NCBI GenBank assembly: GCA_038322885.1 | Contig: JBBQGK010000005.1 | Location: 1,508-65,507, forward strand | Length of the DNA: 64,000 nucleotides | Direction of reading: 5' to 3' | Source of the DNA: Bacteriovoracales bacterium | GTDB lineage: Bacteria; Bdellovibrionota; Bacteriovoracia; Bacteriovoracales; Bacteriovoracaceae | Shown here: positions 1 through 64,000 of the stretch, one piece after another | Numbering within the stretch: position 1 is the stretch's first letter | How the letters are laid out: each line of letters opens with the position of its first letter | Notes under the pieces: generated by a model | What the model was told of the DNA's origin: nothing | The model's database searches: none | Seen by the model: the letters and a program-made list of their open reading frames with translations, nothing else | Position numbers and translations under genes: made by a program

Positions 1-4
1 AGAA

Positions 5-643
5 ATGGCTGAACAACAGACCTTTATTTTTAAGACTCTTGTAGACTTCAGGTCGGCCATCCTGAATCTTTTAGATGGGGAACACTTTGATCAATTAGGC
101 CTCATCGAAGTGGGGGATTGTTACTTCTTAAAAGCAAGTTATACTGCCTCACCAAAGCCCTATGATATATTGATTCCACTCACAAAAGGACCTGGTAAAT
201 TAATAAAGATTTCCTATGATAAAAAAGAAAAGCTCAAAGAAGTTTCGAACAAAGTGTATAAGTTTGTTTTCGAAAAATCGCTGTGGTTAACACCTACTTA
301 TCTCCCTGATGAGGAGAAACTTTCTGCTTTTCAGGTTTATGATTTTTTCTCAACTCTGAACATAAATAGCGTTAGCATCGAACCTAAAAAAGCTCAGGGC
401 CTTTATGGATTCTTCTTTGAACTTTCGGCAGATATTCTAAAGCGAAATGATATGAATGAATATCACGCTCTTAAAACTTCGGTGCTCATGCTTGATGAAT
501 TATTTGAACGTATTCTCAAAAAGAAATCTCCTCAGCCCGAGATCAATGAAGTGAAGGAAAAGTTGCACAAAAATTTCAAAGATCTCAAGACCGCAATTGA
601 AGGAAGAAATTTAAGTTTCTTTGGTTTGGAACAGACTATTTGA
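5..643 (+). CDS. hypothetical protein (212 aa)
   Basis: Long ORF whose stop overlaps the RBS of the next gene; no motif recognised; may extend upstream of the window. Confidence 0.7.
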   Translation: MAEQQTFIFKTLVDFRSAILNLLDGEHFDQLGLIEVGDCYFLKASYTASPKPYDILIPLTKGPGKLIKISYDKKEKLKEVSNKVYKFVFEKSLWLTPTYLPDEEKLSAFQVYDFFSTLNINSVSIEPKKAQGLYGFFFELSADILKRNDMNEYHALKTSVLMLDELFERILKKKSPQPEINEVKEKLHKNFKDLKTAIEGRNLSFFGLEQTI

Positions 644-653
644 GGAATGTATT

Positions 654-1469
654 TTGACTATTTTTGATTCGGTCATTTACGGAATGATTCAAGGCCTTTC
701 TGAGTTTCTCCCTGTTAGTAGCAGTGGGCACCTCGCTTTGTTACCACATCTCATGAAGATCCAGGATCCAGGTGTGGTCTTTGATTTGATGATGCATTTT
801 GGAACTGCCCTTGCCGTTATCCTTTATTTTCGGTCCGACCTCATTGGGTATGCAAAAACTCTTTCCTTAAATCTTGTTCAATTAAAGACTGGTAACGAGA
901 ATGAGTGGTTTATTCGCAATTTCGCATTCTCAACCATCGTGAGTGTTATTTTCATTGTTCTCTTCATGCCAGTGGCAAAACTCGCTCGGGACCCTTGGTT
1001 TATCATCATTAACCTTTCTTTTTTTGGTGTTCTTTTATGGATATCAGATCTTGTCAATCACAAGCGGGCCAATCATCTTGATCGTCCCATGAATTTTCAG
1101 ATGCAGTGGTTGATCGCGGGTATGATTGGAGCTTCACAGGCTCTGGCGATCTTTCCGGGTGTGAGCCGATCGGGGATCACCCTGACGGTCGCCTTGCTTT
1201 TTGGGATGAAGAGGAAAGAAGCTGGAGCTTATTCATTTCTCCTCTCACTACCTATAATCCTTGCCGGTATTCTAAAAGAGCTTCCTCATTTAAAAGATTC
1301 TCCGACTCATCCAGATACGATCGTTCTTCTCACGGGTGTTGTAACTTCATTCTTTGTGGGTTGGTTAACGATTCACTTTTTCATGAGATTGATCTCAAAA
1401 ATACAGCTCGTCTATTTTTCCATTTACCGAGTTCTACTGGCCGTTGTTGTTTATTTTGTCGTTCTCTAA
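654..1469 (+). CDS. uppP: undecaprenyl-diphosphate phosphatase (BacA/UppP)
   Basis: QGLSEFLPVSSSGHL and PGVSRSGIT signatures, multiple TM helices; start moved to TTG at 654 behind GAGGA (642-646). Confidence 0.95.
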   Translation: MTIFDSVIYGMIQGLSEFLPVSSSGHLALLPHLMKIQDPGVVFDLMMHFGTALAVILYFRSDLIGYAKTLSLNLVQLKTGNENEWFIRNFAFSTIVSVIFIVLFMPVAKLARDPWFIIINLSFFGVLLWISDLVNHKRANHLDRPMNFQMQWLIAGMIGASQALAIFPGVSRSGITLTVALLFGMKRKEAGAYSFLLSLPIILAGILKELPHLKDSPTHPDTIVLLTGVVTSFFVGWLTIHFFMRLISKIQLVYFSIYRVLLAVVVYFVVL

Positions 1470-4400
1470 TTATTGGCCGAAACCTGGCGGAACACAGTAG
1501 ACGTGATTATTCCATTTCACACCAGCATCATAGATAGAACCGACTGAGCCAGTTTCAGCATTATTATCTACAGCGTCGGTGCGGTAGTTAAAACGTCTCA
1601 CGGTTGAGAGTTGATCCGCTGGTTTATAGCCGCCATTCAATAGAGGAATAGGAAGCTTGTGAATCGCAACACCAGTCATGGACGTCCCTGAACAACAGAG
1701 ATTTTTCTGGGCCACCATGAGCTTCACCTGAGCCGCATCTTTAATGTATCCAGTCGCCGAATCATAAGCTGAGTCTGAAAGTCCGCGCCCTTCAGAAGAG
1801 ACGTAACGATTAAGATACACCGTCACATCCGTAAAGTCCGGCAAACAGCAACGAAGGGGACCGTTCACATTAGCGAGGTTTCCGGTACAACACTGAGATG
1901 CGGAGGTCGTACTCGGAACTTCCTGGTTTGAAGGGATACAACAGTTAAACTCACTTTCAGAAAAAATCTTCTTGAGTCCACCACCAGTCATGTCAAATTT
2001 AGAGTACGAGGCAGCAGAGTAGTAACGATTGAGAGAACCATCTTTAAAGTCGGCCAGGAGATCGGTGACTGGAGTAGTGACAAAAGTCTGGCTCGCATCT
2101 CCGACTTTGATCGAGGCCATCGGAAGATTCGTGGCCTGGGTATTTTGATTGTCATCTACGAGCTGGTGAATCTCATCATCAGTTTTAACCGCGACCTGAG
2201 GGATGCCGATTAATTCTAAAGAGCCGGCCCATGTTAAATATTTGTCTTCTTCAGCCGGAGTAATGGAGCGGATTTCACAAGATGCATTGGCATAATTATC
2301 AGGGTCACACTCAAAGGCGTTATCCGTGACGATGTTAGTTGTTTGCTGGTTCCACGTAATATTTTTGAAAACACCTTTATCAAGAGTCTGAGTCTTGCTC
2401 TTTGCAAAGGCATGACCTCCGCCATTTTCAGAAGCAAAACTTCGCACCCAATTCTGGGTACAGCAAGTTCTTTGGTTCACAGTATCAAGAGTCTTGAATT
2501 GAGATTGGATTTTATTCCAACGACTGGAAAAATCCGTCGCAACAAGAGAGAGGGCATAGGACTTAGTCGTGGAAACTTGAGCGACGTCACAGGTTACTTT
2601 ATCAAAAGTCGTGTTCACTCGCGAATATCGGTTGAAAGAATTTACAGGCGAATTCACTCCGGCAACTCTTACCGTGTCCACGTCGCACCAGCGATGATTG
2701 GTATTATCCGTCTGAGTAAAGACTGTCATCGTGTTGCCAATATCACGGCAGCAAACATTTTTCTTGGGATCAAAAGTAGGATTTAAGACACCTGGGGCGG
2801 TATATTTGAATGCTGGGTTTCCGCAAATGAGTTCTTCTCCCCAGTATTTCACTTCAGCTGCATTTAGGAGTGTGGAGAGATCTGACGATTTAACTTTAGT
2901 TGCAATGGTCTTTGAGGGAGCGCATTCGAAATCACTAAAGCAACTTGCCCCGGGAGCTCTCAGGCACATATTCCTTTGGTATCCAATCGCCGAGATTTTA
3001 CTCCCGGCGGTAGAGCTAAATATTCCCAAAGCAGTAAGAGGGGATAAATCTAAGAGGTTAGAAGATAAGTTTTGTGAAATGGAATATTGGGTAAGCACAG
3101 GATCATTCAATGCCAGATCATAATTCTGCATCGAAAGCCCTGAGGCATCCACAGCAGGACAGGCATTCATGTAATTTGCATTCTGCAGACCTGACATCGT
3201 AGGACCTGCCCCCATTATTTTATCTGAGGAGTCAGTGCGTGTTGAAGGTGTTCTCGAGTTCAGATCAAAAAGACTCGTTGAGCTTGCGACGTCTTTACCA
3301 GGAATACAAACCGAGAGAACATTATTTGAAGATAAACTTGTCGTCGCGGCCACAGGCGCCGTTTTTGTTCCGTAGAAATCGAAAGGACGGCCAAGAATTC
3401 TTGCTCCAAGGCCCACGAGATCTGAATCCACACTCGCGGCCGCTGCAGAGTTTTGAGCAAGCGGAGTATTCGCGAAGCGAGAAATTCGATCATTAAATTT
3501 AGCGCCACTCGTGAGCGGCACACAGGCATTATTAAAAGAGCAGGTGAGTGTTCCGAGGATGGAAGATCCATTAAATGTTGTTCCCGATGCTGAGGCCAGA
3601 TTATTTAAACATGGAGCTCCACGTCCGCGATACACGCATCTTTTGGCCTGGCCACTTGTTCCACCAACAATCGAAGCGAGAGTTTTTGTGATAGAGCCAA
3701 CTGTCTCTGCGCCATTAGCATCGAACTGAGGAACACTCGTTAAAAGGCCAGAGATGTTTTGGCAGGTGTAATCATATCCAAGCTGACTGAAACAATCTTT
3801 ATCATTTGAACAGTAGTGGGACTTCTGGCATTCAGCCCCGTCAGTTGCTGAGTCAAGAGTTGGAACGGTTGTGTTTCCGACGGCCTCTGAAACTGAAACG
3901 CTAAAATTGGTATCAACGCTCACATCACCATAGTATGCATTTACGGCCAGAAAAAGTTTTGAAGTTGCAGCTTTAATTTGTCTTTGATTTCCAATTGAGA
4001 ACCACGTGACTCCGTCAAATGAACCAATCAATGAACCGTAATCAAATCCATACCAGTCACGTGAGTATCCATTAGCGAAAAGAAAGTGTTGTCCAGAGAG
4101 CCTCATTTGTCTCTGGGCCTGGGCCGTGGCACCAGTGGTGTGAGTCCAAGGGATCATGGTTGCTGGTACAAAACAAGCGCGCCCAAAAAGCAGGTCATCG
4201 CTACGATAAAGAGACGTGCTGTTTATTCGAGTGCTGCTATAGGCATCAGGAGTGTAGCCCCCTCCCATGCCTTTAATGTTTTGAGGGAAGATTTTTTGAA
4301 GACTACTGTAATAATCAGTTCCGCAGGTCGTACAACCTGAGAATGATCCCGAATTCGTATAAATGTTGTAAAGTTGGTTTTTCTTAACCGACACCAGCTT

Positions 4401-6395
4401 TGCTGGTTTTGCGACGAAGGATCCAGTTGTTGCAAAAGAGCCATAAATTTCGTTGAAGCCCGTGAACGTTGAAACGTTAGAGGGCTTAAGGACATCATTA
4501 TTTAAGTAACTAAAGGCGGTCATTTCCTGAGCGGGAGCACCAGATGTACTTTCATCATAACTCACACCATTCACATCATAGTACCGATGAGGAACATTTT
4601 TATTCGAAACATAAACAGTTTGGTTTGCTGGAGGAGTTGTCGCCACGGCCGTTGGATAAACACACTCGTAATTGACAAGTGATCCAGACGAATTGAGCTG
4701 AGGAGTAAGGTTACATTTATCATTCGTACCACAAACGCACATTGTATTCACCGCGGCCTGAGCTGCACCTCTGAGACCAAAAAGGGAAGACACATTACTC
4801 GTCACAAAATAGGTAATCTCGACTTGCTGATTTTGGTAAAGAGGGTAACTAGCCGAAAAAATAATTCGATTAGGACCCGTGGCCTTGGACCAGGTTGTTG
4901 TATCCTCGGGTACGACAATCCCACCAATCTTCACGACAAGACTCGCTCCAGATGAGGTATCAGCGTAAGCCGGCAAGGTGAAAGTTTTAGAGCTATTGTG
5001 CCACATTGTAGAGAGCGTATCTGTCGATCCCTGAACAAAGGTCTTAATACATTTAGCGAGTGTCGTTCCCACTTTTACGCACGATCCGTCCACTTTGTAT
5101 GTCAGATACAAATTATCATCTTTTGCATTTGAGGGAAGAGTGGCGGTGATATTTACACTTTGGGTAGAAGTCAGGTTGTCATTGTTGGTTCCACTAATGA
5201 AACTTGCATTAACGATAGGAGGATTCTTCAAATCATAAAGAGTTGATCCACCGTAAACGATCTTAACAATATTATTTGCATACTCGCCGGTGTAGTTAGG
5301 ATTGAGGGCCGAGAAGTTAATATCGTCGTTGTAGCCCAGGCTCGATGCTGAGAAAGTTCCAGGGATAGAAGCCGATGCACCTGGAAACTTGACGGTACAA
5401 TAGGAAAATTCACCGTCTACTTTATTTAAGCACTGGTAGAGCTGAGTGTATTCCATGATTCGAACTGAAGCCTCATACGCGGCCTGCTCGCTCGTAATCC
5501 CACCATTATTTCCCGCGGTCGTCGATCCGGAACTACTAGGGCACACGTAATAGAATTGCGGATATAAAACATAGCGACTTGGGTTCACACGAACGTCTTC
5601 TTGAGCTGATGTGAAGCCTGCTGCTGTTAAGGCCGAGGCCCTTACGGCACCATCTTTTGAACAGACTCCATCGAGGCAACAATCAAACCCGCGGGCCTTG
5701 CAGGAAGTATCTTCCACGCAGCTCGATCCACCTGAGGTTAGTGTTGCAGAGATACTTAATGTCAAAGCACCCATTGAGATCGTCGGGACTTCTTGACCAT
5801 TAACAAAGAAGAGATGAATCGCAGAACTTTTTACTGAAGAACTACAGTTTGTGCATAATTGATTCAGGCTGAAACTCGCACTAGGAGAACTCGCCCCAGT
5901 GAATAAGCCATTAGTGAGATTGTAGTTTAAGCAATCATTTTGGTTGGCCGTATCGTTATTCGGTTCCGCGAGGAGAAAAAACTCTGTCGTCTTCGCTACG
6001 ACATCAGTGAAGGAGTTTGGTTTCGCTGAAATAATCAGGAAGCGGTCCTGGCCCGAGGTATAATTATACTTAGCAACGATACAAAATTTTGTTGTGTTAG
6101 GTAATTTTCTTACATACTGAGAAAGAGCGAGCCCGCGAATCATGAACGAATCAGAAAAATTCAGAGGCAGAGACAGGTCACCCTGAGTTTGCACTGAGCT
6201 TTGTTGAATGAATGTGCCAGATAATGGATAGGCCGGTTCAGAGTAGGATGAATTGTTGGTGTTTCCGGTATTGGCATTGGTTGAATCTCCAATCCCTACG
6301 CGAGAACTTGTCGGTGTGCATGAAACGATGGCCAGCAAAAATGCCAGTGCAATAAATGAAGCTTTGAATGGTTTCAAAAATATCGAGTTCAACAT
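1470..6395 (-). CDS. giant Cys-rich, Ser/Thr-rich lipoprotein (1641 aa), function unknown
   Basis: Lipobox LAIVS-C; about 50 Cys by hand count, many as CC pairs or small C-x(5-6)-C modules; GAGGGA RBS. Confidence 0.8.
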   Translation of the reverse strand: MLNSIFLKPFKASFIALAFLLAIVSCTPTSSRVGIGDSTNANTGNTNNSSYSEPAYPLSGTFIQQSSVQTQGDLSLPLNFSDSFMIRGLALSQYVRKLPNTTKFCIVAKYNYTSGQDRFLIISAKPNSFTDVVAKTTEFFLLAEPNNDTANQNDCLNYNLTNGLFTGASSPSASFSLNQLCTNCSSSVKSSAIHLFFVNGQEVPTISMGALTLSISATLTSGGSSCVEDTSCKARGFDCCLDGVCSKDGAVRASALTAAGFTSAQEDVRVNPSRYVLYPQFYYVCPSSSGSTTAGNNGGITSEQAAYEASVRIMEYTQLYQCLNKVDGEFSYCTVKFPGASASIPGTFSASSLGYNDDINFSALNPNYTGEYANNIVKIVYGGSTLYDLKNPPIVNASFISGTNNDNLTSTQSVNITATLPSNAKDDNLYLTYKVDGSCVKVGTTLAKCIKTFVQGSTDTLSTMWHNSSKTFTLPAYADTSSGASLVVKIGGIVVPEDTTTWSKATGPNRIIFSASYPLYQNQQVEITYFVTSNVSSLFGLRGAAQAAVNTMCVCGTNDKCNLTPQLNSSGSLVNYECVYPTAVATTPPANQTVYVSNKNVPHRYYDVNGVSYDESTSGAPAQEMTAFSYLNNDVLKPSNVSTFTGFNEIYGSFATTGSFVAKPAKLVSVKKNQLYNIYTNSGSFSGCTTCGTDYYSSLQKIFPQNIKGMGGGYTPDAYSSTRINSTSLYRSDDLLFGRACFVPATMIPWTHTTGATAQAQRQMRLSGQHFLFANGYSRDWYGFDYGSLIGSFDGVTWFSIGNQRQIKAATSKLFLAVNAYYGDVSVDTNFSVSVSEAVGNTTVPTLDSATDGAECQKSHYCSNDKDCFSQLGYDYTCQNISGLLTSVPQFDANGAETVGSITKTLASIVGGTSGQAKRCVYRGRGAPCLNNLASASGTTFNGSSILGTLTCSFNNACVPLTSGAKFNDRISRFANTPLAQNSAAAASVDSDLVGLGARILGRPFDFYGTKTAPVAATTSLSSNNVLSVCIPGKDVASSTSLFDLNSRTPSTRTDSSDKIMGAGPTMSGLQNANYMNACPAVDASGLSMQNYDLALNDPVLTQYSISQNLSSNLLDLSPLTALGIFSSTAGSKISAIGYQRNMCLRAPGASCFSDFECAPSKTIATKVKSSDLSTLLNAAEVKYWGEELICGNPAFKYTAPGVLNPTFDPKKNVCCRDIGNTMTVFTQTDNTNHRWCDVDTVRVAGVNSPVNSFNRYSRVNTTFDKVTCDVAQVSTTKSYALSLVATDFSSRWNKIQSQFKTLDTVNQRTCCTQNWVRSFASENGGGHAFAKSKTQTLDKGVFKNITWNQQTTNIVTDNAFECDPDNYANASCEIRSITPAEEDKYLTWAGSLELIGIPQVAVKTDDEIHQLVDDNQNTQATNLPMASIKVGDASQTFVTTPVTDLLADFKDGSLNRYYSAASYSKFDMTGGGLKKIFSESEFNCCIPSNQEVPSTTSASQCCTGNLANVNGPLRCCLPDFTDVTVYLNRYVSSEGRGLSDSAYDSATGYIKDAAQVKLMVAQKNLCCSGTSMTGVAIHKLPIPLLNGGYKPADQLSTVRRFNYRTDAVDNNAETGSVGSIYDAGVKWNNHVYCVPPGFGQ

Positions 6396-6418
6396 CCGTG
6401 TCGTCCCTCTTTGGTTAA

Positions 6419-6446
6419 CTATCGGAATTTCGTGAAAATGATCTGA
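6419..6446 (-). promoter_or_regulatory. sigma28 (FliA)-like promoter
   Basis: TCAGA-N15-TCCGATAG on minus strand, 24 nt upstream of the lipoprotein ATG. Confidence 0.45.
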
Positions 6447-6553
6447 GGAAATTATCTTTTATAGGGATCATAATAGTCGAGCGGATTTAGTCATTAAAGA
6501 AGGCCTTCTAAATTCCTGAAATAGGGTTCTCGAAGGAGATTTCGTACTCTTTG

Positions 6554-7819
6554 TTACGATCTGGCACCGGCAAAATTTTCCAATTGTTCAAGCAGAGTGA
6601 AAAGCGCCACTTGAGAAAATCGATTTTTTAAGACTTCTCGGTCTCCATAAAACTGTAAACGAACGGCATCGGAAAATTGAACAGTCGAGTACCCCACGCA
6701 AACTGTCCCCACTGGCTTATCAACAGAGCCCCCGAGAGGTCCTGCAATACCGGAAACGGAAATCGCCACATCGAGATCCATTTTTTCTCGAAGTCCTTGA
6801 GCCATCTCTTTTGCCACTTCAACACTGACTGCTCCAAAGTTTTCTATTGTTTTATGATCCACACTAAGAAAATCTTCCTTCACCGAATTGTCATAGGAAA
6901 CAACTGATCCCATGAAGACGGCACTGGCCCCAGAGACGTTGGTGATGCGATGAGAACAGAGGCCTCCAGTGCAGGACTCAGCAAAACCGAAGCGTAATTT
7001 CTTTTTAGTCGCGACATCGACAATCAGCTCTTCAACCGACTCGATTCCGGTGTGCCAAACATGCTCCCAAACGGGAGAGTTTTTCATGATCTCAATGATG
7101 GCGGTTTTCTTTGTTTCTAATTCGGCATCGCTTTGAGCACGAAACTTTATCCCTACATCCACTCCAAAAAGAATCGGAAGCGAACTCACATCTCCAAACT
7201 CCGAAAGTTTTCTCCACAGATCCTTGTCCACTTCACCAAAAATTTTTTCTTCAGGAACTTTTTTTGTTCGAAAATTTAAGGACCCGATAAATGAATGCCC
7301 GTCAATCAAGGGGCTCGTTAACCGCAAGAAATGGTCTTCCATCATGACTTTAAATTCGCGGGGAACTCCTGGGGCGGACAATAAATATTTACCCTGGTAG
7401 TCAGCAAAAAATCCCGGTGCAAATCCCGTGGAGTTATTAAGGGGGACAAAGCCCTCGGGGAGCAGAGAATATCCATGCTCTCTTCCCGGATATGGTCGAT
7501 TAAATCGAGCATAATTATTTTCTGACACCTTCATTGCGTCTTCAGAAAATGAAATTTTTCTGCCCATAAAACTTGCGATGGTCTCTTTCGTCACATCATC
7601 TAAAGTTGGACCTAGACCACCGGAAGTCACCACCACATCACAAGCATCAAAGAGAGTTTTAAGTCCCAAATGGATAGACTCTTCAGAGTCTTTGACCGTT
7701 AAGACGAGAGAGAGCTCGAGGTGATTTTTTCTCAAAAACTCGGATAGAAACTTCGTATTAAGATCCGTGATTTTACCGTCTAGGATTTCGTTTCCGATGA
7801 TGAGCATGCCAATTTTCAT
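6554..7819 (-). CDS. cinA: CinA family competence/damage-inducible protein (MoCF-like domain + NMN amidohydrolase)
   Basis: IGNEILDGKITDLN, SGGLGPTLDDVT, AESCTGG, SGIAGP motifs. Confidence 0.93.
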   Translation of the reverse strand: MKIGMLIIGNEILDGKITDLNTKFLSEFLRKNHLELSLVLTVKDSEESIHLGLKTLFDACDVVVTSGGLGPTLDDVTKETIASFMGRKISFSEDAMKVSENNYARFNRPYPGREHGYSLLPEGFVPLNNSTGFAPGFFADYQGKYLLSAPGVPREFKVMMEDHFLRLTSPLIDGHSFIGSLNFRTKKVPEEKIFGEVDKDLWRKLSEFGDVSSLPILFGVDVGIKFRAQSDAELETKKTAIIEIMKNSPVWEHVWHTGIESVEELIVDVATKKKLRFGFAESCTGGLCSHRITNVSGASAVFMGSVVSYDNSVKEDFLSVDHKTIENFGAVSVEVAKEMAQGLREKMDLDVAISVSGIAGPLGGSVDKPVGTVCVGYSTVQFSDAVRLQFYGDREVLKNRFSQVALFTLLEQLENFAGARS

Positions 7820-7881
7820 GGATGTATCTTACAAACGAATGATTTGATTTCCAATACTGCATGATGTAATAGAAGAGAATA

Positions 7882-9444
7882 ATGCCTAAGAAGTATCAAT
7901 TCGAGCTTCCCTTTGATGTGGATCTCGATAAACATGTAAAAAAAGTCTATCCGGAGATCCGGGAATTTCGAACCCTTTCGAAGAGTCTTGATGCGCGTGG
8001 TGCTCCACGAGGCAAAAAACCAATTTATCTCTACATTCTAGATGCCCTTATAACGAAAGATGATCAATATCCTCCTCCGGAAATGCTGCCGCAGTTTCCT
8101 CCACTAAAGCACAGACCGATTATCATCGGCGCAGGTCCGGGTGGATTATTTTGTGCTGTTCGTTTGGCCGAATATGGCGTTCCAAGTCTCATTTTTGAGC
8201 GCGGGGACCAAGCTTCAAAGCGTATGTTAAAGATCGCTAAATTTTGGCGCTACGGAGAATTCGATGAAGAAACAAACGTCTGCTACGGCGAAGGCGGAGC
8301 AGGTTTATTCTCAGACGGAAAACTCATTACAAGAATTAAATCGGAACTCGTCTCTTACGTGATGGAAAAATTTGTCATGTTTGGGGCACCACCTGAAACA
8401 GCTTACGAATCCAACCCCCACTTAGGTTCAAATAAAATCAGAGTCATCATCACGCAGATTTCAAACTGGCTCCGAAGCAAGAATTGCGAAATCATCTACA
8501 ACGCAAAGATCACAGAAATCTTGGTGGATGGAGAACGGGCCGTCGGTGTAAAGCTTGAAGATGGTCGCGTTTTTCACTCTGATCACGTGGTTTTGGCGAC
8601 GGGCCACTCGGCACAGGATCTGTACCAACATTTAGAAAACATAAAAGTCGCGATGAAGCCCAAAGATTTCGCGGTCGGTGTTCGCATTGAGCATCCTCGC
8701 CGCATGATCGATGCTCTTCAACACGGGAAATTTTCTGAGGCCTGTGAAATGGGTTCGGCCCGTTATCGCCTGAGTTATCATGACAAATGGACCGATCACG
8801 GCGTTTATAGCTTTTGCATGTGCCCAGGTGGTTATGTCCTTTCATCCGGAACTGAGGCCAATGGAATTGTCGTCAACGGCATGAGTAACTACGCCCGCAA
8901 CTCACCGTGGTCAAATTCTGCGATCGTCGTTTCTGTTAAAGTTGAAAAAGACATCGAGGACCGGGACATGATGGCAGGTTTACGCTTTCAGCATGAAATT
9001 GAACAAAAGGCTTATGCTCTTTCAAAAGAAAAGGCCACTGGCCGCGAATTACCCGCGATGACGGTCAAAGAATTTATGGATGGGAAGTTAAATCATCGTC
9101 CTCTTCCAAAAACCTCGGCACCATCGGGTTTATTTAAAACCGATCTCCATGAAATTTTCCCAGCATTTATTATTGAAAACTTAAAGAAGGGCCTGAGCGA
9201 ATTTAATCGTGATCTTCCAGGATTTATCAGCGATGAAGCCGTTTTGATAGCTCCAGAAACTCGAACTTCCGCACCCTTAACGATTCTTCGGGACAAAAAA
9301 TCTCTGGTTTCACTTTCCCATAGTGGTCTATATCCCTGCGGTGAGGGTGCAGGTTATGCCGGCGGGATTACTTCGGCCGCTGTCGATGGCGTAAAATGCG
9401 CCCTGAGTATTCTTCAACATGAGGGATATTTACCGCAAGTTTAA
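7882..9444 (+). CDS. NAD(P)/FAD-dependent oxidoreductase (COG2509-like)
   Basis: IIGAGPGGL, GEGGAGLFSDGKL, FCMCPGG, GEGAGYAGGITSAAVDG. Confidence 0.88.
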   Translation: MPKKYQFELPFDVDLDKHVKKVYPEIREFRTLSKSLDARGAPRGKKPIYLYILDALITKDDQYPPPEMLPQFPPLKHRPIIIGAGPGGLFCAVRLAEYGVPSLIFERGDQASKRMLKIAKFWRYGEFDEETNVCYGEGGAGLFSDGKLITRIKSELVSYVMEKFVMFGAPPETAYESNPHLGSNKIRVIITQISNWLRSKNCEIIYNAKITEILVDGERAVGVKLEDGRVFHSDHVVLATGHSAQDLYQHLENIKVAMKPKDFAVGVRIEHPRRMIDALQHGKFSEACEMGSARYRLSYHDKWTDHGVYSFCMCPGGYVLSSGTEANGIVVNGMSNYARNSPWSNSAIVVSVKVEKDIEDRDMMAGLRFQHEIEQKAYALSKEKATGRELPAMTVKEFMDGKLNHRPLPKTSAPSGLFKTDLHEIFPAFIIENLKKGLSEFNRDLPGFISDEAVLIAPETRTSAPLTILRDKKSLVSLSHSGLYPCGEGAGYAGGITSAAVDGVKCALSILQHEGYLPQV

Positions 9445-9507
9445 CTCGTCAAAAAGCACCGTTTCCATTAATGTCACTTCATTCAAAAAGACCAAAGGTA
9501 ATCAAGC

Positions 9508-11319
9508 ATGAATTTAAAGAACATTGCTATCGTAGCTCACGTCGATCACGGGAAAACAACCCTCGTCGATCAACTCTTAAGACAATCTGGCCTTTTCTCG
9601 GCCCATGAAGCTCTCACTGAGCGCGTGATGGATTCTGGCGATCTTGAAAAAGAACGCGGGATCACAATTAAAGCTAAAAACTGTTCGATTAACTGGAAAG
9701 GCACAAAAATTAACCTTCTCGATACTCCCGGACACGCCGATTTTGGTGGAGAAGTGGAACGTTCTTTGATGATGGTTGATGGAATTCTCCTTCTCGTTGA
9801 TGCCTCTGAGGGTCCTCTTCCTCAGACTCGTTTCGTTCTTGGTAAGGCACTTGCTCAAGGAATCCGCGTTGCGGTTTTCATCAACAAGGTTGACCGCGCC
9901 GATGAACGTATTGATGAAGTAAAAAATGAAGTTGAAGATCTTTTGCTTGAGCTCGCAACGATGGCCGGTAATGAAGAACTCGATATGGATATCGCATTCT
10001 ATTACGGCTCGGGTCGTACAGGTTACGCTTCAACAGATAAGAATGCTCGCGAAGGGTCTTTGACTCCGATGCTTGATTTCTTGGTGAGTGATTACTATCC
10101 ACCTCCGAAAGTTGATAAAGATGGCCCGGCACAACTTCTTGTGACGAACCTTTCTTACTCAAATTACCTCGGTGCTTTGATGGTTGGTCGAATTCAGCGT
10201 GGCGTGATCCAAAACAACAAACAGTTGATGTGGATTGGCCGCGATGACAAACCTAAAACATTTAAGGTTACCTCTCTTCAAATTTTTTCTGGTCTTGGTA
10301 TGGCGATTGTTGATTCAGCTGAAGCTGGAGAAATCGTCATTATTTCTGGATTCGAAAACGGGGACATCGGGGACACCCTCTGTGCTCCTGATAAACCTGA
10401 AGTTCTTCCACGTATTGAAGTAGAACCACCTACAGTATCAGTTCAGGTTTCTGTTAATACGGGACCTCTATCTGGTCGTGAAGGGGAGTATCTCACTTCT
10501 CGCCGTTTGGAAGAGTTTTTGATCGATGCTATTCGCAAAAACGTTTCACTTAAATACACCAACACTGATGATCCGAAAGTGTTCATCCTAAAAGCTCGTG
10601 GAGAGTTGCAAGTTGCTGTTGTATTCGAAGAAATTCGTCGTGAAGGGTTTGAGCTTATGATTGCTCGACCGCAAGTTATTACGAAAGAAGTTGATGGCGT
10701 CTTGATGGAACCATTTGAGCGCGTCGTTCTCGACGTTCCAAATGAATCGACTGGTGCAATCACAGAAAAAATGGCGATTCGGAAAGGTAAGATGGAGGCC
10801 ATGTCTCCTTTCGGTGAAGGCCGCACTCGAATGGAATTTACTGTTCCATCACGTGGACTCATTGGTTACCGTTCAACGTTCTTGACCGACACTAAAGGCC
10901 AGGGACTCATGTCATCTTACTTCGTTGGTTACGAGCCGTTCGTAGGAAAAATGCTCGCCCGTCAAAACGGTGCTCTCATTTCCGATCGTACGGGTAAAAT
11001 TACTCCTTACGCTCTCTTCAACCTTCTCGCCTCTGGAAGACAATTTGTTCTTCCGGGTGAAACGTCTTACGAAGGTCAGGTTGTTGGTGAGCACACACGG
11101 CCAAACGACTTGAACATCAACGTTTGCCGCGAAAAACATTTGACCTCTGTTCGTACTGCTGGAAAAGATGAAAACATTATTCTTCCACCAATCCCGCACA
11201 GAACTCTGGACTGGGCGCTGGACTGGATTGATGAAGATGAATGGGTTGAAGTCACTCCACAAAGTATCCGAGTCCGCAAAAAAGAACTCGTCACAACAAA
11301 ACGTTCGGTCATTCGATAG
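9508..11319 (+). CDS. typA: translational GTPase TypA/BipA
   Basis: AHVDHGKTT, ERGITI, DTPGHADFGGEVER, C-terminal EVTPQSIRVRK. Confidence 0.97.
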   Translation: MNLKNIAIVAHVDHGKTTLVDQLLRQSGLFSAHEALTERVMDSGDLEKERGITIKAKNCSINWKGTKINLLDTPGHADFGGEVERSLMMVDGILLLVDASEGPLPQTRFVLGKALAQGIRVAVFINKVDRADERIDEVKNEVEDLLLELATMAGNEELDMDIAFYYGSGRTGYASTDKNAREGSLTPMLDFLVSDYYPPPKVDKDGPAQLLVTNLSYSNYLGALMVGRIQRGVIQNNKQLMWIGRDDKPKTFKVTSLQIFSGLGMAIVDSAEAGEIVIISGFENGDIGDTLCAPDKPEVLPRIEVEPPTVSVQVSVNTGPLSGREGEYLTSRRLEEFLIDAIRKNVSLKYTNTDDPKVFILKARGELQVAVVFEEIRREGFELMIARPQVITKEVDGVLMEPFERVVLDVPNESTGAITEKMAIRKGKMEAMSPFGEGRTRMEFTVPSRGLIGYRSTFLTDTKGQGLMSSYFVGYEPFVGKMLARQNGALISDRTGKITPYALFNLLASGRQFVLPGETSYEGQVVGEHTRPNDLNINVCREKHLTSVRTAGKDENIILPPIPHRTLDWALDWIDEDEWVEVTPQSIRVRKKELVTTKRSVIR

Positions 11320-11327
11320 TAAAATCA

Positions 11328-11354
11328 GGGAGGTCTATGACCTCCCTTTTTTTT
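11328..11354 (+). terminator. Rho-independent terminator after typA
   Basis: GGGAGGTC-TAT-GACCTCCC followed by T8. Confidence 0.9.
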
Positions 11355-11407
11355 GCCTAAATATCAGACATCTTTAGAGACACTTAAATATTTCCACCAC
11401 ATTAACT

Positions 11408-11416
11408 TGCTATAAT
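11408..11416 (+). promoter_or_regulatory. extended -10 sigma70 promoter
   Basis: TG-C-TATAAT 28 nt upstream of the small ORF at 11444; no clear -35. Confidence 0.55.
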
Positions 11417-11443
11417 TTATAAGAGTAATTCAAGGAGGATTCT

Positions 11444-11533
11444 ATGATCACATTTCTCATCTTGACCGGACTGGGCGTTGGGATTTATCTCGGCATTAGT
11501 CGCAAAAATTCAAATACATCTCTTCCAAAGTAG
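11444..11533 (+). CDS. small single-TM protein (29 aa), not in ORF track
   Basis: MITFLILTGLGVGIYLGISRKNSNTSLPK; AAGGAGG RBS immediately upstream; stop 5 nt before next ATG. Confidence 0.7.
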   Translation: MITFLILTGLGVGIYLGISRKNSNTSLPK

Positions 11534-11538
11534 GTTTT

Positions 11539-11865
11539 ATGAAAATCTTTATCTTTTCTACACTCATCCTAGGATTCGTCGCCATGAATGCCAAAGGTGT
11601 AACAAGCTATGCTCCGAATGATGGAATGAATTCGCCTGGAACATTTAATTCCAAGAGCACAACAGCAACAAGATCAAGCGATAAGGCGGGAATGCAAATT
11701 CCGATAGGAGAAGATCAGGTTAGCCCGCAGAAAATGAACTCATCTCCCAATCCCGCTCCTACCAATGATGAGATTGGGGACTCTTCCTACGGCGAAACGA
11801 TTGTAAAACCCTTTAAACAGTCTCAGGAAGCCAAACCAAATAAAAAGACCCTACCAAAACAGTAG
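11539..11865 (+). CDS. secreted low-complexity hypothetical protein
   Basis: Signal peptide MKIFIFSTLILGFVAMNA; Pro/Ser/Asn-rich mature part. Confidence 0.75.
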   Translation: MKIFIFSTLILGFVAMNAKGVTSYAPNDGMNSPGTFNSKSTTATRSSDKAGMQIPIGEDQVSPQKMNSSPNPAPTNDEIGDSSYGETIVKPFKQSQEAKPNKKTLPKQ

Positions 11866-11868
11866 AGT

Positions 11869-11896
11869 TTAAGTTTTAGTCCTTCACCGTCGATAA
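11869..11896 (+). promoter_or_regulatory. sigma28 (FliA)-like promoter
   Basis: TTAAG-N15-GTCGATAA upstream of the GGAGG RBS of the 11914 gene. Confidence 0.55.
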
Positions 11897-11913
11897 GACA
11901 GTTGGAGGACCTT

Positions 11914-12171
11914 ATGAAAATTTCTTATCTCACGATCGCTCTTTTGCTCACTTTCGCTGCCTGGTCAAAGACTGAAGTAAAAGACTTCAATAAAGTTCTC
12001 CTCAACGCCGTTGAAAAAGACGTCAAAGATGAACACAATGATAAGTTTCGTAAAGTAGGAAGGGGTCCGGCCTCAGTTGAAGAAGATGTGCAAGAAGATC
12101 GCTTTGTTGATGATACTAAAAAAATAGATAGATCAAATTTCCGCCAGATCGGTGGGCCAAGTAAATGGTGA
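11914..12171 (+). CDS. small secreted hypothetical protein with RGPAS motif
   Basis: Signal peptide MKISYLTIALLLTFAAWS; GGAGG at 11904-11908 places the start at 11914. Confidence 0.75.
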   Translation: MKISYLTIALLLTFAAWSKTEVKDFNKVLLNAVEKDVKDEHNDKFRKVGRGPASVEEDVQEDRFVDDTKKIDRSNFRQIGGPSKW

Positions 12172-12201
12172 GAGATTTTACCTCTCACCATATTCATCAT
12201 C

Positions 12202-12936
12202 TTATTTAAGAAGTTTACCCAAGAAATCCACAGGGATCGGAAAGAATGTTGTGGAGCTGTTATTTGATCCTGCAATTTCTCTCATCGTTTCTAAGAAACG
12301 AAGAGTAATCGCGTCCTTCTGTTCTCCTAACACCTGCGCAGCTTCAGCAAGTTTCTTCGAGGCCTCAAACTCGCCCTGAGCAGAAATAATCTTCGCCCGC
12401 TTCTCACGTTCGGCTTCAGCTTGCTTCGCCATTGCCCTTTGCATTTCTACCGGAAGATCGATGGCCTTAACCTCAACGTTTGTAACCTTGATTCCCCAAG
12501 GTTCAGTAAGTTCATCTAGAATTTCCTGAAGACGAACATTGATCTTGTCTCTATGAGCGATGATGTCATCGAGTTCATACTGTCCAACCACTGAGCGCAA
12601 TGTCGTCTGCGCAATTTGGGCTGTCGCCTGGTAGTAGTTTTCAACAGTAATGATCGCAAATTCGGGATTACTTACCTTGAAATAAACCACGCCGTTAACC
12701 TTGAGAGTGACGTTATCTTTCGAGATGATGTCCTGAGAGGGAACGTCCATCGTCACGAGACGGAGATCAACCTTCGTCATCTTTTCAATCCCAGGAATGA
12801 GGATGATGAGACCGGGGCCTCTGACTCCTGAGAATTTTCCGAGACGAAAGATCACTCCTCGCTCGTATTCATTTAAAATCTTAAATGTGCTGAAGAGGAT
12901 CAGCCCGGCGAAAATTAAAAAAGGCAAAAACATCAT
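12202..12936 (-). CDS. SPFH domain (stomatin/slipin) protein
   Basis: [14 protein letters not shown]-like [28 protein letters not shown]. Confidence 0.93.
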
Positions 12937-12946
12937 GATAAACTCC

Positions 12947-14245
12947 TTATCTTCTTTTGATTTGAACTAAAAGTTTTTTAGGGTCGACTTTTTCGACCAA
13001 GATTTCTTCATTGATCATGAGTTCATCCACGGAAGTTGCATTCCAGATTTCTCCTCTCACTTTCACTTGATAAATATTTTCCTTTTTTGACATCACGATC
13101 CCCGCTGCATTTTCAGGTAGGAAAAAATTTTTGCCGATTTGAGGTTTTTTCTTTTCACGCCAAAGGTAAATAAACATGCAACCAATCGCGGTTAAAACTC
13201 CGGCCAAGGCCGAATAAATAATTGAGTATTGAACGGAAATAAAACCCGAATGATGTTGAAATAAAAAAAGGGATCCGAGTCCGAAGAAGATGACTCCTCC
13301 GATGAAGAGGGCACCATAGCTTGTGACGTAAAGCTCGACGATGAAAAGAAAGAGTCCAATTATCATCATGCCGAATGCCCCCCAGTCGAGCGGTAAAACC
13401 TGGAATGCCATTCCCGATATCAGCATAAGGCAAAAGCCCACGGCGCCGGCGATGTAGCCCCCTGGTGCCTGAAACTCGAAGAAGACCAATGCCATTCCGA
13501 TTAAAAAAAGAATGTAAGCAGTATTCGGATTGGAAAGATTATCAAGAATCTTTTGAGCAGAGCTTGGTTCATAGCTTTTCGAAGTGAGAGCATCTGAAAA
13601 ATGAATTTTTGTCATCTTCCCATGAAACTTGAACTCACGGTCCTTCAAGAGCCCTACGATCTCTTTTTGGTTGACCGCAATTCCATCAATGATTTTTTCA
13701 TTAAGGGCTTCCTGAGCTGTGTAGGATTCAGCTTTTTCCACCATCAACTCAAACGGATGTCCTGGACGATTTCTTTCAAGTGATAGTGATCTCACAAGTG
13801 ACTTTAGATCATTCATTGCCTTTCTTCGACCATCACTCTCTTTGAGGTCCCCGTTAACTCCGACCGGTGTCGCAGCACCCATAATCGTTCCCGGTGCCAT
13901 GAGGATAAAATGGGCACCCGAAGCAATGATGGCCCCAGCACTAGCGGCACTCGCACTTTCCGGTGTGATCCAGATTGCCACGGGATTTTTATCCTGGGCC
14001 ATCATTGAGATAATTTCTTTAGTCGTTGAAACGAGTCCACCCGGGGTATTCATCTTGATGATGATTAAAGAGTGTTCGGGTACTTTTTTAAACTGTGTTG
14101 AGAGATAGTCATAAGTGGCCGGAGTGATGGCCGACTGAATTTGAAAGTAGCTCATCTCATGAATAAGAAAATCTTGTGTGAGAGCAAGGTTTGGTAAAAC
14201 TCCCAAGACAAGGGGGAGTAGTTGAATTAGAATTGAACGATTCAT
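12947..14245 (-). CDS. NfeD family membrane-bound serine protease (long form)
   Basis: NTPGGLV, ASAGAII, GAATPV, TM bundle, C-terminal OB ([10 protein letters not shown]); directly upstream of SPFH gene; start set at MNRS. Confidence 0.9.
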
Positions 14246-14274
14246 AGGGTAAGGGTATTGAAAAAAGGTCGACC

Positions 14275-15579
14275 ATGGCAACGCAAAAATTCACTTTCTA
14301 TCAGGCAGCCATTCTCAATCCATTAGACGATAAAAAATGTGATTATCTTCATGAAGGGATGCTCGTCGTGCGGGGCAAGGGAGGGACTTCTACTATTGCA
14401 GACGTTCTGCCACTAGACATTGCGAAAAAAAAATACGCGAAAATGATAACCAAAAAAAACACGTTCATTTATAAAAATTCTGTGATTATGCCCGGCTTCT
14501 ATGACATGCACTTTCATTGGGTCCAGGATGATGTTCGTCAAATGCCAAAAGATTCTCTTCTCACCTGGCTTGAGAAATATACTTTCCCGACTGAGATACG
14601 GTATGGAAAAAAAGCCTATGCACAGAAGAAGGCGAAAGAGTTTTTTCGTAAGCTTGAAAAATCGGGAACACTCGGTGGTGCATGCTACAGTTCTATTCAT
14701 GAGCACGCTGTGGAAGCTGCGATGAAGGAAGTTACTGGTGATTTTGTGATCGGTAACGTGATCATGAATATGAATTCTCCGAAAGATCTGACTCAATCTG
14801 AGGAGGAATCAATTGGCCTGACAAAGAGACTCTTAAAAAAATTTGGAAAACGTCACGCTTTCACTCCCAGATTTGCGATCACCACGACTCCTAAAGTGAT
14901 GAGCGAAGGGTCTAGGCTCGCCGATAAAGCAAAATCTTTCAAGCAAACACATCTCTCTGAAACTCCCCAGGAGATCGATTTTGTTCTCTCGCTCTATAGG
15001 GCAATTCCGGGTTTTGAAAAGGTCTCTTCTTATACTGAGATTTACGAAAAAACGGGAATGTTAGGTCCTCGTTCATTAATGGGACATGGCATTCATCTAT
15101 CCGCCAAAGAATTGAAAACTCTTCATAAGACTTCAACGTCTGTCATTCATTGCCCAACTTCCAACGCTCCCATCGAAGAACAGGGGTTGGGGTCAGGTCT
15201 ATTTGATTTTAGAAAAATCGAGAAAGCAAAAGTTCGCTGGGCCCTGGGCTCAGACATTGGGGGAGGGCCTTATCTTTCTATGTTTGATGTCATGAGAAGT
15301 TTCGTAGACCAAAATAAATCGATAGGTGTGAAGGAAGCTACCTTTGTGAAGGCCCTCTACCGTGCCACTCTGGCAGGAGCTGAGATTCTTGGTCTTGGGA
15401 AAAAATGCGGAAACCTTGTAAAAGGAAAAAAAGCGAATTTTATTGTCGTGCCTATGGGCCTGAAATCTGACACTGCTGAAGAAGTTTTAAACAATCTGAT
15501 TCATCCTTTGAGAAAAAAGCGTGACCGTTATGATTCTCTTGTTAAGTCTGCCTATTTTCAGGGCGAAAAAATCTCTTAA
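14275..15579 (+). CDS. guaD: guanine deaminase
   Basis: PGFYDMHFHW, TPRFAI, QTHLSE, HCPTSN, LGSDIGGG. Confidence 0.9.
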   Translation: MATQKFTFYQAAILNPLDDKKCDYLHEGMLVVRGKGGTSTIADVLPLDIAKKKYAKMITKKNTFIYKNSVIMPGFYDMHFHWVQDDVRQMPKDSLLTWLEKYTFPTEIRYGKKAYAQKKAKEFFRKLEKSGTLGGACYSSIHEHAVEAAMKEVTGDFVIGNVIMNMNSPKDLTQSEEESIGLTKRLLKKFGKRHAFTPRFAITTTPKVMSEGSRLADKAKSFKQTHLSETPQEIDFVLSLYRAIPGFEKVSSYTEIYEKTGMLGPRSLMGHGIHLSAKELKTLHKTSTSVIHCPTSNAPIEEQGLGSGLFDFRKIEKAKVRWALGSDIGGGPYLSMFDVMRSFVDQNKSIGVKEATFVKALYRATLAGAEILGLGKKCGNLVKGKKANFIVVPMGLKSDTAEEVLNNLIHPLRKKRDRYDSLVKSAYFQGEKIS

Positions 15580-15743
15580 CCTTTATTCGACATTTATTTT
15601 TGCCAAAAGCTGTCTAATGTCTAGACGGCCACGACTTTTGCAACTTTACACTATCGTCTCAATATCTTGAAACCAATGCGTAAACCTTAATCTAGGAAAA
15701 TTTACGAAGGATAATAGATGAAGAAGATATTAACGAGGAGCTA

Positions 15744-16112
15744 ATGATGTCCCCTAAGACAAAGATCCTTTACATAGATGACGAGACGGATCTCCTTGAT
15801 CTCGCAGCTTCATTTTTTGAAGAGGAAAACATCCCCATCCATACTTGCACACACCTGCAGGGTGCCCTCGAGATGGTTAGAAGCAACGATTACGATCTCA
15901 TTATTACAGACGTAAGGATGCCTACAGGAAATGGTTTTGAACTCCTCAGCACCATACGTAAAGAAGGACATTTCAAGGGCAAGGTCATCATGGTGACTGG
16001 AAATGTTGATACGGTAAACGACGCCAACACTCATGGCTTTGACAAGGTTCTCTTTAAGCCACTTCGTTTTCAAGAACTGATCGATCAGGTCAAAACTCTT
16101 CTCAAGTTATAA
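15744..16112 (+). CDS. single-domain response regulator (receiver only)
   Basis: YIDDE, IITDVRMP, VTG, KP. Confidence 0.92.
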   Translation: MMSPKTKILYIDDETDLLDLAASFFEEENIPIHTCTHLQGALEMVRSNDYDLIITDVRMPTGNGFELLSTIRKEGHFKGKVIMVTGNVDTVNDANTHGFDKVLFKPLRFQELIDQVKTLLKL

Positions 16113-16868
16113 GTCGAGCTCTAAGATCACAGGGCAGTGGTCGGAGCCTTTGACCAAAGGTTGAATCGTGGCCGATTTCACAAAGGGTACAAGCTCAGGG
16201 CTGATAAAGAAATAATCAATTCTCCATCCAATGTTCCTGTCCCTCGCTCCATAGAAATTACTCCACCATGTGTATTGTCCTGTTTCTCCAGGATGCAAAT
16301 GCCGAAAGATATCAACCCAACCTGCCTTAACGAATTTATCCATCCACTCGCGCTCGAGAGGGAGAAACCCTGTCGTATTTTTATTTGATTTTGGGTTCGC
16401 AAGATCAATCTCTGTATGAGCAATATTGTAGTCACCGGTGATGATGACGGGCTTTTTCTTCTTCAATGTATTTATTCTCTTGAGGATGAGATCGCAGAAT
16501 TCCATCTTGAAGGGGACTCTCTTGTGGTCGCGCTGACCGTTTGGGAAATAACAATTTAGCAAATAAAATTTTTCAAATTCGTGAATTAGAACTCGTCCTT
16601 CATCGTCGTATTCACTCTGGTTGACTTTTTTAGTGTCAAGGATTTTTTCCCGAGAAAAAGTTGCAACACCCGAGTAGCCTTTCTTAACCGCGGAACTATG
16701 GAAAACTTCGTGTTCCTCCATTTCCATGAGTTGTTGAGGGAATTGTGTAATGTCTGCTTTAGTTTCCTGTAGGCATAGGATATCTGGTGATTCCCGAGTG
16801 AACCATTCTAGAAATCCTTTGTTATACACAGAGCGTATACCGTTAACGTTCCACGAAATGAGCTTCAT
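16107..16868 (-). CDS. xth: exodeoxyribonuclease III
   Basis: SWNVNGIR, LQETK, GDYNIAH, GWRIDYF, GSDHCP. Confidence 0.95.
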   Translation of the reverse strand: MKLISWNVNGIRSVYNKGFLEWFTRESPDILCLQETKADITQFPQQLMEMEEHEVFHSSAVKKGYSGVATFSREKILDTKKVNQSEYDDEGRVLIHEFEKFYLLNCYFPNGQRDHKRVPFKMEFCDLILKRINTLKKKKPVIITGDYNIAHTEIDLANPKSNKNTTGFLPLEREWMDKFVKAGWVDIFRHLHPGETGQYTWWSNFYGARDRNIGWRIDYFFISPELVPFVKSATIQPLVKGSDHCPVILELDL

Positions 16869-16902
16869 AAAATATTTTCCTAGATGTTTTAAAATTCAAA
16901 AT

Positions 16903-16910
16903 GCCGATAA
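16903..16910 (+). promoter_or_regulatory. sigma28-type -10 element
   Basis: Perfect GCCGATAA upstream of the HTH gene; -35 element not convincing. Confidence 0.35.
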
Positions 16911-17001
16911 GATGAATAATAAATTTTTTGTGAATGGTGAATGACATTCTAAAAAAAATGACTATTATTTTCAATCTCGCCCCAACCCTGACGGAGAACA
17001 C

Positions 17002-17352
17002 ATGCGTTGCTTTAAGAACATTGCTCAACTTATTCGAACAAGAAGAATGAATCACCCAAAACAATTCTCACAATCAGAATTATCACATCTCCTTGGCTAC
17101 AAAAATGGTCAGTTCATCTCCAACGTTGAACGAGCACTTTGTAATATTCCTTTGAAGATGCTCCGTAAAGTTTCTGAGGTCCTCGACATTCCTTCGGAAG
17201 ATTTAAAGGCCGCTATTTTGAGAGATCAAGAAGAGACGTTGAACAACTACCTCTATAACCTGAAGACAACGAAGAAAGAAAAAACGACGACAGAAGTGAC
17301 GGCAACGGCCCATGCTCCAATCTATGGTGCAACTGGAACTGACGGAATCTAA
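17002..17352 (+). CDS. XRE-family helix-turn-helix regulator
   Basis: SQSELSHLLGYKNGQFISNVERALC HTH pattern. Confidence 0.85.
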   Translation: MRCFKNIAQLIRTRRMNHPKQFSQSELSHLLGYKNGQFISNVERALCNIPLKMLRKVSEVLDIPSEDLKAAILRDQEETLNNYLYNLKTTKKEKTTTEVTATAHAPIYGATGTDGI

Positions 17353-17375
17353 TTTTCAAATTTAAATGAATCATT

Positions 17376-17409
17376 AAACGGGCAGGCTTAGGTCTGCCCG
17401 TTTTGTTTT
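17376..17409. terminator. likely bidirectional intrinsic terminator
   Basis: AAACGGGCAG-8nt-CTGCCCGTTT followed by TGTTTT, between convergent genes. Confidence 0.8.
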
Positions 17410-17410
17410 A

Positions 17411-17490
17411 CACGCCCTGGCCTGCCCAGGTGAGTGTTTCAGCTCTCAGGCCTCATTCATCATTATGCCAAGGCTTCGGCGCCTTACGTG
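17411..17490. ncRNA. candidate structured RNA element (four abutting hairpins in a closing stem); family unknown
   Basis: CACG/CGTG closes CCTGG/CCAGG, TGAG/CTCA, GGC/GCC and AAGGC/GCCTT stems with almost no linkers. Confidence 0.3.
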
Positions 17491-17554
17491 ACCTCTAAAA
17501 GCCATTTAAAAAATTGATAAAATAAGGATGAAAATGAAAGCGAGAAGAAAGGGC

Positions 17555-18247
17555 TTACGCCTGCCCTTTCATTTTGAGATAGTCTTCAAAACTGCCCACA
17601 GATTCTTCAGTGTCGTCTTTGTATTCATCGAAAGCTTCTTTCTGAGATTCTTTAAAATGTGGATCTTCATTTTCATCAGGTTGAAAATCCGCTTTCGCGA
17701 TCTCTTCGGGATTCCATCCACGATTATTTGAATAGGTCAGATCAGGTCTATACCGTTCTGTTTTACGCTTTTCCAAGGCCTCTCTTTGCCAAGGCTCTAA
17801 ACTATCTTCAAAACGACGAAGATGTTCAATTGAATCTGAAAAATTCCGCTCAAGCCGGCGGAGTTGTCGATCATCAACTCTATTAAAGTAATCGTAATAC
17901 TTTCTTCGAGTGATCAAGTGCTGCTCAAGAAGATTATCGTATTTCACTAAAACCTGATTCGTTGTGAGAACGCGACCACTGCGAGAGCGCGAACGATTTC
18001 CTCCACCCTGGCCTTGCTGTCTTGAACCCTGACCGTCATTAGGCCCACGCTGTTGGTTCGGATTTTGTCCCTGAGGTCTGGATTGCTGATTAGGATTTGC
18101 GTTTTGTGGTCTATCACCTTGAGGTCTGTTTGGGCCACCTTGTCCACCGCGACTCGGACGACGACGACGTCTTTGTCCACCATTTCCTCCAGAGCTGCCT
18201 TGGCCGCCTTGTGGTGGTGGACTAGAATTTGGATGGGATTCAGACAC
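17555..18247 (-). CDS. hypothetical protein with Gly/Gln/Arg/Asn/Pro-rich disordered N-terminus
   Basis: About 90 aa low-complexity region (RRRRR, repeated QG/NP/RP) then a helical domain and acidic tail. Confidence 0.8.
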   Translation of the reverse strand: MSESHPNSSPPPQGGQGSSGGNGGQRRRRRPSRGGQGGPNRPQGDRPQNANPNQQSRPQGQNPNQQRGPNDGQGSRQQGQGGGNRSRSRSGRVLTTNQVLVKYDNLLEQHLITRRKYYDYFNRVDDRQLRRLERNFSDSIEHLRRFEDSLEPWQREALEKRKTERYRPDLTYSNNRGWNPEEIAKADFQPDENEDPHFKESQKEAFDEYKDDTEESVGSFEDYLKMKGQA

Positions 18248-18396
18248 AAAAGCTCCTCAGAATTAAAAACTCTTTTAGTCTTAATACTATGCTCCAAGCT
18301 TAGAATTTGTCCAGTTGATCCGAATAATAGGTGAGAAAGATCTCTGTTTCCTCTATAATGATGAGCATATTCAACTGATTCTCATGGAGGAATTAT

Positions 18397-19386
18397 ATGG
18401 CCAGAAAAAGAGTCAAAGTCGCCGTTACTGGTGCTGCCGGACAAATCGGATATGCCCTGCTTTTCAGAATAGCTTCTGGACAGATGTTTGGAAATGAAAC
18501 TGATGTCGAGCTTCAGTTGCTCGAGCTTGAGCCGGCCCTTCCTGCGCTGAAGGGTGTAGCGATGGAGCTTGAGGATTGCGCTTTCCCACTTCTAAAAAAT
18601 ATCGTTCTCACTTCTGATCTCAATACTGCATTTAAAGATGCGAACTGGGTTGTTTGCGTTGGTGCTGTTCCTCGTAAAGATGGAATGGAGAGGGCCGACC
18701 TTCTCAAAATCAATGGTGGGATTTTCACTGCACAAGCAAAAGCCGTCGAGAAATCTGCAGCAAGTGATGTGAGAGTTTTTGTTGTTGGTAACCCATGTAA
18801 CACGAACGCCTTGATCGCGATGAATAACGCAAAAGGGATTCCAGCAGACAGATTCTTTGCAATGACTTCTCTCGACGAGAACCGTGCGAAGTCTCAACTT
18901 GCGATCAAAGCAGGGGTCGATATTACGACAGTTAAAAACATGACGATTTGGGGTAACCACTCTGCTTCTCAGTATCCAGATTTCTACAATGCTACAATTA
19001 ACGGTAAGCCTGTTACGGATGTTATTTCTGATCTTGAATGGCTCAAAGGTGACTTTCTCAAGACAGTTCAACAACGAGGAGCCGCAATTATTAAAGCACG
19101 CGGTCTTTCTTCTGCTGCCTCAGCTGCGAACGCTGCAGTTGATGGTGTCCATAGACTTGTTATGGATACTGCCGCTGGCGAGACTTTTTCTATGTGTCTT
19201 GCCTCAAATGGTGAGTACGGTGTTGATAAAGGTCTTATCTTCTCTTACCCGTGCCGTGTTGAAGGTGGAAAACTTAAAGTCATCGAAGGCATCAAGCATA
19301 ATGAGTTTGGAACTGAAAAGTTCAAAGCAACATTGGAAGAACTTCGTGGCGAAAGAGATGCCGTTAAGTCTTTAGGCCTCATTTAA
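18397..19386 (+). CDS. mdh: malate dehydrogenase
   Basis: [37 protein letters not shown]. Confidence 0.97.
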
Positions 19387-19401
19387 CGTTAATTTTCAGT
19401 C

Positions 19402-19438
19402 AAGGGCCCATTGCAGGTCATGCTTTGGGCCCTTTTTT
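19402..19438 (+). terminator. intrinsic terminator after mdh
   Basis: AAGGGCCCA...TGGGCCCTT followed by T-tract. Confidence 0.8.
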
Positions 19439-19474
19439 CTTGTCAAAAAACAACACTTTCCCTATAAAAATCTA

Positions 19475-20251
19475 ATGAGCAACACACAAGAAACAATTAA
19501 GCTTTCGGGATTTAATAATCTCACTAAAATTCTCTCGTTTAATTTCTACGATTTCAATATCGCAATGAATGAGCAGCAAAAGCAAGATTACATCAACTAT
19601 ATTCACACAAAATTCAGTGCGACTAATATTCGTGATATCGCCCGCAATATTTGTAAGATCATCGAAGCGAATATCTTGAAGGAAAGTATTCAGGATTATG
19701 ATCCAGTTGGTGCTTCTACGATGACGTTGATGTCTGACTTAAAAGGCGGCAAGTGGGACGAGACAGTGACGACCCCGAATGCATCAGTCAAAATGCACTT
19801 AGATAAATCACACATCTGTACTCACACTTATCCAGATGCTTCAGACCCTGAGGGTATTTGTACTTTTCGCCTAGATATCGATGTTGCGACTTGCGGAGAG
19901 ATCATTCCTCTTCGCGCGCTTAACTATATGTTCAGTGTGTTTGAATGTGACGTGGTTTATATTGATTATGTCGTTCGTGGTTACACTCGCCTTGATAACG
20001 GAAAGAAAATTTACAATGATCAATACTTCAATACGATTCAGGAGTTCATTGATCCTAAGATCCTTGAGCAGTACAAGTATCGCCAGGATATGAATCTTCC
20101 CAATGACAACATTTGGCAGACAAAACTCATGATCAGGTCTATGGGGCCTGATAATTATCTTCTTGATCCAAACGACCGTAACCATCCTGAAATTGACCAC
20201 AAGATGGATCTTCTTCGCCAAGAGATGAAAGAAGTTTTTCACCTGAACTAG
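19475..20251 (+). CDS. speD: S-adenosylmethionine decarboxylase proenzyme (E. coli-type)
   Basis: KLSGFNNLTK N-terminus, HLDKSHICTHTYP self-cleavage motif, DIDVATCG, DYVVRGYTR. Confidence 0.92.
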   Translation: MSNTQETIKLSGFNNLTKILSFNFYDFNIAMNEQQKQDYINYIHTKFSATNIRDIARNICKIIEANILKESIQDYDPVGASTMTLMSDLKGGKWDETVTTPNASVKMHLDKSHICTHTYPDASDPEGICTFRLDIDVATCGEIIPLRALNYMFSVFECDVVYIDYVVRGYTRLDNGKKIYNDQYFNTIQEFIDPKILEQYKYRQDMNLPNDNIWQTKLMIRSMGPDNYLLDPNDRNHPEIDHKMDLLRQEMKEVFHLN

Positions 20252-20333
20252 AAATCAACATCATTCATATCTTTTGGGGTTATGTGTTAATGGACATTTG
20301 ACTTTGCTGGACTATCCTTCATAGAATCTGAGC

Positions 20334-20933
20334 ATGAAAAAATTAATTCTTATCCTTTGTCTCTCCTCCCTAACAACACTTGCGTTTGCGAAAGACGATT
20401 TTCTGAGCCAGCAGGATCTGGATATAAAAACCGGGCACTATGAAGAGGCTATCTTCAAGACCGCTGAAAATTTAAAGGCAATCTTCGATCATTATAAAAT
20501 TGCTCTTGGTCCTGGTTTCTACATCGTAAAACCGCTCGAGGTGGTGGGAACTAGATCAAATCCGGTTCTAAAAGGGATTTTAAAGAAGTGCATTTCTTTT
20601 ATTTGTCATGATGTCGATCTCGATGCTTCTCTAACGATCACAAAAGTTCAGGGACCTTGTGATGTGAATTATTACCTCAAGGCCGATCTTTCTCGCTCTA
20701 GCTCTTTACTCACAGACATCTACGAATATTTCTCAACGACCGTTTGTGCTAAACGCACAGTCAGTGGTGCTCACATTACTTTGAGTTCAAGTGCTCATAG
20801 AGCAGGAACTTATATCGGTGGGCCCATTTCATCCAATATTCTAAGCTTTCTCGGACTTCAGATTGAGCCAATTAAGAACTCGCTCGAGACAGAGCTAAAT
20901 AAAAATATCAAGATGATTGAAGGGAAGAACTAA
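20334..20933 (+). CDS. secreted hypothetical protein
   Basis: Signal peptide MKKLILILCLSSLTTLAFA. Confidence 0.75.
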   Translation: MKKLILILCLSSLTTLAFAKDDFLSQQDLDIKTGHYEEAIFKTAENLKAIFDHYKIALGPGFYIVKPLEVVGTRSNPVLKGILKKCISFICHDVDLDASLTITKVQGPCDVNYYLKADLSRSSSLLTDIYEYFSTTVCAKRTVSGAHITLSSSAHRAGTYIGGPISSNILSFLGLQIEPIKNSLETELNKNIKMIEGKN

Positions 20934-22174
20934 AACCTTTCGGCCACAATTCCGAGATTTCGGGGCGAAGTTTCTTCATCAAAAAATTCTAAAAGCTCAG
21001 CTTTATATCCGCTCTCTTCTAGGTAGATGACTCGGTCAAGCAGGATATAAAGTTCAAGTAATCTTCCCATAGCATTTCGTAGATTTCCTGCAGACATCAT
21101 CTTCCAGATAAGTTCTTGCCTCTCATGATTACTAAAGTAAGCGTTGAGTTCATCCAGGGTATGCTTCGATTTAAGATTGATCCTTCTGAACTGCTCTAAG
21201 ACGTAGAAGCCAAAAGTCTCATCATAAAGTTTTGGCGAAGAATTTCCTAACGTCACAAGGCTCTTGAATCCGTACTCATCATGCAAAAGAAAATGAATGG
21301 CATATCGAAAGAGCTTCACCTTGAGTTTTAAGTCATAATCTTTATCATCCATTTTTCTATGCGCGCGAGCGGAGAGAGTCAAAGCGAAGTGACTCATTTC
21401 AATTTTATCATCCAGAGATTGAGCAAGCTTCGAGATGTTTTCACTACCTTCAATGTCCTCAAGCTTGTGATAGCAACATCCAAAATTAATCAGAGCAGGA
21501 ATCTTATTTTTAACGCTCGCCTTGATCTGATCATTGGCGAGTTGGCCACAAGTATGAAGTCCAAGAGTCATGGTTCTAGCACCCAGCAAACGATTGAACG
21601 CCAGATCTTGAGCATCCACTTTGACTGGAATAAATTCTACCAGGTGATCAGGATTCTTTGCGAACTTCTTATTGCGCTCTTCTCCTGATTTTTGCATCAC
21701 TGGGTCTAGGTCAAGACTCGTGACGTTCAACTTGTATTGATTCGTTAAGGCCTGAGCAAGGAGTCCGACTCCACCACCGATATCGAGGATTCGCTCGATT
21801 TTGTGATCTTGATAAACCTTATTCACAAGCGGAGCGAGGCGCTTCACTTCGTATTGTTTCTTCGGAATCATATATAGATAGGTAAAACGGTCTTCAGGCA
21901 TAGGGGGAAGTTCCGGAGTGGATGGGAACTTAGATAGTTCTTCAATCTGCTCGTAGAACCGGATGAGACCTGGAATCTTAATATAATCGAAGACGTCTTT
22001 TTTCTCGATCCGAATCAAATCATTTTTGTCACGAAATTGCGCCATCTCTTCGACCCAGTCCGCAGGATAATCATCCAGAGGATCGGGATAAAGGAGCATG
22101 ATTTCGTTTTGCCAAATTCTTTGATAAGCTAAAAGGAAATCGTGAATGGCGAGAAAGCGTTCCTGATAATTCAT
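20930..22174 (-). CDS. SAM-dependent methyltransferase, Methyltransf_32 (METTL25/RRNAD1-like)
   Basis: KKQYEV, LDIGGGVGLL, GLHTCGQL, FGCCYHKL. Confidence 0.8.
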   Translation of the reverse strand: MNYQERFLAIHDFLLAYQRIWQNEIMLLYPDPLDDYPADWVEEMAQFRDKNDLIRIEKKDVFDYIKIPGLIRFYEQIEELSKFPSTPELPPMPEDRFTYLYMIPKKQYEVKRLAPLVNKVYQDHKIERILDIGGGVGLLAQALTNQYKLNVTSLDLDPVMQKSGEERNKKFAKNPDHLVEFIPVKVDAQDLAFNRLLGARTMTLGLHTCGQLANDQIKASVKNKIPALINFGCCYHKLEDIEGSENISKLAQSLDDKIEMSHFALTLSARAHRKMDDKDYDLKLKVKLFRYAIHFLLHDEYGFKSLVTLGNSSPKLYDETFGFYVLEQFRRINLKSKHTLDELNAYFSNHERQELIWKMMSAGNLRNAMGRLLELYILLDRVIYLEESGYKAELLEFFDEETSPRNLGIVAERF

Positions 22175-22200
22175 GAGAGCTCAAAGGTGTAACACAGCTT

Positions 22201-23520
22201 ATGCGTAAGTTAAACAAGGTCGCCGTTTTCGGCATGGGAAAATCGGGAAAATCCGCTGTTGAACTAGCGAAGAATAAAGGTCTGGAGTTCTACGCGGTTA
22301 ACAAAGGTCCAATCGAGACTTGGATTCATCTGGATGGACTGGATAAAATTCTCACCCCTTGCTACTGTTCATCTGAGGAAGATTTTGCGCGGCACTTTCA
22401 TAAAATGGACGCCATCATACTTTCTCCGGGAATTCCTACCACGCACCCGGCCCTTGCCGAAGCCATCGCCAGAGGTGTGTTAATCATCTCTGAGATCGAA
22501 TTTGCTTACCAATACTCTTCTGACATTCCGGTGATTGCGATCACGGGATCAAATGGAAAAACCACAACAACGACCATGATCACAGAGGCCTTAAGAAAGG
22601 CCGGTAAAAAAGTTTTCTGTGGAGGAAATATAGGGATTCCCTATTGTGAGCTTCCACTTTCCGGCGAGAAAGTTGACTTCGCGGTGATCGAGGTTTCTAG
22701 CTTCCAGTTAGAAACTATCCATGAATTTCATCCAAAGATTGGACTCATTTTAAATATCGTTCCGAATCACTCTGAGCGCTATGATCAGGTTCATGACTAC
22801 GCGAAGGCGAAGTTTCGAATTCTCACTAATATGACTGCAGACGATTCACTTATTCTTGGGACGGAGAATTCTTATCTCTCTGATCTTGATTTTCACTCAG
22901 CAAAAAAACAGTTCTTCACGAAAGGTGATCTTCCGGTCGAATTTAAAAAGAACCTTGATTTTTCAAAAGCAAAAGTGCGAGGAGAACACAATGAGGCCAA
23001 TTTCTATGCGGCCTATCTGACTCTCAAAACACTTGAGATTCCAAAACTAGATGCTCTTTTTCAAGAGTTCATCAATGAGTTCTCCGGAGTTGCGCACCGG
23101 CTGGAGTTTGTATTAACTAAGAATGATCTCAAGGTTTATAATGATGCAAAAAGTACGAATACACTCGCAACCAGTACGGCGATCAAAGCGTTTAAAGAAT
23201 CTCGGGAGAACTTATATCTTATCCTCGGTGGAAAGCTTCGAAATGAAAATGATAGGTTCCTTGCCGATTTTCTGCCTTTTAAAAATCAAATCACAGAGAT
23301 CTTCACCATTGGAGATGTGACGGAGAGATTATTTCAAGAATTTAAAAATGATTTTAAAGTTACAAGAGCAAAGGATATAGTGACTGTTTTGAGAATGACC
23401 AAAGAAAGAGAACTGAAAGGAAATTTGGTCTTTTCGCCGGCGTTTCCATCGCTTGATCAGTTTAAGAATTATGTCGATCGGGGTGAAAAATTTAAGAAAT
23501 GGGCGCTAGAAATTCTTTAA
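22201..23520 (+). CDS. murD: UDP-N-acetylmuramoyl-L-alanine--D-glutamate ligase
   Basis: LSPGIP, ITGSNGKTTTT, EVSSFQLE, HRLE, NDAKSTN, SPAFPSLDQF. Confidence 0.95.
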   Translation: MRKLNKVAVFGMGKSGKSAVELAKNKGLEFYAVNKGPIETWIHLDGLDKILTPCYCSSEEDFARHFHKMDAIILSPGIPTTHPALAEAIARGVLIISEIEFAYQYSSDIPVIAITGSNGKTTTTTMITEALRKAGKKVFCGGNIGIPYCELPLSGEKVDFAVIEVSSFQLETIHEFHPKIGLILNIVPNHSERYDQVHDYAKAKFRILTNMTADDSLILGTENSYLSDLDFHSAKKQFFTKGDLPVEFKKNLDFSKAKVRGEHNEANFYAAYLTLKTLEIPKLDALFQEFINEFSGVAHRLEFVLTKNDLKVYNDAKSTNTLATSTAIKAFKESRENLYLILGGKLRNENDRFLADFLPFKNQITEIFTIGDVTERLFQEFKNDFKVTRAKDIVTVLRMTKERELKGNLVFSPAFPSLDQFKNYVDRGEKFKKWALEIL

Positions 23521-23678
23521 CGTTTATTCATGTGATCGTTGTAACTTTGATCGATCGAAGCAGGTGAGCGCTCGTTAACTTGTTCAGGATTTTTTTCTGA
23601 GGTAGCAGTTTCAAAAGAAATTTTGGCGATAAAAAATACCAATAAAATCATCACCACTGATCCCAACTTAATACTCAT
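23517..23678 (-). CDS. small membrane-anchored/secreted protein (53 aa) with RSPAS motif, not in ORF track
   Basis: MSIKLGSVVMILLVFFIAKISFETATSEKNPEQVNERSPASIDQSYNDHMNKR; GAGGG RBS; stop overlaps murD stop. Confidence 0.7.
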   Translation of the reverse strand: MSIKLGSVVMILLVFFIAKISFETATSEKNPEQVNERSPASIDQSYNDHMNKR

Positions 23679-23712
23679 AAAACCCTCAAGTTCACATTTG
23701 TAACTAAAGATC

Positions 23713-23739
23713 TTTTCGTCATTAAATGAGAAAACTTTA
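23713..23739 (-). promoter_or_regulatory. sigma28 (FliA)-like promoter
   Basis: TAAA-N15-GACGAAAA on minus strand upstream of the 53-aa ORF. Confidence 0.45.
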
Positions 23740-23901
23740 AATTTTTCGAATGTAAGTGATCGATTTTTATATAATTATAGTCAGCAGTCCAAACCAGCAT
23801 CTGGTCTTTCTCCATTGGTCTAAAAGATCCATGATTTAAGAAACTTAAGTGATTGGATAATACTTCGTGCGGCCCCGAGCCTGACTAGTAAACTCGGGTT
23901 A

Positions 23902-24999
23902 TTAGCCTCTAAAAGAATCATAAACGATGTCCAGCTGATCAGTAATCTCAGAGGGAAGTTTTGGGGTCATCGATTTCGGCAAGAGGAAGGTCGCGAGGTT
24001 AAAGAAATCCAGAAAGGCGCGGTTTCTTTCCGTGGTTGATTTCAGGTACTCGTGACCTGAGGATCCACCGGTGCCTATTTTTGTACCTAGAATTCTTTGA
24101 ACCATTATGGCGTGACGGTATCTCCAGGTCGTGAATTTTTCATCTACGCCTACCAGTGAGTTTAAAATTCGAAAAGGCATCTGTAGTGCAGGATAATCAC
24201 GGTAAAGATAAATGAAGACAGCTGAGAGCATGGCCCTCTGAGATAGACGAACTTTGCCTGCTTTCTTCCAGTCCTCAAAGCGATGAGCATCAAGAAGAGT
24301 CGAAAAGGTCTCTCGGGTCATCTCGAGATTTTTAAGCTCCATGGCGCGGGATTTTTCATCCAAAGCAGGATTAGATGAAATAATCTCAAAATCTTCTTTG
24401 AGCATTTTATCAACGGCCACCGAATACTCTCCCCAAAAATCATAGTCATCAAAATGAGCAAATGGCATACGAGAGAGCCAGGCCTCAAGAAGTTCAAGTA
24501 CGCTTATCTTTGCTTCAGCATCCGCGAGAGCTTTCCGGTCTTCGGGATTCAGTCTGGAATTGAAGAATTGTTTTTCAATCTCCATTCGATGTTCGGCTTT
24601 GATTCCGAGGGCCGCTTCTATTAATCGGAACTGGAGACTTTGAAATCCTGAGGCAGGCACAAGAAAATCTCTGAATTCCATAAAATCCAGAGTCGTCATT
24701 GTTTCCATAATATGGATTTGGTTTACAAGAATTTCTTGAATCGTATTCACCCGTTCAATTCGAGATTGGATAATAGAGAGATCAGTGGAAGGAATGAAGG
24801 CAGGAGACATGAGGGTTCGCACTGAATCCAATTCATGAAGAATTTGTTTGAACCAGAGTTCATAAGTCTGGTGAATGATAATGAACAGTGTTTCATCATG
24901 GGCCGTTTTACCGTACTTCGAACTCTCTGGTGCCTGAGCATTTAAGATCTTTGGCAGCTGCAGGTAGTCGCCATAGTAAACTGGTTTTTGGATTTTCAT
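23902..24999 (-). CDS. kynA: tryptophan 2,3-dioxygenase (long form)
   Basis: HDETLFIIIHQTYELWFKQ, ASGFQSLQFR, WRYRH, GTGGSSG. Confidence 0.95.
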   Translation of the reverse strand: MKIQKPVYYGDYLQLPKILNAQAPESSKYGKTAHDETLFIIIHQTYELWFKQILHELDSVRTLMSPAFIPSTDLSIIQSRIERVNTIQEILVNQIHIMETMTTLDFMEFRDFLVPASGFQSLQFRLIEAALGIKAEHRMEIEKQFFNSRLNPEDRKALADAEAKISVLELLEAWLSRMPFAHFDDYDFWGEYSVAVDKMLKEDFEIISSNPALDEKSRAMELKNLEMTRETFSTLLDAHRFEDWKKAGKVRLSQRAMLSAVFIYLYRDYPALQMPFRILNSLVGVDEKFTTWRYRHAIMVQRILGTKIGTGGSSGHEYLKSTTERNRAFLDFFNLATFLLPKSMTPKLPSEITDQLDIVYDSFRG

Positions 25000-25054
25000 A
25001 AAAGTCTTCCCAAGAATGAGGCAGGAGAGTATTTTTATAGGACGAGGTTATTCT

Positions 25055-26818
25055 ATGAAAAAAGCATTCACTCTATCAAATCAAACTATCAAAACGAACA
25101 TTGAAAAGATCAAAAAACTCATGACTGAGCGTGGCCTGGACGGTCTTTATGTCTCGAGTTTTGATCCTTTTCTTAATGAATACGTTCCTCTTCAGGATAA
25201 TCATCGTTTTTACGTTACGAATTTCACCGGTTCCATGGCCGAGGTACTTATTCCTGTCCAAGGGCGAGTGCGTCTTTATGTTGACGGACGTTATCACGAG
25301 CAGGCCGATCTGGAAGTTGATGCAGCAGAAGTTGAGGTCGTGAAGATCAATGCTGACCAATCAACCACCGAAGCTCTGGTTCAAGACATCAAAAAACTCG
25401 GCATGAAAAAAGTCGGTTACGAAGCTGACCGTACGGCCATGAATTATTTAAAGCGTCTCTCTACTTCAGCTCAAGATACCATTGCCCTTCAAACTGGTGA
25501 ACTCGCCAAAGTCGTAACCTTCGAACCCCTCGCTTCGCTTGCTGAAATTGCATTGATCCCACGTGAGCAGCGTGGAAGAGACACACTCGAGAAGACGAGA
25601 TCAATCTTTAAAAATGAATCAGAGGCTATGTATCTGACGGCCCTTGATTCCATTGCTTGGATTACAAATTGTCGTGGGTTTCATTTACCCTATTTGAGTA
25701 GTTTTTATGCTAAGGCCCTCGTGACTAAAGAAAAAGTTTTTATCTTTGTCACACCGAACACGCCGATCTCTGCCAAGGCCAAAAAAGAAACGGGCCTTGA
25801 GTGGATTACTCTCGAATTTGCGGATCTTCCAAAAGAGCTTGATCGATTACAAAACACTCTTCATTTAAAAGAAGTTTATTTTGATCCAGGCATGATCAAC
25901 TCTGCTGACTTTAGCATGCTCGTAAAAGTGTTTGGAACAGAGAGATTAACTGAAAAGGCCGGAGGTCTTTTTGACTACCAGGCGATTAAAGAGCCGGTTG
26001 AAATTCATCAAATGGAAGCTTCCTTTAAAAAAGCTGATCAGGCGATTTTTAATACCATCAAGTGGGTCAAAGAATCGATCAAGGCCGGCAAGCGAATTAC
26101 TGAGCTTGATCTAAATAACGAGACCACAGCGAAGTATAAGGCGCAGGGAGCGGTTGAGCTTTCGTTTGCTACCATCTCTGGAGTTGGGGCAAATGCTTCG
26201 ATCATTCACTACGGAAATCCTTCAGATGAAGTTGTGATTAAAGACACAGATATGATCCTTCTCGATTCGGGTGGATACTTTGAGGGTGGTTGGGCGACAG
26301 ACACAACTCGGACTTTTTTTGCATCCTCAAAAAAACCTGATCCAAAACAAATTGAAATGTACACACTCGTGCTCAAAGGCTTACTTGCTTGTCAGTCTGC
26401 CGTTTTTCCCGAAGGGACTCGCGGAGTCGTTCTTGATGGATACGCTCGCGGTCCTCTTCGAAAGAAAGGCTATGACTATAATCACGGTACTGGTCACGGG
26501 GTAGGGATTCACGTCCACGAGCCGGGTGTTCGTTTGAATAGCACGTCGACCACTCCTACGAGGCTTGGGGTGGCAGTATCGATTGAACCAGGGATTTATA
26601 TTCCTGGTTTTGGTGGAGTTCGTTTGGAGAATATCGTTTACACAGAAAAACATCCTCAGTACTCAGGCATGCTTCGCTTTAAACCCTTCGTGTATATTGG
26701 TTTTGATCCGGTCTTGATTGATTTGAATCTTTTAAATGACGAAGAGAAAGTCATCCTGGATGAATATGAAGCCGAGTGTACCAAGCGCGGAACAAGTTTA
26801 AGAAATCTAAAAGTCTAG
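25055..26818 (+). CDS. pepP: Xaa-Pro aminopeptidase (M24B)
   Basis: VDGRYHEQA, LDSGG, TDTTRT, HGTGHGVG, EPGIY, VRLEN; start set at MKKAF behind GAGG. Confidence 0.88.
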   Translation: MKKAFTLSNQTIKTNIEKIKKLMTERGLDGLYVSSFDPFLNEYVPLQDNHRFYVTNFTGSMAEVLIPVQGRVRLYVDGRYHEQADLEVDAAEVEVVKINADQSTTEALVQDIKKLGMKKVGYEADRTAMNYLKRLSTSAQDTIALQTGELAKVVTFEPLASLAEIALIPREQRGRDTLEKTRSIFKNESEAMYLTALDSIAWITNCRGFHLPYLSSFYAKALVTKEKVFIFVTPNTPISAKAKKETGLEWITLEFADLPKELDRLQNTLHLKEVYFDPGMINSADFSMLVKVFGTERLTEKAGGLFDYQAIKEPVEIHQMEASFKKADQAIFNTIKWVKESIKAGKRITELDLNNETTAKYKAQGAVELSFATISGVGANASIIHYGNPSDEVVIKDTDMILLDSGGYFEGGWATDTTRTFFASSKKPDPKQIEMYTLVLKGLLACQSAVFPEGTRGVVLDGYARGPLRKKGYDYNHGTGHGVGIHVHEPGVRLNSTSTTPTRLGVAVSIEPGIYIPGFGGVRLENIVYTEKHPQYSGMLRFKPFVYIGFDPVLIDLNLLNDEEKVILDEYEAECTKRGTSLRNLKV

Positions 26819-27657
26819 AAAACAAAAGGCCGTGATCTTTTCATGGCCTTTACCGCTTCAAAGATTCCAATCATCGCAATGAGAGAGATAACCATCGGCC
26901 AGAATGGGAAGTTGGAATCGTCATCGTCATCATCGCCTTTATTATTGACCGCTATCGTCCCACCAAAGACGCTGCCGAATGCACCACAACCATCAAAATG
27001 AACTGGATAAAGATAGCTCACGCCATCGATGTCATCTTGCCCGAGTTTCTTTCTCTCTTCAACGGTACGGTAATACATCAACGCCGACTTATTCTCGGAG
27101 TGACCAAGACCAATAGCGTGTCCTATTTCATGGGCAAGGACCGCAACTTTTCCATCGTAGGAGAGTTTGGCAAAATCATTTGAGAAGTTATTGATTAAAA
27201 TAACTGCACCACGAATTTTTTTTCCGCTAAAATTATTGGGAACCGTGACTGCCAGAACGTTACTATCAACGAAGTTTGTCTGGTTAGCATTACAAGCGAC
27301 AACGATGTCACTAACAGGAGCGACGACATTGGCGCCAGCCGCAGTAATACAAGCATCATCGGTGGGTGCGCAAAGGCGGCCCGTGGCAGAATTGATATTC
27401 TGTGTGGTATCAGAAAAACCACCAAAACTGAGACGAAGCTTAGAGGTGGGAACGATATTCCAGAATTTACCAACGCCTTTTTTGATCACGTCCTCGAGAT
27501 CGTAGACTGTGATTCCCGCAAGTGAACAGGTGGTATTTCTGTCGATGTAAACCTTGACCTTACTTTTATCAAAAGAAGCACTGAAATTATTATTAAGTGT
27601 GAAAGCAAAAGCGAACTGAGGCAAAAGGCAAAGGAGGAAAAGAATTTTTATAATCAT
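26815..27657 (-). CDS. secreted matrixin-family (M10/M12) zinc metalloprotease with C-terminal TM anchor
   Basis: HEIGHAIGLGH plus Met-turn SALMY; signal peptide; C-terminal hydrophobic helix and basic tail; start at MIIKIL directly after upstream stop. Confidence 0.88.
   Translation of the reverse strand: MIIKILFLLCLLPQFAFAFTLNNNFSASFDKSKVKVYIDRNTTCSLAGITVYDLEDVIKKGVGKFWNIVPTSKLRLSFGGFSDTTQNINSATGRLCAPTDDACITAAGANVVAPVSDIVVACNANQTNFVDSNVLAVTVPNNFSGKKIRGAVILINNFSNDFAKLSYDGKVAVLAHEIGHAIGLGHSENKSALMYYRTVEERKKLGQDDIDGVSYLYPVHFDGCGAFGSVFGGTIAVNNKGDDDDDDSNFPFWPMVISLIAMIGIFEAVKAMKRSRPFVF
26825..26851 (+). terminator. hairpin at the convergent pepP/matrixin junction, probable terminator
   Basis: AAAGGCCGTGA-TCTTT-TCATGGCCTTT. 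Confidence 0.55.
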
Positions 27658-27658
27658 C

Positions 27659-28354
27659 TTATTGTTTCCAGTAGTATGTGACAAAAAGTGTATAGGACAA
27701 TTGTCGTTTATCTTCCATAAAGGCAGAGTATGTGTAGGTTTGGAGTCTCAGGGCCCAATCACCTGAGTGAACTTCAGCACCCAGGTCAAGTGTGTTATTT
27801 AAGCTCGAGCGATTTTCACTAGGATAATAAAAAGTGGAAGTGCCATTACCGTTATTAACTTTTGCCTCACCACCACGGCCCTGTTGATTTTGCCAAATAA
27901 GACTCGTCCCAAATCGTAGACGAAACCAATCCAAGAGATCGTACCCAAAGTCTGCGCGAATCATAAAAATATTTTTGATGATGTGAGCACTCTCTGTCAC
28001 GGAAGGAAGGACCCAGTTGATCTCTGGAAAAAATTTCCATGATTCACTCAAAGGATAAACAAGACCAGCTCCAACGGTCGGTGCCCAGTTTAACTTTCGA
28101 AGAGTACCGGAAGAATCCGTTTGAACATTGTTATAAAATTCGGTGTGAAATCCACCGTTGAAATTGATCGCTTCGAGTTTCGGAAAATTCGACTCGTGAT
28201 CGTGATTTTCTTCTGCCGTTTCTGGATGATGGTCAGGTGAGTGATGGGTCGCGCGATGAGGTGCTTTGAGCGGCGCCTTATCATGGATTTCTTGACACAA
28301 GGCGAGCCCGGTCAACGAAACGAAGAGAATGAGAGCAAATAACGATCTGTACAT
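27659..28354 (-). CDS. putative outer-membrane beta-barrel protein with His-rich N-terminus
   Basis: Signal peptide, HHSPDHH...HDHE segment, alternating aromatic beta-strands, terminal YYWKQ. Confidence 0.6.
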   Translation of the reverse strand: MYRSLFALILFVSLTGLALCQEIHDKAPLKAPHRATHHSPDHHPETAEENHDHESNFPKLEAINFNGGFHTEFYNNVQTDSSGTLRKLNWAPTVGAGLVYPLSESWKFFPEINWVLPSVTESAHIIKNIFMIRADFGYDLLDWFRLRFGTSLIWQNQQGRGGEAKVNNGNGTSTFYYPSENRSSLNNTLDLGAEVHSGDWALRLQTYTYSAFMEDKRQLSYTLFVTYYWKQ

Positions 28355-28429
28355 CCCTTAATGACTACCAAATTTCCCGGGCTCTCGCTATCATAGAGTG
28401 CCAAGATTATCTTTTTTCAGGACCCAATT

Positions 28430-29554
28430 ATGTTTGAAAACTTTAAAGTCCCAGCGGAATTAAGACCTCTCGATCCACGTTTCGGCGTCGGACCTTCGTT
28501 GATTCCAATTGATGCGATCAAAAAGCTAGAACAGACTGGTCACAAACTTCTCGGAACAAGTCATCGGAAAGATGCTGTAAGGAAACTTGTCAAAGAAGTT
28601 CAGGATGGTCTTCGCTCATATTTTAAGCTTCCAGCAGATTATGAAATCCTTTTAGGTAACGGGGGCGCCACCATGTTCTGGGACATGATTGGACTTAATC
28701 TTGTCGAAAAATCCTCGCTTCATTTTGTGAACGGAGAATTTTCTGAAAAATGGTACAAGGCCCACAAGCTCATCCCGTGGATCAAAGCCGATGAAGTGAA
28801 AGTCGAGTTTGGAAAGGGGATTGATCCCGTTGAAAAACCTGGATTCGATACCATTTGCTGTACCTTAAATGAAACATCAACAGGCACCATGCTCTCTTCG
28901 ATACCTAAGTTGAAGAGCGATAATGTTCTGATGACGGTGGATGCAACCTCAGGTGCGGGCCAGATAAAAGTCGATTTCAATAATGTTGATGTTTATTATT
29001 TCTCTCCTCAAAAAGTGTTTGCCTCTGAGGGGGGATTTTATGTCGCCATTTTGTCTCCAAAAGCAGTGAAGAGGCTAGAAAAGATTGCCCAGGATAAAAC
29101 AAGATTTATTCCTGAATCCATGAAGCTCATGCACTCTCTGGAAAATTCACGCCAGAACCAAACTTACAATACGCCCTCGATCTCGACGATCTTTTTTCTC
29201 AACGAACAGATTAAAATGATGAACGTTTTGGGAGAAGAGAAGGTGATTTCTCTCGCAAAAGAGAAAGCTCGTTTAATGTATGGATGGGCCGAGACGAAAT
29301 CTTATCTCTCGCCTTACATAAAAGAGAAAAAGTTTCGTTCTGAAGCCGTTGTCACTATCGATGTTGATCAAAAATACAAGGTAGAGGATCTTGCCAACGT
29401 TTTGCGAGCTCAGGATGTGGCCATTGATATTGAAGGCTACAGGAAACTTGGCCGAAACCAATTTCGGATTGCCCTTTTTCATAATGTGAGTTTTGAAGAT
29501 TTAGAAAAGCTCACTAAAATCATTTCTCTCGCGATCGAGTCCCTCAACATCTGA
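28430..29554 (+). CDS. serC: phosphoserine aminotransferase (actinobacterial-like class V)
   Basis: PRFGVGPS, NETSTG, VDATSGAG, SPQK, QTYNTP, YRKLGRNQFRI. Confidence 0.88.
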   Translation: MFENFKVPAELRPLDPRFGVGPSLIPIDAIKKLEQTGHKLLGTSHRKDAVRKLVKEVQDGLRSYFKLPADYEILLGNGGATMFWDMIGLNLVEKSSLHFVNGEFSEKWYKAHKLIPWIKADEVKVEFGKGIDPVEKPGFDTICCTLNETSTGTMLSSIPKLKSDNVLMTVDATSGAGQIKVDFNNVDVYYFSPQKVFASEGGFYVAILSPKAVKRLEKIAQDKTRFIPESMKLMHSLENSRQNQTYNTPSISTIFFLNEQIKMMNVLGEEKVISLAKEKARLMYGWAETKSYLSPYIKEKKFRSEAVVTIDVDQKYKVEDLANVLRAQDVAIDIEGYRKLGRNQFRIALFHNVSFEDLEKLTKIISLAIESLNI

Positions 29555-29779
29555 GAAATAAATTATCTTTTTCGCAGCGAGAACTTACATCGTTGGTCCT
29601 AGATCTTTAGCGAAACTGTAGAAATTAATTTCTGTCTTAGGCCTACAAATCTTCATTCCATATCTTAAAACAACATTGTGGTTTTATGCTTCGGTGTCAC
29701 TCTGGCATCTTGAGAAAAGAATCGATAGCAGCTATAAATTTTAAGTTCTTTTTTTAAAAACACCAAGGAAGAAAAATTT

Positions 29780-30949
29780 ATGAAAAAGTTTTTGGCACTT
29801 TTTGCACTCACAATGTCGCCGATGGTAATGGCAGAACGCTACGACGGCATCAATATGCCTTCGAACTTCAATGTGATCACGGGTTCCACCATGATCGTGC
29901 AGTTTGATTTCCTTCCCCTACAAGGGCGATTGAATGACAATCGGCTTGGTTGGTCAGAAACTTATTGGCCTGCAAATAAAGGTGGGATTGCTTATCGGTG
30001 GAACAGCCCTAATCCCGAACCATTTAAGTATAAACTTAAATCAAAGCAAGATCTCATGAACATGAATCAAGATGAGATTGCACAACTTTCTCCATCGGAA
30101 CTCTACGACATATCTCAAGGTGATTATAACTACACTATGACTAAGAAAGCGCTGAGCTTGGTGAGTCCGAATGATCTTTGGTGGGAGGGGATTTGTCACG
30201 GATGGTCTCTGGCCGCTTCAAATTATCCTGAGCCTGATCAAGTGATAGTGACAAATCCGGATGGGATTAAAGTTCCCTTTGGATCTTCTGATGTGAAAGG
30301 ACTTCTGGCCATGCATGATGCTTACAACTCTCAGGGGGCCTATGCTCGCGTCGGCGAACGTTGTAACGTTCGTGGTAAAGTTCCTGGTGAGGAAGATCCA
30401 CGTGATGGACAAATCCCACACCCAACAGATGAAGAAATAAATGTACCTTCTTGCCGAGACACAAACCCAGGTGCCTTCCATATTGTTTTGACCAACATGA
30501 TAGGTGTTCACTCAAAGGGATTTGTTGCTGACATAGATCGTTTGAATGATATCTGGAACCAACCGGTTATTTCCTATACTTCAAAAGTCGTGGGTGATGA
30601 GCCCATCTCTGGAGAAGATCATATGCAAGGAATTGAACGGCGAATTCGCGTTCAAACCAGCATGTTCTACGGAGAGGAACTTCAGTTCTGGACTCCAGAG
30701 CGTGCTCAAACCGGGATGACAAACTTCGTTCAGAAAAAACCTGTGACAGGTACTCCGAACCAAGAGATTCGCCATAAAGACTACGAATACATCCTAGAGC
30801 TCGATGGTATTGGACAAATTCTTGGTGGAGAATGGGTTACGGCAACTCGCCCAGACTTTATGTGGGTTAAACGTCGTGATCAGCGCTTTTTAAATTCCCC
30901 CATGCCTTTGGCCGGACTTTCTCGCATCTATAGACCGGTAAGGCGCTAA
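29780..30949 (+). CDS. secreted transglutaminase-elicitor family protein (GP42-type cysteine transglutaminase)
   Basis: WSETYWP, WWEGICHGW (catalytic Cys codon 30194), PGAFH, IWNQPV, YEYILELD...GGEW, PDFMW; signal peptide. Confidence 0.8.
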   Translation: MKKFLALFALTMSPMVMAERYDGINMPSNFNVITGSTMIVQFDFLPLQGRLNDNRLGWSETYWPANKGGIAYRWNSPNPEPFKYKLKSKQDLMNMNQDEIAQLSPSELYDISQGDYNYTMTKKALSLVSPNDLWWEGICHGWSLAASNYPEPDQVIVTNPDGIKVPFGSSDVKGLLAMHDAYNSQGAYARVGERCNVRGKVPGEEDPRDGQIPHPTDEEINVPSCRDTNPGAFHIVLTNMIGVHSKGFVADIDRLNDIWNQPVISYTSKVVGDEPISGEDHMQGIERRIRVQTSMFYGEELQFWTPERAQTGMTNFVQKKPVTGTPNQEIRHKDYEYILELDGIGQILGGEWVTATRPDFMWVKRRDQRFLNSPMPLAGLSRIYRPVRR

Positions 30950-30974
30950 AATTACGAAGCCAAAAAAGTCCGAC

Positions 30975-31002
30975 TAAAGCAGACGGCTTAATCATCCGAT
31001 AC
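30975..31002 (+). promoter_or_regulatory. sigma28 (FliA)-like promoter
   Basis: TAAAG-N15-TCCGATAC just upstream of the 31010 lipoprotein. Confidence 0.55.
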
Positions 31003-31009
31003 GCCCGAC

Positions 31010-31444
31010 ATGGTCATTCCTATGTTCGGGCGTTCTATTTTATTCTCGCTTGTCCTTCTCGTTGCCTGTGGCTCGCCTAAGAGTTCTCATCGTTCATATG
31101 GAAAGTTGAGTGTCGCTGATCTGATTGGGGAAAAAGGACAACCTCTTAAAGAAGAAATCATTCCGGTTAAAGATGGGAGAGTTTTGCATTTCAAAGATGA
31201 CGAACGATTTCAAGTTCAAGGAACGATTGTTACCAACTCTTTTCGCAATCCAAATTCGGATGAGATGACCGTACTCTTCTGGAAAAATAAATTCAAAGAC
31301 TGCGATACAGAAACAATAACTCTCAAACCAGCTGGATCTCAATCTGCCGAGATGGAACTTTCATGCAAAGCCCAGGGCATGTCTGTGGTTTACACTGACG
31401 GTTCGGAATTTATCTCACGAGTGGTGGAATATGCCATTCAATAA
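31010..31444 (+). CDS. lipoprotein, function unknown
   Basis: Lipobox LLVA-C. Confidence 0.75.
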   Translation: MVIPMFGRSILFSLVLLVACGSPKSSHRSYGKLSVADLIGEKGQPLKEEIIPVKDGRVLHFKDDERFQVQGTIVTNSFRNPNSDEMTVLFWKNKFKDCDTETITLKPAGSQSAEMELSCKAQGMSVVYTDGSEFISRVVEYAIQ

Positions 31445-34040
31445 AAAAAATCTCATTCTTCTTACTCTGAACCTTCTCGTTTCATGCTCTCCATCGCCTC
31501 AAGATTCGACTCTGATTTCTCACTGGAAGAAAAAAACACCAAAGATTTCTTTCGAAAGAAAACTCGCGAGCGATTCGAAGCAGAAATGTTTTTCAGATAC
31601 GTACACGGTTGAGACGCTCAAAAAAGAAATTCAACTGATTGAAGAACAGTACGCGGATCTACCTCCTGTGCAAGGTCTTTGGAATGAAATAGATCTTTCA
31701 TTTCTGCCAGTTCCTCAAGCAAACTTTTTAAAAAAATATGGTGACCAAATCGGGGATAGGCGAGAGGGCGGTATTGTGAACTACGGAGACTGCAGAAACG
31801 TTCCGTGTATCATCAATAAAATTTACGGCAAAGAAAATTCACAAAATGGTTATGTTCATTATCTTTGGTATCTAAAACTCGGGCACCTACTCTCGGCAGA
31901 CAACTGGGTTCCGAGCCAGATGTCCAAAGTCGCTGGAGAATATCAAGTAGAGGTCGAGGCCAACCCAGCGACCGGGCAAGAGCGCGTCTTTAAGAAGCAT
32001 ACTCTCGATGAGTACATGTGGTACGATCGTGAACTTTACGGATTCTGGCGCCTCTCCCACATGTTGGAAGTTCCACATACAAATCTTCATTATCTTAAAG
32101 AAATTCAGCGCATTCCTCATAAGGGTTGGATGGAAAATAATATTCCAAGCCACTGTGGGATCGCGAGCCGAGCTGGCTTCATTCACCTGACTGATGGGTG
32201 TACAGTATTTGATAAAAATCAGGATCAAGGATTTTTTTACGCTTCTGCCATTCATGAAATGAGCCATCAAGTTGATTACCAGATGGGGTACGAGCAAAAA
32301 CTGCCCGGATTAATCTTCTCAAATTCTGCCGAGTATCTGACGATCTCAGGATTTGACCGAATCGAGTTCAAAGATGACAAACAAAAAACAAAAATCAGTT
32401 ATCAGGTAAAACCCGGCACAAAAATGGTTCGCTCTTATGCGGGAACTTCTCCTCAGGAAAGTTTCGCTGATAGCATGGGCTACTTCCGCCAAGACGGAGA
32501 TTTCACGAAACCCCGTTTGTCTCCAGAATTTTACCAGTTTCTTGGGGATCGTTTTTATCATCAAAAATCGTTTGACCGGCCATCTCTCTTTAAGCGCTGG
32601 TTAGAGAAATATCAGGTTGCGATGATAGAAAAATCTCTCAAAGCGGCCGTGGATTGTGACAATGTTGTCCCGAGTACAGATAACTCGGGAGATTCTGGGA
32701 TCTTCACTCCGGAAGATTTTGATAATGCGATTCCTGTGGAGAAGTTATCCTGCTTAAGCCGAGCAGCCGACGACGTGATGACGACTATTGAACGCTCGGT
32801 CAGAGAACTTGATCCAGATGGATGTAATGCCTTGTCACCGCCGGATAAAAAAACAATCTGGAACGACCAATTAAAAGCAACTGTAAGAGACAATTTCAAA
32901 AGAGGACTCGCTGGAATCAAAGAAGAATCAGATTATGCGACTCATTTCAAGACGCTTCTCACCCAAATTAATGAACCTAGGGCCCGTGATCTTTACATTG
33001 GCTGTACCCAAGAGTCAGTTCCCCAAAGTTGCTTCACTCAAAAGATGAGTGAGATGATTGAGTTTGAAGGTAAGAAAGAAGGTTTCACAGAACAAAAGCT
33101 GAAAGATCTTAAAGAAATTTTGCTCAACGTTTATACTTTTAGTTATATCCAGGAAGAATCATTAAAATTCTATTACACCCTACTTGACTCAAATAGCGGG
33201 CTTACACAATCCAAAGCTCAGAATCTTTGGCAACAATGCAAGAGTCATGAAGCGGATGATGATAGATCACCTGAGGGCCGTCTTTTCACTCTCAATCACG
33301 GTTACATGATCAGTTCAATGTATAATTGTATTAACTCTACTTTTCCTCAGGTCGTGAACGATATCTTAGGTTCTCTTTCTTTTGATGGGACCCAGGTCAC
33401 AAGTACTGATGAACGATTTATCTTGAAAAAAGAACTCAACATTCGCTTAAACGATGAGCTTAGAAAAATTTTCGAGATCGAGAGTCCCGAGGAAGAAAAA
33501 ATACTAACCTCGATCGATCCGAAGTCCATTAGTCAGAAGATGTTCAGTGATCTTTCGTGGGTGGTGGGGACTCAACTCTACCAGAGCTGTCGAACCCATG
33601 CTCTCTCTCTGATGCCGAATTCCTTATACTTTCACGAGAGACGAGAGTTATTCTCAAAAATCATTGAGGGAGAGATTTGCTTTAAGTTCAGCTCGACCCC
33701 GGAGGTAAAATCCTATCTCAATTCAAACCGCGAAAAATTTCAAGAAGAAGTTAACCATCTTTTGGAGATTTTTATCTTAACTAAAGTTGAACCGCTTGAG
33801 GCCGACTGCCACAAACAATTTCCAAAAGGAAATATCATTCAGGAAGTCACGAGGTCATTAAAGAGAAAAACGTGTATAAAAAATGGCTGGGATACCCTGG
33901 AAGAATCGGCTGTGTACCTTTTGTCCATGAATGATCTCGCGGTGAACCTCGGGATCTCTTATGATGATCTCATGACCCGCGCCAAAAAATTTCGACATCA
34001 GTATCGCCGAGAAGCGGATGAAAATTTCAAAAATCACTAG
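31431..34040 (+). CDS. large Cys-rich lipoprotein with putative gluzincin metallopeptidase domain
   Basis: Lipobox LLVS-C; HEMSH (32253-32267) followed by YAGTSPQESFAD; long helical Cys-rich C-terminal half. Confidence 0.7.
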   Translation: MPFNKKNLILLTLNLLVSCSPSPQDSTLISHWKKKTPKISFERKLASDSKQKCFSDTYTVETLKKEIQLIEEQYADLPPVQGLWNEIDLSFLPVPQANFLKKYGDQIGDRREGGIVNYGDCRNVPCIINKIYGKENSQNGYVHYLWYLKLGHLLSADNWVPSQMSKVAGEYQVEVEANPATGQERVFKKHTLDEYMWYDRELYGFWRLSHMLEVPHTNLHYLKEIQRIPHKGWMENNIPSHCGIASRAGFIHLTDGCTVFDKNQDQGFFYASAIHEMSHQVDYQMGYEQKLPGLIFSNSAEYLTISGFDRIEFKDDKQKTKISYQVKPGTKMVRSYAGTSPQESFADSMGYFRQDGDFTKPRLSPEFYQFLGDRFYHQKSFDRPSLFKRWLEKYQVAMIEKSLKAAVDCDNVVPSTDNSGDSGIFTPEDFDNAIPVEKLSCLSRAADDVMTTIERSVRELDPDGCNALSPPDKKTIWNDQLKATVRDNFKRGLAGIKEESDYATHFKTLLTQINEPRARDLYIGCTQESVPQSCFTQKMSEMIEFEGKKEGFTEQKLKDLKEILLNVYTFSYIQEESLKFYYTLLDSNSGLTQSKAQNLWQQCKSHEADDDRSPEGRLFTLNHGYMISSMYNCINSTFPQVVNDILGSLSFDGTQVTSTDERFILKKELNIRLNDELRKIFEIESPEEEKILTSIDPKSISQKMFSDLSWVVGTQLYQSCRTHALSLMPNSLYFHERRELFSKIIEGEICFKFSSTPEVKSYLNSNREKFQEEVNHLLEIFILTKVEPLEADCHKQFPKGNIIQEVTRSLKRKTCIKNGWDTLEESAVYLLSMNDLAVNLGISYDDLMTRAKKFRHQYRREADENFKNH

Positions 34041-35173
34041 TCTCTCTTATATCCAGATAGGAATTCATTCTTAAATTCAAGAAAGCGATCTTCAAGGATC
34101 GCCTCACGCGCCCTGACCGCCATCGATTTGTAGAAAGCGATGTTGTGGGCCGTGGCTAAGATCTGGCCCAAGATCTCGTTTGAATCAAAGAGATGCTTGA
34201 TGTAGGCGCGAGTGAAATTTGTATTCACATAGTCTTTGAGGTTTGGCTCAATTGGAAAAAAATCTCTACGATAGTTTTTGTGTTCGATACGGATTTTTCC
34301 GCGGTTTGTGAAAAGCGTCCCTCCACGGGCAAACTTCGTTGGGATGATACAGTCACTCATATCGATCCCGTGCTCCCAGATCATTAAAAGATCTTCCGGC
34401 ATACCCACACCCATCACGTAACGAGGTTTATCTTTTGGCATGAGTGGGGCCGTGAATTTCACAACTTTTTCCATATGCTCAGGACCTTCACCAACTGAGA
34501 CTCCGCCTATGGCATACCCTGGAAGATTTCGTTTCGTGACTTCCTCAATACAGACCTCACGGTATTTATCATAGACACCACCCTGGACGATTCCGAAAAG
34601 GGCCTGCTTAGGATTGGTCCACGCATCCACACAGCGGTCAAGCCAGCGGTGAGTTCGGGCGATAGAATTTTTCACGTAGTCTTCAGTCGCAGGATAGGGA
34701 ATACATTCATCAAAGGCCATCATGATGTCTGAGCCAAGATTCTGTTGAACTTGAATCGAAATTTCAGGAGTGAGAAGAACGTTTTCTCCTTTGGCCCCTT
34801 TGAAATTAGCACCTTCCTCCGTGATAGAATTTTTCTGAAGCGAGAAAACCTGAAACCCACCCGAGTCGGTCAAGATCGGACGATCCCAACCCATAAATTT
34901 ATGAAGACCACCAGCCTTCGCGATCAATTCTGATCCGGGAGTGAGGTGCAAATGATAGGTGTTAGACAGCAAGATCTGGATCGACATATCAACGAGCTCT
35001 TTGGGCTGAAGGGCCTTGATCGCGCCGTGAGTACCAACGGGCATGAAAACCGGAGTTTCAATATCGCCGTGAGGAGTGGAGATCACACCGGCGCGGGCGC
35101 CACAATGTTTATCGACATGCTGTAATTTAAATTTGAAATGTTCGTTAACAGACGAGCGTACGTCAGTGCTCAT
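34037..35173 (-). CDS. tgt: tRNA-guanine transglycosylase (queuine/preQ1 tRNA-ribosyltransferase)
   Basis: TPVFMPVGT, NTYHL, TDSGGFQVFSL, IVQGG, YVMGVG, DMSDC, RAYIKHL, HNIAFY; start set at MSTDVR. Confidence 0.93.
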   Translation of the reverse strand: MSTDVRSSVNEHFKFKLQHVDKHCGARAGVISTPHGDIETPVFMPVGTHGAIKALQPKELVDMSIQILLSNTYHLHLTPGSELIAKAGGLHKFMGWDRPILTDSGGFQVFSLQKNSITEEGANFKGAKGENVLLTPEISIQVQQNLGSDIMMAFDECIPYPATEDYVKNSIARTHRWLDRCVDAWTNPKQALFGIVQGGVYDKYREVCIEEVTKRNLPGYAIGGVSVGEGPEHMEKVVKFTAPLMPKDKPRYVMGVGMPEDLLMIWEHGIDMSDCIIPTKFARGGTLFTNRGKIRIEHKNYRRDFFPIEPNLKDYVNTNFTRAYIKHLFDSNEILGQILATAHNIAFYKSMAVRAREAILEDRFLEFKNEFLSGYKRD

Positions 35174-35242
35174 AGGATTCCTTTGGCGTAAGTTGTTTTC
35201 CAGAGAATTTCTTCCCGGCGTTTTTCCAATCAAGGATTTTGT

Positions 35243-35791
35243 ATGCGCGCACCCTATCAGTATTTGATCCCTTTGTTGAGCCTTTTTATAGCGAGGGTAG
35301 ATCTTACAGACATGTTTCCTCTTAGGATTCCGGTTAAAATCATTAAGGTCATGGACGGAGACACGCTGCGAGTGGAGGGTGGGGGGAAGATTTATAAAGT
35401 GAGGCTTTCGAAAATTGATTCTGCTGAAAAAAAGCAGCCCTTCTCGAACGATCCCGACAGTGACGCCGGCATGGTCGCAACCAAGTGCCTTGAGAAAGTG
35501 TTAAATGGGATGAAGGATTTACACTTACTCATTGAAAAGCGCGATATTTACGGAAGAACGTTAGGGGATATAGATGGCTTAAGTTTTAAGCTCGTTCAAA
35601 ATGGTTGCGCCGGTCTTTATCCTCATGCTCAGTTCTCATCCAAAAAAGAAAAGATGCTTTTTATGGCGGCCTACATGAAGGCCAGGCATGACAAGCTGGG
35701 AGTCTGGAAATTTGGGGGATACGAATTGCCTAAAAACTGGCGAAAGAAACACAAGTTTAGTTTTAAAAAACGAATCGCACTCCGGCAGTAA
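35243..35791 (+). CDS. thermonuclease (SNase) family protein
   Basis: VMDGDTL, VRLSKIDSAE, DIYGRTLG, ARHDKLGVW. Confidence 0.88.
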   Translation: MRAPYQYLIPLLSLFIARVDLTDMFPLRIPVKIIKVMDGDTLRVEGGGKIYKVRLSKIDSAEKKQPFSNDPDSDAGMVATKCLEKVLNGMKDLHLLIEKRDIYGRTLGDIDGLSFKLVQNGCAGLYPHAQFSSKKEKMLFMAAYMKARHDKLGVWKFGGYELPKNWRKKHKFSFKKRIALRQ

Positions 35792-36866
35792 CACCCAGTA
35801 GATTATTTCCTAAGCCTTTATCCACTTCAGCAAAGATTCGGGTCCAAGGGAGGTTGACCTGCACACCAGCAAAACCACGAAATGTAAAAGGAGTGACGTT
35901 AGCTGATCCATTGATGTTAGCACTTGGTTGAACTTGAATCGTAGGGTTTCCGGCAGCAGCGCATGCGGCCCCAGAGGAGCAGGCGATGTTTGAAGTATTT
36001 CCGTTCAAGGAACCTTTTGCTTTTGCTTTTCCAAAATTCGCATCCGCTCCAAGACCCGTATAAAGGCTCAAGAGATAAAAAATTTGCACATCTGTTGAGA
36101 TCGCTAGGGGGATTGAGTGAGTCGTGGAATCAATCTGCGCAGAAGGTTTTCCTGTAATAGTTCCTGAAAGGCCATCCTGATTTACCGTTTCACTAATCGT
36201 GCTGGTAAACGTCGTACTAGTTTTATTGTACTCATAACCCCAAGTGAATTTAATCCCACCCCATCCTAGAAATTTTGTTCCGTTTCCCTTGACTGCATCG
36301 TAACGAAAGTGAACGCCCAGAGATTCCATCTTCAAATCTGCTTCAGATTTTTTGTCGGTGCTATTATTGAGAACAGCATTGTAATTGTAGTTCATGAAGT
36401 TCACGTACATGTTGAGGCGATTGGTATCGAGTCCGAAGATCGTTTGTGCATCTAGAAATCCAAGATTAAAACCTATCACGGCACCTGGAGCCACACCTGC
36501 TCCACTGATATCACCGCCTGTGGATTTATCTTTCGTTAAATCAGCGGCCGCACCCATTCCTGCTCCGATCAAAAAAACACTCATGTTGGAAGCGTAATCA
36601 GTTCCGATACCTTTGCCTGCCATCACTGACGAGTTGGCCATGCCTTCCATCAAACGATCCGGAGTCGTGCTCGGAAGACCCTTGTTCACGTCGGATTGAA
36701 CTTGAGCTATTTCATTATCAATCTGGGTTTTTAAAGCAGCATTCCCGGGCAAGCTCGTGTCAAACCCATAATTGGTCACATTAATTTTAAAGATCTGCGC
36801 CGAAGATTCACTCGCAAATAGACCTAGTGAAAGTGCTAAAACAAGCTGCAGAATCTTAAACATCAA
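35763..36866 (-). CDS. outer-membrane beta-barrel protein, resembling the Leptospira Lsa36/LA_2444 family
   Basis: Signal peptide, amphipathic strands, terminal GVRFVF; family resemblance from memory only. Confidence 0.5.
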   Translation of the reverse strand: MMFKILQLVLALSLGLFASESSAQIFKINVTNYGFDTSLPGNAALKTQIDNEIAQVQSDVNKGLPSTTPDRLMEGMANSSVMAGKGIGTDYASNMSVFLIGAGMGAAADLTKDKSTGGDISGAGVAPGAVIGFNLGFLDAQTIFGLDTNRLNMYVNFMNYNYNAVLNNSTDKKSEADLKMESLGVHFRYDAVKGNGTKFLGWGGIKFTWGYEYNKTSTTFTSTISETVNQDGLSGTITGKPSAQIDSTTHSIPLAISTDVQIFYLLSLYTGLGADANFGKAKAKGSLNGNTSNIACSSGAACAAAGNPTIQVQPSANINGSANVTPFTFRGFAGVQVNLPWTRIFAEVDKGLGNNLLGVTAGVRFVF

Positions 36867-37020
36867 ATGACCTTCGTTTGAGAGGGGATTACGTCTTATT
36901 TTAGGGGTTTTCCTGAGGGGGCGGAATTCAGAATTTTTTACCCTATGAGAGACAAAGCCCGTCTGGCATGTTACTTACCTTTAATATTCCAACAGTTTTA
37001 CGAATGATGATGAGGGACCT

Positions 37021-38295
37021 ATGGCCTTTTTAGACGCTGATTTACATCCTGGGCTCGAAGCTTATTTTAAGGAATCCGGGCTCAAGACCGCCACTCTTGT
37101 ACAAAAACGAGTAATCCCCGAGATTTTGAATCGGAAATCAATCATCGTATTGTCTGAAACTGGATCGGGTAAAACCCTGGCCTATGCTCTTCCCATCGTG
37201 AGCCGTATTAAGCAAAAAGAAGATCAGGGGACCAAGAATACTTTGAAGGCAGCTCCCTACGCTTTGATCGTTGCCCCAACACGGGAACTCGCGACTCAGA
37301 TTCATGGAGTTTTTAAGGGGATCTCTCACCACTTGCGATTGCGCGTGAGAAATCTCACTGGTGGAGATACGAATGCGAAAATGAAATCAGTAGCGAATGA
37401 TAACTACGAGATTCTGATCGCGACTCCGTCTCGGATCAAGAGTGCTATCCAGAAAAAAGAATTAAACTTCAATCAGCTTCAGTACGTGATCTTTGACGAA
37501 GCTGATCAGCTCTTTGATATGGGATTTAAGAAAGATCTTGATTTCATGATCGAGCATTTTGATTTCAACATGACTCAGTTCAGTTTTATTACTGCAACTC
37601 TTCCGCAATCAGTTGAGGATTACATTCTAGAGAAATTCATCGATGTGGATTTTACGAAAATTACTTCAGAAACGTCTCATGCTCCCCAATCAAAAATTGA
37701 TACGTACAATGTGCGAGTCACTCCGGAAGAAAAAAACTCTATCGTAAAAATGTTTTTAGAAAAGCAGGCCCAAGGCCGTGGGATTATTTTTACGAACCAA
37801 AAAAACCAGGCCGAAGATCTCTTTAAATATCTTTCTGAGAAAATGCCAAAACTGAAAACAAAACTTCTTCACGGAGACCTTGAGATCAAAGAGAGAGAAG
37901 CGGCGATTCGTCAGTTCGTAGACAAGAAAGCTCAGGTCCTTGTGGCAACTGATATTGCTGCTCGAGGTATAGATATTCAAGACCTCGTTTGGGTTTTGAA
38001 TTACGGTCTTCCGAAGACGGGGATTTATTATCTTCACCGATGCGGCCGTGTGGCACGTGGGGGTAAGAGAGGGATTGTTTATAACCTTGTCGCCCATCAC
38101 GATTCTAAAACAATTAAAGAAATCAACGAAGCGATCGCTAACCAGAAGCACTTAAATCTCGAAGTCATCCCTGAAGAGAAGATGAAGTCTGACAAAAAAG
38201 ACGTGAAGAAAAAAGTGGTTAAAAAAGCTGTCGGCTATCAGCGGCCAGTTAAAGAAGCTCCACCAAAACGTAATCGTGGAATCAGACGTCGATAA
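37021..38295 (+). CDS. DEAD-box RNA helicase
   Basis: ETGSGKT, PTRELA, DEAD, TAT, ARGID, HRCGR. Confidence 0.93.
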   Translation: MAFLDADLHPGLEAYFKESGLKTATLVQKRVIPEILNRKSIIVLSETGSGKTLAYALPIVSRIKQKEDQGTKNTLKAAPYALIVAPTRELATQIHGVFKGISHHLRLRVRNLTGGDTNAKMKSVANDNYEILIATPSRIKSAIQKKELNFNQLQYVIFDEADQLFDMGFKKDLDFMIEHFDFNMTQFSFITATLPQSVEDYILEKFIDVDFTKITSETSHAPQSKIDTYNVRVTPEEKNSIVKMFLEKQAQGRGIIFTNQKNQAEDLFKYLSEKMPKLKTKLLHGDLEIKEREAAIRQFVDKKAQVLVATDIAARGIDIQDLVWVLNYGLPKTGIYYLHRCGRVARGGKRGIVYNLVAHHDSKTIKEINEAIANQKHLNLEVIPEEKMKSDKKDVKKKVVKKAVGYQRPVKEAPPKRNRGIRRR

Positions 38296-39406
38296 ATCTC
38301 AGAACATCATTTCTCATCGCCAATGTGTCTTCATAACCAAGCTCCATCAGGGGCTTGGTATAAGACTCATCAAAGGCAAGATAACTCAATAGATCGAGAC
38401 CTTCAGAATCAGACACTCCGATACCTTTGAGAAGATAGCGAAGGGATCCGGGAAGCTCCTTATTTAATCGTTCGGTCATCTTTCCCAAGTCGCGCGATGG
38501 ACGAATCATAAGAATGGGAATTTCTTTCATTGAAGGATTTTGTCCTGCGGCCACAAGGTTGTTGATCGCTCCGAGACGCTCAACATCGGACTCAAGGGAG
38601 TCAAGAAAGATCGAGTTCAAAAGCACACCGAGAATTTGTCCAAGAGTGGGATTTTCGAACGGAGAAAATGCCATATCCTTCATGCGATTCTGATTGTGTG
38701 GATAACGAACACCGACACAAATAATTTTATCCGAACCGAGATGAATAGCAGGGGATAGTGGAGTGGTCTGACGGATACAACCATCCCCATAAAAACTGTC
38801 TTCGACCTGGATCGGAGGAAAGAAGAAAGGAATCGCTGCTGATGCCATCAAGTGATCGATTGAGAGATGGGCGCGATGAGAGAACCGGTCGGAGCGAAGC
38901 CAGTCGCTGATCTCAAGATCGGCTTCGTAGAAGATGACACTACTTCCGGAGTTATAATTCGTCGTGGACAGAGAGATACCGTGGAGATTTTTTTTCTCTA
39001 CGTTCGTTTTTATATCATCGAATGAGACCTGCTTAGCGAGAAACTTTCGAAGAGGCGAGGTATCGAGAAGGTAGTTGATGTTACTTCCCTTCGAGGTCAT
39101 TCCTCCCAACAAGGAGCTTCCGAGCCACTTGAGCCCCAGTGAAGAAATGGTTCTTGATCGTAAGTCGAACACGTCTTTGGGTGAAATTCCCTCCCAGAGC
39201 TGCATCAAATTAGTTGTCGCCACATCCCAGTTTTCGCAATTGGCCGCGAGGTAGGTTGCATTAATAGCACCTGCAGAATTTCCACTGATCACATCAAACA
39301 GATGTTTAGGTTTTTCTAAAATTTCGTAGAGAGCACGGACGACACCTACTTGATAGGCAGCACGGGCCCCGCCACCTGTCATAACCAGGCCGAGTTTATT
39401 GTTCAT
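38282..39406 (-). CDS. patatin-like phospholipase
   Basis: GGGARAAYQVG, GNSAG nucleophile elbow, DGC motif. Confidence 0.9.
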   Translation of the reverse strand: MNNKLGLVMTGGGARAAYQVGVVRALYEILEKPKHLFDVISGNSAGAINATYLAANCENWDVATTNLMQLWEGISPKDVFDLRSRTISSLGLKWLGSSLLGGMTSKGSNINYLLDTSPLRKFLAKQVSFDDIKTNVEKKNLHGISLSTTNYNSGSSVIFYEADLEISDWLRSDRFSHRAHLSIDHLMASAAIPFFFPPIQVEDSFYGDGCIRQTTPLSPAIHLGSDKIICVGVRYPHNQNRMKDMAFSPFENPTLGQILGVLLNSIFLDSLESDVERLGAINNLVAAGQNPSMKEIPILMIRPSRDLGKMTERLNKELPGSLRYLLKGIGVSDSEGLDLLSYLAFDESYTKPLMELGYEDTLAMRNDVLRFIDV

Positions 39407-39568
39407 ACGAATATTATGCCCCTAAAATTCAAAATTGAGTGTAAAAGAAGAAATCCGACAGTCTCTATCGGTCTCAAGCTTGAGAATAAAATAAATCTAA
39501 ATTAGTACAATAAAACTTAACCCCAGAGCGAGAACGGGTTATCATTAAAAAATTATAGGGGACTAAGT

Positions 39569-40480
39569 ATGAAAATTCTCGTTACCGGCGCCACTGGATT
39601 TGTTGGCCGCCAAGTTGTGAAACAATTATTAGAACAAAATTTTGATGTGATCGTGCTGACACGAAATATTGCAAAAGCCGCTTTGACCTTAGGAAGCAAA
39701 TGCAAATATTTTCAGTGGTCAGACAATACAGCTGCTCCTCCAGCGGAAGCTTTTCAGGGTGTAACGGGTGTTATTAACCTGATGGGTGAAGGCATCGCCG
39801 ATAAGGCATGGGATGAGGCGCGCAAGAAAAGAATGTATTCTTCGCGCGTTGAAGGAACGACTCGTTTGGTTGAGGCCATGGGTGCGCTTCCTGAAAAACC
39901 TAGTGTCCTCGTTTCAGCATCTGCCATCGGTATTTATGGCGACCGTGGAAGTGAAGAGCTCTCAGAAGCTTCGGCTTTAGGAGATAATTTTCTCGCCCGG
40001 CTCTGCAAAGATTGGGAGAAAGAGGCCTTACGCGCACAGGCCAGTGGCACTCGGGTTGTGATCATCAGAACCGGTGTGGTCATGGGACATGATGGAGGAG
40101 CGCTTAAGAAAATGCTTCCCATTTTTAAATTAGGTCTCGGTGGCAAAGTTGGAACTGGTGAGCAGTACATGAGTTGGATCCATGTTGAGGATCTTGCGCG
40201 GATGTATGTAGAAGCAATTAAAGATACTAATCTTACGGGAGTCTTTAACGGCACCTCTCCGTATCCTGCAACCAATGAAGATTTTACGAAAGCTCTCGGT
40301 GCTGCGCTTTCTCGGCCAACAATTCTTCCTGCTCCTGCCTTTGCTTTGAACATGGTCTTTGGTGAGATGTCGTCTGTCCTTCTTGAAGGTCAGAGAGTTC
40401 TTCCTACAAACTTCAAGCAGAAGAAGTTCCACTATCATTATCCGACACTTGCCATGACTCTAAAGGAAACGGCTTTTTGA
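39569..40480 (+). CDS. TIGR01777 family NAD-dependent epimerase/oxidoreductase (YfcH-like)
   Basis: TGATGFVG, SASAIGIYG, QYMSWIHVED, LLEGQRVLP. Confidence 0.9.
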   Translation: MKILVTGATGFVGRQVVKQLLEQNFDVIVLTRNIAKAALTLGSKCKYFQWSDNTAAPPAEAFQGVTGVINLMGEGIADKAWDEARKKRMYSSRVEGTTRLVEAMGALPEKPSVLVSASAIGIYGDRGSEELSEASALGDNFLARLCKDWEKEALRAQASGTRVVIIRTGVVMGHDGGALKKMLPIFKLGLGGKVGTGEQYMSWIHVEDLARMYVEAIKDTNLTGVFNGTSPYPATNEDFTKALGAALSRPTILPAPAFALNMVFGEMSSVLLEGQRVLPTNFKQKKFHYHYPTLAMTLKETAF

Positions 40481-40857
40481 AAAAAATCTTCTTTTTTATT
40501 TTCCTTCTTTCATGCACAAAAGAGGTGAAGTACTCCAAAGAAAAAATGCTTTCTCTGGCGTTAAAGAAAGACGCTTCTGTTTCTCTGATTCTTCCTAAGA
40601 GTATGAATGAGGGTGTGACGTGCGTTGAGTATGGCGAGGGCTGTTTGGGAGCGCATATTGTATCGGTCCAGAACATCGAGATGATTGGCGTAGAATTTTC
40701 TGATCAAGATAGTGCTAAGCGAGCGGCAAAGCGATTACGCGGATACTACGCTCATAATTGGATGTTTGATGATGTTTCAGGGGAGCCTACCTTAGAGAAA
40801 TTTGTGATCTCAGCTTTTGAGGCCAAAAAAGCGGTTGAAGACCCCGTCAAAAAATAA
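40477..40857 (+). CDS. lipoprotein, function unknown
   Basis: Lipobox FLLS-C; start overlaps upstream stop. Confidence 0.75.
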   Translation: MKKIFFFIFLLSCTKEVKYSKEKMLSLALKKDASVSLILPKSMNEGVTCVEYGEGCLGAHIVSVQNIEMIGVEFSDQDSAKRAAKRLRGYYAHNWMFDDVSGEPTLEKFVISAFEAKKAVEDPVKK

Positions 40858-41181
40858 AAGTTTTTCTAACCATTTTTCTTTCAATTCACCCAGATCAAAT
40901 TCGTCTAAAGTTTTCCTGAATAAAAGCATCCAGCGCCCAAGTTCCCCACGTTTGATCATGAGAGGTGTATGAACACTAATCACATCAAAGGGTGGGTCAC
41001 CTTTCAAGGATCCGGATCCCAAGAGCTGCATCTCCCAGAAAAGAGCAATGCGAGGGATGTGGGTTTCAAAATCTTTTATATTGCGAAAATGATAGCCGAT
41101 CAGGACATCATTCTTGGCCTTCTCATAAAAAGACTCCACAACTTTTAGGATGAGTTCTTTTTTTTCTTTCACTGAGGACAA
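40810..41181 (-). CDS. group III truncated hemoglobin
   Basis: FYEKAKNDVLIGYHF, HIPRIALFW, H in ISVHTPL, RWMLLF. Confidence 0.8.
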   Translation of the reverse strand: MSSVKEKKELILKVVESFYEKAKNDVLIGYHFRNIKDFETHIPRIALFWEMQLLGSGSLKGDPPFDVISVHTPLMIKRGELGRWMLLFRKTLDEFDLGELKEKWLEKLLFFDGVFNRFFGLKS

Positions 41182-42194
41182 TCGAGTGCAGGCATCTTGG
41201 AGTAGAAATTCTGCTGAACCGTTTTCATCTGAAAACCTTGCTCCAGAAAAAAGGTGAGATCTTTTTTATCATCGAAGGAAAGTTTGCTCCCAAACTTCAT
41301 CAAGTGACATTTTCTGGCGTCTGGGGTCTCAAAAAATTTGAGAAGTGCGTACTGAGTATAGAGTTCATCACCGACAATGGCCTCACCCTCGGGCTCGAAG
41401 GGATATGGTTCAAAGAAAACGTTTCCACTTTTTCCAATCATCATCACAAGGCATCCCAAAACTTTTAAGTCTTTCTCAAAAGTAAGCACTTGATGGCCGG
41501 ATTTTTCCCACTGTTCGAGGGTCTTCTCTGGAATGGGAAGTGTCTTGGGCGTGAGCGACGCTTTTGAGTAATCTCCCATCTCTATCTGGCCCAGCTTGTG
41601 CAAATCTTTCCAGTTCTTCATGATGTGACTCTGAACTTCTGGAGCAAGAGAGCCGAGATAATCGGGATATGTTTTATAGGCCTTGATCAAAGGCTCCAGC
41701 ACAAAGCTCTGCTTACTCCACACTGGCGCCTCAGTTGAGGACCTGAAGTCCTGAAGACCTTTTAAAAAATAGAACTGCTGGGCCTTGATATCTGCACGTG
41801 ACTCGTATTCTCCAATGAGCTCCTGAATCTTTTCTTTGCACGACCGAGTGTATTTTGAATCGGCCACGAGCATGCCGCAGTTACCATCACTCACTTTCCA
41901 AATGGCCTCTTTCCAGTGCTCGTGATCAGTATTCCAAAAAAAATGTTTCTTGTACCACGGTAGGAGTCCATCACAGTTGAGCTTGCGCAAACAGATTTGA
42001 GTCATCCCAATGGGCGTATTTTGAGTTGGGGCAAAGAATAAAAAGAAAGTGAAGACATCTGTTGCTGGGGCTTGGTCATGGCGCTCTATCAGCTCAGTGA
42101 AGCTTGGAACTTCTTCCTGCAAGAGACTTTCAATATTGGTGATGAACTCTGGCTCGATGTCATGAATTGAATGGTACTTTTGTACGAGCAGCAT
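41169..42194 (-). CDS. hypothetical protein (341 aa)
   Basis: Long ORF in a tightly packed operon; no confident motif. Confidence 0.7.
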   Translation of the reverse strand: MLLVQKYHSIHDIEPEFITNIESLLQEEVPSFTELIERHDQAPATDVFTFFLFFAPTQNTPIGMTQICLRKLNCDGLLPWYKKHFFWNTDHEHWKEAIWKVSDGNCGMLVADSKYTRSCKEKIQELIGEYESRADIKAQQFYFLKGLQDFRSSTEAPVWSKQSFVLEPLIKAYKTYPDYLGSLAPEVQSHIMKNWKDLHKLGQIEMGDYSKASLTPKTLPIPEKTLEQWEKSGHQVLTFEKDLKVLGCLVMMIGKSGNVFFEPYPFEPEGEAIVGDELYTQYALLKFFETPDARKCHLMKFGSKLSFDDKKDLTFFLEQGFQMKTVQQNFYSKMPALDCPQ

Positions 42195-42196
42195 AC

Positions 42197-42559
42197 TTAA
42201 ACTCGAAGATCCCGCGCGCAGTAAGGACAGATCTTCCAGAACTGGAGATCAAATTCCTTTCCACAGGCACAGGTATAACTTTGGGCGAGGTCATCCAGAG
42301 ATTCTCCCACAACAAAAATATCCGGCCTCATGGCGCGGATTGTGAGAGAGTTCGCGATGAAGTGGCCGGGATAAAAAGGATCTGGCTTAAACATCGCAGG
42401 ACCGACAGATTCATTCATTCGAATTTGCACTGGAATATCTTCGCGAGCTACTATGTCCACCAAAGGCATGGCGGCCATGTTTTCTAGTTCTTTTATTTTT
42501 CTAAGGATTTCGTTAGGATCCTGGCTTTGGTTTTTCAAATCGACTCCAGCGCCGCTCAA
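42197..42559 (-). CDS. hypothetical protein with C-terminal zinc ribbon
   Basis: CACG-x9-CPYC. Confidence 0.7.
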   Translation of the reverse strand: MSGAGVDLKNQSQDPNEILRKIKELENMAAMPLVDIVAREDIPVQIRMNESVGPAMFKPDPFYPGHFIANSLTIRAMRPDIFVVGESLDDLAQSYTCACGKEFDLQFWKICPYCARDLRV

Positions 42560-43091
42560 GCATCGTGATGATTTCTCTCACAGCTCGCTGATGGGCATTA
42601 AACCATTTCCATGGTGCTGGCTTAATCTTATCAAATTCTCTCAAGAAATATACACCTTGATTGCCACATTCTTCGATGGTTCTGAGAGTCCATTCGACGA
42701 CTTCTGGAGAGGAGGAGTGAAGAAGTTTCTTCAAGGATTCTAAGAAATCGTAATTGAGCCTGTGGCCACGCTGAAACTGTGCCAGGATGATGTGCCTGCG
42801 AGAAGCATTGAGTGCGAAAATGAGTAAATTGTCAGGAAGATCAGAATTAAGAACTTCTAAAAGAATGGGCCCGGCAGTCGGGTAAAGAGCCGCAGAGTGC
42901 TCCATGAGGCAAAGAATTTTTTCTAATTCACCCAAGTTTTTTTCGGTTAGTTTTAATTTTAATCTATCCAAGAGATCTTCAAGATCATGTTCTTTAAACC
43001 GAGTCAGGGCCCGGTGGCCTTGCTTAATTTCTGAGATGATCTTTTGATATTCGAGTTCTATGTCCATTAGATAACTGGGGAGCCGATGCAC
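42513..43091 (-). CDS. helical hypothetical protein (HEAT-like)
   Basis: Leu/Glu-rich amphipathic helices; overlaps both neighbours. Confidence 0.65.
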   Translation of the reverse strand: MHRLPSYLMDIELEYQKIISEIKQGHRALTRFKEHDLEDLLDRLKLKLTEKNLGELEKILCLMEHSAALYPTAGPILLEVLNSDLPDNLLIFALNASRRHIILAQFQRGHRLNYDFLESLKKLLHSSSPEVVEWTLRTIEECGNQGVYFLREFDKIKPAPWKWFNAHQRAVREIITMLERRWSRFEKPKPGS

Positions 43092-43945
43092 CGAAAAGAG
43101 TGATTGTTCTCGAGCAAGTCCGAACTAAGTGTTCCGTCTTTATCTGAGTAAAGCCAAGCTTTTGCACGAGCAGGATCAGCGGCCTGCAGAGTTGAAGTCC
43201 AGAGAGCATGTGTAGTCGAGTTATCAAGAACAAACCGAATCCCATCGAGGTCCGCTTGAAGATAATCATTTCGCGTCGGGAGTCTCCATTTGATCTGACT
43301 TCCAACGCCTGCCACATTCAAATTTGTGCATGCACTCGTCGCGGCCCCTATGGTTTCACAGTCAATGGTGAGAGAAGAGCCAGCCGTTTGATTTTGTCTG
43401 TTTCCGGAGGCGATGCACCAGTTCATCGGAGTCATGACATTTGACCAGGCCATGTTTGTTCGAGTATCGAGCCAAACTTCAGTGGGTGTCGTAGGACTAT
43501 TATAAATAAGATTCCAGTTACTCTCTCCGCTTGAACCATTAAGAGTGCCGTTCCAGGTAGAGTTTGCAGAATTTTTAGAAGCACAATCGGCGATGCGATT
43601 TGTAATGTTGGTGAAAGTTGTGTCCACACCGCAAGCAACTGTCGGTCGTCCGAGGTGAGTTTGCGTCTCGATATTAAGCCCGACCTTGCCCTCATCATCG
43701 ATGACCATATCGGGAACGGCACGATATCCGGCCGTTAGGGTTGAGGTCATCAGTGCAATTTCTTGTTCAAAAGTCAGAACTGGAAGATTTCTTGTGCGAT
43801 GGATTTGCGAGGCAACCACATGAGTATCAACAGTTAAATCTGGAATGTTACGATCAGCAGTATCAGTTGGACGGCCTTTTGATACATCTCCACAAGCACT
43901 CACGAAGAGTGCCAGACTTAATATGATAAGCGTCGATTGATGCAT
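43067..43945 (-). CDS. lipoprotein with Lcl/DUF1566-like C-terminal domain
   Basis: Lipobox FVSA-C; DTRTNMAW, KWRLPT, LWTST, terminal FRCI. Confidence 0.75.
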   Translation of the reverse strand: MHQSTLIILSLALFVSACGDVSKGRPTDTADRNIPDLTVDTHVVASQIHRTRNLPVLTFEQEIALMTSTLTAGYRAVPDMVIDDEGKVGLNIETQTHLGRPTVACGVDTTFTNITNRIADCASKNSANSTWNGTLNGSSGESNWNLIYNSPTTPTEVWLDTRTNMAWSNVMTPMNWCIASGNRQNQTAGSSLTIDCETIGAATSACTNLNVAGVGSQIKWRLPTRNDYLQADLDGIRFVLDNSTTHALWTSTLQAADPARAKAWLYSDKDGTLSSDLLENNHSFRCIGSPVI

Positions 43946-44076
43946 GTTTACTCCAGAGGCCTTACTCTAGAAAAATCTTAGCCTTAATCATAGAAAATCT
44001 CTCTTTTCTTGTAAAATTTACTTCTTAAAAACTCCACCTTATCTCTCTGTTTTCAGAGACAAAGAGGCGTGCTAGG

Positions 44077-44787
44077 ATGCGCTCCGTGACCACACTCTTA
44101 ATTAACTCTATTTACCGGGCAACCGAAGGCGAAGGAATCCATATTGGAACTCCTCAGATCTTCGTGCGCTTTCAGGGCTGCCACATTGGCTGTGTGAATT
44201 GTGATTCTAAAGAGACTTGGGACTTTTCTCCTGAGTTCACGATGGATCTTGAAGCTGTGATGGAGAAAGTCGAAACACTCTCACAAAATCTTATTAAGCG
44301 CGTTTCAATCACTGGTGGAGATCCTCTCCATCCTTCTCATGTACCTTCACTCTTGGTTCTGATTCAAGAGTTGAAGCGCAGAAATTTTTTCGTGAACATT
44401 GAAGCTGCTGGTACTCGCATCGTGAAAGAGGTCTTCGATCAGGTCGATTTTATTTCTTACGATTTTAAAACTCCGTCGACTGAAGTGCGAACTTCCCAAG
44501 ATCTTCTTTTGCGGTTTGTTCAGGAATACGGTTACAAGTCACAGATCAAGGCCGTGGTGGCAGATAAGAAAGATTTTGAAGCAACCTACGATGCCCTTCA
44601 CTATGTTCGAACGAGCGGGACTCAACTTCCTCCATGGTGCCTTACCCCTTGCTATGAGCCGGGCGAAGAATTCCCAATGAATAGATTTCAGCATGTTGTG
44701 CAGTTAAATGAGAACTTTGGGTTGCCATTTCGGGTGATTGGCCAGCAACATAAGTGGGTTTACGGAGTCGATGCCCGCCAGGTTTAA
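44077..44787 (+). CDS. queE: 7-carboxy-7-deazaguanine synthase (radical SAM)
   Basis: EGEGIHIG, FVRFQGCHIGCVNCDS, ITGGDP, QQHK. Confidence 0.9.
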   Translation: MRSVTTLLINSIYRATEGEGIHIGTPQIFVRFQGCHIGCVNCDSKETWDFSPEFTMDLEAVMEKVETLSQNLIKRVSITGGDPLHPSHVPSLLVLIQELKRRNFFVNIEAAGTRIVKEVFDQVDFISYDFKTPSTEVRTSQDLLLRFVQEYGYKSQIKAVVADKKDFEATYDALHYVRTSGTQLPPWCLTPCYEPGEEFPMNRFQHVVQLNENFGLPFRVIGQQHKWVYGVDARQV

Positions 44788-44806
44788 GCTTACCTTAACA
44801 TTTTAG

Positions 44807-44833
44807 TCAACTTTCTCATAAAAGCGCCGATAA
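44807..44833 (+). promoter_or_regulatory. sigma28 (FliA)-like promoter
   Basis: TCAA-N15-GCCGATAA ending 6 nt before the ATG at 44840. Confidence 0.6.
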
Positions 44834-44839
44834 GCTTTT

Positions 44840-45991
44840 ATGCGCTATTTAATGCTTGGACTTTTTCTCGTGGGCTGCTCGCAAACTCCACCGCTAAAGT
44901 ACAAATACAGCTCGGCCAAAAAGTATCTCGCCAGTCTCACGCGGGATGATTCTGTGGTCAAAAAAATTGAAGTCGAAATCAAAGATCCCCTCATCTTCGC
45001 AAGTGGCATGGACTCCACCACAATTATTGTGAAACTCTTCGATGATAAAGGTCAGCTCTTAACTGATGTCGATCCTTATGATCTCACCATATCCTCAAAC
45101 GTTGATGTTGAAGCAAAACCATTTTCAATAAAGCAAGGTGTCTACAAGGCCGAGATTCTTCCCCGCGTGAAAAGTCCATCGATGACGATGATGGTGGACT
45201 GGCAGGAAAAAGTATCGAGTCAGGCCTTCATGATAAAGACCACAAAAGCGCCCCTAAAAGATAAAGTTCTTCCGATGAATCATGATTTTTGGGAAACCAA
45301 AAGTTTAGGTGAAGTGAGTGTGACTCGAGGAAGTGCGAGTGCACTTTCTACTTTTGAAGGCTTCTCATTTGAAAACCTTGGCGATAATAAAATCGTTCGA
45401 TCTGAAAAAAATCACCATGCCGCTCGTCACTTTAGTTTTGACTACATCGAGCAAGCGAGACAGAACCTCTCTTTAAGAGTGGATGATATACCGAACTCTA
45501 CGAACTCTCACGGTATGCACTCGCTTTTTATGTTCTTTCCTAGAAAACAAATTTTTCTCCTGGAGCAACTGTCGGGCACCCTTGATGTGACTCTTCCGAC
45601 GGGTGAAAAGATGGTCTTCTCAAAGGACTCAAAAGAGATTGTGGAAGGCGTATTCAGCGAAGGACCTCTGGACCAGACTAAAGAAAAAACAAAACGCAGC
45701 TATGCAAATCTTCAGTACAAGGGAAAGGGCATCATGCTTCGGGCAAATGCTCGCGGACAGTCACCTGAGTTGGGGCAGTTTGAGAAAGAGAAAATTGATG
45801 GAGAGTTTGGAGTGCGGGGATCAGTCGATGTTTTGATTATGAATGGATCTACCGGACAGAGATGTATCAGACCCAAGACTGATTTCTGGGAAAACCTTGA
45901 TGTGATCCCTATCGAATTTAAATTTCCGACGGATGAAGAGTTTGATCTGTATTTGAAAAAGCAATGTGGGTTTGGACTACCTAAGCTTTAA
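44840..45991 (+). CDS. lipoprotein with invasin/Ig-like N-terminal domain and unknown C-terminal domain
   Basis: Lipobox FLVG-C; ASGMDSTTIIVKLFDDKG resembles Big_1 A-D-G-x-D-x-x-T-I-T-V pattern. Confidence 0.6.
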   Translation: MRYLMLGLFLVGCSQTPPLKYKYSSAKKYLASLTRDDSVVKKIEVEIKDPLIFASGMDSTTIIVKLFDDKGQLLTDVDPYDLTISSNVDVEAKPFSIKQGVYKAEILPRVKSPSMTMMVDWQEKVSSQAFMIKTTKAPLKDKVLPMNHDFWETKSLGEVSVTRGSASALSTFEGFSFENLGDNKIVRSEKNHHAARHFSFDYIEQARQNLSLRVDDIPNSTNSHGMHSLFMFFPRKQIFLLEQLSGTLDVTLPTGEKMVFSKDSKEIVEGVFSEGPLDQTKEKTKRSYANLQYKGKGIMLRANARGQSPELGQFEKEKIDGEFGVRGSVDVLIMNGSTGQRCIRPKTDFWENLDVIPIEFKFPTDEEFDLYLKKQCGFGLPKL

Positions 45992-46501
45992 AACATAATC
46001 CTTAATTCTCATCGCCGTGCTGAACATATCTTCTTCGAAGTTCTCATCGGGGTATTCCGTGAGACCCATCATGATCGCAAGTGGGTTAATCGTTTTGTCT
46101 AAAAGTTCTGATTCACCAACAGTGTGAGATGGACAAAAAATCTCAGATGAAATTTCGTGCTGGAAACCAATAAAGAATTGATCACTTCCTTCCTTGAAAG
46201 GAATTAAAACGAGTCTATTGAAGAAAACGTCACCGGTCTTACGGTAATTGATAAGGTCTTGGCAGATGGGCAATTTTTTAGCAATGGCCGTCCTGATTCT
46301 TTGCACGGCCTCTAAATCAGTTTCTTTACCTTGTAGGAATTTACAATTTTGGCCGAGAGACTCTTGGGTAGAATATTTCGTCATTTCAAAAAATGATTGA
46401 TTCACGTAGAGCAATTTATTGCCCTGAAGAGAGGTGTTCACTAACGTGACGGGATTTAAGAACCGCTCACCCATTTTGATGATGCTCTCAAAAATTTTCA
46501 T
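45977..46501 (-). CDS. short LOV-domain blue-light photoreceptor with DHp-like C-terminal extension
   Basis: GQNCKFLQG, QRIR, LINYRKTG, FFN, FIGFQ: flavin-binding residues of LOV domains conserved. Confidence 0.88.
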   Translation of the reverse strand: MKIFESIIKMGERFLNPVTLVNTSLQGNKLLYVNQSFFEMTKYSTQESLGQNCKFLQGKETDLEAVQRIRTAIAKKLPICQDLINYRKTGDVFFNRLVLIPFKEGSDQFFIGFQHEISSEIFCPSHTVGESELLDKTINPLAIMMGLTEYPDENFEEDMFSTAMRIKDYVLKLR

Positions 46502-46887
46502 AGTTTAATCTTTATGAGACGCCAACTCAGAACAAGCCAACCCAAAACAAAAAGCAGCCCACCGACGGGAACGATCATGGCAAAAACTTTGAGACCACTT
46601 AAAACGTAAAAATAACAGTTAAACGAGAAAAGAAGAATGCCAGCGCAGAAGGCCCAGAAGCTTGTGCTTGTATTGAGAGAAGGATATTGATTTTGGATAA
46701 GCCCCAAAATCATCAGACCGAAGGCATGAAAAAAGTGATAGCGAACTCCCGTTTCAAAAGTCACAAGTTTCTCAGGCTCGACCATTGATTTCAATCCATG
46801 AGCACCAAAGGCTCCGATTAAAACCGCGAGAGCCAGCAGTAAGGCACCGATGAGAAGATTACGCCGGGCCAGAAGTTGAGAGGTCAT
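46498..46887 (-). CDS. DUF423 (YgdD/TMEM256) membrane protein
   Basis: IGAFGAHGL, FETGVRYHFFHA, LFSF, VPVGG. Confidence 0.9.
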   Translation of the reverse strand: MTSQLLARRNLLIGALLLALAVLIGAFGAHGLKSMVEPEKLVTFETGVRYHFFHAFGLMILGLIQNQYPSLNTSTSFWAFCAGILLFSFNCYFYVLSGLKVFAMIVPVGGLLFVLGWLVLSWRLIKIKL

Positions 46888-47317
46888 TTAAAAAATCCTT
46901 CTTCGCGATTGGGTATGAATTAAAAGTCCCCTGGCCCACGGCCACGAGATCTCCGGTTTGATTTCTGATCTCGCCGGAACTTATGATGAGGCTCTTGCCC
47001 TTGTGAATGACGGTCCCTTTGCCCGTGAGCTCGTCACCGAGTTTCGCAGGACGAACAAAGTTGATTTTAAATTCAACCGTAGACGTAAGGTGATCATGAG
47101 TGATGGATTCAGAAAGTGCGGAGAGCCCCAAAACACAATCCATCATTCCGGCCAGACTTGCTCCGTGAGCGGTGTCTGGTGAACTTAAGTGTTTTTCCAA
47201 AACGGTCATCTTGTAAGTGATAGCACCTGGGCCATCGATATGGAAATTAAGGCCATTCTCAAGATCGTATTTATTGATCGATTTAAAAAGTGTGATGAAT
47301 TTTCCGGGATTGATCAT
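46859..47317 (-). CDS. PaaI family thioesterase
   Basis: HGASLAGMMD, TVEFKINFVRP, VAVGQGTF. Confidence 0.88.
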   Translation of the reverse strand: MINPGKFITLFKSINKYDLENGLNFHIDGPGAITYKMTVLEKHLSSPDTAHGASLAGMMDCVLGLSALSESITHDHLTSTVEFKINFVRPAKLGDELTGKGTVIHKGKSLIISSGEIRNQTGDLVAVGQGTFNSYPIAKKDFLNDLSTSGPA

Positions 47318-47338
47318 GGGATTATTTTAGGCAATGAG

Positions 47339-48415
47339 TTACGTGAGGTATAGTTTTTTCGAGCTGCCTTCCACACCCTGCCGAATGGTGAGATTTCTTC
47401 CCTTATCAACTCCGAGGCTTCGTGCTCTCTCATCCACAATGCCCCCAGAATGAGAGCTTCCGAGGCGACGGTAAATCAGGCGCACGTCGTGATCAAGTTT
47501 CTTCTCGACGAGGACAAGGGCCTTCTGGTCACTCGGAGAGAAGGAAGCCTTGCTCATCTTCATTTTTTCATCAAAGCCGCGAGCGACTCCAGCGAAAAAA
47601 GAATTCTTGGCCTTGAGTCCCTGAAGATTTTCTTCGGCCTTGACGGTATCCCATAGACGATCAAGCTCTCGGTCCAAGAATTCAGCCACGTAGCGGGCGA
47701 GTTTAACATTGGTCAAAGTTCCTGAAACCTCAAGACAGCATGAGTTTTTTCCAAAAGACAAAACCGGTCGTACGATAAAGTGCCTAAGGATCTCGTAGAT
47801 CGCGACAAGCTTCGCGTCCTTCCGCGGCCGATAGAGAAGACGATCGAGATAGATGGTTTCGAGCTCCTCGCCTTGAATGTGGTCAAGATTATGGCGCAGA
47901 AGGAGTTCGTTGGCCTTCAGGGTCGCAAGCTCGGCTTCATGGGGGTTTGAGCTTTGAGCGAGTTGCAAAAGTTTTTTGACCTTCTCAATCACGCGCTCAG
48001 AAACAAGGTCACCCTCTTTCTTCTCATTACTCATCTCCACGTTCATAGTGGCCGCAGAAATCTCCTGAGGAAAACCAAACTCGAGGCAAGTTGCTCTAAA
48101 TTCTGGTCCATGAGACTGGACTTCGCCATGGCGAATGTAGGTGAGGTAATGAGCGAGTTCGTGTTTGAGGATATCTCTGAGGACAGAATCTTTTGCAGAA
48201 TAAATGAGTTTGAGATTTAGCCCAATCTGCAGATAAGGCGCATTGAAGTGACCAAGTTCAGTGCCCTCAAAAACGACGACGTGGATAGGGTAGAGATAAT
48301 TTTTGCAAAGGAAGCGACTTCGCTTCACCTCAAAGTTAAGGCTTTGTAAGATGTCCTTAACCAGAACTTCACTTCGTTGAATGAAGGCAAGGGTCGTATC
48401 ATTGTAAACAATCAT
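47339..48415 (-). CDS. SprT-like zinc-motif domain + DUF2786 protein
   Basis: LKHELAH...HGPEF; KVKKLLQLAQSSNPHEAELA...LLLRHNL. Confidence 0.82.
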   Translation of the reverse strand: MIVYNDTTLAFIQRSEVLVKDILQSLNFEVKRSRFLCKNYLYPIHVVVFEGTELGHFNAPYLQIGLNLKLIYSAKDSVLRDILKHELAHYLTYIRHGEVQSHGPEFRATCLEFGFPQEISAATMNVEMSNEKKEGDLVSERVIEKVKKLLQLAQSSNPHEAELATLKANELLLRHNLDHIQGEELETIYLDRLLYRPRKDAKLVAIYEILRHFIVRPVLSFGKNSCCLEVSGTLTNVKLARYVAEFLDRELDRLWDTVKAEENLQGLKAKNSFFAGVARGFDEKMKMSKASFSPSDQKALVLVEKKLDHDVRLIYRRLGSSHSGGIVDERARSLGVDKGRNLTIRQGVEGSSKKLYLT

Positions 48416-48601
48416 GCCTCATCATACCCAATGACCTAAGGGTTGGAAATGAACAGCAGGAAAAAAATTACATGGGGCCAAAAAGGCCCTTTTTCGACGG
48501 AAAAATTATTTTCAGAGTGCCAAAATGCACTTCTTCTCAACACGAAAAAGTAAATGCTATTCATTAAATATTCCGCAACAACTTAGGAAAGGGTTAGGGA
48601 A

Positions 48602-48961
48602 ATGAAAAAATTAATGGGTGCTTGTCTTTTACTTCTAGCGATCTCTTTCATGCAATCAAAGGTCTTCGCGGCCGATTTAAACTGTGAGTTTAAAGATGAT
48701 GTTGTGGAAGGAGTGAAGACAATCGTTGTGACTAACGAGACTCTCAAAATTAATAAGGATCTTGAGATCCCGCTCGAGAAAAGCTCTATTCGTTGTGGAA
48801 ACTTCGGTAAGCAGATTCGCTTTGATGGATCAGCCTTGGGCTACCAGATTGTCCTTGAATCCTGCACTGATGGTGCAGCGATGAAAGGGGCCTTAATTGA
48901 TTCGATTAAGGGAATTGCTGCTAACGTGGTCTGTAATAAAATCGTCGCTCTTCAAAAATAA
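48602..48961 (+). CDS. secreted hypothetical protein
   Basis: Signal peptide ending VFA; four Cys. Confidence 0.75.
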   Translation: MKKLMGACLLLLAISFMQSKVFAADLNCEFKDDVVEGVKTIVVTNETLKINKDLEIPLEKSSIRCGNFGKQIRFDGSALGYQIVLESCTDGAAMKGALIDSIKGIAANVVCNKIVALQK

Positions 48962-48992
48962 AAAAAAGGCTCCGCAAGGAGCCTTTTTTTTT
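48960..48992. terminator. bidirectional intrinsic terminator
   Basis: A8-GGCTCC-GCAA-GGAGCC-T9 between convergent genes. Confidence 0.92.
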
Positions 48993-49452
48993 ACTCACAA
49001 GTTGTCGTTTGATTTACGTCTTGTCCAATGATCGACCCGGAAGTCTTGGTGATCATTCTCTGACCAACTTTTTTCACAGACATATTAATGATCGCGAAGT
49101 CCTCATCATTTGCCGTAACTTTCAGCACTCCCGTTAAATTATTATCAGCATCACAAGTGGCCGAGAGACTTGTCACAAAAACAATTCCTGTATCAGGATC
49201 AGTTTGGGTCGTTGTGCGGACATTTCCATCTGCAACATAAACCTCAGTGCTGCGATCGTGAGAACGGATATCAGTCGACGTCATTGAGTAAGTCGTCACA
49301 CCATTTTTAAATGATTGAGTCACAACCATGTCTGAGGATCCAGTTCCATCATTAGGATCAGGAAGACACATTTTGAAATTACCAGTCAGGTTCGGACATG
49401 CTGCATATGCCGAAACGCTTAAGAATATAAAAGCGGAGAATAGAACACGCAT
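48991..49452 (-). CDS. secreted beta-rich hypothetical protein
   Basis: Signal peptide MRVLFSAFIFLSVSAYA behind GGAG; Thr-rich strands; Cys near both ends. Confidence 0.75.
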   Translation of the reverse strand: MRVLFSAFIFLSVSAYAACPNLTGNFKMCLPDPNDGTGSSDMVVTQSFKNGVTTYSMTSTDIRSHDRSTEVYVADGNVRTTTQTDPDTGIVFVTSLSATCDADNNLTGVLKVTANDEDFAIINMSVKKVGQRMITKTSGSIIGQDVNQTTTCE

Positions 49453-49580
49453 GAAAACTCCCAGAATGAATTGATAAAAAGATTTGAGCACTCGCAGTAT
49501 ATTACTGTCAACGAAAGTTCCTTCTGGCACTGGTAACTTTGCGTCCCGCGTTAAGTGTCTGAATAATCTTTTCGAAGGCA

Positions 49581-49596
49581 TGGCCCTTTAATTGCA
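49581..49596 (+). promoter_or_regulatory. sigma54 (-24/-12) promoter
   Basis: TGGCCC-TTTAA-TTGCA, GG and GC separated by exactly 10 nt, 35 nt upstream of ATG 49632. Confidence 0.6.
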
Positions 49597-49631
49597 CCAG
49601 TTCACTCAAGTTCAACACAAGGAGTGTCAGT

Positions 49632-51263
49632 ATGGTTCGCCAATTTGCGAAATTGTTTTTTATTTTATTGTTCCCAACTTTGGTTTTCGCTCAGCTCGAG
49701 ACCACTCTTACTTTCAATGGTGAGCCTCAGGACTCATTGAAGATTGAAGGACTCTTGAGTGTCATTCGTCCAGTGACGGTTCAAGTTCAATCAACATGTG
49801 TTCGCCAAGTTCCTCATCAGGAAAACGTTTGTCGTGACGTGACTCGCTACCGTCAGGAGTGTCACAATGTTCCTTCAAGCCAGAGTTGCTCAACTGAATA
49901 TAATAATGTTTGCCGTCAGGTAACTCGCACGCGTGAACAATGTTCGCCTGGTCCTTCTCAAAGAGTGTGCCACGAGAATCCGACACGTCAGGAATGTACG
50001 ACTGGCCCTTCGAGACAAGTTTGTCATGAAAGACCATCATCAGAAGAGTGTTCTTCAGGACCTTCACGCCAGGTTTGTCATCAAAATCCTTCACGCCAAG
50101 AATGTTCAACTGGTCCCTCTAGACAGGAATGTTCTGAGCGTCCTTCACACCAAGTATGTACCGAGCGTCCTACTCGCGAGATTTGTCACACAAACCCAAC
50201 GAGTGGACAGCAAGTTTGTAGCACTGTTGGTGGTGGTCAATCTTGTACCACTGTTGGTGGAGGACAAGATTGCAGAACTGTCCCTGGTCAAGAATCTTGC
50301 CGAACTGTCGGTGGTGGCCAGTCTTGTGAGTCAGTTCCAGGCGAGAGAACTTGTAGAACAGTTCCCGGTGGTCAGGCCTGCGCATCTATCCCTGGCGAGC
50401 AGTCATGTCGCACAGTCGGTGGTGGTCAATCATGCGAAACTGTTCCGGGAGATGATATTTGCCGAACTGTTTCTTACCAGGATCAAGAATGTGAACAAGT
50501 TCCCCACGATGTTTGCCGTACCATCCCTTCTCATAAAGAATGTGAAGACATTCCTTATTCTCAGAATGTTTGTGGACCTGAGACTGTTTTCACGAGCGAA
50601 AACTATGCTTGTATGAAAGATGAAGTTCAGCAGTTAAATGTGTCTAAAAAAGTTTCTGCGAATATCGCAGTGGATATTAAGACTAACAACCTCACTGGCC
50701 AGTTCCCGATCCTCATGGTCCTCAAAGGTGAACAAGCAGAGAACACATCTTTTGCCCTTGCTGCAACCCTTGCCCAAGATCCAAATCTTCTGGTTGTCGT
50801 GAAGAGTAAAAAAGTAGAAATCGCTTCTGAAGATAAAGACCGGATCATGCTTGATGGAACGATCTCGATTGAAATGATCGATCCAAAAACTGTTCAGACG
50901 ACGTTCCCGAAAAGTTTCGGAGACATTGCCTTGACTAAGAAAACGTCTAAACTTCTTGCCAATATTAATGGCACACTTGCTGAGAAAGGTTCTGTGGACG
51001 TGGTCATTATGAATGGAAGAAAGCAGATTGCTGTTCTTAAGGCCGCCTACCCAAGTGAGCGCGTTCAGATTGTGACTAATAGAAGACAGACTTCTATCGC
51101 AATGGATCTCACTGGGCTTATCACAGAGAGAATTTCTGTTGATGACTCTTTATCGATGAATATCAAGCTCGGTGCAGGCTTGAACATTGAAGGAGAAATC
51201 CTCAACGTGAAAAAACCAGTGAACGAAAAACAATTTTCAAAACTCGAAGCTTGGGTAGAGTAA
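49632..51263 (+). CDS. secreted protein with a 30-Cys mirror-symmetric repeat insert
   Basis: Signal peptide ending VFA; AAGGAG RBS; Cys56-Cys327 repeat region followed by a Cys-free beta-rich C-terminal part. Confidence 0.85.
   Translation: MVRQFAKLFFILLFPTLVFAQLETTLTFNGEPQDSLKIEGLLSVIRPVTVQVQSTCVRQVPHQENVCRDVTRYRQECHNVPSSQSCSTEYNNVCRQVTRTREQCSPGPSQRVCHENPTRQECTTGPSRQVCHERPSSEECSSGPSRQVCHQNPSRQECSTGPSRQECSERPSHQVCTERPTREICHTNPTSGQQVCSTVGGGQSCTTVGGGQDCRTVPGQESCRTVGGGQSCESVPGERTCRTVPGGQACASIPGEQSCRTVGGGQSCETVPGDDICRTVSYQDQECEQVPHDVCRTIPSHKECEDIPYSQNVCGPETVFTSENYACMKDEVQQLNVSKKVSANIAVDIKTNNLTGQFPILMVLKGEQAENTSFALAATLAQDPNLLVVVKSKKVEIASEDKDRIMLDGTISIEMIDPKTVQTTFPKSFGDIALTKKTSKLLANINGTLAEKGSVDVVIMNGRKQIAVLKAAYPSERVQIVTNRRQTSIAMDLTGLITERISVDDSLSMNIKLGAGLNIEGEILNVKKPVNEKQFSKLEAWVE
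49797..50612 (+). repeat. in-frame degenerate 27-bp (9-aa) tandem repeats in two mirror blocks
   Basis: Nine C-x8 units of type C[SHT]xxP[ST]xxx, an 11-aa turn, nine C-x8 units of type CxTV[PG]Gxxx. Confidence 0.9.
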
Positions 51264-51295
51264 ATAGCGCACGTCGCTGATTCTTCTCAAAGCGC

Positions 51296-51330
51296 AAAGG
51301 AGGGACGAGTAAAATCTCCCTCCTTTTTTT
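51296..51330. terminator. intrinsic terminator between convergent genes
   Basis: AAAGGAGGGA...TCCCTCCTTT followed by T-tract. Confidence 0.8.
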
Positions 51331-51333
51331 ATT

Positions 51334-52338
51334 TCACTTCATCCAAGTCCATGACGTTTTATTCCATACAAAGTCTGTTGGATGAATGTCTCTGCCTCCC
51401 TCACCGCGAACGACCAGCCGAATCTTGGGATTGGATCCTTCCCACTCAATATCAATGATTCCGTAGTTAAGACCAAAATAGGTCAGAGGATATTTTCTGG
51501 CCAAGTACCACCAGGTTTTTCTTGGTGCCACATGAGTCATCCCACTCGACATAAACTCAAGTTGTCCATAGTTCTGCGAAATGGCAGCGAAGTGTTTATC
51601 TCCGGTGAGGAACATCACTCCTTTTGGATTATATTTTTTAACGAGTGTGAGCATGCGGTTCAATTCACTTGGCTTCTCTGCCCATTCTTCAGTGTAGGGA
51701 ATGAGTGGTGAGAAGATGGATAAACCGGCCATGATTAAGTGCATATCTGCTGTCGAGTTTTTGAGTTCTCTCTCGAACCAATCCCACTGAGCTTTTCCGA
51801 GCATAGGATAATTAGGATCGAGATCCTTGAAGTAGCGGTTGTCTAAGAGAATGATTTTGATTTTATGACCACTACTTCCTATTTGATAAGACGTATAGAC
51901 ACCATCTTGCAACCGACGAAGGGAGCTCAAAGGCTCTTCAAGAAAATCCAGAAATTGTTTTTGATTCTCCTTCTTAGTTAAAACAGTGCCATTAGCATTA
52001 TCCCAGGCGTAGTCATGATCATCCCAGACACCGATCACAGGTGTGCGTGATTTGAAGGACTGGTAGTCCACATTTTGTTTCTGCTTATGGTAGGACGAAG
52101 ACATGTTGTAAGTATTTTCCCAGTCAGCGTAGATGGCGTCCCCGCCCCAGATGAAGAGATCTGGATTGGTTTTGATGAGATCTCTCCAGAGCGGCTGGGC
52201 ATCGTTTTGATCATTACATGAGCCGAAGGCAATTCTTTTCACATCATGGAGAGAGTGAACTTTCTCATCATTCGTGATTTGTGAGAAGGCCGAGAAGGAC
52301 GTGAAAAAGAGCAGGATAAAAGCGAATCCTTTCGCCAT
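51334..52338 (-). CDS. phoD: alkaline phosphatase D family protein
   Basis: IAFGSC, WGGDAIYAD, VWDDHDY, LDNRYF, LTGDKH; signal peptide; start set at MAKGF behind GGAGG. Confidence 0.88.
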   Translation of the reverse strand: MAKGFAFILLFFTSFSAFSQITNDEKVHSLHDVKRIAFGSCNDQNDAQPLWRDLIKTNPDLFIWGGDAIYADWENTYNMSSSYHKQKQNVDYQSFKSRTPVIGVWDDHDYAWDNANGTVLTKKENQKQFLDFLEEPLSSLRRLQDGVYTSYQIGSSGHKIKIILLDNRYFKDLDPNYPMLGKAQWDWFERELKNSTADMHLIMAGLSIFSPLIPYTEEWAEKPSELNRMLTLVKKYNPKGVMFLTGDKHFAAISQNYGQLEFMSSGMTHVAPRKTWWYLARKYPLTYFGLNYGIIDIEWEGSNPKIRLVVRGEGGRDIHPTDFVWNKTSWTWMK

Positions 52339-52514
52339 AAGAACCTCCATTAGATAATTCATCCTCACATGCGCCTAAATCTATTGCATGTGAATTGTCG
52401 GTTAAGGATTGGCGTGAATTAAGTGAGGAGAAAGTTGTTTTTGAATGGGTAGTTGAGAATGAAAATGGGTCCTTGAGCTTGAGTTAATATTAAAACAAAC
52501 TCATCATTTTAAAT

Positions 52515-53369
52515 TTACTCGAGCGGTGGCTCAATTGGTTTCACTGCGGTGAGTGAGCTGCCGAGTGACGAGAGCATGATGCAAGAGATCGCTACGATTT
52601 GCATGAGGGTGAGTTTTTCTTTAAGGAAGATAAATCCCGCGAAGCTAGCGATGGCCGGCTCAAGACTCATGAGTACACCGAAAGTGGCGGTGGGAATATT
52701 TTTAAGAGCGAACATTTCAAGAGTGTAGGGAAGTGCACTTGAAAAAATGCCTACGGCGAGGGCCACAGGAAGAAGAGATGGATCAAAAAGTGTCGTGCCT
52801 GAACTCGCTAGACCAAACGGAATCACTACGATCGCAGCAAATAGCATGCCCCAGCTCGACGCCACATGCCCCGGAATATTTCCTGCTGCCTTCTTACCAA
52901 AGAGAATATAAAGGGCCCAGAAAGCTCCTGCACCAACAGCAAATACTATTCCCAAAACATCGAGGTGTTCAGTCGCAGAACTCGTGGGCATCAGAAAATA
53001 AATCCCAAGGCCCGCAGTGATGGCCCAAATGTAGTCGAGAGATTTTTTTGATGAGAAAATCGCCACTGCTAAAGGGCCTGTGAATTCGAGAGCGACTGCA
53101 ATCCCAAGTGGAATTCTCTCTAAGGCAAAATAGAAAAGCAGATTCATGAGCCCCAGAGACAGACCATAAAACGCGAGAGATCCTAGATCTTTTTTTGAGA
53201 TCTTGGTTCTCCAGGGACGAAACACACACCATAAAATGAGAGTAGCAAAAAATAAACGCAGGGCCGAGGTCCCCGCTGGACCAGCGATGCGAAAAATTCT
53301 CTTCGCGAGTGTCGCACCAGATTGGATCGATGCCATCGCGATGAGAAGAAAGGAGATGGATTTAAACAT
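52515..53369 (-). CDS. rhtA: EamA family transporter, RhtA-like threonine/homoserine exporter
   Basis: SIQSGATLAK, RIPLGIAVALEFTGPL, SSALPYTLE, FGVLMSLEPA. Confidence 0.85.
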   Translation of the reverse strand: MFKSISFLLIAMASIQSGATLAKRIFRIAGPAGTSALRLFFATLILWCVFRPWRTKISKKDLGSLAFYGLSLGLMNLLFYFALERIPLGIAVALEFTGPLAVAIFSSKKSLDYIWAITAGLGIYFLMPTSSATEHLDVLGIVFAVGAGAFWALYILFGKKAAGNIPGHVASSWGMLFAAIVVIPFGLASSGTTLFDPSLLPVALAVGIFSSALPYTLEMFALKNIPTATFGVLMSLEPAIASFAGFIFLKEKLTLMQIVAISCIMLSSLGSSLTAVKPIEPPLE

Positions 53370-53396
53370 CCTTCAATCTTAGCTCAGACAAGAAGA

Positions 53397-53468
53397 CTAA
53401 GAATAGGCAGAAGAAATGATAAGGAACGTTGAGAAGGCGATGAAAACCCAAGTCATGTTCATTGGCAT
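53397..53468 (-). CDS. candidate hydrophobic micro-protein (23 aa), not in ORF track
   Basis: MPMNMTWVFIAFSTFLIISSAYS; AAGGAG 6 nt upstream; ends 27 nt before rhtA. Confidence 0.45.
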   Translation of the reverse strand: MPMNMTWVFIAFSTFLIISSAYS

Positions 53469-53534
53469 CGGAGGCTCCTTGATGAAAACATCATTTCATA
53501 CCAGCCTCGTTTTGCATGTTTGGATTAAGTTAAG

Positions 53535-53561
53535 AAAAAAAAGGCCCTCCGAAGAGGGCCT
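53535..53561 (-). terminator. intrinsic terminator of the sdh operon
   Basis: AGGCCCTC-TTCG-GAGGGCCT then T-tract on minus strand. Confidence 0.88.
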
Positions 53562-53566
53562 CAAGA

Positions 53567-53941
53567 TTATTGGCAGGGATCAGTTTCTGTCGCGGGCCTA
53601 AGAGCGAGGGACTGGCTGCAAGATTCGGCACCGCTTGCACCAAGTATACAAGTTCCAACGGAGTAGTAAATCTGCTCCAGTCGGATGTCGTTACCCAAGC
53701 ACGTGTTAACACCAAAATAGTGCCACTCAAAAGTTTCGACACTGATGCGCGAGAGCTTGTTGCTTTCGCTATAGTCTTCGTAACGTGAGAAAGCATGTGG
53801 GTATTTGCTGATGAGATAACGGATTCCGCTATGAGTATTTTCTTCCTCATGATTTTCACCGATCAAAACCCAGCTCATCTTTGGTGATGAGAATGCGTTG
53901 AAGGCAAATATTGAGACAATGACAAGTAGAAGAGATTTCAT
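53567..53941 (-). CDS. secreted hypothetical protein translationally coupled to sdhB
   Basis: Signal peptide MKSLLLVIVSIFAFNAFS; TAATG stop/start overlap; four Cys. Confidence 0.75.
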   Translation of the reverse strand: MKSLLLVIVSIFAFNAFSSPKMSWVLIGENHEEENTHSGIRYLISKYPHAFSRYEDYSESNKLSRISVETFEWHYFGVNTCLGNDIRLEQIYYSVGTCILGASGAESCSQSLALRPATETDPCQ

Positions 53942-54732
53942 TAAGCACCACCCTCTGAACGTGATTTCTCATGGTAAGTAAACGCGGCCTTAAGGTACTC
54001 ACGGTTCATACGGGCAATGTGCTCGATAGAAATTCCTTTCGGGCATGTGGCCTCACATTCTGCGTGAGTCGTACAGTTCCCGAATCCAAGTGTGTCATGC
54101 TCATGAACCATCTCTAAAGTGCGCTTAGAACTTTCAGGATGACCTTGCGGAAGAAGGGCGAGTTGAGAAATCTTTGCTCCCATAAACAGCATCGCAGAAC
54201 CGTTTGGACAAGAAGCAACACAAGCTCCACAACCGATGCAGGCCGCTGCATCCATCGCTTCGTCAGCGATAGGTTTTGGAATCAAGATCGAGTTAGCGTC
54301 CTGAGCATTCCCAGTGTTCGCCGTAATGTATCCACCCTTAATGATAATTTTATCAAGGCCAGATCTATCAACTGCAAGATCTTTGACGATCGGAAAGGCT
54401 GTCGCTTTCCACGGCTCAACTACAATTGTGTCGCCGTCTTTGTACAAGCGCATGTGCACTTGGCAAGTGGTCGTGTTCTTGAAACCACCGTGAGCTTTTC
54501 CATCAATCATCATCGAGCACATTCCGCAAATTCCTTCGCGGCAGTCGTGGTCAAAAGCAATCGGATCTTCACCTTTGCGGATAAGCTGTTCGTTCAGGAC
54601 GTCGATCATCTCGAGGAAAGACATATCCGGAGATACGTGTTCCACACGGTAATCAACGAGTTTTCCCTCTGAGCCGGCACCTTTTTGGCGCCAGATTTTG
54701 AGGTTTAAGGTCATATCATTTGTAGAGCTCAT
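53941..54732 (-). CDS. sdhB: succinate dehydrogenase/fumarate reductase iron-sulfur subunit
   Basis: DCREGICGMC, TCQ, CIGCGACVASCP, CTTHAECEATCP. Confidence 0.95.
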   Translation of the reverse strand: MSSTNDMTLNLKIWRQKGAGSEGKLVDYRVEHVSPDMSFLEMIDVLNEQLIRKGEDPIAFDHDCREGICGMCSMMIDGKAHGGFKNTTTCQVHMRLYKDGDTIVVEPWKATAFPIVKDLAVDRSGLDKIIIKGGYITANTGNAQDANSILIPKPIADEAMDAAACIGCGACVASCPNGSAMLFMGAKISQLALLPQGHPESSKRTLEMVHEHDTLGFGNCTTHAECEATCPKGISIEHIARMNREYLKAAFTYHEKSRSEGGA

Positions 54733-54743
54733 TTAAGTCTCCC

Positions 54744-56663
54744 TTATTTGTAAGAACGTGTTGCGAGTTGAACGTACTCAAATTTCAATTCTTCCTTGTG
54801 ACGAATTGGGCTTGAGTTTGATCCCGTGTATTCCCAGACTGCAGCGTGAGCGTAGTGTTCATCATCACGTTTCGCTTCACCATCTGGTGTCTGGTATTCT
54901 TCACGGAAGTGGCCGCCGCAGGATTCTTTTCTCTCAAGAGCATCCAGGGCCATGAGTTCTCCCAGTTCAAGGAAGTCTGCCACGCGGGCCGCTTTATTGA
55001 GCTCAAGGTTGAAGTTCCCTGTATCTCCTGGAACGTTCACATCTTTCCAAAACTCTTCGCGAAGAACGCGAATTTTATCAATCGCTTCTTTGAGGCCAGC
55101 TTCGTTTCTTGCCATGCCGACTTTTTCCCACATGATGTGGCCCAAAATTTTATGGAAATCATCAACCGTGCGCTTGCCTTTGATCCCAAGTAGTCTTGCC
55201 GTTTGAAGAGTCACGGCTTGTTCAGCATCTTTGAAGGCAGGATCTTCGGTGGTCACTTTTTCAAGAGTCGTGCTCGCAAGATAATTTGAGATTGTGTAAG
55301 GAGCTACAAAATATCCATCCGCAAGTCCTTGCATGAGAGCAGAAGCACCGAGACGGTTTGCACCGTGATCGGAGAAATTCGCTTCACCCAAAACATGCAG
55401 ACCGGGGATGGTTGATTGAAGATTGTAATCGACCCAGAGACCACCCATCGTATAGTGAACCGCTGGATAAATCATCATCGGCGTCTTATAAGGATTATCT
55501 CCCGTGATCCGCTCGTACATTTCAAAAAGGTTCCCGTACTTACCAGCAATCGTCTCAACTCCATCGCGCTTAATCGCGTCCCGGAAATCAAGATAAACAG
55601 CTTGCTTCGTAGGTCCTACTCCTTTGCCTTCATCGTAGCGATACTTCGCCTGACGAGAAGATACGTCTCGTGGAGCAAGGTTACCGAAGGATGGGTAGAT
55701 GCGCTCGAGGTAGTAATCTCTTTCATCATCGGGAATATCTCCCGGTGCTCTTGCATCTGCTTGTTTTTTCGGAACCCAAACTCGTCCATCATTTCGAAGA
55801 GACTCGGACATGAGAGTGAGCTTTGACTGATAGTCGCCATGAACAGGAATACATGTCGGGTGAATCTGAGTGAAACACGGATTCGCAAATCCTGCTCCAC
55901 GCTTATAGCATCTCCAGGCCGCAGACGCGTTTGAGGTCATCGCATTGGTTGAGAGAAAATAAACGTTTCCGTATCCACCAGTACACAGGAGGACTGCATC
56001 GGCGGCGTATCTCTCGAGCTCACCCGTGATGAGGTTTCGAACGATAATTCCGCGAGCCTTTCCATTGATCGTCACAAGGTCCATCATCTCGCGACGATTG
56101 AACATCTTGATCTTGCCCTTTGAGACCATCTTCATCATCCCAGAGTAGCAACCAAGAAGAAGCTGCTGCCCGGTTTGTCCGCGAGCATAGAAGGTACGAG
56201 AGACCTGAGATCCACCGAATGAACGGTTATCAAGGTAGCCGCCGTACTCACGAGCAAAGGGAACTCCTTGAGAGACCATTTGATCGATGATGTTTTTTGA
56301 AACTTCTGCCAGACGATAAACGTTCGATTCACGAGAGCGATAATCTCCACCCTTGATGGTGTCGTAGAAAAGACGTTTTACCGAGTCACCGTCATTTGGA
56401 TAGTTCTTGGCTCCGTTGATTCCCCCTTGGGCCGCAATTGAATGCGCGCGACGGGCAGAATCCTGGATACAAAAAGAAAGAACGTTGTAACCAAGCTCGG
56501 CAAGAGTTGCAGCAGCTGAACCACCCGCAAGTCCTGTACCGACAACGATTACTGTGAATTTTCTTTTGTTCGCTGGGTTCACAAGTTTCATATCAAACTT
56601 ATGTTTTTCCCATTTATCTTTAAGTTCACCCTGTGGTGCTTTCGCATCTAGATTAAAACTCAT
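54744..56663 (-). CDS. sdhA: succinate dehydrogenase/fumarate reductase flavoprotein subunit
   Basis: [51 protein letters not shown]. Confidence 0.95.
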
Positions 56664-56664
56664 A

Positions 56665-57345
56665 TTAAACTCCCTTCAAGTACGCCCAGACAGCCAGAGA
56701 AGCAAATCCTCCGCCGACTGCAACTGCGTAAAGGTAACCGAGGCGTTTTGTGTTCTTAAAATACTTGGCGTGATTCCAACCCATAGATTGAAACGCAGAA
56801 GAGAAACCGTGAGCTGTATGGAAAGCTGCACTGATCATGGCAACCACGTACCAAATCACCGCACCCGCGCTCTGAAAATATTCCATCGTCGTTTTGTAAA
56901 GGTCGCGCATCTCGACTCCATCAACCTGAGTTGTGTAGTAAGTGCCAAGCTTCAAGGATTTAATGTGAAGGATAACAAAAACAAGAAGAACTAGACCGGT
57001 GTACGGCATAGTGAGAGACATCCACGTGCTTCCACGGCCCGTGTTCTTTTTAACCGAGTAGCGTTTCGCCCCTCGGGCCTTCATGTTTTCCATGTTAAGC
57101 TTGATCGCAAGACCTAAGTGAGTAACGAAAATAACCGTAAGGCCAATTTCTGCGACGTAGAGAAGGGCGCCCAGGCTTTCTAACTTGTGCGCGTATAGGT
57201 TAAATGCGTCTGATCCCATCAGGAGAAAGAAATTTCCGGCGAGGTGACTCACAAGAAATCCGCACAACAATAGACCGGTCACGGCCACGAGTTGCTTTCT
57301 TCCAATGGAAGAGAAAAAGTAATGATTAACAGCTGATGTCATCAT
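56665..57345 (-). CDS. sdhC: succinate dehydrogenase cytochrome b558 subunit (single-subunit anchor)
   Basis: [12 protein letters not shown], four heme His (SHL, THL, LHI, FHT-HG), five TM helices. Confidence 0.92.
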
Positions 57346-57476
57346 ATGGTTTGAACTCCCTTCATGAAAAAGATAAATGATTTAAGTCTTAGTAATAATT
57401 ATCCAAAAGACTATCAGAAATACGTAAGTTGTCAGGTAAACTTTCAATAAATTTTAGACCCATTAATGCAGTCGGG

Positions 57477-58868
57477 CTAAGATTTTTTGACCACTCCATA
57501 CATCAGCAAACAGCGAGCACGATTTTTCTCGTAGCTTACAATGGGAGCTGGATAATCAGTGACCTTCAATGGATCAGGTCGATGAATTTCTTTTTTCGAG
57601 AGCCCTGCCAGTTCGGGGCACCATACACGAATGAAATCTCCATCTTCGTCGAACTTTTCACTCTGAGTGTACGGGTTAAAAATACGAAAGTAGGGTTGAG
57701 CGTCACAACCGGAGCTCGATGACCATTGCCATCCACCGTTGTTGGCCGCGAGATCAAAATCGAGAAGATTCTGTGCGAAATATTCTTCGCCAAGTCTCCA
57801 ATCAACTAAAAGTATTTTACATAAAAACGAAGCGACAATCATTCTCAATCGATTGTGCATCATTCCGGTAGCGTTAAAACAGCGCATGGTTGCGTCCACA
57901 ATGGGAAATCCTGTTTCTCCCTCACACCATGCTTTAAAGTCGTTGCTTGAACCAAGCCACTTGATCTCATCGTACTCGGGCTTGAAAGCAACTTTTTCAA
58001 GCTGTGGATTTGCATCGAGGATCATCTGATAAAAATCACGCCAGATAAGTTCTGAAAGCCAGGTTTTCGCTCCCTCGTCAGTGTGGTGAAGCGAGGCCTT
58101 GACCATCTCACGGATGGAAAGATTTCCATGACGAATATAAACCGAGAGGAGAGACGTTCCATCAACGGCCGGAAAGTTTCGGGCCTCTTTATAGTCACTC
58201 ATAAGTTGGTCAAAATCTTTGAGACGCTTAATCGCGTGGGATCTTCCTCCGCTCAAGAGGGCAGGAGTTCTCTCAAAGCCTAGTTCTTTGTGCCAGTCGT
58301 GATCGAGAATATTCTTGGGATTTTTACATTTTGCAATTTTTTTGAGGTCACATTGAAAGTCAGAAAGTATTTTTCCCTGCGACGAAAAAACTTCGAGCCA
58401 TCGATTTTTATATGGAGTGAAAACTTTGTAGATACTCTCACTACCAGTTAAGACCTCATGCTTTTCATAGAACACACTATCTTTAAATTGTTCAAACTCA
58501 AATCCCAAGGCCTTGAGTTTTTTTCCAATGAGTCCATCTCTCTTCTTCGCCATTGGCTCATAATCTCTATTGGCGACGACTCTCTTAACTTTTAATTTTT
58601 CAGCAAGCTCTGGAATTTCGATTACCGGATCGCCATAGAGGATGTGGATAGACGATCCCCGCTTTTGAAGTTCTTCTTCTATTTCTTCAAGGGATTCGAT
58701 GATAAAAGTTAGGCGTCTATCACTTTTTGAATTCAATTTTTTTAAGATGTGAGGATCAAAAACAAATACGAGGTGAGTCTCTCCATCTTGGGTCGCATTT
58801 GAAAGGGCAGCGTGATCGTGAAGTCGAAGATCCCGACGGATCCAGCATAGTGAACTCATAGCTGACAT
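57477..58868 (-). CDS. phrB: deoxyribodipyrimidine (CPD) photolyase
   Basis: WIRRDLRLHDH, TSLLSVY, ELIWRDFY, MHNRLRMIVASFL, NNGGWQW, FRIFNP. Confidence 0.93.
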   Translation of the reverse strand: MSAMSSLCWIRRDLRLHDHAALSNATQDGETHLVFVFDPHILKKLNSKSDRRLTFIIESLEEIEEELQKRGSSIHILYGDPVIEIPELAEKLKVKRVVANRDYEPMAKKRDGLIGKKLKALGFEFEQFKDSVFYEKHEVLTGSESIYKVFTPYKNRWLEVFSSQGKILSDFQCDLKKIAKCKNPKNILDHDWHKELGFERTPALLSGGRSHAIKRLKDFDQLMSDYKEARNFPAVDGTSLLSVYIRHGNLSIREMVKASLHHTDEGAKTWLSELIWRDFYQMILDANPQLEKVAFKPEYDEIKWLGSSNDFKAWCEGETGFPIVDATMRCFNATGMMHNRLRMIVASFLCKILLVDWRLGEEYFAQNLLDFDLAANNGGWQWSSSSGCDAQPYFRIFNPYTQSEKFDEDGDFIRVWCPELAGLSKKEIHRPDPLKVTDYPAPIVSYEKNRARCLLMYGVVKKS

Positions 58869-58913
58869 TATTTCAGAAAAAAGACGCGCAGGCCTTGGTA
58901 AAGAGAGATTTGT

Positions 58914-59444
58914 CTAAGTTAAGTCGAAGACGAGATGGTTTTTGACCATTTCGTTAAAGCGGCTCGTGAGTTTTGAGTCTACAAAATTCTTATTGGATTG
59001 TGGGCCATCTTCAAGGTTTTCTAGCAGATTTAACGCTACCTCATCGAGTTCGACACTCCTAACCTTATCGTTTTTGTCTCTGAATAAGCATAAAACATGA
59101 GGCCGTTCATAAACTTCGACTTTTCCTTGGGCCGCATCGGCGAGCATCTTCATCACGTCGAATTCAAGAGACAAAAATAAGGCGGTCGGATTCAGGTGCA
59201 CACCAGGTTTCACGGGAAAGGGAAGGGAGGATGTTTTTGATTCAAAAAGCGCCATTTCGTAAAAGGCGAGTTCAAAAAGATACGGTGGGCAGTCACCTTC
59301 TTCAGCTTTTTGTTGAAGATATTCGGGAAAAGAAATATCTATGAAGTCGGTTTCATATTCTTTAATCACGATCGGCCAGTCGAGATCTGAAAAGATGGCG
59401 AGGCTAGGAAACATTTTTTGATAATCGTTCATAGACCCCGCCAA
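58914..59444 (-). CDS. DUF2063/HvfC-like protein (MNIO partner-like), N-terminally short
   Basis: FPEYL...PPYLFELAFYEMA and VHLNPTALFLSLEFDV match my recollection of the DUF2063/NGO1945 pattern. Confidence 0.6.
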   Translation of the reverse strand: MAGSMNDYQKMFPSLAIFSDLDWPIVIKEYETDFIDISFPEYLQQKAEEGDCPPYLFELAFYEMALFESKTSSLPFPVKPGVHLNPTALFLSLEFDVMKMLADAAQGKVEVYERPHVLCLFRDKNDKVRSVELDEVALNLLENLEDGPQSNKNFVDSKLTSRFNEMVKNHLVFDLT

Positions 59445-59456
59445 ATTTTGATCTAT

Positions 59457-59657
59457 TTATTTCTTCTTTTCTTCTTTTTCGTGTTCAGCTTTTTCTTCAG
59501 CAGCTGATTCATGCTTTTCATGACCATCATGATCTTTCATTTCTTCAGTTTTTGTATGGCCTTTTCCTTCATGTTTTTTGTGACCTTTTTTGTGTTCAGC
59601 AAAAGCACTTGAAGCGGCGAGAGTAAGCACGAGAGCAAAAGCGATAGCAAATTTCAT
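59457..59657 (-). CDS. small secreted His/Lys/Glu-rich peptide
   Basis: Signal peptide ending AFA; 8 His in the 46-aa mature part, no Cys; AAGGAG RBS. Confidence 0.8.
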   Translation of the reverse strand: MKFAIAFALVLTLAASSAFAEHKKGHKKHEGKGHTKTEEMKDHDGHEKHESAAEEKAEHEKEEKKK

Positions 59658-59704
59658 AAAACTCCTTATATTGTTTGGGACATTGACTTTTCGGAATAAT
59701 ACCC

Positions 59705-60004
59705 ATGAAATTAAGAATTATGAACGATTTTCCACAAGAAAAATATATTGAGCTTGAGAACAATCCTTACTTGCTTGGTCGGGTAGTTATCCATCATGTT
59801 AAGAATGATTATCATTGTGAGATAGACATCATTCACAAAGAATCTCATAAGATTTTTCGTCATGTGGAGATTGTTTATAATCAGCAATCCTCAGAAGAAG
59901 CACTTATCACGGGTGTCCAAAGATTGCGGGTCTTTTTAGAAAGGGTTGAAGCTGAGAGTGTCGGCGAGGATGTGACTGATGATAAAGAGAAGATTTTACA
60001 CTAA
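59705..60004 (+). CDS. hypothetical protein
   Basis: 99-aa ORF filling the gap; no motif recognised. Confidence 0.7.
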   Translation: MKLRIMNDFPQEKYIELENNPYLLGRVVIHHVKNDYHCEIDIIHKESHKIFRHVEIVYNQQSSEEALITGVQRLRVFLERVEAESVGEDVTDDKEKILH

Positions 60005-60057
60005 GAGTATTTTGGTGGGATAATGAGCTCGGGCGACTTAGGACGAGGACGCAAGGC

Positions 60058-60855
60058 TTGATACAATTAGAATTTTTTCCAAGGCTCGAACTTAAAGGTT
60101 TATCTGACTTTCAAAAGTTGGAGTCTGCTCAGTTGCCTCTCTCTGATAAAAAACTCATCATCCAGATCGCAGATTTTTTTCAAACTCCTAAGGCAAACGA
60201 CGTGATCCGCCGCCAGCATGCGGGCATTTTAGATAAGATCCTAGGGGTCAGAGTTCGTTACATTGAAGAAATGATGATTGCTGAAGCGCGAGGATTTGAG
60301 CCCGATGGAACTCATGAAACCTGGGGGCCAAAACTCCACGAGGGTGCGCAAACTTGGGTGGGACTTGATATCCAAACTTTGCAAACTCCGTACTCAGAAT
60401 GTCTTCGTATTCTTCAACTCTTAAAGATTAAGCCCTATCAGCACGTCGTAGATTTAGGAGCGGCCTATGGCCGCATGGGAATCGTGATTGGTGGGCTCTA
60501 TATCAAAAATTCATTCACTGGATTTGAGTACGTGAAGTCAAGAGTGGACGAAGGTAATCGTGTCTATAGAGAACTCGGGATGTCTCGATCTAAACTTATT
60601 ACTCAGGATCTTTTTGATAAAAATTTCGAGATGCCAGAGGCCGATATTTACTTTATCTACGACTACGGACAAGTAGAGCATATCGACCACACCCTCAAGC
60701 AACTCGAGGCTGTGGCACAGAAAAGACCCATCAAGGTTGTTGTTCGAGGAAAATTCACGAAGCAAATCATCGCAGACAGGCACCCATGGCTTGATCTTCA
60801 GTATGTGGGTAAACTGGAAGAGCTCTTTTCGATTTATTCCGCTTTCATCGCCTGA
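60058..60855 (+). CDS. class I SAM-dependent methyltransferase
   Basis: VVDLGAAYGRMG, TGFEY, QDLF, YFIYDY. Confidence 0.8.
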   Translation: MIQLEFFPRLELKGLSDFQKLESAQLPLSDKKLIIQIADFFQTPKANDVIRRQHAGILDKILGVRVRYIEEMMIAEARGFEPDGTHETWGPKLHEGAQTWVGLDIQTLQTPYSECLRILQLLKIKPYQHVVDLGAAYGRMGIVIGGLYIKNSFTGFEYVKSRVDEGNRVYRELGMSRSKLITQDLFDKNFEMPEADIYFIYDYGQVEHIDHTLKQLEAVAQKRPIKVVVRGKFTKQIIADRHPWLDLQYVGKLEELFSIYSAFIA

Positions 60856-61661
60856 CAAATCCAATTCTCTGAACCATTGAGCGCAGTTTTCTTTTCAAGA
60901 AAGAGAATGCATTTCTTTTTCTGTGCAAAACTTACAGCAAAATAAACCATGGGGCGATCAAATTTTTTCTCAGTCTCATTCCATGCCGAGGTTTTAAAAA
61001 AATGGGCCTGATCTTTGAAGTACTTCCGCCAAGGAAGTTTTTTAAACGTCACGTCCGGAAGAAGTTTAATACCTTTAGCGGTATAGCCCATCCATATTGG
61101 AAAGGCGCGGTCCTGGAAAGTGTATTCAACCTTGCTGAACATAACCTTACCCATTTCAATTTCATAGCGCTCAGGCATGACTTTAAAAATAAAACCTTCG
61201 GGGCGCCGGTAAGTTTTTGAAACTGAGACATGGGTCTCAATCGCTTCGAGGGCCTTCATTTCTTTGAAGTCGTAGAGCTGAATCACGAGTTGATTGTAGT
61301 TGGGCCGATTCTCTCCACCAAAAAGAAAGGCCACTGTGTCGCCTTGAATGGGATAGGCGGTGGATTTACTGCAAACCGAATCTTTATCGCGGTAGAAACG
61401 GAAGAGACTCGCCTGGGCCCGAGAAAACTTGAAAGCTTCAACATAATCTTCAATTTTAAAGAATGTATATTCACCGTATCCTCTTTCCTTAGTTTCAGTG
61501 AATTTTGATCCACCCCGAATCAGAAGTTCGAGCCTTTTATTTTTAAAGGTACAGAAACTATTATCGCGAGCAAAAGTTTTTTCAAACAGATCTTGCGAGC
61601 TTGTGTCCTGGTTGGCGAAGGCCTGGGATGCTGTCATCAGCAATAGAAAGAAAAATCTCAT
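60834..61661 (-). CDS. secreted hypothetical protein
   Basis: Signal peptide MRFFFLLLMTASQAFA. Confidence 0.75.
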   Translation of the reverse strand: MRFFFLLLMTASQAFANQDTSSQDLFEKTFARDNSFCTFKNKRLELLIRGGSKFTETKERGYGEYTFFKIEDYVEAFKFSRAQASLFRFYRDKDSVCSKSTAYPIQGDTVAFLFGGENRPNYNQLVIQLYDFKEMKALEAIETHVSVSKTYRRPEGFIFKVMPERYEIEMGKVMFSKVEYTFQDRAFPIWMGYTAKGIKLLPDVTFKKLPWRKYFKDQAHFFKTSAWNETEKKFDRPMVYFAVSFAQKKKCILFLEKKTALNGSENWICQAMKAE

Positions 61662-61817
61662 ACCGCTAAGCTTAACCCCGAAGCCCGTTTTTATCTAGGG
61701 GAGTTAGTTTGAAAACGGGCTCAATGAAGGTCACCTAGGCCCTTTCAAGTCGGAAACTATCTGAATTTTTTACATCACCATCACCTCTCAAGGCAAAAGC
61801 GAGTTATAAATGACCGC

Positions 61818-62468
61818 ATGAAAACACTTTTATTTGCCTTCCTTCTTGGGTCGACTCTTTCTTTTGCCAATGACGGACTCACCATCCCAAATTCTTTTAA
61901 AGTCGACGTTACAGGGCACGTGTACCGTGGCAAAGAGCCTAAGGCGCAGGTGAAGGAACTAAAATCTATTGGAATAACCGACGTGATCATTTTTAAAAAT
62001 GACGTGAAGGGTGAAGTTGCTCAAGAGATTAATGATCTTAAAAGTCTAGGAATCACTCCTCACCATATTCCGTTTCAATGGAAAGACTATAAGAGTATGC
62101 AGGAAGCTTGCGAACAAGTTATCGAGGCCCTCACCATCATTGAAAATGTGAAGGCAAAAAATGATAAAGTCTATTTCCACTGTACGGCCGGCGAAGACCG
62201 TACCGGTACACTGGCGGGCCTCTACCGCATGTTGGATGAACACCTAACCATGGACCAAACCTTTCACCAGGAAATGTGTCCTCGAGGATTCAGCGATGGA
62301 AATCCAAACAAACCAGGAATGGTCACTGGGGCAATCCAAAAAGAACTCACTCCACTTTTTATCGCACTTGCCGGAAAAATTGAAAGAGGAGAATGGCGCG
62401 CGGGATCTCTCAACAAGAAAACCTGTGCTAACATTACGGTCGCTCCAACAAAGTTGAAGTGTCGTTAA
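61818..62468 (+). CDS. secreted protein-tyrosine/dual-specificity phosphatase-like protein
   Basis: HCTAGEDRTG (CX5R) P-loop; signal peptide ending SFA. Confidence 0.85.
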   Translation: MKTLLFAFLLGSTLSFANDGLTIPNSFKVDVTGHVYRGKEPKAQVKELKSIGITDVIIFKNDVKGEVAQEINDLKSLGITPHHIPFQWKDYKSMQEACEQVIEALTIIENVKAKNDKVYFHCTAGEDRTGTLAGLYRMLDEHLTMDQTFHQEMCPRGFSDGNPNKPGMVTGAIQKELTPLFIALAGKIERGEWRAGSLNKKTCANITVAPTKLKCR

Positions 62469-63061
62469 TGGATAAAATGCTGAAGATACTCTCGAATCAG
62501 GTCTTGATCTTCTAAAGATAACTTCGCTGCCTTCTTAGGCATACTTCCAGATGTGACAACCTTTAAGAAAAGACTCTTCAGTGGCCTTTTCTTATCAATC
62601 CACTTCATTAGATTTTCTTCGCTGGTTATATTCTGATGACATTGAACACAGCTCGGGATCAGGATTTGTTTTTGAATTCGAATGAAATCGACTTTCCCAG
62701 ATGGAGGAGTGGCAACTTTTAAGTTGTTGATGTAGGTCATGACCACTTCGAGTTCAAGAGTTGAAAGAGGGGAAGACCCCTTGGGCATAGATCCATCTTC
62801 GACTTCGGTAAAAAGCTTTGAGAACTCTGGCTTCTTGGGCACGACATACTTCGCGATCCCTTCTTCCGTGGCAAAGTTCTGATGACAAGAAATACATTTC
62901 CCATCTAGGATTTTTGATTTTAAACCTGCAAAGGTTTCCAAGTCATTGACGGTGATGCTTCCGGTACGAGTGTCCGGTGCAGAAAATTGGAGATCGGATT
63001 TCTTTTCACCGACACAGGCCTGACCCAGGGCCAAAAGCATGAGTAAAAATAATTTGTTCAT
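62465..63061 (-). CDS. di-heme c-type cytochrome lipoprotein (tandem duplicated domains)
   Basis: Lipobox GQA-C; CISCH...SMPK and CVQCH...SMPK; start set at MNKLF behind AGGAG. Confidence 0.85.
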   Translation of the reverse strand: MNKLFLLMLLALGQACVGEKKSDLQFSAPDTRTGSITVNDLETFAGLKSKILDGKCISCHQNFATEEGIAKYVVPKKPEFSKLFTEVEDGSMPKGSSPLSTLELEVVMTYINNLKVATPPSGKVDFIRIQKQILIPSCVQCHQNITSEENLMKWIDKKRPLKSLFLKVVTSGSMPKKAAKLSLEDQDLIREYLQHFIH

Positions 63062-63072
63062 AAAGTCTCTCC

Positions 63073-63888
63073 TTAGCGAGCTACGTTCCACCATACGTCA
63101 CCATCTTCACCATCAAGCTTTAAAAAATCCCAGATTTTAGCGTCGTAAAAAATATTCGACGGAATCGATGGCAGATCCACTGCTTCTTCGTGAAAGAGCA
63201 TGGGAGCTTTCATGAGCTCCACCCGGTCAAGTTGGTTCACCAACTTAATGCGGTAGTCGGAATCTGGAAGTACTCGCACGTTCACGCACTTCATCTGGAC
63301 TGAGTCTGGAATGATTTGATTAAAGGTACGAGCAAGAGTTCCCGAGCCCACGGGAAGCCACAGAGTTTTAATAGGCCTCATGATCTTTCGTTCAAGGTAA
63401 CTCCACTGCAGCGTGAGTTCTTTTTTTAAGTGGTCACGGAAAATAGGGGAATCAAATCCCAGAGGAAGTTGAATCGTATCGGGAGTTTCCTGCGAAAAGC
63501 GAAACGCCACTTCATTCGCCTCTTCCAGATTATCCACCATGAGAATATGAGCCCCAAAGGAATGGGCGAGCATGGAGAAGGGATGGAGCCTTTCAATTTT
63601 AGGATAGCGTTTATCTTTTTCACAGACGATCGTGCAAGAATACCCAAGCTTCTGAGCGGTGTAGGCGAGAGCGATTTGAGCAAAGCCAGAGAAGGGACTC
63701 GCGTAGACGAAGTTTTTGTAACCGGCCAAAGCAAGGTCTTTTAAATAAGGTGCACAGGCGCGCTGTTTGGTTCCACCTGTCAGGAGATCATCTCGAACCA
63801 CGAAACGCGTGCCATTCCAGGCAGAGAGTTCAGAGATCTGAACCACGGGTGAGAAATCATGCTCTAGAGACTCAGATAGTATTTCCAT
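63073..63888 (-). CDS. fold-type II PLP-dependent enzyme (distant ACC deaminase/D-cysteine desulfhydrase relative)
   Basis: VVRDDLLTGGTKQR (PLP Lys), PVGSGT phosphate loop, FYDAK; start set at MEIL behind GGGAG. Confidence 0.75.
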   Translation of the reverse strand: MEILSESLEHDFSPVVQISELSAWNGTRFVVRDDLLTGGTKQRACAPYLKDLALAGYKNFVYASPFSGFAQIALAYTAQKLGYSCTIVCEKDKRYPKIERLHPFSMLAHSFGAHILMVDNLEEANEVAFRFSQETPDTIQLPLGFDSPIFRDHLKKELTLQWSYLERKIMRPIKTLWLPVGSGTLARTFNQIIPDSVQMKCVNVRVLPDSDYRIKLVNQLDRVELMKAPMLFHEEAVDLPSIPSNIFYDAKIWDFLKLDGEDGDVWWNVAR

Positions 63889-63973
63889 AAAACTCCCTTT
63901 CATCTTAGTTACAGTGGACAGGGAGTCCCATCAATGTAATATTTGGAAACAGGTGTTTACCGAAGGGATACGC

Positions 63974-64000
63974 ATGAATGTAGAAGATGTAAAATTACGT
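63974..64000 (+). CDS. 5' end of a gene running off the window (MNVEDVKLR...)
   Basis: ATG behind AAGGG; only 9 codons visible. Confidence 0.4.

What the first reader, a model, noticed from the sequence alone, without database searches (positions are those of the whole stretch)
45977..46501. LOV photoreceptor fused to a His-less, kinase-less DHp: possible light-gated kinase decoy
Seen: an intact LOV core (NCKFLQG with photoactive Cys, both Asn, terminal Gln). The tail ELLDKTINPLAIMMGLTE...MFSTAMRIKDYVLKLR aligns by eye with the two HisKA helices (AHEINNPLAII...RIxxIVxxLR), but the phospho-His position is Asp and the protein stops with no ATPase domain; the reading frame is clean and translationally coupled to the DUF423 gene. 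Established: short LOV proteins and LOV histidine kinases are known. Inference: this architecture could heterodimerise with a real kinase or bind a response regulator in a blue-light-dependent way. A CPD photolyase and an orphan receiver protein occur elsewhere in the window, but no link is shown.
Basis: partly seen in the sequence, partly recalled or inferred. Interest (0 to 1): 0.7.

Follow-up and report, generated by a model that had tools for sequence, protein, structure and literature searches.

The report
Short LOV photoreceptor with dead DHp tail
A predatory bacterium (Bacteriovoracaceae) encodes a 174-residue blue-light sensor whose tail is a shrunken histidine-kinase dimerisation hairpin with no phospho-accepting histidine and no ATPase, one of about 76 such proteins that probably signal by light-switched binding rather than phosphorylation.

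Summary
ORF 45977-46501 (-) encodes 174 aa. It has an intact LOV core, with Cys53 and all flavin-contacting residues except a conservative Arg-to-Lys change. After the core come a non-helical linker and a confident two-helix hairpin.

The hairpin derives from a DHp (HisKA) domain, but the window's own tail does not match HisKA directly:
- Pfam finds nothing in the tail, and HMMER tail profiles find no kinases in the PDB.
- Profile-profile comparison with the genome's own 39 HisKA segments gives 88% probability and places Asp135 on the phospho-His; 100 column shuffles never came close.
- A profile built only from His-less tails ranks five real kinase DHp segments first among 8550 ORFs.
- Relatives bridge the gap. 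One 193-aa relative passes Pfam's HisKA threshold and keeps the His.

It is not a recent truncation. There are 76 distinct relatives of 151-217 aa, all without an ATPase domain. At the His column they carry D 47, E 8, H 7. The kinase-essential acidic residue at +1 is usually Lys/Arg, while the phosphatase-linked Asn/Thr at +4 is kept in 59.

No gene neighbour is conserved. The "decoy" mechanism is untested; light-gated binding in trans, possibly of a receiver domain, is my best guess. I rate it a new variant of a known kind. The closest analogues are the phytochrome HOS domain and RsLOV.

The parts
45977..46501 (-). Whole gene: 174-aa short LOV protein with a DHp-derived tail
   Evidence: ORF list; Pfam PAS_9; PDB LOV matches; AF2 model with pLDDT 95.2 and pTM 0.90
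46463..46495 (-). N-terminal A'alpha cap helix, residues 3-13
   Evidence: DSSP on the AF2 model gives H3-13; G11 and F14 are invariant in close relatives
46151..46450 (-). LOV core, residues 18-117, with NCKFLQG and flavin-contacting Q57, R70, N85, N95, Q114
   Evidence: Alignment to YtvA LOV; invariant columns N34, F37, C53, L56, D82, F93, N95, R96, L99, G112, Q114 across 22 relatives
46343..46345 (-). Codon of the adduct-forming Cys53
   Evidence: Aligned to YtvA Cys62; invariant in 22 relatives
46115..46150 (-). Linker, residues 118-129, mostly non-helical and containing Pro124; not a continuous J-alpha coiled coil
   Evidence: AF2 secondary structure with pLDDT of about 95 in this block; relatives' linkers also contain Pro/Gly
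46055..46114 (-). Tail helix 1, residues 130-149: degenerate H-box L-L-D-K-T-I-N-P-L
   Evidence: AF2 H130-149 and the tail-only model; hhalign places it on DHp alpha1
46097..46099 (-). Asp135 codon (GAC) at the phospho-acceptor His column
   Evidence: hhalign aligns D to H of HisKA; His-bearing relatives have H in this column; the family tally is D 47 of 76
46085..46087 (-). Asn139 codon (AAC) at His+4, the residue that HisKA kinases need for phosphatase activity
   Evidence: Family tally N 54 and T 5 of 76; role in HisKA taken from PMC3510030
45986..46039 (-). Tail helix 2, residues 155-172 (R-I-K-D-Y-V-L-K), equivalent to DHp alpha2; the protein ends 2 residues later
   Evidence: AF2 H155-172; hhalign pairs it with HisKA alpha2; the C-terminus is conserved in the family
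46498..46887 (-). Context only: upstream DUF423 membrane-protein gene whose stop overlaps the LOV start (ATGA); not conserved next to orthologues
   Evidence: Pfam DUF423 at E 5.7e-26; overlap read from the sequence; tblastn finds no copy beside any orthologue

Best explanation
This is a stand-alone (short) LOV blue-light receptor. Its C-terminal extension is a shortened two-helix hairpin descended from a histidine-kinase DHp (HisKA-type) domain. The extension has lost the ATPase domain, the phospho-accepting His (now Asp135) and the kinase-essential acidic residue next to it (now Lys136), so it cannot phosphorylate itself or relay phosphate through a His. The steps from here on are inferred, not shown. 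The hairpin's broad hydrophobic faces either pair two chains into a DHp-like four-helix bundle or dock on the LOV sheet. Formation of the Cys53-flavin adduct in blue light would change that packing. This would expose or reshape the conserved ex-H-box surface (L-D-K/R-T-x-N-P-L), which binds a partner encoded elsewhere. In real kinases that surface is the one that meets the receiver domain, and the Asn/Thr needed for phosphatase action is retained. The partner I consider most likely is therefore a receiver domain, one of the many single-domain response regulators in this genome, bound, sequestered or dephosphorylated in a light-dependent way.
For: The LOV core is intact. The AF2 model is confident (pLDDT 95.2, pTM 0.90) and shows cap helix, core, non-helical linker and hairpin 130-149/155-172. 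The tail alone also folds as a hairpin, pLDDT 92.

DHp ancestry:
- hhalign of 17 His-less tails against 39 HisKA segments of the same genome gives 88% probability, E 3e-6, score 28.9. The 100 column shuffles averaged 8.1 with a maximum of 12.2, and D135 falls on the His.
- The nine closest tails give 65% and score 23.5, against a shuffle maximum of 16.
- An HMM of the His-less tails ranks five genuine HisKA segments as its top five non-self hits among 8550 ORFs (hypergeometric p about 2e-12).
- Bridging relatives exist. P0119 (193 aa, His kept) scores 27.7 bits against Pfam HisKA, above the 26.9 cut-off. The L051 tail reaches E 4e-4. L038, a same-genus Asp form with a full-length hairpin, reaches E 1.2e-3 against the genome's HisKA HMM.

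The family is conserved. There are 76 distinct proteins of 151-217 aa, none with an ATPase domain. Residue tallies are D 47, E 8, H 7 at the His column; K/R 50 at +1; N/T 59 at +4; P 63 at +5. A match occurs in 31 of 149 other genomes of the same bacterial family.

Residue roles in HisKA come from PMC3510030. Precedent for a kinase-less DHp homologue acting as a light-switched binding module is the RpBphP1 HOS domain (PMC6899989). The genome has 76 receiver matches against 40 HisKA matches, so many regulators lack an adjacent kinase.
Against: No partner is indicated by gene context in any of 21 orthologue loci compared or three further gene maps. The window's own tail is not significant against HisKA by HMMER (Pfam none at E<=10; own-genome HisKA HMM E 0.4-3.7). 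Tail profiles find no kinase in the PDB. Foldseek on the tail finds only generic hairpins. The conserved Asn-Pro could be retained for structural reasons alone. The His column varies across the wider family (D, E, H, T, S, K, A), which argues against one shared chemistry. The hairpin is about 10-14 residues shorter than a normal DHp, which may remove part of the receiver-docking surface. The dimer state, the photocycle and any binding are untested.
Confidence: 0.5

Rival explanations
1. Kinase decoy. The DHp-like hairpin forms a mixed four-helix bundle with the DHp of a real histidine kinase, as RetS does with GacS. This blocks that kinase's autophosphorylation in one light state.
For: The tail is most similar to one subfamily of the genome's kinases, the A-H-E-I-N-N-P-L type (C48, C28, C134, C116, C93, C11, C9). 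Kinase-kinase interference is established for RetS/GacS (PMC5992135). A histidine-kinase gene lies within about 5 kb in 3 of 6 relatives' loci inspected. That is weak, since the genome has about one HisKA match per 90 kb.
Against: The hairpin is 10-14 residues shorter than those kinases' DHp, which would make a mismatched bundle. No particular kinase is a conserved neighbour. There is no HisKA match at all on the window's contig. The best-conserved tail residues (D, K/R, N, P) are the surface-exposed H-box positions rather than bundle-core positions; this is an inference from the heptad pattern.
Confidence: 0.15
2. Ordinary short LOV protein. The hairpin is now only a dimerisation or caging element, as the J-alpha/K-alpha helices are in RsLOV or the HOS domain is in RpBphP1. 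Its partner has nothing to do with two-component signalling and could be, for example, a transcription factor or anti-sigma factor.
For: Foldseek aligns the whole model to RsLOV over 176 columns (4HJ6, 4HIA, 7OB0; TMq 0.64). HOS, the best-documented kinase-less DHp homologue, binds a repressor rather than a receiver. The His column is variable across the family. There are no two-component neighbours.
Against: The ex-H-box is the most conserved stretch of the tail, and Asp135 is invariant in the close clade. That is more than a dimerisation role needs. The tail has no detectable sequence similarity to the RsLOV tail: no RsLOV hit with the tail profiles.
Confidence: 0.3
3. Recent truncation or decaying remnant of a LOV histidine kinase, without a function of its own.
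For: It has DHp ancestry and lacks the ATPase domain.
Against: There are 76 distinct relatives, down to about 30% identity, with the same length and the same C-terminal end. The frames are clean in all 20 genomic loci fetched. No ATPase remnant follows the stop, where a convergent gene lies. The tail is conserved.
Confidence: 0.03

Closest known systems
[quoted passage not shown]
   Same: A photoreceptor output made of a helix-turn-helix that is a distant DHp homologue without a kinase domain. It dimerises as a four-helix bundle, and light changes it so that a partner (PpsR2) is bound in trans (PMC6899989). It is the best analogue for how the protein may work.
   Different: The sensor there is a red/far-red PAS-GAF-PHY-PAS9 module of about 730 aa, not a 120-aa LOV domain. 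The partner there is known and sits in a photosynthesis regulon. No sequence relationship to this tail was tested. Here the ex-H-box keeps a conserved D-K/R-x-x-N-P motif.
RsLOV of Rhodobacter (Cereibacter) sphaeroides (PDB 4HJ3/4HJ6/4HIA, 7OB0), a short LOV protein with a C-terminal helix-turn-helix
   Same: Same size (about 175 aa) and same layout: cap helix, LOV core, two C-terminal helices, no effector. Foldseek aligns it end to end (176 columns, 27% identity, TMq 0.64). Its physiological partner is also unknown.
   Different: The helices do not superpose well (rmsd 7.7 A). Tail profiles do not detect RsLOV. As far as I know, no DHp ancestry has been described for the RsLOV tail. RsLOV comes from an alphaproteobacterial phototroph, not a predator.
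LOV histidine kinases with a HisKA-type DHp (for example the engineered YF1, 4GCZ; natural LOV-HisKA-HATPase_c proteins such as P0264)
   Same: LOV core followed by DHp alpha1 with an H-box and then alpha2. 4GCZ is the top Foldseek hit with 202 aligned columns. His-bearing relatives of this family pass or approach Pfam HisKA.
   Different: There is no ATPase domain, no His and no acidic residue at +1. The hairpin is shorter. The linker is not a continuous coiled-coil J-alpha, and rmsd to 4GCZ is 27 A.
His-less or kinase-dead DHp proteins in two-component networks (DivL with Tyr for His; RetS acting on GacS; the isolated EnvZ DHp, which retains phosphatase activity)
   Same: DHp surfaces used for binding or dephosphorylating partners rather than for autophosphorylation (RetS: PMC5992135; role of His+4 Asn/Thr: PMC3510030; DivL and the EnvZ DHp from my own knowledge).
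   Different: Those proteins keep an ATPase-like domain or are fragments made in the laboratory. None is a natural 174-aa photoreceptor. Asp at the His position is not, to my knowledge, a described state.

Membership tests
LOV domain (flavin-binding PAS subgroup) | PAS fold match | tested here: met
   PAS_9 at 50.6 bits against a cut-off of 27; 154 PDB LOV chains at E<=1, the best at 1.3e-24; Foldseek E 1e-12 to LOV structures
LOV domain (flavin-binding PAS subgroup) | G-x-N-C-R-F-L-Q motif with the adduct-forming Cys | tested here: met
   G-Q-N-C-K-F-L-Q-G with Cys53. Arg is replaced by Lys54, a conservative change also seen in relative P0152
LOV domain (flavin-binding PAS subgroup) | Flavin-contacting Gln, Arg, Asn, Asn and terminal Gln | tested here: met
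   Q57, R70, N85, N95 and Q114 align with YtvA Q66, R79, N94, N104 and Q123
LOV domain (flavin-binding PAS subgroup) | Flavin binding and a reversible 450-to-390 nm photocycle | not testable with these tools
   Needs purified protein and spectroscopy
Short LOV proteins (no fused effector) | No recognised effector domain; only helical N- and C-terminal extensions | tested here: met
   Pfam finds only PAS models in the whole protein and nothing in the tail at E<=10; AF2 shows helices 3-13, 130-149 and 155-172
HisKA / DHp domain (PF00512) | Match to the family model above its threshold | tested here: not met
   No Pfam hit for the tail at E<=10. The whole-genome PF00512 scan finds 40 sites but not this one. 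An HMM of the genome's own HisKA segments gives E 0.41-3.7. Relative P0119 does pass, at 27.7 against 26.9 bits
HisKA / DHp domain (PF00512) | Phospho-accepting His in the H-box | tested here: not met
   Asp135 occupies the His column. Only 7 of 76 family members have His there
HisKA / DHp domain (PF00512) | Antiparallel two-helix hairpin | tested here: met
   AF2 on the full protein and on the tail alone. Foldseek on the tail is uninformative
HisKA / DHp domain (PF00512) | Remote homology at profile level | tested here: met
   hhalign gives 88% (17 His-less tails), 65% (9 closest) and 97.7% (His-bearing tails), with shuffle controls; enrichment of real DHp segments among the top hits. Similarity to HisKA_2 is weaker, at 12%
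HisKA / DHp domain (PF00512) | Homodimeric four-helix bundle | not testable with these tools
   Only monomer prediction is available. The two hydrophobic stripes on each helix are compatible with a bundle (read from the sequence)
Sensor histidine kinase | HATPase_c catalytic domain | tested here: not met
   Absent from the protein and from the 76 tabulated short relatives of 151-217 aa, whose precomputed Pfam columns list none. There is no remnant downstream
HOS-type output (kinase-less DHp homologue on a photoreceptor) | DHp homologue lacking a kinase domain at the C-terminus of a photosensor | tested here: met
   See the rows above; the definition is taken from PMC6899989
HOS-type output (kinase-less DHp homologue on a photoreceptor) | Light-dependent partner binding through the hairpin | not testable with these tools
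   Needs pull-downs or SAXS in dark and light
RsLOV-type short LOV | Sequence similarity of the helix-turn-helix tail | tested here: not met
   Tail profiles A3 and A4 recover no RsLOV chain at E<=10. Only the overall architecture is shared

The most novel reading that the evidence does not exclude
The family is a light-gated auxiliary phosphatase, or a phospho-receiver sink, for response regulators. The kinase-specific residues of the H-box (His and Glu at +1) have been replaced. The Asn/Thr at +4, which HisKA kinases need exclusively for dephosphorylating their regulators, is kept in 59 of 76 members. Together with the invariant Asp it forms an acid-x-x-x-amide pair like the D-x-x-x-Q of CheZ and NarX. 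LOV photochemistry would then switch dephosphorylation of a CheY-like regulator, and so motility or attack behaviour of the predator, on or off with blue light.
Probability: 0.12. Interest if true: 0.85.

Novelty: new variant of a known kind. Interest (0 to 1): 0.55.

Why it matters
Short LOV proteins are common, but for almost all of them the output partner and mechanism are unknown. This family carries a readable clue to its origin: an output hairpin that can be traced back to a histidine-kinase DHp domain and that has lost exactly the residues needed for kinase chemistry. That narrows the search for partners to a testable set, namely the receiver domains and DHp domains of a 3.7-Mb genome. 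It would also be the LOV counterpart of the phytochrome HOS domain.

The protein comes from non-phototrophic predatory bacteria. This genome also carries two BLUF and two photolyase-family genes, so blue light may be a real behavioural cue for these predators, which has not been studied. A natural 174-residue LOV-plus-hairpin module could also interest people who build optogenetic tools around two-component systems.

Tried and rejected
1. Pfam on the isolated tail found no family at E<=10.
2. HMMER profiles of the tail (7 and 14 sequences) against all PDB sequences found no kinase. The top hits were chance N-P-[IL] matches in isopropylmalate dehydrogenases, LL-37 and similar proteins. So the DHp link cannot be shown by profile-to-sequence search.
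3. Foldseek with the tail-only model returned only generic helical hairpins at E>4. Structure cannot discriminate here.
4. Long phmmer alignments that reach query residue 150-160 looked like possible kinase links. They are plant phototropins (Pkinase) aligned over J-alpha only.
5. Ten mid-length hits taken as possible LOV kinases were tandem-PAS proteins with no HisKA.
6. Conserved gene neighbourhood: tblastn of the five window neighbours against 21 orthologue loci gave no hit. Gene maps of six relatives differ completely.
7. Origin from HisKA_2/HWE-type LOV kinases: BLAST alignments to two such kinases do run ungapped into the H-box with D135 on the His. However, profile comparison is much weaker than with HisKA, at 12% against 88%.
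8. The genome-contig scan used a generic LOV motif and mostly returned unrelated LOV proteins. The only near relative was a Bacteriovoracaceae MAG, and no cultured strain was identified.
9. Literature searches for a LOV protein with a DHp-only tail, or for LOV in Bdellovibrio-like organisms, found no description.
10. The scan's earlier notes hold no look-alike sequence.
11. I did not attempt phylogenetic profiling for a partner. Only six genomes carry the close Asp-type form, which is too few.
Full report
THE GENE. ORF 45977-46501 on the minus strand encodes 174 residues. It is the last of four same-strand ORFs: a SprT-like/DUF2786 protein, a 4HBT thioesterase, a DUF423 membrane protein, and then this gene. 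A promoter-like site lies only upstream of the first of these. Its ATG overlaps the DUF423 stop (ATGA). Its stop overlaps by 15 bp the end of a convergent 383-aa lipoprotein gene. A 165-aa database version starts at Met10, but all homologues start at the equivalent of Met1. AF2 also places a confident cap helix at residues 3-13.

THE LOV CORE IS INTACT. Pfam PAS_9 covers residues 23-118 (E 2.5e-13). The best PDB match is the YtvA LOV domain (E 1.3e-24), followed by phototropin, Brucella LOV-HK and others. In that alignment every residue that contacts the flavin or takes part in the photocycle in YtvA is present: C53, Q57, R70, N85, N95 and Q114. The single exception is a conservative Arg-to-Lys change in the NCRFLQ motif.

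THE TAIL IS A HAIRPIN, NOT A J-ALPHA HELIX. AF2 with a 22-sequence alignment gives pLDDT 95.2 and pTM 0.90. It predicts a mostly non-helical linker at 118-129 (containing Pro124), helix 130-149, a short loop, and helix 155-172. The tail alone, modelled from a 7-sequence alignment, folds the same way at pLDDT 92. Each helix carries two hydrophobic stripes (read from the sequence). That is more than a lone hairpin needs, and it fits either a four-helix-bundle dimer or docking on the LOV sheet. I could not inspect coordinates and cannot say which.

IS THE HAIRPIN A DHp?

Direct tests on the window's own tail fail:
- Pfam finds nothing at E<=10.
- A whole-genome PF00512 scan finds 40 sites but not this one.
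- An HMM built from the genome's own HisKA segments gives E 0.4-3.7.
- HMMER tail profiles retrieve no kinase from the PDB.
- Foldseek on the tail finds only generic hairpins.

Three other lines do support descent from a HisKA-type DHp:
- Profile-profile comparison. I used hhalign against an alignment of 39 HisKA segments from the same genome. The 17 His-less tails give 88% probability, E 3e-6 and score 28.9. The nine closest tails give 65% and score 23.5. Asp135 falls on the phospho-His, Asn139 on His+4, and the R-I-x-x-Y-V-L stretch on alpha2. One hundred column shuffles gave mean scores of 8.1 and 9.4 with maxima of 12.2 and 16.0, and reversed sequences scored 9.6.
- Specificity. An HMM of the 17 His-less tails was searched against all 8550 six-frame ORFs of the genome. 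Its top five non-self hits all lie exactly on the HisKA segment of a real kinase (hypergeometric p about 2e-12), although each E-value is marginal at 0.05-0.3.
- Intermediates. Distant short relatives keep a textbook H-box with His (E-I-R-H-H-I-N-N-P-L and similar) and a full-length hairpin. P0119 (193 aa) scores 27.7 bits against Pfam HisKA, above the cut-off of 26.9. The L051 tail reaches E 4e-4 and P0155 reaches 0.018. L038, from the same genus, has Asp at the His column but a full-length hairpin, and reaches E 1.2e-3 against the genome's HisKA HMM.

Similarity to the HisKA_2/HWE type is weaker, at 12%. Even so, BLAST alignments to two such LOV kinases run ungapped from the LOV core into the H-box, with D135 on their His. 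I conclude that the tail is a degenerate DHp, shortened by roughly 10-14 residues, with about 0.85 confidence. It is not a member of HisKA by that family's own criteria.

NOT A RECENT TRUNCATION. The word-indexed search found five relatives at 46-53% identity, all 172-185 aa. An exhaustive phmmer search and a profile search raised this to 76 distinct proteins of 151-217 aa. None has an ATPase domain, and those that carry a source name come from Bacteriovoracaceae or Bdellovibrionales metagenome-assembled genomes. Among 149 other genomes of the same bacterial family, 31 hold a match (all but one in an open frame of about 175-250 aa). Within the same genus the figure is 4 of 25.

Residue tallies for the family:

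| Column | Residues |
|---|---|
| His position | D 47, E 8, H 7, others 14 |
| His+1 | K 32, R 18, E 8 |
| His+4 | N 54, T 5, D 7 |
| His+5 | P 63 |

In HisKA kinases the acidic residue at +1 is required only for kinase activity. The Asn/Thr at +4 is required only for phosphatase activity. The His itself is dispensable for phosphatase activity in some kinases (PMC3510030). So the kinase residues are gone and the phosphatase residue remains. This could be meaningful, or it could be a structural leftover of the Asn-Pro kink.

CONTEXT GIVES NO PARTNER. None of the window's five neighbouring genes occurs beside any of 21 orthologue loci. Gene maps around six relatives differ completely. The only suggestive item is a relative flanked by two short BLUF genes. 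The DUF423 coupling is therefore local. The genome as a whole has 40 HisKA and 76 receiver matches, many of the latter in single-domain ORFs.

MECHANISM. What is shown: an intact light sensor, a DHp-derived hairpin unable to carry phospho-His, and family-wide conservation of the ex-H-box. What is inferred: the protein acts in trans, and light changes how the hairpin is packed and so what it binds.

The closest worked example is the HOS domain of bacteriophytochrome RpBphP1. It is a kinase-less DHp homologue that dimerises as a four-helix bundle in one state and binds the repressor PpsR2 in the other (PMC6899989). RsLOV shares the overall layout and aligns end to end in Foldseek, but its tail is not detectably similar.

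The conserved surface here is the one that faces the receiver domain in real kinases. I therefore favour a receiver as the partner, through binding, sequestration or dephosphorylation. None of these can be decided with the tools at hand.

NOVELTY. I found no paper describing a LOV protein with a DHp-only tail, or any LOV protein in Bdellovibrio-like organisms. The scan's earlier notes hold no look-alike sequence. Short LOV proteins and kinase-less DHp outputs are each known, so this is a new variant of a known kind. It is a small and coherent family, and its mechanism is testable.

Noticed in passing
window 58383-58853 (-); own genome C11:47542-47979, C11:15252-15524, C9:19960-20226: This non-phototrophic predator genome carries a fuller blue-light gene set than expected. 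Besides the one LOV gene it has two BLUF matches (open frames of 137 and 199 aa) and two photolyase/cryptochrome-family genes, one of them in the window.
   Followed up: partly
L004:2946-3350 and L004:9011-9442: In one metagenomic relative, the LOV-hairpin orthologue (L004:3493-4014) sits 143 bp downstream of a 134-aa BLUF gene, and a second 143-aa BLUF gene lies 5 kb further on. That is a cluster of small flavin photoreceptors.
   Followed up: no
window 47339-48415 (-): A 358-aa protein combines SprT-like zinc-protease, DUF2786 and DUF7168 matches. It heads the four-gene same-strand array that ends with the LOV gene, and a promoter-like site and a terminator-like hairpin lie just upstream.
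   Followed up: no
window 44840-45991 (+): A 383-aa predicted lipoprotein (L-V-G-C lipobox) has no Pfam match at E<=1. Its 3' end overlaps the LOV gene's 3' end by 15 bp in convergent orientation.
   Followed up: no
window 46859-46887: The thioesterase and DUF423 ORFs overlap by 29 nt as listed. The true DUF423 start may be a later codon.
   Followed up: no
own genome C35:15927-16127 (-): A histidine kinase of the A-H-E-I-N-N-P-L subfamily has an in-frame TGA inside its HisKA segment. It may be a pseudogene, an assembly error or a recoding site.
   Followed up: no
own genome C11:35206-37119, C48:14026-15872, C116:1536-6347, C9:55636-56603: Kinases of the A-H-E-I-N-N-P-L subfamily, the ones most like the LOV tail, tend to sit next to single-domain (CheY-like) receiver ORFs of about 125-160 aa. 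These pairs are the first candidates to test as partners.
   Followed up: partly
P0193 (174 aa, metagenomic relative): One family member combines the short hairpin of the Asp clade with a retained His (E-I-L-H-N-L-I-N-P-M). Hairpin shortening and His loss were therefore separate events.
   Followed up: no

Follow-up and report, generated by a model that had tools for sequence, protein, structure and literature searches.

What does the partner protein of an MNIO (DUF692) enzyme do at a locus where no such enzyme is encoded? MNIO partners bind the precursor peptide, and HvfC also tunes the iron cofactor; to our knowledge, the only role understood for these proteins (HvfC, BufC, TglI and MbnC) is that of a subunit in an enzyme complex. 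The question is raised by a locus of the predatory bacterium Peredibacter (Bacteriovoracales) in which the gene for an HvfC-like protein, p176, directly follows that for a small His-rich secreted peptide, pep66. It lies in a stretch of 64,000 nucleotides that was analysed as a whole (the window), and comprises the following features.

pep66, 59457..59657, minus strand: small secreted peptide of 66 aa with a Sec signal, Cys-free and rich in His, Lys and Glu (ORF and composition)
p176, 58914..59444, minus strand: N-terminally truncated HvfC/PME-type-1 paralogue, 176 aa if the start is TTG (profiles, fold and tree)
photolyase, 57477..58868, minus strand: class I CPD photolyase of 463 aa (Pfam and NCBIfam)
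divergent control region, 59658..59724, no strand: between pep66 and orf99 (promoter scan and motif conservation)
orf99, 59705..60004 (likely start 59720), plus strand: small conserved His-containing protein of no family, divergent (synteny)
mt265, 60058..60855, plus strand: class I SAM-methyltransferase-like protein, encoded at the end of the divergent unit and listed as context (weak methyltransferase matches)

The pep66, p176 and photolyase ORFs all lie on the minus strand, and recomputation of their coordinates and spacing returned the values of a first-pass annotation of this DNA, with 12 nt between pep66 and p176 and 45 nt between p176 and the photolyase gene when the TTG start of p176 is assumed. 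The true length of p176 is probably 172 aa, with a start at the ATG at 59432 and a gap of 24 nt to pep66, because all close homologues begin at the residue equivalent to M5 and a GGCGGGG Shine-Dalgarno-like stretch lies upstream of this ATG. The protein contains FPEYL, PPYLFELAFYEMA and VHLNPT, and has no signal peptide.

We conclude that p176 is a genuine homologue of HvfC, NGO1945 and TglI. The RRE-type domain NGO1945_C (PF22106) was matched in Pfam over residues 86-153 with 34.2 bits against a cut-off of 27, and the NCBIfam HvfC model (NF050145; 237 positions) was matched at positions 81-202 with E=4.8e-13 and a score of 49.5 bits, far under the equivalog cut-off of 142. There was no match of p176 to Pfam DUF2063 (PF09836). 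When the p176 family profile was compared with the PDB by sequence alone, nothing significant was found, and it was the fold search alone that gave matches: with an AF2 model of p176 (pLDDT 93.5), Foldseek returned NGO1945 (3dee) as the best match (E=6e-7, TM 0.69) and TglI (8hi7_A/8hci_A) as the second (E~5e-4), the only significant PDB matches. Similarity to the HvfC-type fold, for which the first-pass annotation had proposed a Foldseek comparison, is thus present. Its DUF2063/HvfC-like label was right in that p176 is an HvfC-type relative by sequence and by structure, but p176 is not a whole DUF2063 protein, as two N-terminal helices are missing.

The extent of the truncation was seen in comparison with full-length relatives (205-252 aa, Pfam DUF2063-positive), which align to p176 from about residue 45 of their own sequence. 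Helices 3-15 and 23-48 of the HvfC219 model are absent from p176, and alignment and models show that a 9-residue helix of full-length partners is absent as well, while p176 keeps the RRE-type NGO1945_C domain and, of the helical domain, its second half. The most strongly conserved block of p176, FPEYLQQK...GDCPPYLFELAxYE (residues 38-65), lies inside the retained helical domain and outside the RRE part, and holds an invariant Cys (GDC) specific to the clade; peptide binding would account for this block, but so would a protein-protein or metal site that has been retained. Like HvfC of the Haemophilus influenzae hvf oxazolin system, BufC and NGO1945 (3dee), p176 has the same fold, detectable homology and the RRE-type domain, and, like HvfC, BufC and PME-type 1 proteins, it is cytoplasmic and encoded right after a small Sec-signal protein. 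Unlike HvfC and PME-type 1 proteins, it lacks the first ~45 residues, the DUF2063 match and a cognate MNIO, and has a Cys-free peptide as its neighbour and a GDC motif of its own clade.

The part that is missing is, by analogy, the part needed for enzyme docking. In TglHI, the N-terminal helices alpha1-3 of TglI form a groove for the enzyme, deletion of residues 1-15 or of alpha3 abolishes binding to it, and it is the substrate, not the enzyme, that the C-terminal RRE binds (PMC10880893). HvfC alone binds HvfA (PMC11252979). TglI resembles p176 in having an RRE C-domain after a helical N-domain, but its alpha1-3 hold TglH, whereas the equivalent helices are absent from p176. The two systems differ further in that TglA has no signal peptide and Tgl chemistry is directed at Cys.

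The peptide has a classical Sec signal with n-region and h-region, ending AFA/E as read from its sequence, and its mature part holds 8 His (17%), 13 Lys, 12 Glu and no Cys. Its His content is not chance composition, and the peptide belongs to a small conserved family, of which only about 30 clusters were found among 5.8 billion proteins. Family members usually have 14 His, at near-invariant positions in relatives, with the motif HDKEHxHV...HDHKAHHPxH. The first-pass annotation had heard in HEGKGH an echo of EGKCG; this idea is rejected, as the string is found only in the window's subclade and is not the family motif. The mature peptide is free of Cys in the window and in all aligned relatives, any Cys being within the signal peptide or, in one locus (L009), that of a lipobox; thiooxazole formation therefore has no substrate here. 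The peptide is matched by no model of Pfam or NCBIfam, and neither BufA nor HvfA models match pep66. What it has in common with HvfA and BufA1/2 (the oxazolin, Buf_EGKCG, captophorin and bufferin precursors) is a small Sec-exported product encoded upstream of the partner gene, repeated metal-ligand motifs, a metal-homeostasis neighbourhood and a poly-Lys C-terminal tail of the kind carried by Bacteriovoracaceae Cys precursors. In contrast to these precursors it has no EGKCG repeats, 4-Cys DUF2282 pattern or 6/12-Cys pattern, with His, Asp and Glu as the ligands instead. To Hpn, the ZinT N-terminus and RcnB the resemblance is compositional only, in His richness and expected chemistry, but without homology or a Pfam match; a source gives one family member the label RcnB. 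The peptide module is duplicated in some relatives.

Alignment with the family also revealed that pep66 is a reduced variant, in which the HDKEH and HDHKAHHP blocks are missing and 6 of the 14 His are gone. The reduced form is an intact ORF and is shared with the nearest metagenomic relative (L062). A second, canonical copy of the peptide is encoded elsewhere in the source genome, where its neighbours are RibA, a ZnuD-like TonB receptor and a regulator of the Fur family.

A search of the whole source genome with PF05114 (DUF692/MNIO) gave a single match, which lies on a different contig (C113) from that of the window, confirming that the window has no DUF692 gene. This sole MNIO belongs to a BufA2-BufB-type cluster with its own DUF2063 partner, which was also the only match to PF09836 in the whole genome. 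As the cluster has its own partner, to which p176 shows no significant similarity, p176 is unlikely to serve it. An SbtM-type radical SAM protein, considered as an alternative enzyme, was absent from the source genome. Across the genus, an MNIO was found in 17 of 51 genomes and none in the other 34, closed ones included; four closed or complete genomes (G011, G032, G034 and G003) carry p176 and no MNIO. The suggestion that the partner works with a distant enzyme is therefore unlikely as a general account, an MNIO being absent from two thirds of the genomes searched in the genus.

The short p176-type proteins form a single monophyletic clade (100/99), confined to Peredibacter and sister (94/92) to the MNIO-linked HvfC205/219 proteins of the same bacterial family, which are the nearest full-length relatives (31-38% identity). 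In the sister genus the gene set is Cys-precursor, MNIO and HvfC219. Orthologues of p176 were found in 34 of 36 Peredibacter genomes, the gene is free of stops in 35 genomes, and its dN/dS of ~0.2 indicates purifying selection, which maintains the clade with or without an MNIO in the genome. One metagenomic contig, L044, carries the His-rich peptide gene and p188 directly beside sigma/anti-sigma genes, an EKxCG precursor, an MNIO and HvfC205. As in the window, the frame around them is sdh-phr...orf99-mt265, and the SdhA of L044 is 91% identical to that of the window. The MNIO of L044 is of a type not represented in the 51 genus genomes (species representatives), where the best match was 40% identical. 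Because the phylogeny and the position of the L044 pair beside a complete EKxCG-type cassette agree, descent of pep66-p176 from a Cys-type MNIO cassette is well supported, in line with the earlier proposal of a derived system.

The pairing itself is old. The peptide gene lies directly upstream of the p176 orthologue, on the same strand and at a spacing of 2-55 nt, in 20 of 26 loci, the deepest branches of the clade included, and its motif is highly conserved even between species that share only ~40-60% identity in p176. The first-pass annotation had proposed to look for the pair in genomes lacking DUF692, and many genomes without any MNIO do conserve it. The observations that bear against a derived system were looked for and none was made, since a fold match was found, the two genes are linked in other genomes and the MNIO cluster of the source genome has its own partner. 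The remaining six of the 26 genomes have no peptide beside p176, through about four independent losses on the tree. A genome-wide search for the peptide in five of these six found none, with the same query positive in 5 of 5 control genomes. In all six, p176 is intact with a similar dN/dS, and some role of p176 is therefore independent of the peptide. The idea that the partner persists as a peptide chaperone is thus only partly upheld: the pair is kept at most loci, but p176 outlives the peptide and cannot solely be its dedicated chaperone.

The surrounding genes were also considered, although within-genus synteny is by itself weak support for a functional link. A promoter scan placed a putative promoter-like site (TTCATA-17-TATTAT) on the minus strand at 59724-59696, and the genus-conserved TTGACTTTTCGG lies on the plus strand of the control region at 59683-59694. 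This element is kept in 16 of 18 aligned loci, peptide-less loci among them, and looks more like the -35 of an orf99 promoter than a metal-regulator box. Synteny of orf99 with p176 was observed in 16 of 16 loci, and orf99 has no match in Pfam, NCBIfam or the PDB. A gene for an HMA protein (CopZ-like by NCBIfam) lies between orf99 and mt265 in 15 of 16 loci and is missing in the window. Matches of mt265 to methyltransferases in Pfam and NCBIfam were weak, and comparison of orf99 and mt265 with solved structures yielded nothing usable. As a candidate for the missing modifying enzyme mt265 was rejected: it is not a specific partner, because its family, which includes paralogues, is spread through the whole phylum and is present also in genera that have no p176. 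The photolyase (PF00875 and PF03441; NCBIfam PRK10674, E=7e-117) is possibly co-transcribed with p176 here, as the 45 nt between them show no terminator-like site on the minus strand. Its inclusion in the cassette by the first-pass annotation did not survive comparison, since the two genes are directly adjacent only in the window's subclade and the link is no more than local synteny. In other relatives the photolyase lies 0.8-5.5 kb away, and some of the intervening genes are of opposite strand. For 11 of the 16 long loci the distance is ~5.5 kb, an interval that includes one gene on the other strand and one for a 1465-aa protein with a Fic domain.

Taken together, we favour the reading that pep66-p176 descends from an oxazolin/bufferin-type cassette that has lost its enzyme, and that p176 would act as a cytoplasmic peptide-binding escort of a periplasmic metal-binding peptide, and give it a probability of about 0.5. 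Each mechanistic step of it, namely binding, export, metal and expression, is one that we infer. With the two N-terminal helices the enzyme-docking surface would have gone, while the RRE-type peptide-binding domain was kept, which suggests that p176 may be a stand-alone cytoplasmic binder. It could then act as an escort or holdase for a very His-rich prepeptide, keeping it export-competent and shielded from cytoplasmic metal until Sec takes over. Once its signal is cleaved, the unmodified peptide would serve as a periplasmic ligand or buffer for Zn, Cu or Ni, its His filling the role of the MNIO-made thiooxazoles of the parent systems. In the source genome the adjacent peptide is the reduced variant, a canonical copy having moved to the Fur-family/ZnuD-like locus. 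Such a p176 may be likened to the discrete RRE PqqD, an enzyme-free, stand-alone polypeptide that binds a small precursor; but the operon of PqqD also encodes the radical-SAM enzyme to which it passes its peptide, p176 has no linked enzyme, and PqqD-type models have no sequence match to p176.

Retention of p176 in peptide-less genomes would also be expected if the protein had been exapted to a job that does not need the adjacent peptide (another client, regulation, or metal through clade-specific Cys and His), the adjacency being a relic. The motif-less peptide of the window's subclade points the same way, as do the invariant GDC and near-invariant H116/C119, which the short clade either has to itself or shows more often. 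We nevertheless hold exaptation to be doubtful, given an ancestral pairing that most loci have kept, the binding of an adjacent precursor by the homologous domain in characterised relatives, and the lack of any DNA-binding or other family signal on p176 in Pfam, NCBIfam and PDB profile searches. Decay of the whole locus into a functionless remnant of a RiPP cassette has in its favour the lost enzyme, the truncated partner, the reduced peptide and the disappearance of the CopZ-like neighbour from the window. It is scarcely credible for a protein retained genus-wide under selection, with 35 invariant columns in its alignment and a very confident predicted fold, next to a peptide whose motif is so well conserved and whose reduced form is still an intact ORF, in a relative as well as in the window.

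It is also conceivable that p176 is still an adaptor, presenting the His-rich prepeptide to an enzyme encoded elsewhere, either the BufB-type MNIO, in genomes that have it, or a non-MNIO enzyme, so that the peptide would be a true RiPP. MNIOs act on residues other than Cys, the pair adjoins an MNIO cassette in L044, and HvfC-like domains are also found fused to a radical-SAM maturase, SbtM, to whose N-terminus p176 and p188 have weak matches. Conservation within p176 is highest in the half of the helical domain that was retained, which by position includes the last two helices before the RRE; in TglI the equivalent alpha7-8 groove holds a loop of the enzyme (PMC10880893). Set against this are the genomes without an MNIO, the lack of SbtM and the separately partnered MNIO in the source genome, the loss of the helices that TglI requires for docking, and the wide distribution of mt265, the sole conserved enzyme-like neighbour, and we consider such an adaptor unlikely. 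More improbable still is its boldest form, in which an unlinked enzyme of an unrecognised non-MNIO route modifies His, Asp or Lys of the peptide and the locus defines a new RiPP class derived from oxazolins and bufferins. The milder proposal, that of an enzyme-free escort, is more likely than this new class; that p176 is the first PME/RRE-type partner held by selection as escort of an unmodified secreted metallopeptide we put forward tentatively, at somewhat less than even odds.

The p176 clade shows that an MNIO partner can outlive its enzyme, being selected genus-wide in predatory bacteria that mostly have no MNIO in their genomes, and that it remains coupled to a secreted peptide with His in place of the modified Cys. 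Should p176 prove to be an escort, an 'HvfC family' annotation would not equate to a RiPP cluster in genome mining. For DUF2063-associated RREs no recognition motif could be mapped (PMC12710340), and the pair would then offer a natural 'minimal' system for the recognition of Sec-type precursors by a PME RRE-type domain. It would also document a route from a RiPP metallophore to an unmodified metallopeptide.

The three open reading frames of the locus, all on the minus strand, were found at the coordinates and with the intergenic gaps that the first-pass annotation had given, 12 nt between the peptide gene and the p176 ORF and 45 nt between p176 and the photolyase gene:

59657..59457, minus strand: pep66, the His-rich peptide, 66 aa
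59444..58914, minus strand: p176, the HvfC/DUF2063-like protein, 176 aa if read from TTG
58868..57477, minus strand: class I photolyase, 463 aa (PF00875 and PF03441; PRK10674 at E=7e-117)

Close homologues of p176 are 170-174 aa long and begin at the equivalent of M5 of the window ORF. As a purine-rich stretch also precedes the M5 ATG, the true start is probably 59432, giving a protein of 172 aa. A single promoter-like site was seen upstream of pep66 and no terminator-like site between p176 and the photolyase gene, so that co-transcription of these two genes is possible in the window, although not in general. The photolyase had been counted as part of the cassette. It does adjoin p176 here, but this adjacency is limited to one subclade, and elsewhere the two genes lie 0.8-5.5 kb apart. 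In the closed genome G011, about 5.5 kb between them is filled by a gene for a 1465-aa Fic/DOC-domain protein and two small genes (L031:597-4994); this insert occupies the same place in about 10 other Peredibacter genomes and is absent from the window.

p176 scored above the Pfam cut-off for NGO1945_C, an RRE-type domain found at the C-terminus of DUF2063 proteins. The match to the NCBIfam HvfC model (E=4.8e-13) was limited to profile positions 81-202 of 237 and stayed far below the cut-off, and the Pfam DUF2063 model did not match p176. Using 33 homologues, AlphaFold2 gave a very confident model (pLDDT 93.5), whose only significant PDB neighbours were NGO1945 (3dee; E=6e-7, TM 0.69) and TglI, as part of the TglHI holoenzyme; searching the PDB with a sequence profile of the p176 family gave no significant match. 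The proposed DUF2063/HvfC-like identity is supported, but p176 is not a whole DUF2063 protein. Multiple alignment and a structure model of HvfC219, the nearest full-length relative, revealed that three elements of HvfC219 are absent from p176: helix 1 (residues 3-15), nearly the whole of helix 2 (23-48) and the short helix 78-82. The remaining helices and the entire beta/alpha RRE part are kept. Residues 38-65 of p176, within the retained helical part, form its most conserved block. This block includes an invariant GDC (51-53) which, like the near-invariant His116, is specific to the N-terminally shortened clade; Cys119 is common to the short clade and the full-length partners. Few such proteins exist: among 1.84 billion representative proteins, a profile search gave 45 matches, the strong ones of 160-190 aa and the weak ones of 205-252 aa, DUF2063-bearing and aligning from about their residue 45.

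The short protein was present in 34 of 36 other Peredibacter genomes, and the 24 genomes sampled from the other families of the phylum all lacked it; within Bacteriovoracaceae (69 genera sampled) it was confined to Peredibacter. The P. starrii orthologue is named 'HvfC family peptide modification chaperone' by NCBI. In the tree the short clade was monophyletic (100/99), with two MNIO-linked full-length proteins, HvfC219 and HvfC205, as sister (94/92), and nested among other full-length partners. HvfC219 itself is encoded in a sister-genus cluster ordered Cys-precursor, MNIO, HvfC. Descent of p176 from an MNIO-partner lineage is well supported. It descends from PME-type 1 partners and would work like them, but three of their defining features fail: its DUF2063 domain is incomplete, it falls short of the family score and it has no cognate MNIO. 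We therefore do not class it as a regular PME-type 1 member. In the passages searched of the MNIO landscape paper, stand-alone precursors and short PME-type 2 proteins are encoded beside MNIO genes, and no partner maintained without any MNIO was found (PMC12452194).

One Peredibacter-like contig, L044, carries the pair together with an MNIO cassette:

L044 (Logan SRR30681645 contig), 2387-5835: peptide and p188, the p176 orthologue, directly next to a complete cassette of the Cys type; the surrounding sdh/photolyase...orf99/mt265 frame is that of the window

The order, known from this single metagenomic contig, is orf275 / mt265 / CopZ-like / orf99, divergent from His-rich peptide / p188 / ECF sigma / precursor / MNIO / HvfC205 / anti-sigma / ... 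/ photolyase remnant / sdhC / sdhA. Its SdhA is 91% identical to that of the window, its MNIO scores as BufB, and its precursor carries EKSCG/EKKCG/EKTCG motifs. The photolyase remnant is 118 aa long with an internal deletion. An MNIO of this type was absent from Peredibacter species representatives (best match 40% identity). The L044 arrangement fits an origin in which partner and precursor were duplicated next to the parent cassette, which would then have been lost.

The statement that the window holds no DUF692 gene proved correct. A six-frame search of the whole genome with PF05114 gave one match, on another contig:

C113 (L004:5982-7835): canonical Buf2-type bufferin cluster, with a BufA2 precursor of 102 aa, a BufB MNIO and its own divergent DUF2063 partner

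Precursor and MNIO both exceeded NCBIfam cut-offs, and p176 had no significant similarity to the DUF2063 partner of this cluster. No DoxX gene follows the cluster; response-regulator genes lie 3' of it, one with a DNA-binding output domain and one receiver-Hpt-like. PF05114 was found in only 17 of 51 Peredibacter genomes (13 of the 26 of high quality), and p176 occurred without any MNIO in two closed genomes (G011, G032) and two rated 100% complete (G034, G003), among others. The first-pass annotation had proposed to test whether peptide and partner stay together in genomes without DUF692. They do, and independence of p176 from MNIO is well supported.

At 20 of 26 distinct loci, the p176 orthologue is preceded, at a distance of 2-55 nt, by a gene that encodes a protein with a signal peptide. 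These proteins are 66-104 aa long with 12-23 His, and their mature part is free of Cys. The mature motif is HDKEHxHV-(5)-DHxH-(3)-HHxxHDHKAHHPxH, usually with 14 His, and most close with a poly-Lys tail, an ending also seen in the L041 and L044 Cys precursors. The module is duplicated in three relatives (L024, L044, L068). Only about 30 clusters of the peptide were found in 5.8 billion proteins; family models gave no match, and a literature search found no description of the family. pep66 is an outlier, with a Sec-type signal ending AFA/E and a mature part of 8 His, 13 Lys, 12 Glu and no Cys, without HDKEH and HDHKAHHP. In the nearest metagenomic relative (p176 89% identical) an intact ORF encodes this reduced form too, and the next relative (80%) has the canonical form, so HEGKGH is a recent peculiarity and does not echo EGKCG. 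A second copy of the peptide gene was found in the same genome:

C83 (L046:6341-6568), minus strand: canonical peptide, 75 aa, 14 His, HDKEHHH...HDHKAHHPDH, not next to a p176-like gene
9231-9674, near this copy: Fur-family regulator with a His7 run
9717-11774, near this copy: TonB receptor, best model ZnuD

Genes for an M36-like secreted protease, RibA and an MFS transporter are also nearby, and four other genomes examined had the p176-linked copy only. This context suggests a link of the peptide to metal starvation, possibly of Zn.

Divergent from the pair lie two plus-strand features:

59683-59694, plus strand: TTGACTTTTCGG, between orf99 and the peptide gene, kept in nearly all loci, peptide-less ones included
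59705-60004, plus strand: orf99, about 90 aa, genus-conserved, with several conserved His

orf99 probably starts at its second ATG (59720) and had no Pfam, NCBIfam or PDB match. TTGACTTTTCGG is probably the -35 element of a predicted orf99 promoter, a reading that leaves over a conserved TTTCGG extension. The order p176, orf99, mt265 was kept in 16 of 16 long loci, and 15 of 16 relatives (L026-L040 compared) have a CopZ-like HMA gene (65 aa, MTCGHC motif) between orf99 and mt265; it is absent from the window and from the closest species relative, G007, the window gap being 53 nt (60005-60057). As all these loci belong to one genus, synteny by itself is weak evidence for a functional link of p176 to its neighbours. 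mt265 was ruled out as a specific partner because its methyltransferase-like family is phylum-wide, with paralogues.

The peptide gene has been cleanly deleted in six genomes, which leaves 55-123 nt from p176 to orf99. In five of these six the canonical peptide was not found anywhere in the genome, the same query being positive in 5 of 5 controls, and about four losses are needed on the p176 tree. Loss of the peptide with retention of p176 is evidence against a strict one-to-one chaperone role. It would suit exaptation of p176 to a peptide-independent role, which we consider rather unlikely; the pairing is present in the deepest branches of the short clade. p176 is intact in the peptide-less genomes, and pairwise dN/dS was about 0.2 with and without peptide, a rough figure taken from pairs with unsaturated dS because dS was saturated in most. 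That p176 is a decaying remnant, to which its missing helices might point, is very improbable. p176 could still serve as an adaptor for an unlinked enzyme, a reading that we hold to be unlikely; closed genomes free of MNIO speak against it.

Work on related systems bears on the mechanism. HvfA is bound by HvfC alone, not by HvfB (PMC11252979). In TglHI, enzyme loops enter grooves of the TglI N-domain made by alpha1-3 and alpha7-8, no complex forms once TglI residues 1-15 or alpha3 are deleted, and the C-terminal RRE binds substrate without touching the enzyme (PMC10880893). Bufferin precursors are recognized at least partly via the core, since they are modified even without their signal peptide (PMC11626156). 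For the pep66-p176 pair we infer a mechanism, with a probability of about one in two, in which p176 would have lost the enzyme-docking helices and kept the peptide-binding module. Cytoplasmic p176 would bind the very His-rich prepeptide without an enzyme, prior to Sec export, and the peptide, exported unmodified, would bind metal in the periplasm as a ligand. Candidate metals are Cu or Zn, to judge from the CopZ-like neighbour and from the Fur/ZnuD-like surroundings of the second copy.
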